Shown here: one piece after another, positions 1 through 27,247 of the stretch
Numbering within the stretch: position 1 is the first letter of the stretch
Layout of the letters: each line of letters starts with the position of its first letter
DNA from: Macrostomum lignano
Lineage: Eukaryota
Assembly: GCA_002269645.1 (NCBI GenBank)
Contig: NIVC01003076.1
Location: forward strand, 1-27,247
DNA: 27,247 nt
Reading direction: 5' to 3'
The notes under the pieces: model-generated
Seen by the model: the letters and a program-made list of their open reading frames with translations, nothing else
Told to the model about the DNA's origin: nothing
The model's database searches: none
Position numbers and translations under genes: made by a program

Positions 1-44
1 ATTTTCAACAAAAAACAAATTAGGCAGTGTCTAAGTAGCCCATA

Positions 45-295
45 GAGGTTTTTTCTAGGAAACCGATTGAGGTCATTTCTAAAAAAACCAATCGAGATCA
101 TTTCTAAGAAAACAAATAAGTTAATTTCTAAGAAACTGATAGATTTTCTAAAGAAATCGATTACAAGGATAATTCCTAAGAAAGCAATAAGACAATTTTT
201 TAGGAAACTAATCGACGTAGTTTCTAAGAAATGAATTGACGTTAATTTATTTCTAATCTTTTTTAAATCAAGGACGCTATTTCTAAGAAAATTAT
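45..295. repeat. Degenerate ~22-25-nt tandem repeat with TTTCTAAGAAA core
   Basis: Recurrent 'atttctaagaaa(a)cNNat' units, e.g. ttctaggaa 53-61 and ttctaagaa at 102-110, 126-134, 222-230 and 281-289. May continue beyond the window start. Confidence 0.65.
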
Positions 296-979
296 AGGAC
301 GTTTTTCTTTAAAAAATCCAGATTTTTCGGGGTTAGGCTGAAGAAAAAGAGGGTGATGGGTTTTCAAATGCTAGTTGCCAGGAAAATTACTAATAAGCCC
401 TGCTAAATAACCAAACTGACAAACAATGAAGAGTCAAACAAATATTTATCAGAAGCAATCAACGCAATTGCATTGCTACCCAGAATTTATATTAGCAATA
501 ATATTTTAGCACAAATGCTAACAACAATGACAAAATATTATTCACAACTCAACTAGGGCCAAATAATGAAAAAATACGTGTATTAAAGATAAGAATTTTG
601 TTCTCTGCACGCTTATCTGAAACTTTAGAAACCGGGTTACAACGAATGCATACAATTATATTACGTAAGAATTTAATTTTTTAAACAGCGTTTGGATACA
701 TAACAAAACATAGCGGAAATTGGATAAAAGAAACTTCATAAGCCTAACTGATTTCTACTAGCTATATGTTATTAAACTACTAATAGTAAATCCCAATGAA
801 AACGTAGATTAGATTAATACGCTTAAGACCCAACAGAACGGGGGTGGGGCTCGCAAAATCAACAACAAAAAATATACAGTATATAGATAGGCAAAGGGAA
901 ACAGATCAGCTATAAGGAAAACGCCTCTCAAAGCACTTGATGAATTAAAATGACATTGTTAGATTTAAACAACAATTCT

Positions 980-2186
980 CTACACTCCATGAAACCGATT
1001 CGGAGGAGCCTGCTGATTGGCCCACGGCTGCGGCGGATGCTGATGATGAAGCTGCGGCCGAGGCGGCATCCCCATTGGCGGATGCATCTGCTGCTGCTGA
1101 AACGTAGACTGCGGAGGCGGCTGCAGCAGGACGGGCGGTCCTGGCGGCGCCATCATAGACGCCGGAGGAGGCGGCAGCATGCCACCACCGGGTCGCATTG
1201 GCGGCCTAAATGTCATCTGCTGCGGATGCTGTTGATGCTGCTGATTAGGCGAAGTCATCATCTGGGGCGGCGGCGGAGGCATCTGGGACATCGGCGGCAG
1301 GTGCGGCTGCTGCCGCCACCGTACGCGGAGACGGCCTGCTGATAAGGATGATGATGATGCAAGGGATTAGCCAAGCTACCAGGAGCTGTGCTAGCAACAA
1401 CCGGCATTGGCAGGTACTGGGCCAATGATTGCTGCGGCTGAGTTGACATTGGCGGATTCATCTGCTGCTGCTGCTGCTGCTGAAGAGGCGGCGGCGGCGG
1501 CAGAGACGCGGCGGTGGCGGATTCGGCGATCAGTTTGGTACCGCCGCCGTGCCTGTGCTCAATGTGAGCAAGCAGATCTCTCTGGGACAGGTAAGTCCGT
1601 TTGCAGCCTGACCGACCGTGCGGCGCGGCAGAGTCGTGCATGCAGATGTGCAGCTGGGATGCCGGCACGATTTCGGTGTCTTCAATCGGGTCCTGGCACC
1701 GGGGACAGAGCTTGCTAGACTGGGCGCAGGTGCGACAGGCGGCGTGCTTGCATGGCAACAGGCGGCCAAACGATTGGATCGGTCGATCGCAGGCGTCGCA
1801 AAAGTGCAACACCATGGCGGTCTTCTTGCCACTTAAGAGGGCTTGGTGAGTCCAGCAGACCTCCTTTGACCGACGCCCGTCGCCCATTGGTGGCAGGCTT
1901 TGCGCTGACGGACTCTTGGAGCGGGAGCGAGACGCGGTCGCTTGCGATCCCGATCCCGGTCCGAATCGTCAGACGAGTCTGACGAGTCGCGCTGATTCTG
2001 ATGATAATAATTTTGATGCTGGTAGGGTCTGGAGTTCGAGCCGCCGCCTCCGCCGCTGCGGCCAGACGAAGTTCGGCTATTGTGCAGGCTGGCAACCTCG
2101 CGATGCGTGCTGGCACTGAGGCGGAGCGCTATGCCGCTTCCTGAATGGTGCCGGCTCGAACCGCTGTCGTGGTTGTCGTCGTTCAT
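980..2186 (-). CDS. CBLL1: E3 ubiquitin ligase Hakai (RING + C2H2 HYB domain), intronless, ~400 aa; two apparent 1-nt deletions (~1935 and ~1310)
   Basis: ORF 1258-1887 contains HFCDACDRPIQSFGRLLPCKHAAC..C..CPRC and GCKRTYLSQRDLLAHIEHRH, the diagnostic Hakai HYB signature. ATG at 2186 (MNDDNHDS...) runs to DRDRKRPR, and the homologous frame continues as SRSRSKSP. A P/Q/M-rich tail (980-1291 frame) is joined by a second shift at YGGG|QQPHLPP. Confidence 0.9.
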
Positions 2187-2306
2187 AGCGTCTGGAAAAA
2201 TAATAAGCAACAATTATAGCTCATGGCAATCGAGAGGAAACTAAGAAACTGAAGCCTTCAATAGGGGATCTGAGCATCTGAGCATCAATGCGTCTGAGAT
2301 GGTGTG

Positions 2307-2817
2307 CAATAGGGGATCTAAAATGAGTGCAGCAGTGAGGAATAGGGCTCTGAGATGAGTGCAGCAGTGAGGAATAGGGGATCTAAAATGAGTGCAGCAG
2401 TGAGCAATAGGGGATCTGAGATGAGTGCAGCAGTGAGCAATAGGGATCTGAGATGAGTGCAGCAGTGAGCAATAGGGGATCTGAGATGAGTGCAGCAGTG
2501 AGCAATAGGGGATCTGAGATGAGTGCAGCAGTGAGCAATAGGGGATCTGAGATGAGTGCAGCAGTGAGCAATAGGGGATCTGAGATGAGTGCAGCAGTGA
2601 GCAATAGGGGATCTGAGATGAGTGCAGCAGTGAGCAATAGGGGATCTGAGATGAGTGCAGCAGTGAGCAATAGGGGATCTGAGATGAGTGCAGCAGTGAG
2701 CAATAGGGGATCTGAGATGAGTGCAGCAGTGAGCAATAGGGGATCTGAGATGAGTGCAGCAGTGAGCAATAGGGGATCTGAGATGAGTGCAGCAGTGAGC
2801 AATAGGGGATCTGAGAT
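2307..2817. repeat. 33-nt minisatellite, ~15 copies (CTGAGATGAGTGCAGCAGTGAGCAATAGGGGAT)
   Basis: Near-perfect tandem copies read directly, with more divergent copies at the left edge. It explains the periodic 11-aa ORFs at 2318-2914, 2383-2859 and 2453-2833. Confidence 0.97.
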
Positions 2818-3402
2818 AAGTGCGTACAAGTAAGACAAAAGAAATAAATGAACTCCCAAGCATTTGAAGGTATAGTTTGATCGGCAGCATCACCGTATAT
2901 ATTTTAATGGCCAAGGTGTATGATTCATTTTCTTTTAAATTAAAACAAACCGAGAATTAAAACAATGGTAACCTGTTGTCCGCAAACGAAATTGGGCATT
3001 TCATTGACCAAGCAAGCACAGCGGTATGGTATAAATAGTTTTAAAGAAAAATGTTGCTCTCTCTTAGCTCTTGAATCTACTACAGCAATTAAGGCAATGG
3101 AAGCCTACATCTCGAATATAATATATAAAAAGAAACGATTTGTTTGTAACTTAAAAAAACCACAAGAGCAAAGGTGGACTCAACTAAAAAGGAAATTAAA
3201 AACAAATTTTGAATATCAAATCATTAAGTATACGAGCAGGCTAGTTCTTTATTAACTAAATAAAAAAATTACAATCAATATATCCAGACAATGGATATTT
3301 TTGAATAAGGCAACGAAGGAAATACAGCAAATTAGGCATTCAAATACAATAGTGCACTATGGTGAGATGCCGAAGGAGGCAGATAAAGGCAAAGAGAACT
3401 TT

Positions 3403-3796
3403 GGGAATTCCATTGCGCACGTAGACTAGAGAGGGAGAATCCCATTCAGTACACATAGACTATACTGGGGGAATCCCATTGCTTACACATGGACTATACT
3501 GGGGGAATCCCATTGCGTACACATAGACTATACTGGGGGAATCCCATTGCGCACACGTAGACGATATTGGGGGAATCCCATTGCTTACACATGGACTATA
3601 CTGGGGGAATCCCATTGCGTACACATAGACTATACTGGGGAATCCCAATGCGCACACAGACTATACTGGGGGAATCCCATTGCGTACACATAGACTATAC
3701 TGGGGAATCCCATTGCGTACACAGACTATACTGGGGGAATCCCATTGCGTACACAGACTATACTGGGGAACACCATTGCGCAGACTATACTGAGGG
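3403..3796. repeat. ~31-34-nt minisatellite, ~12 copies (GGGGGAATCCCATTGCGTACACATAGACTATACT)
   Basis: Period of 34 nt measured between 3481 and 3515, with shorter variants towards the right. Confidence 0.95.
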
Positions 3797-4386
3797 AAAT
3801 AACAAAACAGCCTGGCAAGTATTCCAAGGGTGAAAACCAAGGGTGATTGGCCGTTTACACTTTGGTCAAATCACTCGCAGATGCGAATGTTTAAATACAA
3901 AAGGTACACAGGCTCTCTTCGTGTGGCTGCAAAATATATTCAACATTTGAAAAAGAAATTTAAATTTTGCACGCATGCACCAATACGAGCTAGTTCCTGG
4001 TCGAAACAATTGAATCTGAAGAATCCGTGTTTATTTGCATCAATGCACTAATACAGTAAAGCCGTTTCCAGTCAGTTAGAAAATTTTCTCTTCAATCTGT
4101 TAAATTAAACTGTGTCGGCTGGCAAACAGAATAGCACAATGCATCCAAGGCAATAAATAGTGGAAGAGGATACTGACAAGCATCACGGACCAGCGGCTAT
4201 GAAATCTGGAAATTTCTAAATGAGCAAAATATAATTCAAGACACACATTTTGGCTGCAGACTCCTGTATTGACTTGCGAAAGATAGGCAATACAGAAGTA
4301 TGATATTTAAATCATTTTAAGTCATTTTATCATGGTATCATCTCTCGATAGATACTACTGATTTAAGTACGCAGTTCACACTTCAG

Positions 4387-7300
4387 CTACATATTAGGCG
4401 CCCATTTGATGCTCCATTGTTGGAATTTGCCCTCAGCTATGCAGCTGTGCAATCTCGGATTCTGCAAACTGGCCCCATCAATGGGCTTAGTGTCCAAGCA
4501 CAGGGCTGGGGACGCCTTTAATCTGATAAGCGTATTGGGCGGATTAAACTGGAACTGCTGCATAGCGTTGTTAATCTCGCAGCGCGAGAACAGCACCCGA
4601 GCATCCGGTGTAGCCGACATCGCTTGTAAGCACAAATCTGACGATGTGATCTGACCAGAGTCGGAGAACAGCCACTCCTGATTGCCGCCAGAGCCGTGGC
4701 ATGGATACATAGCTGGCGCCGAGCCAACAGAGGCTGTCAGCCTATCCAAACACTTCTCACCCTGCCGCAATTCGCCTCTTTTAGTCAAAGGCGCGCTGGG
4801 CGGCTTTAAATCCGGATAGACATTCTCCAAATACCATTTGAATGACCGGCAGTTCAGACGGCGACGCAGCTCAAGGCGTTCGGACACGTCGCCTGGTTGA
4901 ATGTAGCGAGCGCCGCCTGATGCCTGACGAGCGGGGAATAGTATGATACTAGCTGTGATACTTGCTTTGATAGTCGTTGTGATGCTATGAGCAATCTCCA
5001 CTACCTTGCTAAGCATCCGTAAGATAAAAAGTACTTTCAAACACAGAACAAAGGCGAATGTAGAACATTAAAATAAGATGCTGCATTTCATTGTCAGTAA
5101 CGATTTACTTGCTAAATATTGGTAGCCAGTGACAATTTGACTGTCAGCGGGCAAGAGGAAAGGTTTCCAAAACGTGATCAATATCTTAAAACTCACCTGG
5201 AAATAGAACTGTTTATATTCGTCCAGCCAGACCTCGGCAGCTCGGCGGGTATTGCGAGTGAACACTACCCCGGATCCGCCTGGAAACGAGTAGGGATGCT
5301 GCCTCCGGAACACGTGGCCAACCCGGCTACAGGGCAGAATCTCCAGCACGCAGTGGCACTGCCACACTCTCAGAGAGAATTCCAGATTCTCGGCGCCCCA
5401 AACGTCCATTTTAGTATCGTATTGGCCTAATTCGTTGAACAATTGTCTCTCGATGCTAAACAGGCCGCCAGCAATCATTGGCGTTCGAATCGGTGCGGTT
5501 GGATCGCGCGTTCTGGCCGCGAGTTCGCGCGAATTCAAATTGTCCCATTTGAATACGAGATTCCAGGCGAATCCGCCTTTTAAATTGGCCGAAGCGCCAA
5601 TATAGTCGAAATTGTCCATTCCGATGACGTCAATGATTGGCGAGACTACGGCTTTCCTATCCGATTTGATACGACTCAGCAGCGGCTGAAGCCAGTCTTT
5701 GTTGCACTCGCAGTGGCTGTCTAGAAAGGTCAACACGTGACCAGTGGCGGCGTTGGCTCCGCGAATTCTCGACCGCATTAGGCCTTCACGACGATTGTTG
5801 CGGATTAGGCGAACCTGCCGGGTTTAGTGAAGGTGCAAGAATATTATTGCAAAATCGGTTTATATAAAACTGATAGTTGGCCCAATAGTGGGTTCAGAAT
5901 ATAGTTGTCTCAGGTTAATTATCTCGCAAATTTATAAACTTATTAAAAGATCTCGACTCTCACATTGAAGTTCCTGGGTTGTCAGATGGGCTTCCGGTGT
6001 GCCTAGCAAAATTGCATAACATGTAGCTAACACATGTTACATTGGTAATACTAATTAGATGACGAAGAATTTACGTATCTTAAAACTAGGATAGTTACTC
6101 TTGCCGTTTATCCACGCTACAATATGGTGATAAACCCAATATGGTGATGGACCCAATATGGTAATGAATTCAATATAGTGATGGATCCAGTATGATGATG
6201 GATCTAATATGGTGATGGATACAATTGGGTGATGGATCCAGCATGGTGATGGATCCAATATAGTGGTGGATCCAGTATGATGATAGATCTAATATGGTGA
6301 TGGATACAATAGGGTGATGAATTCAGTATGGTGATGAATCCAGTATGATAATCGATCCAGTATGATGATGGATCTAATATAGTGATGGATACAATTGGGT
6401 GATGAATTCAGTATGGTGATGGATCCAATAGTGGTGGATCCAGTATGATGATGGATCTAATATGGTGATGGATACAATTGGGTGATGAATTCAGTATGGT
6501 GATGGATCCAATAGTGGTGGATCCAGTATGATGATGGATCTAATATGGTGATGGATACAATTGGGTGATGGATCCAGCATGGTGATGGATCCAATATAGT
6601 GGTGGATCCAGTATGATGATGGATCTAATATAGTGATGGATACAATAGGGTGATGAATTCAGTATGGTGATGAATCCAGTATGATGATGGATCTAATATG
6701 GTGATGGATACAATTGGGTGATGAATTCAGTATGGTATCAAGCCATGCTTACCTTGGCTATTTGAGTCAGCAGTTTACCAGTGTCCTCGTCCGTACTAAA
6801 ATCGTCAACAAGAATAATCTCGCGAACCAGATGGTAGGGCGACATCCGGAACACGCTGAGCACAGTGCGCACCAAGGTAGACCTGGCTTCGTTATGAAAC
6901 GTTATAACAACGCTAGTATCGGGCAAATCTGTCGAATCGTATTGAATCGAACGGCACTGCGATTCCCTAGTATCCGGCACATCTCGAATAGCTGAAACAC
7001 TGTCGCTAACCTGCTGGTTGAATTTGTTCTTGGCGTATTTGTCCTCGCCAGCGTGCCAGGCACCGCCGGCCACGTAGGCCTTCCAATCGAAGTTGGTCCA
7101 CATTACCTTGGCAACGGGTTGGGATCACTTAGCAACCGGTCTAATAAATGGCTGTAGTAGCCTGTATTTTAGGTTTTTGTTTTTTTGGCAAAACACTTGA
7201 AATTGACCAATAAAATCTGTCGCTATATGATTTTCTGAAGCCACACAACAAATAATAGTAATACTGAAATCGTCCATCTAAACCACAGATAGTAGAAAAA

Positions 7301-8062
7301 CTAGATACAGTAGGCCACTCAGCACATTTGCATGTAAGCTACTTTCAGTTCAGTACATGTAGTAAGTTGAACAGAAACATTTTAATGCATTTTTAAAACC
7401 AAGGCTCACTAATTGTCTCTTAACCCCCCAGCTTAAACCCTCCAACCGCGCCTTTCCACACTACTCCCTACCCCTCCCCAATTTTATTGCCTTTCTCTGA
7501 ATTCCAGTCTGAAGCTGCCATGTACATTTCAGTGGACTGGCCAATGTACATTATGGCTGAACCAATTAGCAAGCTGTTTACGCCTGCAAGCTTGAACTTC
7601 TAAACTTATCAAAGTCATTTCAGCTGCCTTTATTTCTATAAAATTGCTTATGTACTCTTCTTTGCTACTGAACTGAAAGTAGAAAGCTGTTTTACTAAGT
7701 ATATGTATATGTGCCCTTAGTGTCTTTAGTATCTGTGATCTAAACCGATCAAGACTCTGAAATACAAGCAACACCAATCTCACCTGTTGCTCCTGACTAG
7801 CACTACTAGCCTGGCTGTCAGCTGCCTGTTGCCCAGTGATAACAATGTCAATATTTTTTGCCCGATCTTTTTTGTCAATCGATTCAGCTTTTGCTCGTCG
7901 AATGCTGGCGGGACCGAATCCGCCGCCGCCACCATTGTCACTATTGTCAGCAAAAGAGTTACTGGAATCGGCTGAGTTTAAATAATAAAAGTACATAGCC
8001 GAGGCAAATATCCAAACCAGAAAGAAGCCCAGCATCCATCGGCGACACGAACGGCGAAACAT
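4387..8062 (-). CDS. GALNT2: Polypeptide N-acetylgalactosaminyltransferase 2-like (type II membrane, GT27 catalytic + ricin-B lectin), at least 4 exons, ~595 aa
   Basis: Exons 7784-8062 (TM anchor [19 protein letters not shown]), 6753-7106 ([29 protein letters not shown]), 5197-5814 ([45 protein letters not shown]) and 4387-4923 ([12 protein letters not shown], ricin-type C-terminus). These junctions have GT/AG and phase 0. The exon 1/exon 2 junction is uncertain (see findings). Confidence 0.92.
6121..6735. repeat. Hierarchical minisatellite in a GALNT2 intron: ~16-18-nt subunits (TGGTGATGGATCCAATA-like) in ~83-85-nt higher-order units
   Basis: ggatccagtatga recurs at 6183 and 6268 (85 nt apart), and ggatccaatagtgg at 6421 and 6504 (83 nt apart). 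It lies wholly within intron 5815-6752. Confidence 0.9.
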
Positions 8063-8419
8063 GATTGCTTCTGCCTGTTCCTCACCAGCTTAGGGTGGCT
8101 TAGCTGACAGACTTCAGCTGATTGACAGTTTATGGTATTATAATTATCTGTGCTAGAGTTTTATTTGGTACATTGAGCTGAAGTAAGCGTTTTTTAATGC
8201 ATGTAAAACATAAAGCTAAATACACAAAGCATGAGAAAAAATGCACATACAAATTTACACTGCTTATTTACAAGAGCAAATGAAGTTCCTGCATACAAAT
8301 GACTTTTTGCAAAGTTGGCATACACATTCATACCATGTTTGGTATACAAATTGTGGTAGACAAAAAGTATATGTAATTTTGAAGTGCATATTAATTTTAT
8401 ATAAATAAAATGTATTTAT

Positions 8420-8545
8420 GGATGCTTGCTATCTAGGTTGCTTTCTATCTGGGAAAGCTTACTATTAGGGAGATACTTGCTATCTGCAGGATGCTTATTG
8501 TCTTAGGGATGTTTTCCATTTAGAGGGAATGCCTGCTATCTTTGT
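8420..8545. repeat. Short degenerate ~20-nt repeat (GATGCTTGCTATCT-like)
   Basis: gatgcttgctatct, ttgctttctatct, gatacttgctatct, gatgcttattgtct and aatgcctgctatct occur in tandem. Confidence 0.5.
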
Positions 8546-11500
8546 GAAGGCTTTATTTTACTGTTTTTTTGCTACTTTTAGTAAAAAAGATTCATAGCAA
8601 AAAATTTTGTTGTGACATCTATATACTATTTTACTCAAAAAGGCAATTTATAAAACTGAAAAAAGAATTAGTTTTTTCTCTAAAGAAAAAGCCATAGGCC
8701 TATACCTATTAGAAGTTGGACAAGATAAGATCTTGATCTCATGATTGATATTTAAGATTTACTTTTTTCTAATCAAATCTCAATCAAATCTTGATTTTAA
8801 AAAGTGCCAACAATCTGAGATATAAAAAATAAGCTAAAATAAAGAGCTTTAGGTTGAATACCAAAATTATGAATACAATATAGATTACTTAGATATTAAT
8901 ACAAGTATATTGAATCTAAAATTCAAATTAGTGCCAAAATTGAACTCATTTTAATTTTTAGTGTTACTTATGTTAGGGATTCAGCCAAGAGTTTAGATAA
9001 ATAATTATGCTATCAAAATCATATTTTTTTACAAATTAGAGGCTATGTTTTTAATGGAAGTATACAAATTTCATTTTTTAAATATATCAAATAATTAAAA
9101 AATAGAACTGTTATTTTTTGTTTTGGCTTTCTTCTCTTTAAATTAAGTATTTCAATTTTCAAGGTCTCAATTGAATCTTATATTGGATTGTCAAATAATA
9201 ATAAAACTAGTGATGGATACAAATATTTTGATTTGGAATCCAAATCTGAAAAAGTCTCACTTCTTAGAAATCCAAATGTTTTGGATTTGGAAATTTTATT
9301 TTTAAATTTCCAAATATGCTTCCAAATATGAAAAAAATCAAAACAACTAAACAAAATTATGCAAACATAAAAGAAATAGAACTTTTAAAACAAGAAAGTA
9401 AATTTTAAAAATGAGAATGCAAAATTTAATGTCATATTGCTTGTTTCTTTACAATTTATCTATTTTTGCAGTAATGTAGAGGCCTATATTTTAAAAAATT
9501 GTTATTAAGTAAAGTTATTTAACTTGGGACCTTTGAAGCATTTAGCCTAAAGTTGAAAAAACAGTTTTAATTAACCATTGTTTAAGTGTAACCATTACTA
9601 TTTTTTTTTCAAAATGTAAATGCAATGGACTTTACATGCATTATACATAGTAAAGTCATCAAATTGCAAAAACATAATATCAGTTAGCATTAGTGATTGG
9701 AATTAGTTAGATTAGATATATAAGAATTAAGTTCAATTCTAAGTTCAATTCAATTTAGATACTAAATAAATTTAATATAAGCCCAAGATAGATTGAATCT
9801 TATCAGTAAATTAAAATGTAGCACTAATACAATTACTAATTAGGTGATGAGGCATTTTTGTCACTGAAAGATGGCATAGTTACTCTCACCATTTACCTTT
9901 CACTTTTTGTCTACATTTGGAAGCACATTCGGATATTTGGATTCTGATTCTAATTTTTTTGTACATTTGGATTAAGTTTTAGAAACTTGCAAAAATCTAT
10001 ATTTAGTCCATCATTAATTAAAATCTTTTCAAAAATTCAATATTGTCTAGCTTCTATTATATACAAATATTTAGTCTATTGGTTGATACTAATAGGCCTA
10101 CTAGTTGATTTTTTGTTTATTATGTAGGGATTACTTCTGTCCTTATAAATAATCTTACAATGCCACCAGCTATTACAGGGGTTATTTCTTTTAGGCACTG
10201 TCTATGCTATTCTTATACTCTTCTAAAGATATTATTCTCTCAGTCCTAGGCATTCCTAAGATCAGAGGGTCATAGCTTACTTGCTATGTATTCCGCCCTA
10301 AGGTGGGTTTTTCAGACTGAGTCTAGACTTCTTTACCCTATGGTAGGATTCTTGCTTTCTAAAGGCAATTTCTTGGATACTAGATCTGGATTTCTCATTT
10401 TTCTGAAAATGGTTTGAACTCTCCCAATTTTGGGGCTTTTTAGGCCCCTAGTGCTTCTACCTAAATAACTAAGTCAGTAAGTATTGAACAAGGCTTCAAT
10501 TTTGAGATATTAGAATAATTTCAAGCTTGAAGCAAGTAGCAGACAAGTTGGTTTCTTCTTTCTTTTCAAATACAATAGGCCTACTTTCTAAGAAAACGAG
10601 CAATGCTAAATAAGGCCCATTTCAATTAGGCCTATATTAGTTTTCCTAAAAAACAAGTTAGACATTTTTAAAAACTAAGCTTCAGAAAGGAGGTGCAATT
10701 CCTTACTTGGCCTAGCCCTGTAGCTGTATAGAATTGAATTTGATTGCAATTTAGTAAATAAAAAATTATCAAAAATAAATGGGCTTATTATTTATATATA
10801 GACCCTAGTAGGTTATTAATATAAGTATATAAAAAGTTCAATTTTGTTAGATAAATAGGGGCCTAATTAAGTATGAATTCAATGATTGAGAACCACAACA
10901 TCCAGTATTGCAACTGAGATGCAACACATAACATCCATTAATAGGAACAAAACTCTAGTTCTAGACTTTCTAAGCTTGCATCTCAGTTACATACGCCTAT
11001 AAAACTTGTGCCTAAGATTTATGCCTAAGCCTATGAAGACTTAGACTAGGGCCTAGGTCTAGGTCTAGGAGCTTAATAAATAAAGTATATTATTCAAAAT
11101 TTAAATTAAATTTCCTGTCAAGCAATATAGCAATTTGCTTGGGCAATTTGTTTAGGCCTACCTAAATGCTGTAAACATAAAAATCGCAACCTTCCGAATG
11201 GCAACACTTCTAATGATAATTTTCTGCGCGATTTTATTTATTTAGTTAGACCTATTCAAAAAACATTGGTCAACTCAACTGCTTCGCCAGTTCGCTTTAA
11301 AAGTGAGTCTATTACTACAAACGTGAGTGAAAGGGGGAGTTTATTTTTTGAAATATAACTAATACAATACATAAGGGTTCCGGTTCATCACTGTTCTGTA
11401 TCAGTATTAGCCAATTTCTAAGCCTCGTTTCGTGTAAATCTGTGGCAGGCGGATGCCACTATTGATTTGAAGTTCGAAACGGTGACAAATTTTGCCTGTC

Positions 11501-12933
11501 GGAACTGCCCGTGTGGTGCTCCCTTGTTTGCCCTCCAGAGTCTGGATTTGCGTCCATTGCGTTTTCCATTGTATTTTCCACGCGGTGCGCGTTCGTTCCC
11601 AGGTGCTGGTTCATTTGTTGGAATGCGCTCCCCACGGTTTATTTTTTGCTCTATCCAGCGCTTGTACAGTGCGCATCCATTGCTTAGTCCCGTCACTGCT
11701 CCAGCGGGAGAGCTACTTTTACCTGTTATATAAACCCTACCTTTTGGTGCGATAATGTAAGTGTGAGTTTTTCCCCTCTGCTCGACTCTGGCTCTGTTTT
11801 AAACATCTTCCTCTGCACATTTCTCTCGTTTAACCAGTTTATAATTACCCGGCGCCGCCGACGAATTACACTCGCTCGTAGTCATTAATATTTTAATAAT
11901 AATTAGTAAGCCTGCTCAATTCCATCTTAAGGAACATTTAATAAACGATAAGCCCCATTTATTCATTAAACTATAAGCCATAGTATTTATTTGAGTCATT
12001 TGCCCGTGGGGCGTAAAACAACCAAGTTCTCATCTCAAAGATAGCTCTGAGACTTATCCGTTCCGTAATACGTAAATTACGGTGGTGGCAGCAACTACCC
12101 TACTGAAAGTAACAAACTCAGCTATTCGACGCATTATTTTACGGAGTCAGGAATCTCCGATTACAGTGTTTCATCGATTTGAACGACCTCGCCGCTACAC
12201 GACTGCTCCGCTACGATTACGACTACCCTCCCCCCGGAACTTGAGGACCCCGGCTGTCGGAGTAAAAAGGAGAAAAAATTTTCCTGTTGAGATTCGTCTG
12301 CGCGATTTTCCGGTTTTAATCGTGCGAACTCAACATTCGGCGGCAATTCAAACGAGGAATCCGCCCCACCTCACTGGAGTCAGTAAATTTTCAAAACCGA
12401 CCAAATTCCAAGAGAAAATCTTCTCCACCCCCACCTCATAACTCTTCGCGGAGCCGCGGGTCCAACTTGCAACTTGTGCACAGTTTAAATGAACTTAATA
12501 GTTAAAACAAATCAACAATAGTTTCTATCAAACCAACCAATCTAATTAAAGTATCACTTTTTAGACAGAATATTGCTAAAATTTCATACTAACAGCTTTC
12601 AAAAGCTTTATTTTGTATCAAAAGCACTGTTTTTTCAAGGCTTTAATTCTTGTTTTCTGGTTAAGTCTATTGTTTGTTACGTGTGTTGAATAATGGCAGA
12701 AAATTGCAACTTTCAAACTTTGGCAACGTTTTCAGTATGAGTGATCTGAGATTTTATGTTAAGTATTTCATGCAATATTCAATACACTGGTCCGATTTAG
12801 AAAAATCCCTACTCGCCGTTCTTTTCCAGACTTATAGTGAGATCTGAGTATACATATCTGCTTGTAACACACGGAATTGTACCATGCCAATTGAAATTTT
12901 GTGACTTTATTGTATTCCAGGGCATATGACGAT

Positions 12934-13110
12934 GGCGACATTTGGCCGACGTTCCCGACGTCTATCGACGTCGATGACAAATATGTGCTTAATTGTATTA
13001 CATCGACGGATAACGACAACATGTGTCGGCTGAATGTCGTTGTAATGCAAAAGTACATATATTTTTTAATCAACATCGATAGACGTCGCGGAACGTCGGC
13101 CGACGTCGCC
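12934..13110. repeat. 177-bp imperfect inverted repeat (foldback; MITE-like remnant or hairpin RNA)
   Basis: Left arm ggcgacatttggccgacgttcccgacgtctatcgacgtcgatg...ttgtattacatcgac pairs with right arm gtcgttgtaatgcaa...caacatcgatagacgtcgcggaacgtcggccgacgtcgcc, giving arms of ~75 bp. Confidence 0.85.
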
Positions 13111-14069
13111 GAAAGTCGGATTGCTGCGGGAATGGGACACACTGTGTTTGTAATAGACTGAATCATATTCAGCTCACTATATATCATAATAAAAGTTTTG
13201 GCTTATTGATACGCAAGCTTGTGTTTACATTTACTTCCACAAATGTCACTAAAATATGCATGTACATAAAAAAAACATGTACATCATGAATCTGTTATCT
13301 TACTTAACTTGGAAACATCGAAGCCGCTTGCCGCCTTCTTTCAGTAGCCTATTCTAATTATTATCGTAGTCCATGTTCGGTTTAGGTTGCACCAAATATT
13401 ATTCATGGATAGCTTTGGCTTCCACAACCCAGATAAAACCCCCACCAGTCGACACTTATACAATACATGTATGATGAGATCCACCACTTAAGACTCAACG
13501 CACCACAAACTGCGATATATAGATCTTCATTTTAAATGAAATTTTGCACTGGAAAGCCTCTAAATGCAAACGCAAAATTTAAAAGTAAGTATACTACATG
13601 TAAGTAGATGAACGAGAAACCTATATATAAAAAGGAAACGAATCCAGTGCCAGCTAGCACTAAGCTACTACTAGTACGAACGGATCAGTAGTGTACAAGA
13701 GTCCTAGCTAGAATGAAAAAAAGTCAAAGATGCTGTAAACTAAACAATGTTACGAGTAAATGTACTGCCCCTTTTCCGAACCGTACCAATGTTAGTGGTG
13801 TTCAGCCGATCCTATTAAAACAAAAATACAGTCGAACAAGCTAATCCGATTAAAGAAATTGCAATTGCTAGCACAATACAGGTGTACGTAGGGTTCTACC
13901 TTCTAACAATTATAAACTCCCAATCCAAGCTATTTAACGTCATTCAAGATATCCACCTACAAAAAACAAAAACAAAACATTACAAGTGCAAGTATACTTT
14001 TGCGACTGAAAAACCTGATGACAAGATATATTTGAGCAGTCAGTTGTTTTTAGCTACGATCTTTATGGC

Positions 14070-17000
14070 CTAGTTCCTGTTCTCCAGCCACTCCAGAACC
14101 TTCACCAGCAGATCCCTGGCGATGCCAGAAGCCTCCTGCACCAGCCTCTTGGCCAACTCGATAGCGGCCTGCTTGCCGTGCTCAGCCAGCTCCCTCAGGA
14201 TGGCCTTGATCTGCTCCATGTCGATACCGATGATGTCCAGGATGTAGGCGTCGTCGTTGCGGTTCTCCAGCCACTCCAGAACCTTCACCAGCAGATCCCT
14301 GGCGATACCAGAAGCCTCCTGCAGCAGTCTCTTGGCCAGCTCGATAGCAGCCTGCTTGCCGTGCTCAGCCAGCTCCCTCAGGATGGCCTTGATCTGCTCC
14401 ATGTCGATACCGATGATGTCCAGGATGTAGGCGTCGTCGTTGCGGTTCTCCAGCCACTCCAGAACCTTCACCAGTAGATCCTTGGCGATGCCAGAAGCCT
14501 CCTGCAGCAGCCTCTTGGCCAGCTCGATAGCAGCCTGCTTGCCGTGCTCAGCCAGCTCCCTCAGGATGGCCTTGACCTCCTCGATGTTGATACCGATGAT
14601 GTCCAGGATGTAGGCGTCGTCGTTGCGGTTTCCAGCCACTCGAGGACACGGATGAGGATGTCCTTCAAAGCTCCCTGGGCCTCCTGCAGCAGTCTTTTGG
14701 CCAGCTCGATAGCAGCCTGCTTGCCGTGCTCAGCCAGCTCCCTCAGGATAGCCTTGACCTGCTCGATGTCGATACCGATGATGTCCAGGATATAGGCGGA
14801 CCTCTGACGCTCCAGGATCTCGAGCACCTTGATGAGGATGTCCTTCAGGGCTCCTTGAGCGTGCTCCAGCATCCTCTTGGCCAGCTCGATAGCGGCGTCC
14901 ATACCGTTCTGAGCGAGCTCCCTCAGGATGGCCTTGACCTCTTCGATGTTGATGCCGATCAGATCAAGAATGAACGGGCTCTTGTGAACTCCGAGCTTTC
15001 CCTCGATCTCCAGAATAATGATCTTCTCCATAAGTCTCATGAGCATATCCTTCATAATTCCCTGAGCTCCATCCATGAGCTCTTGAACCAGTTTCTTCGC
15101 AGCCTCAGTACCCTCCTCTCTTAGAGTCTCCATAATGCGATCGATGATAGACTGCTCATCAAAAGCCTGAATAGATTCGTTGCGATTCTCGAGCCACTCC
15201 AGAACCTTCACCAGTAGATCTTTGACAATGCCAGAAGCCTCCTGGATCATCTTCTTGGCCAGCTCAATAGCGGCCTGCTTGCCGTGCTCAGCCAGCTCCC
15301 TCAGGATAGCCTTGACCTCCTCGATGTTAATACCGATGATGTCCAGGATGTAGGCGTCGTGGTTGCGGTTCTGCAGCCACTCGAGTACCCGAATGAGGAT
15401 GTCCTTCAGAGCACCTTCGACGACCTCCTGCAGCAGCTTCTTGGCCAGCTCGATAGCGGCCTGCTTGCCGTGCTCAGCCAGCTCCCTCAGGATGGCCTTG
15501 ACCTGCTCGATGTCGATACCGATGATGTCCAGGATGTAGGCGGACCTCTGACGCTCCAGGATCTCGAGCACCTTGATGAGGATGTCCTTAAGAGCTCCTT
15601 GGGCTTCCTCCAGCATCCTCTTGGCCAGCTCGATAGCGGCCTGCTTGCCGTGCTGAGCGAGCTCCCTCAGGATGGCCTTGACCTCCTCCACGTCGATGCC
15701 GATCAGGTCCAGGATGAAAGCGTCGTCGTTGCGGTTCTCCAGCCACTCCAGAACCTTCACCAGCAGATCCCTGGCGATGCCAGAAGCCTCCTGCAGCAGT
15801 CTCTTGGCCAGCTCGATAGCGGCCTGCTTGCCGTGCTCAGCCAGCTCCCTCAGGATGGCCTTGATCTGCTCCATGTCGATACCGATGATGTCCAGGATGT
15901 AGGCGTCGTCGTTGCGGTTCTCCAGCCACTCCAGAACCTTCACCAGCAGATCCTTGGCGATGCCAGATGCCTCCTGCAGCAGTCTCTTGGCCAACTCGAT
16001 AGCGGCCTGCTTGCCGTGCTCAGCCAGCTCCCTCAGGATGGCCTTGATCTGCTCCATGTCGATACCGATGATGTCCAGGATATAGGCGGACCTCTGACGC
16101 TCCAGAATTTCGAGGACCTTGATGAGGATGTCCTTCAGGGCTCCTTGAGCGTGCTCCAACATCCTCTTGGCCAGCTCGATAGCGGCGTCCATACCGTTCT
16201 GAGCGAGCTCCCTCAGGATGGCCTTGACCTCCTCGACGTCAATGCCGATCAGGTCGAGAATGAATGCGTCGTCATTGCGGTTCTCCAGCCACTCGAGGAC
16301 ACGGATGAGGATGTCCTTCAGAGCTCCCTGGGCCTCCTGCAGCAGCCTCTTGGCCAGCTCGATAGCGGCCTGCTTGCCGTGCTCAGCCAGCTCCCTCAGG
16401 ATGGCCTTGACCTGCTCGATGTCGATACCGATGATGTCCAGGATGTAGGCGGACCTCTGACGCTCCAGGATCTCGAGCACCTTGATGAGGATGTCCTTCA
16501 GAGCTCCCTGAGCGTGCTGCAACATCTTTTTGGCCAGCTCGATAGCGGCCTGCTTTCCGTTCTGAGCGAGCTCCCTCAGGATGGCCTTGACCTCCTCCAC
16601 GTCGATGCCGATCAGGTCCAGGATGAAAGCGTCGTCGTTGCGGTTCTCCAGCCACTCCAGAACCTTCACCAGTAGATCCTTGGCAATGCCAGAAGCCTCC
16701 TGCACCAGCCTCTTGGCCAGCTCGATAGCGGCCTGCTTGCCGTGCTCAGCCAGCTCCCTCAGGATGGCCTTGATCTGCTCCATGTCGATACCGATGATGT
16801 CCAGGATGTAGGCGTCGTCGTTGCGGTTCTCCAGCCACTCCAGAACCTTTACCAGCAGATCCTTGGCGATGCCAGAAGCCTCCTGCAGCAGCCTCTTGGC
16901 CAGCTCGATAGCGGCCTGCTTGCCGTGCTCAGCCAGCTCCCTCAGGATGGCCTTGATCTGCTCCATGTCGATACCGATGATGTCCAGGATGTAGGCGGAC

Positions 17001-17275
17001 TTCTGACGCTCCAGAATTTCGAGGACCTTGATGAGGATGTCCTTCAGGGCTCCTTGAGCGTGTTCCAGCATCCTCTTGGCCAGCTCGATAGCGGCGTCCA
17101 TACCGTTCTGAGCGAGCTCCCTCAGGATAGCCTTGACTTCCTCCACGTCGATGCCGATCAGATCCAGGATGAAGGCGTCATCCTGCAGTTCACCCTTCGC
17201 TACCTCCTGCAGAGGAGCGGCCTGGGCAAAGGCGAATGCCAAAGAGGCGAGTCCTAGTAGAATCAAGAGTTTCAT
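14070..17275 (-). CDS. Secreted tandem-repeat polyprotein, unrecognised family: signal peptide + 17 amphipathic helical ~60-aa units, ~1068 aa; 1-nt deletion at 14630/14631
   Basis: ATG at 17275 gives MKLLILLGLASLAFAFAQA, a classic signal peptide. The ORF is intronless with strongly G/C-ending codons and is made of units like DDAYILDIIGIDMEQIKAILRELAEHGKQAAIELAKRLLQEASGIAKDLLVKVLEWLENRN. The 14070-14639 ORF carries units 15-17 in the adjacent frame. Confidence 0.88.
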
Positions 17276-17322
17276 TGTTGTCTTGGATGTGGTTTGTGAA
17301 TAAATGGAGCTGAAAAGACTTG

Positions 17323-17330
17323 TATTTATA
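17323..17330 (-). promoter_or_regulatory. Putative TATA box (TATAAATA) of the polyprotein gene
   Basis: Minus strand reads cgTATAAATAcaag 47 nt upstream of the signal-peptide ATG, a plausible spacing for a short 5' UTR. Confidence 0.55.
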
Positions 17331-18733
17331 CGTTTTTGAAACCGAAACCGCATGACAGGTTCTCAAGTTTTGAGTAGGCGTTGTGGAATGAAATTGTTGC
17401 TCATTCTGTTTTTGTAAGCGTTTTAAGTCACGAGTTGTCGCGTGTTGGAAGTCGCGTTGCAGTAACTTTTTAATGATAAGGAATTTTCTGCTTTCCTTTC
17501 TAGCTCTACTTCCCCCTCCCTGCTTTGTAAAAACTGGGTGGATGGTATGAGCTATTTTGCACTGAAGCTGAATGTGAAAATACTTTTAATAGCTAAAATT
17601 TGTATGTTATGCGACGAACGATAGCTTGTACATGTACTAGCAAGCAATGTAACCGCCAATCCAAATTGTTGTCAGCTGATTTTTAGTTAAAATAATCTCG
17701 ATTATTGCGCATTAATATTGGAATTTTGATTTAGAACCGTATCTAATTTTTAGTAACCAATGTCTTTTCTATTGGCGTTAAATTTATTGGCTGCCATTAA
17801 CCTGTATGTGTATATTTTAGCTCAGTTGAGCCAGAGTATGAGAAAAGTATAGTAGATACGACAATTGTCAGTTTATCTGATGTGGTATTTGCCACTTGGC
17901 ATCTTTATCAAATTCAGTAGCAAAATTAGATAAATAGATTATTTTTAAACGTTTTCAAGTTTCGCATTGTTCTTTTCAATCTTTTATAAATCATTGGATC
18001 TGTCATTGGCAATAAAGTAAATAGTTAAAGTAGTTAAGCATATTCTCAGGCAAGGAAACTTTTTAAATTCTTCTTTTAATTACAAAATAACCCTTTTTGC
18101 ACATGTTAGACTGCTCAATAACCTACGTGATCCCAGAACGATTTGACCAGATGTAAAAGACGTAAATACTGCATGTTTAGTACATTCGTAACCTTGTTAC
18201 GAGTATCTAGTAGATTTTGACGCGACCTGGGGACTTGGGGGGGGGGGTAATTCTCATGGACCCTGGCTCCAGTTCAGTGCATTCATTCATTTCAAATTAC
18301 TTTATGGGAAATTTTAGAAGAGTAAAACTGTGAATCAAGCCGGCAGGTTTTTTTGTTCGGCAGTCTACTTATATGGAAGCTCAGGGTGCAGAATATTGTA
18401 GCAATGGCGGAAAACTTTCGATGAAAATATTTATTTTTATTTGAAAATTCCACTCAAACCACAAACACAGCCTCGGTCGGACAAAAACTAAATTGAAACG
18501 CAAATTTTGTTGCTACAAGGTCTGAGCGCAGCACAGGAATTATAAAAATTGGCCGGGTTAATACATGCTCAGAAGTCTTCAAGCTGAGCTCACAATAGCA
18601 TTAGGGGTTGGAATGAATTTTTTGATTGAAGAAATCCCAGCTAAAGCAAAGCAGGTTAACGCACGCCCAATGTTCACAACACGTCCGTACACTTCAACGG
18701 GCGTTCGACGCTAATTTTACAGTTTTTTGTCAG

Positions 18734-19059
18734 CAGAAACGCAAAAAACAATCTTAAAAATACCAGCCACTAGCTAATTCTATTCCGGCCAATGCCGACC
18801 GCCCGGTTGTCATCCGCTGCCAGCCTGTCGGACTCTTCCCATCGCTCTCTGACCACCGCCCGGAGTCGCTGTGTGTCAACGCGTGCCTGGCCAGCTTCGG
18901 CCAGCAGACGGGCCAGTCGGACTTCGCTGTCGCGCAGTTGCAGGTGGTTCGCGACTCGATTCTCTTGCTGGGCGGACTGCACGGCAGACTGCTGAGGCGG
19001 TCGCGCGCGACCCGCTAAAATTTGAAGAATTATGGGAAGAATTTTTGCATTCTAATTAA
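18734..19059 (+). other. GC-rich coding-like island (unidentified exon or pseudogene fragment), probably one frameshift near 18990
   Basis: After a TTTTTTGTCAG acceptor-like site the frame reads AETQKTILKYQPLANSIPANADRPVVIRCQPVGLFPSL...VVRDSILLLGGLHG. An adjacent frame continues QTAEAVARDPLKFEELWEEFLHSN*. No product recognised. Confidence 0.3.
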
Positions 19060-19699
19060 AAAAACTATAAGCATTCTATTGGAAGCTCACACCCAGAGCC
19101 CAGTGAGAGAGCTAATTGCCTTTGAAAGCGACGCAAATTAAGCGAAAAACACAGAAATCTTAATGCTGAGAAACTCAGGAAGAGGGGGAATAAATCCGAA
19201 ATGGCTGGTGCTTCAAACAGCTGTCGCAAAACCGTCAGTTTTGCGTGATCGACAAGTTATAATGCCTTAACTTTTCGTTCTCTTTGTACATCCGTCGTGC
19301 AAATTGAAGGCTAAACTGATGGTGATGAAAATGAGCCTTAAATCCTGGCTAGATAATGATATGTTAGATAATTCATTTCACGAAACATAAAAACGTCAAT
19401 CAATATGCCGACGTCGGTTATGGCTCAAAAACCAAATACCGCAGTACTCTCTTATAGCTTTCCAGACAAGCAGAAGAACGGCGAGGTGTGCAATTCTGCC
19501 AAGCGTTTGTAATTGTTCTAAAAAATAAAATTGTGCGCTTGAGAAAGTCTCAAACACGCTTGATCTGTAAAAACTTCAACTAGGCGTTTGTGTCTGGGAT
19601 TCTGGGAACCCATCCAGAATGCTAGGTTTCCGGCATCACATACTCTATAGACTGAGGGTTTGCATCCTTTTTGCATTTTAACATTAAAATCGGGCAAAT

Positions 19700-19967
19700 C
19701 AGTGGCGTCGCCACCGGGGGACATGTTCCCCCAGTAAAAGCTATGGGAGGACATACCAATGCTTTGTCCCCCACCCCACCTTGGGACCCGTTGTGGAAAT
19801 CAAAAAAATTTTCTTCAGGACGCCAAAATGAGTGCCTGTGGCGCCAAAATGAGCGCTGACAACACCAATTCTCATAATAATGGACACGTAGGAATTTAGT
19901 CATGTACGTGTACATGTTGAATTCTTGGCTTTTTCGCTCCACCATAAAATCCATGGCGATGCCCCTG
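19700..19967 (+). mobile_element. Non-autonomous hAT-type MITE, copy 1 (268 bp)
   Basis: 14-bp TIRs CAGTGGCGTCGCCA and TGGCGATGCCCCTG (12/14 complementary). Flanks gggcaaat and ggacagat (6/8) form a decayed 8-bp TSD. Internally homologous to 22632-22943. Confidence 0.8.
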
Positions 19968-20820
19968 GGACAGATGTCTACAAAAAGCTCTCTTTGTACT
20001 TTGCGGCGATAAAAAAATTCAGATTCATTAGCTACTACTTAAAATAGTAGCTACAACAGACAGACCATCATCAAGCTCTGAGTTTTGTCAAAGACTGAGA
20101 GCCAGCATAATTCAATGAAGCGTCAATAAATGTGGATTCAATTCAATTTATAATTCATAATTCAATAAATGGATACCGTCTGACTGGAGCATAATTCGGT
20201 TCAAGTTCGGATGTCCAATTCTAGGCTCTTTTGCCTTTAAGTCGAGTTTCCCGGTCAGATCAATACTTGAGGTTATCATACAAAGCAATGGCAAATGTGG
20301 CAAACTGCAGTAACTATACGTGTCAGAGGGCAAGCCTGACGATTTTGTGTCTCATACCACTTCGCTTATCAGTTGCGCATGTTCCTTACATGTAATAAGT
20401 GAGCCATTGATAAATTTCCAATATACAAAAACTATGGCGTGAAGTTTTTGCAGAATATTTTAAGCGGGGAAGAATTCACGTTCCTCGAGCATTAGCGTTT
20501 AGCGTGCTAGCGCACCCGTTCCAGTACATGTTGTACTGTAAATCGCATTTTACTACATGTATGCATGCGGCACCATTCAAGGACAAGAGCTACCTTTTCA
20601 TGCCAAAATTAATAGGATTTTATATACTTTTGAGATAGGCCACTCATTGAATTCTAAGAAGCCAGAGAATCTCATGTGAATTTGGCGAAAGCACCGGTTG
20701 TTAAACTACTGAACTCAATTTAACGAGTGTATATGCATTGTTATGTATGTATGGTGCCCACATCCCATTTGCAATTGCTATTATTAAGTGTATATATCTC
20801 GCCCATTTCAATTTCAATCG

Positions 20821-21140
20821 GGGTTGTAGCTTAGTGCTTAGTGGACTCACGACTGAAAGGTCGGGGGTTCGATTCTCGGCCTCATTCGGAACAATTTGTG
20901 TCCTTGAGAAAGACGCTTAACTCTGCATTGCTTCAGTTCACCCAGCTGTAAAATGGGTGCCAGCATTAGCTGGGGCAATTGAAAGTGTGTGTGTGACGAC
21001 CCCCAGTCCTTGGACTGAACAGCCGTACGCAGCCTTCAGATGTGCACGCAATAGCTGCGGCTGAGCTGTCGGTTGCACATCTGCCCATTTAGCAAGTATA
21101 ATAGAGTATTATTAATAATTATTATAATTATTTTAATTAT
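20821..21140 (+). mobile_element. tRNA-derived SINE with conserved-core-like middle and (ATT)n-rich tail
   Basis: A-box-like TAGCTTAGTGC at 20827-20837 and B-box-like GGTTCGATTCT at 20866-20876. These are followed by TTGTGTCCTTGAGAAAGACGCTTAAC and CACCCAGCTGTAAAATGGGTGCC, which resemble core domains of metazoan SINE superfamilies (recalled, not aligned). The AT-rich tail is at ~21098-21140. Confidence 0.75.
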
Positions 21141-21170
21141 ACTGCGAGATATCTACCCGATCGTCAATAT

Positions 21171-23696
21171 CTAATCTTGAAACTGAAAAAGCAACTCATA
21201 AAGATATGTCGTACTTGACAGCTTGCCTGTTTGGCGTAGAATTTTGTCGACCGGCAAAGAACGCTGCTTTGACTGTTGCTGCTGCTTGCGCTGCAGATAG
21301 TGCACCGGATCCTGCAAACGCGAGCTTCTGAATTGCTCCTTCTGCTGATCACTGCCAGTCAGATTAAAATTGGTATTCGAAGAGTTCGACTGCTGCTTCT
21401 GCGGCTGCTGCAGTTGACTGCCTGCAGAGACGCCTGTAACTGCATGAGAAGCCGTCGGCGATTCGACAGGACCGCCGCCTTGAGCTGCCAGCCCGTTTCG
21501 AAGCTCAGTCAGCATGCGTAGTGCGTCGTCAACAGATCGACCGACTGGCATGTCGTTGATGGTCACCTGGCAGATTGTCTTGTTTCGGTCAATCAGAAAG
21601 GTGCCTCTGTGCAGAAGCGAGTACGAAAGAAATATCGTGTACGAAATATAAAAGGAAATGTAAGGAATATAGAGTGGAAAATAAGCAATGCTTTCTACTC
21701 AATGAGATGACTTTTTTGAGTAGACAAACTTTATCTTGCATGTTGGAACTCCATCAAGTAGTGACGGTTATCTAACAGGTTGAGAACTCCAACGAGCAGG
21801 GTAAGTATAGCTAGGGGGAGGGTAGCCCAGTTGTCCAGCGCGGTGCTCTGATGTGCCAGCGACCTAGGCTCGATTCCAAGTGCAGTCACATTAATTTTTG
21901 GGCTAAACTGGAATCTTGGTTTGGCTCTGCTCGTGCAATTAACGCCATTAAGGACCAACCTCCCAAGGCGCAGTGAAGTGTACATGCCTAACGATAAATA
22001 AAGTTAGGGCCGCTGTGCAATCCTGTGTGAGTGTGTGCCTGTGCGTATGACTGCGTACGAATCCGCACGCTTGTGTGCCTGCTCAGGGGAGTCGGCGGAA
22101 TGGGCGGAATGCCTCTCGCCGGTTGTGTGACAATTTCGCTTGAAGTTCGCCAGGGTGCACACAGCCCCTGCTCTAATAAAATTGTTAAATATTTCTAATG
22201 GTCCTTGCTCTGTGCATGCAAGAATTTTAATGAGATTCAACCGACACTTTCATTTATTTCATTTTGCTCATTTTTCAGTTGGTTTAAATTTGTCTGCACA
22301 GTCGATTGTAACAAGTGGCGCAGCCACATGCATACCTGTAGGCAGCGCCGCTAGCCGCAAGAACACCGTACGCCCTTGAGATCTCGTGCGACCTGTCGCT
22401 CAGCAGGACGATGGACTCGGCATTGCTGCCGGCTCCCAGGCCCCGTTCAGCTTTTGGCGCCTTCAACCAGGCCAGGTGAGTGTACACCGAGTCAGTGGAG
22501 CAGCACACAATGTTGCAGCTTTGCGCAGCGAATTCGGAGAACTTTTCCGTGAATTGCACTATTTCGGTTGGGCAGACGAATGTGCTGGAATGTTTAGACA
22601 TATAGCATATACTATTATTAATAATAATATTCAGGCACGTCGCCACCGGATAGGACGGGAGGGGGACATGTCCCCCCCCCCCGATAAAATCTCTGAGGGG
22701 AACATGCCAATGCTTTGGCGCCTTCGGCGCTAAAATGAGTGCCTTCGGCGCTAAAATGAGTGCCTGCGGCGCTAAAATAAGTGCCTTCGGCGCTAGAAGG
22801 AATGCCTGCGGCGCTAAAAGAAATGCTTGCGGCGTCAAAATGAGTGCCTGCGGCGCCAAAATGAGTGCCAAAATTTAGTGGACATGTGCATGTTGAATTC
22901 TTGGCTTTGTCTCCCGAACATAAAATCCATGGCGACTCCCCTGATAATATTATTATTAAGTGTACACGTCGAGGATGATAATTTTGATCGTGTATAATAT
23001 TAGAAAAAGCAAAAAATAAATAAAATGACAGAAAACATAAATATAAGGTTAGTAAATAAAGACATTTTTTGAGATGATACTGCATGGTGAACGCACTTTA
23101 GGTTCAGTATTATAAAGTCTACACAAAAGTTCCTACGACAGGACATTTGCCACAGGATTCACTCAGAAACACTTAAACTAAAGTTGAAATACGTCATTTA
23201 ATCAGCTGTAGTCTGGCTTGTGGGTGCGCGTGCACTTAGATGTGCACGTCTGGCTGGTTTGGGGGTTGGGGTTTAGCGCTGCAGCGTCTGCGTGCTTAGG
23301 GTGGTTACACCCACCCAACTTTGGCATTAAATATATTGGCGTGAGCCAGTGAGGTCTCCTCACGTTTTGTTATTCACTGCAATTCAACCCACGGTCTTAC
23401 ACAGCAATGATTGTGCATTTATTGGACGCGTTTTAAAGAATGGCCCTTACTCCCCACAAAGTGGTACTTGTACTCCCAATTACTCCATGTAATTTTAACT
23501 GTGTTACTCGGATTTTAATAATTCAAATTGGCACAACTAAGAAGTGAACTTACAAGTCAGCCGGGTAGAACACTAGTACAAGATAATCGGCACCTTTGAG
23601 GGCCTCGTCCAGAGTCAAATCGACAATTTCACCGCGACGAACAGCCTGGCTGAGCAACGGCGGCGCCGTGTCTCCGGGAGCAAGATGTGCTGGCAT
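21171..23696 (-). CDS. Peroxiredoxin, Prx1/AhpC-type, 3 exons, ~275 aa, lacking the resolving-Cys motif, with a Q/S-rich C-terminal tail
   Basis: Exons 23554-23696 (MPAHLAPGDTAP...LVFYPAD), 22336-22584 and 21171-21606. Splicing restores FYPADF|TFVCPTE and AYR|GTFLID...QVTINDMPVGRSVDDALR with GT/AG sites and matching phases. The last ~30-45 nt could contain a further small intron. Confidence 0.88.
21814..22002 (+). mobile_element. Second, distinct tRNA-derived SINE-like element in Prx intron 2
   Basis: A-box-like TAGCCCAGTTG at 21823-21833, B-box-like GGCTCGATTCC at 21867-21877, and an ATAAATAAA end at ~22002. Possible TSD agctaggg/agttaggg. Confidence 0.5.
22632..22943 (+). mobile_element. 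Non-autonomous hAT-type MITE, copy 2 (312 bp), in Prx intron 1
   Basis: TIRs CAGGCACGTCGCCA and TGGCGACTCCCCTG (11/14). Perfect 8-bp TSD ATAATATT at 22624-22631 and 22944-22951. An 8-bp TSD with short TIRs is the established hAT signature. Confidence 0.9.
22717..22870. repeat. 21-nt tandem repeat (~7 copies, GGCGCTAAAATGAGTGCCTTC) inside MITE copy 2
   Basis: Read directly, and it produces the 7-aa periodicity (ALILAPQ) in ORF 22284-22871. MITE copy 1 has only ~2 copies. Confidence 0.9.
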
Positions 23697-24307
23697 GCCT
23701 TCCTGATGCAATAAATATGTGTATTAATATCCAAATATTTATATAGTTTTGAATTGCCCAATCTTACTAAGCTAACAGCGCTTTGACTGGCACCCAAAAT
23801 GACATCCTATTTGTCTATTTGTCTTAATTGAAAACGAGAGAGAAGATTAATTAGTACAAATAGTATGACCATGGCCACAGACAGAATGTTAGCGTTCCAA
23901 AGCGTGTGTACTCAGCCAAGCAAAATGCCAACATCTCTGCTCTACCCGATCTTACACTGCGGCGAGCCTCTCTGACCCGCAGAAGTTGCAGAAGACTGCG
24001 GACTCCATGTTTACAGATTACTCAAGTTTGAAAGTTGGTGAAGGTCTTAAGATCCCAAACCCCAATATTTTTAATAAAATTATTGATACTTCAAATGAAA
24101 CGTGAATTACAGAAGTATTCGGAACCTAAATTTATTGGCATCTAGATTAGAATGATCTGCAATTTGGCATCCGGGATCCAAATTCAAAACGCCAAAATTA
24201 AACTTGATGCGTCGTAAAACACGTTACGCTATGGCACAAAAAACCTAATTCCAACCAATTGTATTTATTTTAAGTACTACAAATTATCTATATATCTACT
24301 CGTACAT

Positions 24308-24405
24308 GGGGTCTACGACAAGTGACCGCCACAATTTGACCGCCGACAATTTCGCCACTGGCAGTTTCACTGCCGGATTTTTGGGACCAACAATTTGATC
24401 GCCCT
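24308..24405. repeat. Cluster of short CAATTT(G)ACCGCC-like direct repeats, possibly a DNA-transposon end
   Basis: gaccgccacaatttgaccgccgacaatttcgcc...caacaatttgatcgcc. No partner end was found in the window. Confidence 0.35.
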
Positions 24406-25084
24406 ACATGTATTTTCATTTATATTCATTGACATTTTGAATTGTCAAAATGTTATTAACTACCTCTTGCTGGTTCAATGCATTTTGCGCTAGCCCCTAA
24501 GCCAAAGAATTAAAAAAGATCTGATGCTCAGAAAGGGCAACAAATTATACTTCATTTTCAATTGACGGCACTTCAACATTGAAACTCTACAGTCTATTTG
24601 TAATTTTTACAGTTTACAGTATAATTCTAAGGAATGGGATCTAAGAAATATTCTACCAGAAAATGTTCTGGTAGAACAAAATATCTTCCTCGAGAAACCC
24701 TTCCTTTGAGTATAGTATAGTCATTATGCAGTTTTTAAACTATCTAGAAATGTCACTTCCTCAAAAAGTCTCAAGTACATAATAACAGCTAGCATGTTCT
24801 CAGTTTTAAAGAATGACCAACCTCGCCGCAGAAAATAGGACGATCAAACTGCTGGGGTCCCAAATATTCCGGTCAAATTGTGGAGGTCAATTGCTGGTCT
24901 CCATCTACATGTGTCATGGATTCGTCTTTTATAAAGAAACTTCTGACATCACGATTCCGAATAAGTCAGTGCTCAGAATTTTCGACGGGACATCAAGAGT
25001 TCGGGAGGGAGCTGATTCTGGGTTCGACAAGATCTGGATCTTGAAATCTCGAAAACTTCTAAAGATTCAAGAAGACTTCTTATC

Positions 25085-25867
25085 TTCTACTTGAAGTCTG
25101 CCCTACTTGCCTTGGGGAATCGCCGTTCCTCAGCCATGTACATATCAGTAGCGCCAGCTAAATTTGCATTGCTACTTCACTCGTTAATATCAAGTTGTTT
25201 AAACCACTTAGATGCCTCCAACAAGGTGTCCTTAAGGTGGATCCACGAACACTTGGGCGACCCCGGCAACGAGTTGGCCCATCGCCGATACTAGTGAAGA
25301 CTGGCTCGACCAGGCCTTTTACTGGCCCCCTGGCCCTTTTGTCACCACTCGGATCAACCAGTGGGTGGCTTCAAAGCACAGGGAGAGGTGGGCTAACGCC
25401 CCCCGACTACCGGCAATCCCGCGCGGCTGTCCCATGTACTTCCCCCTCCCTCCGCAGGGCCCTGCTTGGACTCAACCGCAGGGACGTCAGGGAGGTGACC
25501 ATGGCCTGGCCTTTTTTGCCAGGCATCGCTACCTCCAGGGATGCCCTTTTTACCTCTCCGGTGTCGAGAATTCGGAGCACTTCATCTGTGAATGCCCTGC
25601 CTTTACTCAGGACAGGCTCACTTACCTCGGCACAAACCCGGACCTCTCCGACGTTTTCAGGCCCGAGAATCTCTGCCAGCTCGTCCGCTACCTAAGGGCT
25701 ACCGGGCAATAGATCATCAACCTCCTGGTCTCTCCAGAGAGGGACCACGCTGCGTAGACCGGCAACACCGGTCTCCCTGCGTGTTGCCCTGCGTGGATCT
25801 CCCTGTGTGACACCCTGTACCAGCTGCTCGTGGCCGCCAGGGGTTGGCGGGAGCTAAGTCAATCAAT
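25085..25867 (+). mobile_element. 5'-truncated, degenerate non-LTR retrotransposon (RNase H + C-terminal CCHC; I/R1/LOA-type)
   Basis: KSALLALGN...[29 protein letters not shown] resembles the RNase H 'WVPGH.G..GNE.AD' motif. [10 protein letters not shown] and [25 protein letters not shown] form a decayed zinc knuckle. Stops and frameshifts are present, and the 3' end is TCAATCAAT. Confidence 0.85.
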
Positions 25868-26785
25868 TTGTTTAGGCCTTTGTGCCGCGCTATAAACCCC
25901 AACTGAATTTCATTTGGAAAATCATGTCGCGTAAAAATTCTGAAAGCTATTCAATTCGACTAACAGTAGACTAGAACAAAAATATCATGCGAGCGTAGTT
26001 TTTCTAACATTTAAAACCGGGAGATTGTGCACAACCATTATGCATGAAAATTTGGTTTGTAATTTTTTTATTTTTTCTGCGGGAGATTTTGCTGTCACGT
26101 CAATGATCGCATCAGCAATCCCATTTGGCAGATTTTAAAAGTGCGGGTTCTTTTAGGTCTCAGGGCCCGAAATCTATTTGAAAATTTGCGGTAGATACCA
26201 ACAGTAGAACAACAGTTTTTGTTCTCAAGAAATAAAAAAATGCATCGAATGTGCATTATTCTTAAAACGATTTGTGTACATTATTTTAGTACATGTTTAT
26301 TGTAAACATCCTTAAATTTAAAAATGAAATATTGCGTATTTGACTAAGTTAAAACGTTTGAATCGTTGCTATAATAATCGTACATACCTCTGACTTAAAC
26401 AGTATAAGCCTAATCTGTGTAACTATTGCTACTCGCACAATTCAAACTATGCGTGCTATTTGTCCATATACTAAAATGGTTTGTCGGCATCTATGACTGT
26501 CGGTATGTGATCGATTTCAGAAAGAACGACTCAACCGATATTCTTCGAACTTGCACCATTCGGTCAAACATTTTCCCGTGACGGTCCATGTGTCTTGGCT
26601 ATTTGTTTGAACAAAATATTCTCCTCAAAGAAATTGTGCGGAGGCAGTTCAGAGGCAGTCACAACATTCCAACTGACTGCGAAATCACTAGAACACATCT
26701 ACACGAGTGAATTAATTGTGAGTAGGAGTAAATAAATATGCGTATATTTCAGTCAAAAACAGCTCAGTCACGAAATCATGGAAAT

Positions 26786-27247
26786 CTAGCTGCTGTTCTC
26801 CAGCCACTCCAGAACCTTCACCAGCAGATCCCTGGCAATGCCAGAAGCCTCCTGCACCAGCCTCTTGGCCAGCTCGATAGCAGCCTGCTTGCCGTGCTCA
26901 GCCAGCTCCCTCAGGATGGCCTTGACCTCCTCGATGTTGATACCGATGATGTCCAGGATGTAGGCGTCGTCGTTGCGGTTCTCAAGCCACTCGAGGACAC
27001 GGATGAGGATGTCCTTCAGAGCTCCCTGGGCCTCCTGCAGCAGTCTCTTGGCCAGCTCGATAGCGGCCTGCTTGCCGTGCTCAGCCAGCTCCCTCAGGAT
27101 AGCCTTGACCTGCTCGATGTCGATACCGATGATGTCCAAGATGTAGGCGGACCTCTGACGCTCCAGGATCTCGAGCACCTTGATGAGGATGTCCTTAAGA
27201 GCTCCTTGGGCTTCCTCCAGCATCCTCTTGGCCAGCTCGATAGCGGC
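26786..27247 (-). CDS. Second copy (paralog) of the secreted helical-repeat polyprotein, 3' end only (runs off the window)
   Basis: The last 2.5 units are nearly identical to units in 14070-17275, ending ...VLEWLENSS* instead of ...ENRN*. The sequence after the stop is unrelated to that of copy 1. Confidence 0.9.
   Translation of the reverse strand, partial: AAIELAKRMLEEAQGALKDILIKVLEILERQRSAYILDIIGIDIEQVKAILRELAEHGKQAAIELAKRLLQEAQGALKDILIRVLEWLENRNDDAYILDIIGINIEEVKAILRELAEHGKQAAIELAKRLVQEASGIARDLLVKVLEWLENSS

What the first reader, a model, noticed from the sequence alone, without database searches (positions are those of the whole stretch)
14070..17200. Linkers encode an apparent processing code: basic residue, then dipeptide(s), then an invariant F/Y-I-L-D N-terminus
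Seen: every junction into a canonical unit is R-ND-DA-(Y/F)ILD, R-NH-DA-YILD, RQ(R/K)-SA-YILD or K-SP-FILD. An even number of residues always separates the basic residue from the aromatic start, and the last pair is always X-Ala or X-Pro. The independently diverged linker K-SP obeys the same rule. Established: endoproteolysis at basic residues followed by dipeptidyl-peptidase removal of X-Ala/X-Pro pairs matures promelittin and yeast alpha-factor. Inference: ~57-aa units are released with a free hydrophobic N-terminus, and the acidic or polar dipeptides keep them inactive until then. The ND/NH pair would need a less restrictive enzyme, such as a cathepsin C-type DPP.
Basis: partly seen in the sequence, partly recalled or inferred. 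Interest (0 to 1): 0.72.

Follow-up and report, generated by a model that had tools for sequence, protein, structure and literature searches.

The report
Flatworm secreted 17-unit helical repeat protein

Summary
A minus-strand gene (14070-17275) encodes a signal peptide, a 15-residue spacer and 17 tandem units: 16 canonical units starting F/Y-I-L-D and one divergent unit. The first unit breaks the even-number rule (K-GELQDDA-FILD, 7 residues). A 1-nt deletion near 14631 breaks the frame in this contig only. The units are recent duplicates, so there are about six independent junction types.

The gene belongs to Macrostomum lignano, where four near-identical copies exist. It has no Pfam, PDB-sequence or Foldseek match. 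The only relatives are short fragments from another species. They keep x-Ala|Tyr-Ile-(Ile/Leu)-Asp, but 4 of 8 junctions have no basic residue in or next to the linker.

No site fits the convertase consensus. DPP-IV could not remove N-D, N-H, N-E or S-I. The units are acidic (net -2 to -5).

AlphaFold models each unit as a three-helix bundle, with the NRNDDA linker as a low-confidence coil.

Best reading: a codon-biased secreted multi-module protein with exposed polar linkers. Cleavage into units is possible but untested. The specific code is unlikely (about 0.1).

The parts
17321..17328 (-). TATAAATA box about 50 nt upstream of the start codon
   Evidence: read directly
14070..17275 (-). Coding sequence of the repeat protein. 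It has no intron. In this contig a 1-nt deletion near 14631 breaks the frame. Stop codon at 14070-14072.
   Evidence: Intact near-identical copies are P0002 and P0003.
17219..17275 (-). Signal peptide MKLLILLGLASLAFAFAQA (judged by eye: n-, h- and c-regions, AQA|AP)
   Evidence: A relative, P0011, has an equivalent signal peptide.
17174..17218 (-). N-terminal spacer APLQEVAKGELQDDA. This junction breaks the even-number rule.
16994..17173 (-). Unit 1, type B (FILD...LERQKSA)
16811..16993 (-). Unit 2, type A (YILD...LENRNDDA)
16628..16810 (-). Unit 3, type A
16448..16627 (-). Unit 4, type B (…RQRSA)
16265..16447 (-). Unit 5, type A with a B-like third helix (mosaic)
16085..16264 (-). Unit 6, type B
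15902..16084 (-). Unit 7, type A
15719..15901 (-). Unit 8, type A
15539..15718 (-). Unit 9, type B
15353..15538 (-). Unit 10, type A variant, 62 aa, linker NRNHDA
15164..15352 (-). Unit 11, type A, ends NRNESIQA
14975..15163 (-). Unit 12, divergent type C (FDEQSIID...MEKIIILEIEGKLGVHKSP). Its tail resembles the MEQLIIDEIGSDEA tail of relatives' units.
14795..14974 (-). Unit 13, type B
14613..14794 (-). Unit 14, type A, carrying the 1-nt deletion near 14631
14430..14612 (-). Unit 15, type A
14247..14429 (-). Unit 16, type A
14073..14246 (-). Unit 17, type A, last unit; ends LEWLENRN and is followed by the stop codon
26786..27247 (-). 3' end of a second, paralogous repeat-protein gene (ends LEWLENSS*, like P0004). 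It runs off the window.

Best explanation
This is a lineage-restricted gene of the free-living flatworm Macrostomum lignano. Its strong codon bias suggests high expression.

It encodes a secreted protein of about 117 kDa: a signal peptide, a short acidic spacer, and 17 tandem copies of an acidic, unusually hydrophobic module of about 56 residues. Each module is a short N-terminal turn (Y/F-I-L-D-I-I-G) followed by three amphipathic helices. The modules are joined by 5-6-residue polar linkers.

The apparent 'processing code' has three ordinary sources:
(a) Tandem duplication and gene conversion copied a few linker types many times.
(b) The module start, x-Ala-Tyr/Phe-Ile-Leu/Ile-Asp, is conserved and is part of the fold.
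(c) The linkers have the usual helix-end composition, with Asn, Arg or Lys after the C-terminus of helix 3 and Asp, Ser or Asn before the next N-terminus.

Shown here: the architecture, the secretion signal, purifying selection over the whole unit, the helical module model, and the lack of any known homologue.

Inferred: 54-56% of each module is hydrophobic, more than a lone three-helix bundle is likely to bury. The modules therefore probably pack on each other, oligomerise or hold hydrophobic ligands, so the protein would act as an abundant extracellular carrier or matrix protein.

Every M. lignano linker carries one exposed Arg or Lys. Limited proteolysis into units of about 6.5 kDa is therefore possible, but neither the sequence nor the relatives require it.
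For: - Array and units.
- Species and copies: four cluster members, three of them located on contigs of GCA_002269645.1, which papers identify as the M. lignano assembly.
- Signal peptide and TATA box.
- Purifying selection: many synonymous-only columns across the unit, including the linker.
- Codon bias: GC3 is 0.80 against 0.59-0.70 in neighbouring genes; ATC:ATT:ATA = 103:16:0.
- Module model: the two-unit AlphaFold model has pLDDT 79 and pTM 0.61, with helices at 11-23, 25-38 and 42-56 and the linker 57-62 as coil with the lowest confidence. The same three helices appear per unit in the single-sequence model.
- Acidic, hydrophobic units: net charge -2 to -5, GRAVY +0.13 to +0.51, 54-56% hydrophobic residues.
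- Relatives: linkers vary in length and sequence (NQNQGNA, NQNKSEDA, GNKQGDA, NKNGQGST, NKIQGAQDEA, EIGSDEA, EIAGDA). Four of 8 junctions lack any basic residue, yet Ala-Tyr-Ile-(Ile/Leu)-Asp is kept.
- No known family: Pfam gives only sub-threshold or repeat-inflated noise, the PDB sequence search has best E = 0.016, and Foldseek has best E = 1.1.
Against: - Tandem arrays of near-identical small units behind a signal peptide, encoded without introns, are typical of cleaved tandemly repetitive polyproteins (PMC3079579).
- Every internal M. lignano linker does contain a basic residue.
- The even spacing holds in 9 of 10 junction types that have one, including 4 of 4 in relatives (naive p = 0.011, collapsed p = 0.035).
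- The carrier or matrix function rests only on composition and analogy.
- No expression, localisation or protein-level data were available.
Confidence: 0.45

Rival explanations
1. It is a tandemly repetitive polyprotein that is cut in the exposed linkers by a trypsin-like, legumain-like or other non-convertase protease. This releases 17 helical units of about 6.5-7 kDa, with ragged or aminopeptidase-trimmed ends. No dipeptide parity code is needed. The released units would act as small carriers of hydrophobic ligands, as nematode NPA units do.
For: - The architecture, the intronless array and the apparent high expression match the 'economy of synthesis' picture of such polyproteins.
- The linker is the least confident, coil part of the model.
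- Each M. lignano linker has one exposed Arg or Lys followed by Asn or Ser.
- Unit number differs between copies, 12 to 17 units, as expected if copy number only sets dosage.
Against: - There is no furin or convertase motif.
- No single residue type is common to all linkers across relatives. Basic residues are missing in 4 of 8 junctions, and Asn is missing in RQRSA, EIGSDEA and EIAGDA.
- Relatives carry introns inside the units.
- The RQ(R/K)SA linker has high helix propensity and was modelled as continuous helix, although at pLDDT below 50.
Confidence: 0.3
2. An endoprotease cuts after the linker Arg or Lys. Stepwise dipeptidyl-peptidase removal of an even number of residues then exposes a free Y/F-I-L-D N-terminus, which activates the units.
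For: - All 15 internal junctions into canonical units fit.
- The paralogue junction R-NA-YILD and the junction R-NESIQA into the divergent unit also have even spacing.
- Relatives with a Lys in or next to the linker have spacings of 4, 8, 4 and 6 residues.
- The -1 residue is Ala or Pro in all M. lignano junctions and in 7 of 8 junctions of relatives.
- The precedent of Kex2 plus Ste13 in yeast, and of promelittin maturation, is established knowledge.
Against: - The first unit is out of phase (7, 15 or 17 residues).
- Four of 8 junctions in relatives have no basic residue, and one ends S-T before YALG.
- The sites lack the convertase consensus.
- N-D, N-H, N-E, S-I, S-E, Q-G and N-G are not DPP-IV substrates.
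- Cathepsin C has no stop at Tyr/Phe and would run on until it met an N-terminal Lys or Arg, a Pro, or a folded domain.
- The units are already acidic, so an acidic dipeptide mask adds little.
- The rule was formed after the fact on about six independent junction types.
Confidence: 0.12
3. The released units are membrane-active (antimicrobial or cytolytic) amphipathic peptides, held inactive within the precursor.
For: The helices are amphipathic (hydrophobic moment 0.46-0.57) and the N-terminus is hydrophobic. Weak, non-significant similarities to frog antimicrobial peptides appeared (ranatuerin in PDB at E = 0.31; Pfam Antimicrobial_2 at E = 0.91 on a relative).
Against: The units are net negative (-2 to -5), 56 residues long, and modelled as closed three-helix bundles. 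The similarity scores are at chance level.
Confidence: 0.05
4. It is not a functional gene, but a decaying repeat or an assembly artefact.
For: The frame is broken in this window near 14631.
Against: - Three other copies are intact.
- Synonymous changes far exceed replacements within unit types.
- A signal peptide, a TATA box and strong codon bias are present.
- Relatives with spliced exons exist in another species.
Confidence: 0.03

Closest known systems
Yeast alpha-factor, honeybee promelittin and apidaecin-type precursors (basic site plus X-Ala/X-Pro dipeptide spacers; established knowledge)
   Same: All have a signal peptide. The yeast alpha-factor and apidaecin precursors also have tandem product copies. 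The residue just before each product start is Ala or Pro. The SA, SP and NA linkers would be legitimate DPP-IV or Ste13 substrates.
   Different: - The known precursors use dibasic KR or RR sites, and their spacers consist only of X-Ala or X-Pro pairs.
- Here the sites are monobasic or R-Q-R, and the main linker starts with N-D.
- The products here are 56-residue folded acidic modules rather than short peptides.
- The basic residue is not conserved in relatives.
Tandemly repetitive polyproteins: nematode polyprotein allergens (ABA-1) and filaggrin (PMC3079579)
   Same: A large secreted precursor of about a dozen or more near-identical helical units, encoded without introns in the array, with short regular linkers. 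A hydrophobic helical unit would suit lipid carriage.
   Different: - NPA units are about 133 aa with a seven-helix fold, and are cut at K/R-x-K/R-R furin-like motifs.
- Here the units are about 56 aa with three helices and no such motif.
- There is no sequence or fold similarity.
- Relatives have introns in the array.
- Cleavage is unproven.
Cestode 8-kDa hydrophobic-ligand-binding proteins, including Echinococcus antigen B subunits (own knowledge)
   Same: These are flatworm secreted proteins, almost wholly alpha-helical, of about 7-8 kDa. They oligomerise and carry lipids.
   Different: They are encoded as single-unit genes rather than arrays. No similarity was detected: nothing from other flatworms was recovered in the library of 1.84 billion proteins, and there was no Pfam hit.
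Uncleaved tandem three-helix-bundle proteins such as staphylococcal protein A domains (own knowledge)
   Same: Repeats of about 58 residues, each an independent three-helix bundle, joined by short polar linkers and working as one polypeptide.
   Different: These are bacterial, cell-wall anchored and immunoglobulin-binding. No detectable similarity was found.

Membership tests
Basic-site plus dipeptidyl-spacer precursors (alpha-factor, promelittin, apidaecin type) | N-terminal signal peptide and several product copies in one precursor | tested here: met
   Signal peptide and 17 units.
Basic-site plus dipeptidyl-spacer precursors (alpha-factor, promelittin, apidaecin type) | Dibasic or convertase-consensus cleavage site at every junction | tested here: not met
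   The sites are LENR|N, ERQ(R/K)|S and VHK|S, with no basic residue at P2, P4 or P6. The first junction has only a Lys, 7 residues away.
Basic-site plus dipeptidyl-spacer precursors (alpha-factor, promelittin, apidaecin type) | Spacer made only of X-Ala or X-Pro dipeptides | tested here: not met
   This holds for SA, SP and NA. It fails for the commonest linker ND-DA, and for NH-DA and NE-SI-QA.
Basic-site plus dipeptidyl-spacer precursors (alpha-factor, promelittin, apidaecin type) | Processing sites conserved in relatives | tested here: not met
   The basic residue is absent in 4 of 8 junctions of relatives. Ala at -1 is kept in 7 of 8.
Basic-site plus dipeptidyl-spacer precursors (alpha-factor, promelittin, apidaecin type) | Mature products with the predicted N-termini are detected | not testable with these tools
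   This needs mass spectrometry or N-terminomics. A full-text search for unit peptides found nothing.
Tandemly repetitive polyproteins (NPA, filaggrin type) | Tandem units of similar sequence in one secreted precursor, with few or no introns in the array | tested here: met
   One uninterrupted 3.2-kb array in M. lignano. This is not so in the relatives, which have a phase-1 intron after GA(A/F)K.
Tandemly repetitive polyproteins (NPA, filaggrin type) | Regularly spaced K/R-x-K/R-R cleavage motifs | tested here: not met
   No such motif occurs at any junction. Motif definition from PMC3079579.
Tandemly repetitive polyproteins (NPA, filaggrin type) | Homology to NPA or filaggrin units | tested here: not met
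   No Pfam family passes its cut-off on single units, and Foldseek has best E = 1.1.
Tandemly repetitive polyproteins (NPA, filaggrin type) | Post-translational cleavage into units | not testable with these tools
   No protein-level data were available.
Alpha-solenoid repeats (Sel1, TPR, HEAT) | A repeat profile match above the curated threshold | tested here: not met
   WSLR scores 18.7 bits on one unit against a cut-off of 27. The whole-protein scores arise only by summing 17 weak matches.

The most novel reading that the evidence does not exclude
Macrostomid flatworms have independently evolved a tandemly repetitive polyprotein. It would be a further example of this rare protein class, alongside the best-characterised ones, nematode NPAs and filaggrin. 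In M. lignano it would be matured by a non-canonical route: a single exposed Arg or Lys in each linker, followed by in-phase aminoterminal dipeptide trimming that stops at the folded module. This would yield 17 copies of a new 6.5-kDa three-helix carrier of hydrophobic ligands.
Probability: 0.12. Interest if true: 0.6.

Novelty: new member of a known kind. Interest (0 to 1): 0.35.

Why it matters
Tandemly repetitive polyproteins are described as rare (PMC3079579). A flatworm example built from a new three-helix module would be a fresh case of making many copies of one protein from a single transcript.

M. lignano is a tractable laboratory model, with RNAi, transgenesis and an inbred line, so the question can be tested directly.

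If the protein proves to be an ordinary uncleaved multi-module protein, the value is smaller. It would still be an undescribed, lineage-restricted family whose codon bias suggests abundance, with no Pfam or structural relative. It would also be a caution that linker 'codes' read from recently duplicated repeats overcount their evidence.

Tried and rejected
- **Pfam on the whole protein.** It listed GDH_HM3, Ribosomal_L10, CUT, PASTA and others at E down to 1e-15. These were rejected: single units score below every cut-off, so the values are sums of 17 weak matches.
- **Word-indexed homology search with the full protein.** It found only the gene's own cluster.
- **HMMER profile search of 1.84 billion representatives.** It gave five hits. 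P0005 is the window's own second gene. P0006 and P0007 are true relatives. P0008 and P0009 are unrelated repeat proteins at E of about 1e-5 and were rejected.
- **Two further profile searches.** They added P0010-P0013.
- **JGI metagenome scan.** Nothing.
- **PDB sequence search and Foldseek against PDB.** Nothing significant.
- **Literature searches.** Searches for unit peptides, for Macrostomum plus polyprotein or antimicrobial peptide, and for the second assembly accession found no description of this gene.
- **Helix N-cap idea.** I considered that S/D-A/P is simply the N-cap of a long helix. The model shows only a one-turn helix at ILDI, so this remains a partial explanation.
- **Exon-based register.** I considered that the true structural unit is circularly shifted, because relatives' exons start at helix 3. 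This was rejected because the protein's own N-terminus starts with the F/YILD segment and its C-terminus ends after helix 3.
- **Plus-strand ORFs 15284-16675 and 16742-17257.** These are antisense by-products of the GC3-rich repeat.
Full report
**What is in the window**

Tandem Repeats Finder reports a 183-bp array of 17.0 copies at 14079-17179, with a 363-bp higher-order period. The coding strand is the minus strand. ORF 14561-17353 (930 aa) and ORF 14070-14639 (189 aa) are two pieces of one gene.

The real start is the ATG at 17275. It encodes MKLLILLGLASLAFAFAQA, a typical signal peptide, followed by APLQEVAKGELQDDA. A TATAAATA box lies about 50 nt upstream.

Seventeen units follow:
- Type A: 61 aa, YILDIIGID...LEWLENRNDDA.
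- Type B: 60 aa, FILDLIGID...LEILERQ(R/K)SA.
- One divergent unit at 14975-15163: FDEQSIID...MEKIIILEIEGKLGVHKSP.

The protein stops right after helix 3 of the last unit (LEWLENRN*). A 1-nt deletion near 14631 (CTGGAGAACCGC -> CTGGAAACCGC) breaks the frame in this contig only.

**Whose gene it is**

The gene's protein cluster has four members. Three of them lie on contigs of assembly GCA_002269645.1. Several papers name that assembly as the Macrostomum lignano genome.

This species is a recent polyploid, which explains the near-identical copies. L001 is 99.9% identical to the window and L003 is 98.6% identical, and both are intact at the deletion site.

The copies carry 12 to 17 units. A second, paralogous gene ends at 26786 in the window.

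Neighbours on the same strand are a peroxiredoxin, a polypeptide GalNAc-transferase and a Hakai-type RING protein.

**Checking the observation**

The qualifications are these:
- The first canonical unit is preceded by K-GELQDDA, which is 7 residues. Counting from either plausible signal-peptidase site gives 15 or 17. The 'always even' rule therefore fails once inside the stated span.
- The units are recent duplicates, 60-98% identical in protein (80-98% among type A units). Their mosaic structure shows exchange between units.
- The independent evidence is therefore about six junction types: R-NDDA, R-SA, K-SP, R-NESIQA, R-NA in paralogue P0004, and the odd K-GELQDDA. Five of six are even, which gives p = 0.11.
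- Codon tables show purifying selection over the whole unit. The -1 Ala uses four codons without ever changing residue, but many positions inside the helices behave in the same way.

**Relatives**

The word-indexed search with the full protein found nothing outside the cluster. A HMMER profile search of 1.84 billion representatives found two true relatives, P0006 and P0007. Two profile searches added P0010-P0013.

The relatives that share 38-50% identity with the window units (P0006, P0007, P0011-P0013; P0010 is treated separately under 'Seen in passing') are short genomic fragments from ENA metagenome assemblies and from a second NCBI assembly, GCA_041443025.1, whose organism I could not identify. 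Contig L008 shares an exon with the P0012 fragment from that assembly.

Their arrays have short GT-AG, phase-1 introns after GA(A/F)K, in the loop between helices 2 and 3.

Their junctions are:

| Source | Junction |
|---|---|
| P0006 | IIDEIGSDEA\|YIID |
| P0006 | EQVNQNQGNA\|YILD |
| P0007 | HINKIQGAQDEA\|YIID |
| P0007 | HMNQNKSEDA\|Y-KIG |
| P0013 | NLNKNGQGST\|YALG |
| P0013 | NLGNKQGDA\|YILG |
| P0012 | EEEIAGDA\|YIID |
| P0011 | signal peptide-LPVEDASQTEVEVTSDA\|YIID |

Three points follow from this table:
- The Ala-Tyr-Ile-(Ile/Leu)-Asp start is the conserved feature.
- The linker is the most variable part, in both length and sequence.
- Four of 8 junctions have no basic residue. This includes the N-terminal junction and both junction types of contig L004.

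Overall 9 of 10 junction types are even. The naive p is 0.011, and p is 0.035 after collapsing the homologous [KR]-x-x-D-A linkers. This is suggestive only, and the rule was chosen after seeing the data.

The tail of the window's divergent unit (MEKIIILEIEG...) resembles the relatives' MEQLIIDEIG... tail. It is therefore an old unit type, not simply decay.

**Structure and chemistry**

The two-unit AlphaFold model built with the small family alignment has pLDDT 79 and pTM 0.61. Each unit is a one-turn helix at ILDI, then helices at 11-23, 25-38 and 42-56. The linker R57-Y62 is coil and has the lowest confidence.

The single-sequence three-unit model shows the same helices. It drew the RQKSA linker as a continuous helix, but at pLDDT below 50, so this is unresolved.

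No Pfam family passes its threshold on single units, and the whole-protein Pfam hits are repeat-inflated. The PDB sequence search and Foldseek (best E = 1.1) give nothing.

Trimmed units are 6.1-6.6 kDa with pI 4.7-5.3 and net charge -2 to -5. GRAVY is +0.13 to +0.51, 54-56% of residues are hydrophobic, and the helices are amphipathic.

Codon bias is strong: GC3 is 0.80 against 0.59-0.70 in neighbouring genes. I take this as a sign of high expression, which is an inference.

**Does the enzymology fit?**

This paragraph rests on established specificities, not on tests made here.
- Furin and prohormone convertases need a second basic residue at P2, P4 or P6. LEWLENR|N, LEILERQR|S and GVHK|S have none.
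- DPP-IV and Ste13 remove X-Ala or X-Pro. This fits SA, SP, NA and the last pair DA. It does not fit N-D, N-H, N-E or S-I, nor the relatives' S-E, Q-G, N-G or I-Q.
- Cathepsin C is broad enough, but nothing in the sequence stops it at Tyr/Phe. It would halt only if the folded module blocks it.
- The units are acidic, so the idea that acidic dipeptides keep them inactive has little force. They do not resemble cationic lytic peptides.

**Conclusion**

The architecture is that of a secreted array of small helical modules with exposed polar linkers. Two readings remain open:
- An uncleaved multi-module protein. I favour this slightly because no cleavage determinant is shared across the family.
- A tandemly repetitive polyprotein cut in the linkers. 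This is favoured by analogy with NPAs and filaggrin and by the basic residue in every M. lignano linker.

The specific 'basic residue plus in-phase dipeptides' code is the least likely version, at about 0.1. It is not excluded, because the even spacing recurs in relatives.

The function, as a carrier of hydrophobic ligands or a matrix protein, is inferred from composition only.

M. lignano is a free-living laboratory flatworm.

**Seen in passing**
- Contig L007 joins a bacterial-type Rho N-terminal domain in frame to two-thirds of a unit that is 89% identical in DNA to the window's units. It is probably a chimera.
- Several non-coding minisatellites lie elsewhere in the window.

Noticed in passing
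window 26786-27247 (-): This is the 3' end of a second, paralogous repeat-protein gene. It ends LEWLENSS* like P0004 on L002 and runs off the window edge. The family is therefore locally duplicated, about 9.5 kb upstream of the first gene.
   Followed up: partly
window ~14631 (-): A 1-nt deletion (CTGGAGAACCGC -> CTGGAAACCGC) breaks the reading frame in this contig only. L001 (99.9% identical) and L003 are intact. This is either an assembly error or a dead allele. The public gene model P0001 skips it with a false intron.
   Followed up: yes
L007 (ENA ERZ27309203, 506 bp), 221-496: This ORF starts with a bacterial-type Rho N-terminal domain (Pfam Rho_N) behind GC-rich bacterial-looking upstream DNA. 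It continues in frame into the last two-thirds of a unit that is 89% identical in DNA to the window's units, ending LEWLENRN*. The join lies at ...FAILKELAEHG..., where the two sequences happen to resemble each other. It is probably a chimeric contig or read, but this is unexplained.
   Followed up: partly
L004, L005, L006, L008: The relatives' arrays have short phase-1 GT-AG introns after GA(A/F)K, in the helix 2-3 loop. The M. lignano array has no intron. In L004 two unit types alternate strictly, and neither linker has a basic residue.
   Followed up: partly
window 15284-16675 (+) and 16742-17257 (+): Long antisense ORFs (463 and 171 aa) run opposite the array. They are by-products of the GC3-rich repetitive coding strand, not genes.
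   Followed up: partly
window 2302-2823, 3403-3780, 6120-6736, 22720-22869: Minisatellites of 33 bp x16, 34 bp x11, 17/85 bp x36/7 and 21 bp x7. They lie between or inside the neighbouring genes (Hakai-type RING, GalNAc-transferase, peroxiredoxin). All three frames stay open across the 33-bp array, and no protein-family signal was seen.
   Followed up: no
window 14070-17275 (-), units 5 and 14: Some type A units carry the type B version of the helix 2-3 loop and helix 3 (AQGALKDILIR instead of ASGIAKDLLVK). This mosaic is evidence of gene conversion or unequal crossing-over between unit types.
   Followed up: partly

What the first reader, a model, noticed from the sequence alone, without database searches (positions are those of the whole stretch)
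14070..17275. Candidate new system: secreted, cysteine-free polyprotein of 17 amphipathic helical units, present in at least two copies
Seen: signal peptide, short pro-segment, then 16 canonical ~60-aa units plus one divergent unit. The gene is intronless with an upstream TATA-like box and strongly biased codons. Canonical units have no Cys, Pro or Thr, show helical hydrophobic periodicity (I/L/V/A faces), carry conserved Gly breaks (IIGI, EHG/QNG, SG/QG) and are slightly acidic (one 57-aa unit has 10 D/E versus 8 K/R). I recognise no family. Inference: a highly expressed gland or secretory precursor giving many copies of a small lipid- or membrane-interacting protein, for example for defence, mucus/rhabdite, yolk, seminal or adhesion-release roles. 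It would be analogous in architecture, not necessarily homologous, to nematode polyprotein allergens and prosaposin.
Basis: partly seen in the sequence, partly recalled or inferred. Interest (0 to 1): 0.85.

Follow-up and report, generated by a model that had tools for sequence, protein, structure and literature searches.

The report
Orphan secreted 17-module helical repeat protein
A flatworm (Macrostomum lignano) gene encodes a secreted, cysteine-free protein of 17 tandem ~60-residue three-helix modules with no known family, but nothing shows that it is cut into units or binds lipid, and this copy carries a one-base deletion.

Summary
The repeat is real. The minus strand of 14070-17275 carries a signal peptide, a 14-aa acidic spacer and 17 tandem 59-65-aa units (16 canonical, unit 12 divergent). 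It has no Cys, strong codon bias and a TATAAATA 48 nt upstream. A sister contig of the same Macrostomum lignano assembly is identical at every other base and has the intact ORF, so a PacBio consensus error is most likely.

No Pfam, PDB-sequence or PDB-fold match exists. An exhaustive HMMER scan of 1.84 billion proteins found only the gene's own copies, a few short fragments from unidentified eukaryotes and one match read as spurious; one fragment, found by a second, word-indexed profile search, has a signal peptide. dN/dS among units is 0.1-0.4, so the peptide sequence is under constraint. AlphaFold2 gives each unit as a three-helix bundle (pLDDT 81).

The polyprotein and lipid-binding reading is not supported. 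No furin-type sites exist, and the unit junctions are of two unrelated kinds. Bundle packing explains most of the amphipathicity.

My best reading is an abundant, lineage-restricted secretory protein exported as a ~118 kDa string of helical modules. Its tissue and role are unknown. Interest is moderate.

The parts
17323..17330 (-). TATAAATA box, 48 nt upstream of the start codon
   Evidence: The paralogue on L003 has CATATATAC at a similar distance from its ATG.
17219..17275 (-). Start codon and 19-aa signal peptide MKLLILLGLASLAFAFAQA. Cleavage after AQA is predicted by the -3/-1 rule.
   Evidence: It is conserved in paralogue P0004, and an analogous signal peptide is present in the distant homologue P0010.
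17177..17218 (-). 14-aa acidic N-terminal spacer APLQEVAKGELQDD
   Evidence: P0010 has a comparable 16-aa acidic spacer.
14978..17176 (-). Units 1-12. The order is B A A B A' B A A B A' A, then divergent unit 12 (14978-15172). Units 1-5 and 6-10 form a 5-unit higher-order repeat.
   Evidence: Unit coordinates, alignment, nucleotide identity matrix.
14630..14977 (-). Units 13 and 14. Unit 14 is the last one in the frame of the start codon.
14630..14631 (-). Site of a 1-nt deletion (a missing G) relative to the sister contig. It causes a frameshift and a stop at 14561-14563.
14073..14615 (-). Units 15-17, in the shifted frame in this contig
   Evidence: They are in frame in L002/P0002.
14070..14072 (-). 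TAG stop directly after unit 17 (...LEWLENRN*)
26786..27247 (-). 3' end of a second, paralogous gene, cut by the contig end. It holds about 2.5 units, ends ...LEWLENSS* and is of the P0004 type.
   Evidence: Its 3' flank matches L003.

Best explanation
This is a genuine gene of the free-living flatworm Macrostomum lignano, restricted to its lineage. It encodes a secreted, acidic protein of about 118 kDa. After a cleaved signal peptide and a short acidic spacer come 17 tandem modules. Each module is a conserved hydrophobic lead-in (A-Y/F-I-L-D-x-I-G-I-D) followed by three 14-15-residue amphipathic helices, separated by invariant glycines, that fold into a small three-helix bundle.

The one-base deletion in this contig is most likely a consensus error of the PacBio-based assembly, not a property of the gene.

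Inferred, not shown: the protein is made in large amounts by a secretory cell type and leaves the cell as an uncleaved string of helical modules. The lead-in motif and the unusually broad hydrophobic face of helix 3 would let modules pack on each other, self-associate, or hold a hydrophobic partner. On this reading it is a bulk secretory or structural material rather than a precursor of free peptides.
For: Gene reality:
- 17 units are present.
- Unit protein sequence is under purifying selection: B versus B dS 0.34 and dN 0.042; A versus B dS 0.65 and dN 0.24.
- A signal peptide is present here, in the paralogue, and in a homologue with 51% identity to a canonical unit.
- The neighbours are ordinary intron-containing metazoan genes: peroxiredoxin, ppGalNAc-transferase and Hakai-like RING.

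Organism: the contig is NIVC01003076.1 of GCA_002269645.1, and NIVC00000000 is the Mlig_3_7 assembly.

Deletion as an error:
- The sister contig L002 is identical at all other positions of the aligned 3.28 kb and has the intact ORF, P0002.
- A third copy, L008, differs from L002 by 4 indels but only 1 mismatch over 2.8 kb.

Fold: AlphaFold2 on a single unit gives pLDDT 80.9 and pTM 0.64, with helices at 11-24, 26-39 and 43-57. The 5-unit model repeats this pattern with junctions below pLDDT 50.

Uncleaved product: there are no RxxR or Rx[KR]R motifs, and the junctions are heterogeneous.

Extra hydrophobic surface: the helix 3 hydrophobic arc is 200-280 degrees in all homologues, and the lead-in motif is the best-conserved stretch.

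High expression: TATA box, no introns, ENC 32.7 and the highest GC3 in the window.

Indirect transcript support: P0003 is in nr/UniRef, and the GenBank annotation of this assembly derives from RNA-seq-guided transcripts.
Against: - No expression, proteomic or localisation data could be reached, so tissue, abundance and processing state are all inferred.
- The 5-unit AlphaFold2 model is poor (pLDDT 59.7, pTM 0.26) and says nothing reliable about packing between units.
- Low-confidence linkers would also fit cleavage by an unknown protease.
- Every unit carries a KR or KK, although inside helix 2.
- The deletion could be a real null allele of one homeologue.
Confidence: 0.5

Rival explanations
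1. This is the first reader's model: a true polyprotein. The precursor is cut at each unit junction in the secretory pathway or after release. That would yield about 17 copies of a ~7 kDa helical protein that binds fatty acids or other hydrophobic ligands, or membranes. It would be a functional analogue of nematode polyprotein allergens or cestode antigen B.
For: - The tandem units are near-identical, with low-confidence junctions in the model.
- Polar, acidic residues nearly always precede the conserved A-Y/F-I-L-D motif, here and in distant homologues.
- The units are more hydrophobic than a minimal bundle needs (51-53% hydrophobic residues), and helix 3 has a 200-280 degree hydrophobic arc.
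- From my own knowledge: parasitic flatworms rely on abundant small helical lipid carriers.
Against: - There is no furin or convertase motif at any junction.
- The two junction types (ENRNDD, ERQRS) share no P1-P4 pattern.
- No HMM similarity to NPA, FAR, Taeniidae antigen, apolipoprotein or saposin families appears even at E<=10.
- The single unit folds as a closed bundle in the prediction.
Confidence: 0.25
2. The precursor is cut by a prohormone-convertase-type enzyme at the KR/KK found once per unit in ELAK[RK]. That would release ~61-aa peptides in a circularly permuted register (LLQEASG...AAIELA). These would be amphipathic effector or antimicrobial-like peptides.
For: All 17 units, including divergent unit 12 (30-35% identity to a canonical unit), keep a dibasic pair at the same position.
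Against: - The site lies in the middle of helix 2, the best-predicted part of the bundle (pLDDT about 91).
- It is replaced by LEQ or VEQ in one unit type of the distant homologues.
- The products would be acidic, unlike typical membrane-active peptides.
Confidence: 0.05
3. The window copy is a real pseudogene or null allele. The 1-nt deletion is biological, and this homeologue makes a truncated 14-unit protein with a 23-aa out-of-frame tail.
For: The deletion is in the assembled sequence. The DV1 line carries extra chromosome copies, which relaxes selection on any one copy.
Against: - The rest of the 3.28 kb is 100% identical to the intact copy, while the 9.3-kb aligned block that contains the gene differs by 50 mismatches and 31 gap openings.
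- Indels outnumber substitutions between copies in this assembly. That is the signature of long-read consensus error.
Confidence: 0.15
4. It is not a gene. A 183-nt satellite happens to be open in one frame.
For: The genome is rich in tandem repeats. The antisense strand also has long ORFs.
Against: - A signal peptide, a TATA box and a stop exactly at a unit end are present.
- dN/dS is well below 1 between units.
- Homologues at 40-52% identity keep a signal peptide and have spliceosomal introns.
- The predicted fold is confident.
Confidence: 0.02

Closest known systems
Nematode polyprotein allergens/antigens (NPA: ABA-1, gp15/400, DvA-1). Comparison from my own knowledge.
   Same: Signal peptide followed by many tandem, near-identical, all-helical, Cys-poor units encoded in one ORF. 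Abundant secreted product of a worm.
   Different: NPA units are about 130 aa, are separated by conserved tetrabasic (furin-type) sites and are proven lipid binders. Here units are about 60 aa with no such sites, there is no HMM similarity, and binding is untested. The phylum also differs.
Staphylococcal protein A-type arrays of tandem three-helix-bundle domains, and similar bacterial surface arrays such as GA modules. Architectural analogue, from my own knowledge.
   Same: Secreted, Cys-free string of 58-61-aa three-helix bundles joined by short linkers. The array functions uncleaved as a multivalent unit.
   Different: Those are bacterial, cell-wall anchored and of known ligand specificity. 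No sequence or fold-search match appears here. This protein has 17 modules, an extra hydrophobic lead-in motif and no anchor.
Cestode hydrophobic-ligand-binding proteins / Echinococcus antigen B (Taeniidae antigen family). From my own knowledge.
   Same: Flatworm-restricted, secreted, Cys-free, amphipathic helical modules of about 7-8 kDa that self-associate.
   Different: These are encoded as separate single-unit genes, not a tandem array. No Pfam match to that family even at E<=10. Lipid binding is not shown here.
Prosaposin
   Same: Secreted precursor with tandem small helical domains.
   Different: Saposin domains are defined by six conserved cysteines. This protein has none.
Exchangeable apolipoproteins (apoA-I/A-IV/E, apolipophorin III). 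From my own knowledge.
   Same: Secreted, largely Cys-free, amphipathic helices. Helix bundles that could open on lipid.
   Different: Those have 11/22-mer periodicity, often punctuated by Pro. Here the period is 61 aa, breaks are at Gly with no Pro, and there is no HMM match.

Membership tests
Nematode polyprotein allergen (NPA) | Sequence/HMM similarity to NPA units | tested here: not met
   hmmscan against Pfam-A at E<=10 (whole protein, 2-unit construct) and E<=1 (16 single units) lists no NPA family. No family is hit by more than 3 of 16 units, and all hits are below gathering score.
Nematode polyprotein allergen (NPA) | Conserved multibasic (furin-type) cleavage site between units | tested here: not met
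   No RxxR or Rx[KR]R anywhere. Junctions are ENRNDD|AY or ERQRS|AY.
Nematode polyprotein allergen (NPA) | Post-translational cleavage into units; fatty-acid/retinol binding | not testable with these tools
   Needs proteomics and ligand-binding assays.
Saposin-like proteins / prosaposin | Six conserved cysteines forming three disulfides per domain | tested here: not met
   Zero Cys in 1068 residues.
Exchangeable apolipoproteins | HMM match; 11/22-residue amphipathic repeats, commonly Pro-punctuated | tested here: not met
   No Pfam hit. The repeat period is 183 nt, or 61 aa. Pro is absent from canonical units.
Taeniidae antigen / cestode HLBP | HMM match to the family; single-unit genes | tested here: not met
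   No hit. The gene is a 17-unit array.
Protein A B-domain-like three-helix bundles | Sequence or structural match to solved bundles | tested here: not met
   PDB profile search: best E 0.004, to designed alphaRep repeats, with nothing specific. Foldseek versus PDB: best E 2.1, generic MIT-like bundles.
Secreted tandem-repeat protein (generic kind) | N-terminal signal peptide plus head-to-tail repeated coding units under protein-level constraint | tested here: met
   The signal peptide was judged by the n/h/c and -3/-1 rules only, because no predictor was available.
New family: Macrostomum 61-aa module | A-Y/F-I-[IL]-D-x-I lead-in, invariant G25 and G42, three-helix core; found beyond this genome | tested here: met
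   Alignments A3 and A4. Homologues are P0006 (E 1e-17) and P0007 (E 1e-7) by exhaustive HMMER and P0010/P0011 (E about 1e-11).

The most novel reading that the evidence does not exclude
A flatworm polyprotein would be the first of its type outside nematodes. On this reading the 17-unit precursor is cut by a non-convertase protease before the conserved A-Y/F-I-L-D motif into ~7 kDa three-helix proteins. These would carry or sequester hydrophobic ligands, or act as a surfactant or release factor, in a gland secretion of Macrostomum. It would represent a structurally new family of small helical lipid-binding proteins.
Probability: 0.15. Interest if true: 0.7.

Novelty: new variant of a known kind. 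Interest (0 to 1): 0.38.

Why it matters
M. lignano is a transgenic model flatworm used for work on regeneration, adhesion and sexual selection. An abundant, lineage-restricted secretory protein with a compact TATA promoter could mark a gland cell type and supply a strong cell-type-specific promoter.

The protein is also an unusually regular natural array of tiny three-helix bundles with no relatives among solved structures. If it proved to be processed and lipid-binding, it would be an independent invention of the nematode polyprotein strategy.

As it stands it is an uncharacterised orphan repeat protein, a common category in invertebrate genomes.

Tried and rejected
- Pfam scans of the whole protein gave apparent hits (GDH_HM3, Ribosomal_L10, CUT and others) with E down to 1e-15. 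These are sums of many sub-threshold repeat matches with no or very few single stretches that pass on their own. They vanish on single units, so I rejected them.
- P0008 (950 aa, E 1e-5) is an unrelated repeat protein that matches only positions 4-42 through summed weak stretches. I treated it as spurious.
- P0009, which seemed to fuse a bacterial Rho N-terminal domain to a unit, is a chimeric 506-bp metagenome contig. It is not evidence of a bacterial relative or an HeH fold.
- I did not send the 5-unit AlphaFold2 model to fold search because its confidence was too low.
- A JGI metagenome contig scan with the environmental-unit profile found nothing. The broader profile could not be back-translated.
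- A search for transcript-derived proteins using the unique N-terminal 93 aa found only the window's own fragment.
- Literature searches found no description of this protein. I searched for the peptide strings, for assembly GCA_041443025, and for repeat-rich secreted M. lignano proteins including the seminal-fluid screen.
- EF-hand and SAP/HeH resemblances of the lead-in plus helix 1 were considered from memory and dropped, because no profile or fold match supports them.
Full report
**Source of the window.** The window is the complete contig NIVC01003076.1 of assembly GCA_002269645.1. NIVC00000000 is the Mlig_3_7 genome of the free-living flatworm Macrostomum lignano, line DV1. It was assembled with Canu from PacBio reads plus Illumina and 454 data. 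The assembly is known to contain 180 Mb of non-repetitive blocks duplicated at 95% identity or more, because of extra chromosome copies.

**What is in the sequence.** Tandem Repeats Finder reports a 183-nt unit repeated 17.0 times at 14079-17179, with score 2980. The coding strand is the minus strand.
- The reading frame starts at the ATG at 17275. It reads MKLLILLGLASLAFAFAQA|APLQEVAKGELQDD, then 17 units of 59-65 aa, and ends with TAG at 14072-14070 directly after unit 17.
- Sixteen units are canonical and fall into two main types. The A type is AYILDIIGIDMEQIKAILRELAEHGKQAAIELAKRLLQEASGIAKDLLVKVLEWLENRNDD. The B type is AFILDLIGIDVEEVKAILRELAQNGMDAAIELAKRMLEHAQGALKDILIKVLEILERQRS.
- Unit 12 is divergent, with 30-35% identity to a canonical unit.
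- Units 1-5 and 6-10 form a 5-unit higher-order repeat.
There is no Cys. Pro occurs only at residues 21 and 767. Thr occurs only in unit 12. D/E versus K/R is 197 to 140. The mature protein is 118 kDa with pI 4.9, and it has a single N-x-S/T sequon.
- Three glycines (G8, G25, G42) are invariant.
- TATAAATA lies 48 nt upstream of the ATG. The upstream in-frame ATG at 17353 would include that TATA box and is absent from the paralogue, so MKLL is the start.
- Codon use is strongly biased: ENC 32.7 and GC3 0.80-0.81. Coding stretches of the neighbouring genes have GC3 of 0.48-0.70.

The interval 14070-17275 is 3206 nt, which is not a multiple of three. One G is missing at 14630/14631 (CTGGA-AACCGC). 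In this contig the ORF therefore stops at 14561 after 14 units and a 23-aa out-of-frame tail, and units 15-17 sit in another frame.
- The database gene model P0001 (784 aa) hides this with an artificial intron.
- The sister contig NIVC01004150.1 (L002) has the same neighbours. It is identical at every other aligned position of the 3.28 kb and carries the intact ORF, P0002.
- A third copy, NIVC01000648.1 (L008), is interrupted by a 446-N scaffold gap. It differs from L002 by 4 indels and 1 mismatch over 2.8 kb.
- Indels outnumbering substitutions is the pattern of long-read consensus error. I therefore read the deletion as most likely an assembly artefact (about 85%) and not a real null allele (about 15%).

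**Copies.** The 3' end of a second, paralogous gene lies at 26786-27247. It ends ...LEWLENSS* and is cut by the contig end. It corresponds to the 12-unit paralogue P0004 on NIVC01003077.1, with a matching 3' flank. The order on the minus strand is:
- the paralogue;
- peroxiredoxin (23696-18770, with its own TATAAATA);
- the 17-unit gene;
- ppGalNAc-transferase exons (7103-4387);
- a Hakai-like RING finger (1887-1258).

Part of the multiplicity is true tandem paralogy. Part is the homeologue or haplotig redundancy of this assembly.

**Is it a real coding sequence?** Yes, on three grounds.
- Between units, synonymous divergence far exceeds non-synonymous divergence. B versus B gives dS 0.34 and dN 0.042. 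A versus A gives 0.091 and 0.018. A versus B gives 0.65 and 0.24.
- An exhaustive HMMER search of 1.84 billion representative proteins with the unit profile returned only four proteins. These were the window's own fragment, two short metagenome-derived fragments (P0006 at E 1e-17 and P0007 at E 1e-7), and one match I judge spurious.
- A second, word-indexed profile search added P0010 and P0011 from very short contigs of an unidentified large NCBI assembly, GCA_041443025.1. P0010 has a signal peptide, a 16-aa acidic spacer and then the AYIIDKI... unit. The metagenome loci show a GT-AG intron within helix 3 (both ends visible in L004; L005 shows a splice acceptor at the same place), so they come from eukaryotes.

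The family therefore exists beyond M. lignano but is very narrowly distributed. The GenBank annotation of this assembly was built from RNA-seq-guided transcripts, and one copy (P0003) is present in nr/UniRef. That is indirect evidence of transcription, and no direct expression data were reachable.

**Known families.** None fits.
- Whole-protein Pfam 'hits' are repeat-summed noise and disappear on single units. No family is matched by more than 3 of 16 units, and none reaches its gathering score.
- The PDB profile search gives only E 0.004 to designed alphaRep repeats.
- AlphaFold2 on one unit with a 16-row alignment gives pLDDT 80.9 and pTM 0.64. The model has a floppy N-terminal turn (residues 2-5 below pLDDT 50) and helices at 11-24, 26-39 and 43-57.
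- Foldseek against the PDB finds only generic three-helix bundles, with E of 2.1 or worse.
- A 5-unit model repeats the same secondary structure, with junctions below pLDDT 50. Its overall confidence is poor (59.7, pTM 0.26), so packing between units is unknown.

**How it probably works.** These points are shown: it has the hallmarks of a secreted protein, it is modular, and it is constrained at the protein level. The rest is inferred.
- The polyprotein idea lacks its usual signature. There is no RxxR or Rx[KR]R anywhere, and the two junction types (ENRNDD|A[YF]ILD and ERQ[RK]S|AYILD) share no protease-recognition pattern.
- A KR or KK occurs once per unit, including unit 12. It sits in the centre of helix 2, the best-predicted part of the bundle, and is not conserved in one unit type of the distant homologues.
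- The amphipathicity of helices 1 and 2 (arcs of 120-160 degrees, muH 0.47-0.57) is what bundle packing requires. It is not evidence for membrane or lipid binding.
- Two features go beyond a minimal bundle. Helix 3 has a 200-280 degree hydrophobic arc in every homologue. The very hydrophobic lead-in A-Y/F-I-[IL]-D-x-I is the most conserved motif. These point to packing between modules, self-association or a hydrophobic partner.
- There are almost no Ser or Thr residues and only one sequon, so it is not a mucin-type glycoprotein. The neighbouring GalNAc-transferase gene is probably coincidental.

I therefore favour an abundant secretory product exported as an uncleaved ~118 kDa string or rod of three-helix modules (0.5). 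The processed lipid-carrier polyprotein follows at 0.25. The probability that the deletion is a real null allele (0.15) answers a separate question, and the remaining rivals are minor.

**Comparison and novelty.** In architecture it resembles nematode polyprotein allergens and, as an uncleaved array of ~60-aa three-helix bundles, staphylococcal protein A. It fails the testable defining features of NPAs, saposins, apolipoproteins and cestode antigen B. It is an uncharacterised, taxonomically restricted family of a familiar general kind, the secreted tandem-repeat protein. That is interesting for Macrostomum biology and as a natural mini-bundle array, but it is not a new 'system'.

Noticed in passing
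window 14630-14631: A one-base deletion relative to the otherwise identical sister contig breaks the ORF. The database gene model P0001 bridges it with a spurious intron that removes about 4.7 units.
   Followed up: yes
all 17 units, e.g. window 16895-16900 (unit 2): Every unit has a KR or KK at the same position in helix 2 (ELAK[RK]), including the divergent unit. It is not conserved in one unit type of the environmental homologues.
   Followed up: partly
L007 1-506: A 506-bp metagenome contig joins the 5' end of a bacterial rho gene (Rho_N domain) to a Macrostomum-like terminal unit at the shared peptide FAILKELAE. It is almost certainly an assembly chimera. It also shows that DNA of a close relative (89% aa identity) is present in that sample.
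   Followed up: partly
L004 1-616 and L005 1-360: Environmental homologues have a GT-AG intron inside helix 3 (both ends seen in L004; L005 shows a splice acceptor at the same place). In L004 I read the intron as roughly 100 nt and phase 1. L004 is a collapsed tandem repeat whose two ends are the same sequence. The M. lignano genes are intronless.
   Followed up: partly
L008 about 9000-9460: The third genomic copy, on NIVC01000648.1, has a 446-N scaffold gap in place of its 5' part and several frameshifts just after it.
   Followed up: partly
window 18770-23743: A peroxiredoxin (AhpC-TSA) gene lies between the two paralogues on the same strand, with its own TATAAATA at 23743-23736. A 21-nt x7 satellite at 22720-22869 lies inside it.
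   Followed up: partly
window 4387-7103 and 1258-1887: Exons of a ppGalNAc-transferase (GT2 plus ricin B lectin) and a Hakai-like RING/zinc-finger ORF lie on the minus strand downstream. The same synteny is seen on L002 and L008.
   Followed up: partly
window 2302-2823, 3403-3780, 6120-6736: Three satellites: 33 nt x16 at 96% identity, 34 nt x11, and 17/85 nt x36. The long ORFs over 2318-2914 are repeat artefacts (HLRSPIAHCCT x11).
   Followed up: partly
window 14726-17257, + strand: Long antisense ORFs (up to 463 aa) run opposite the gene. They are a by-product of the repeat and GC3-rich codon use, not genes.
   Followed up: no
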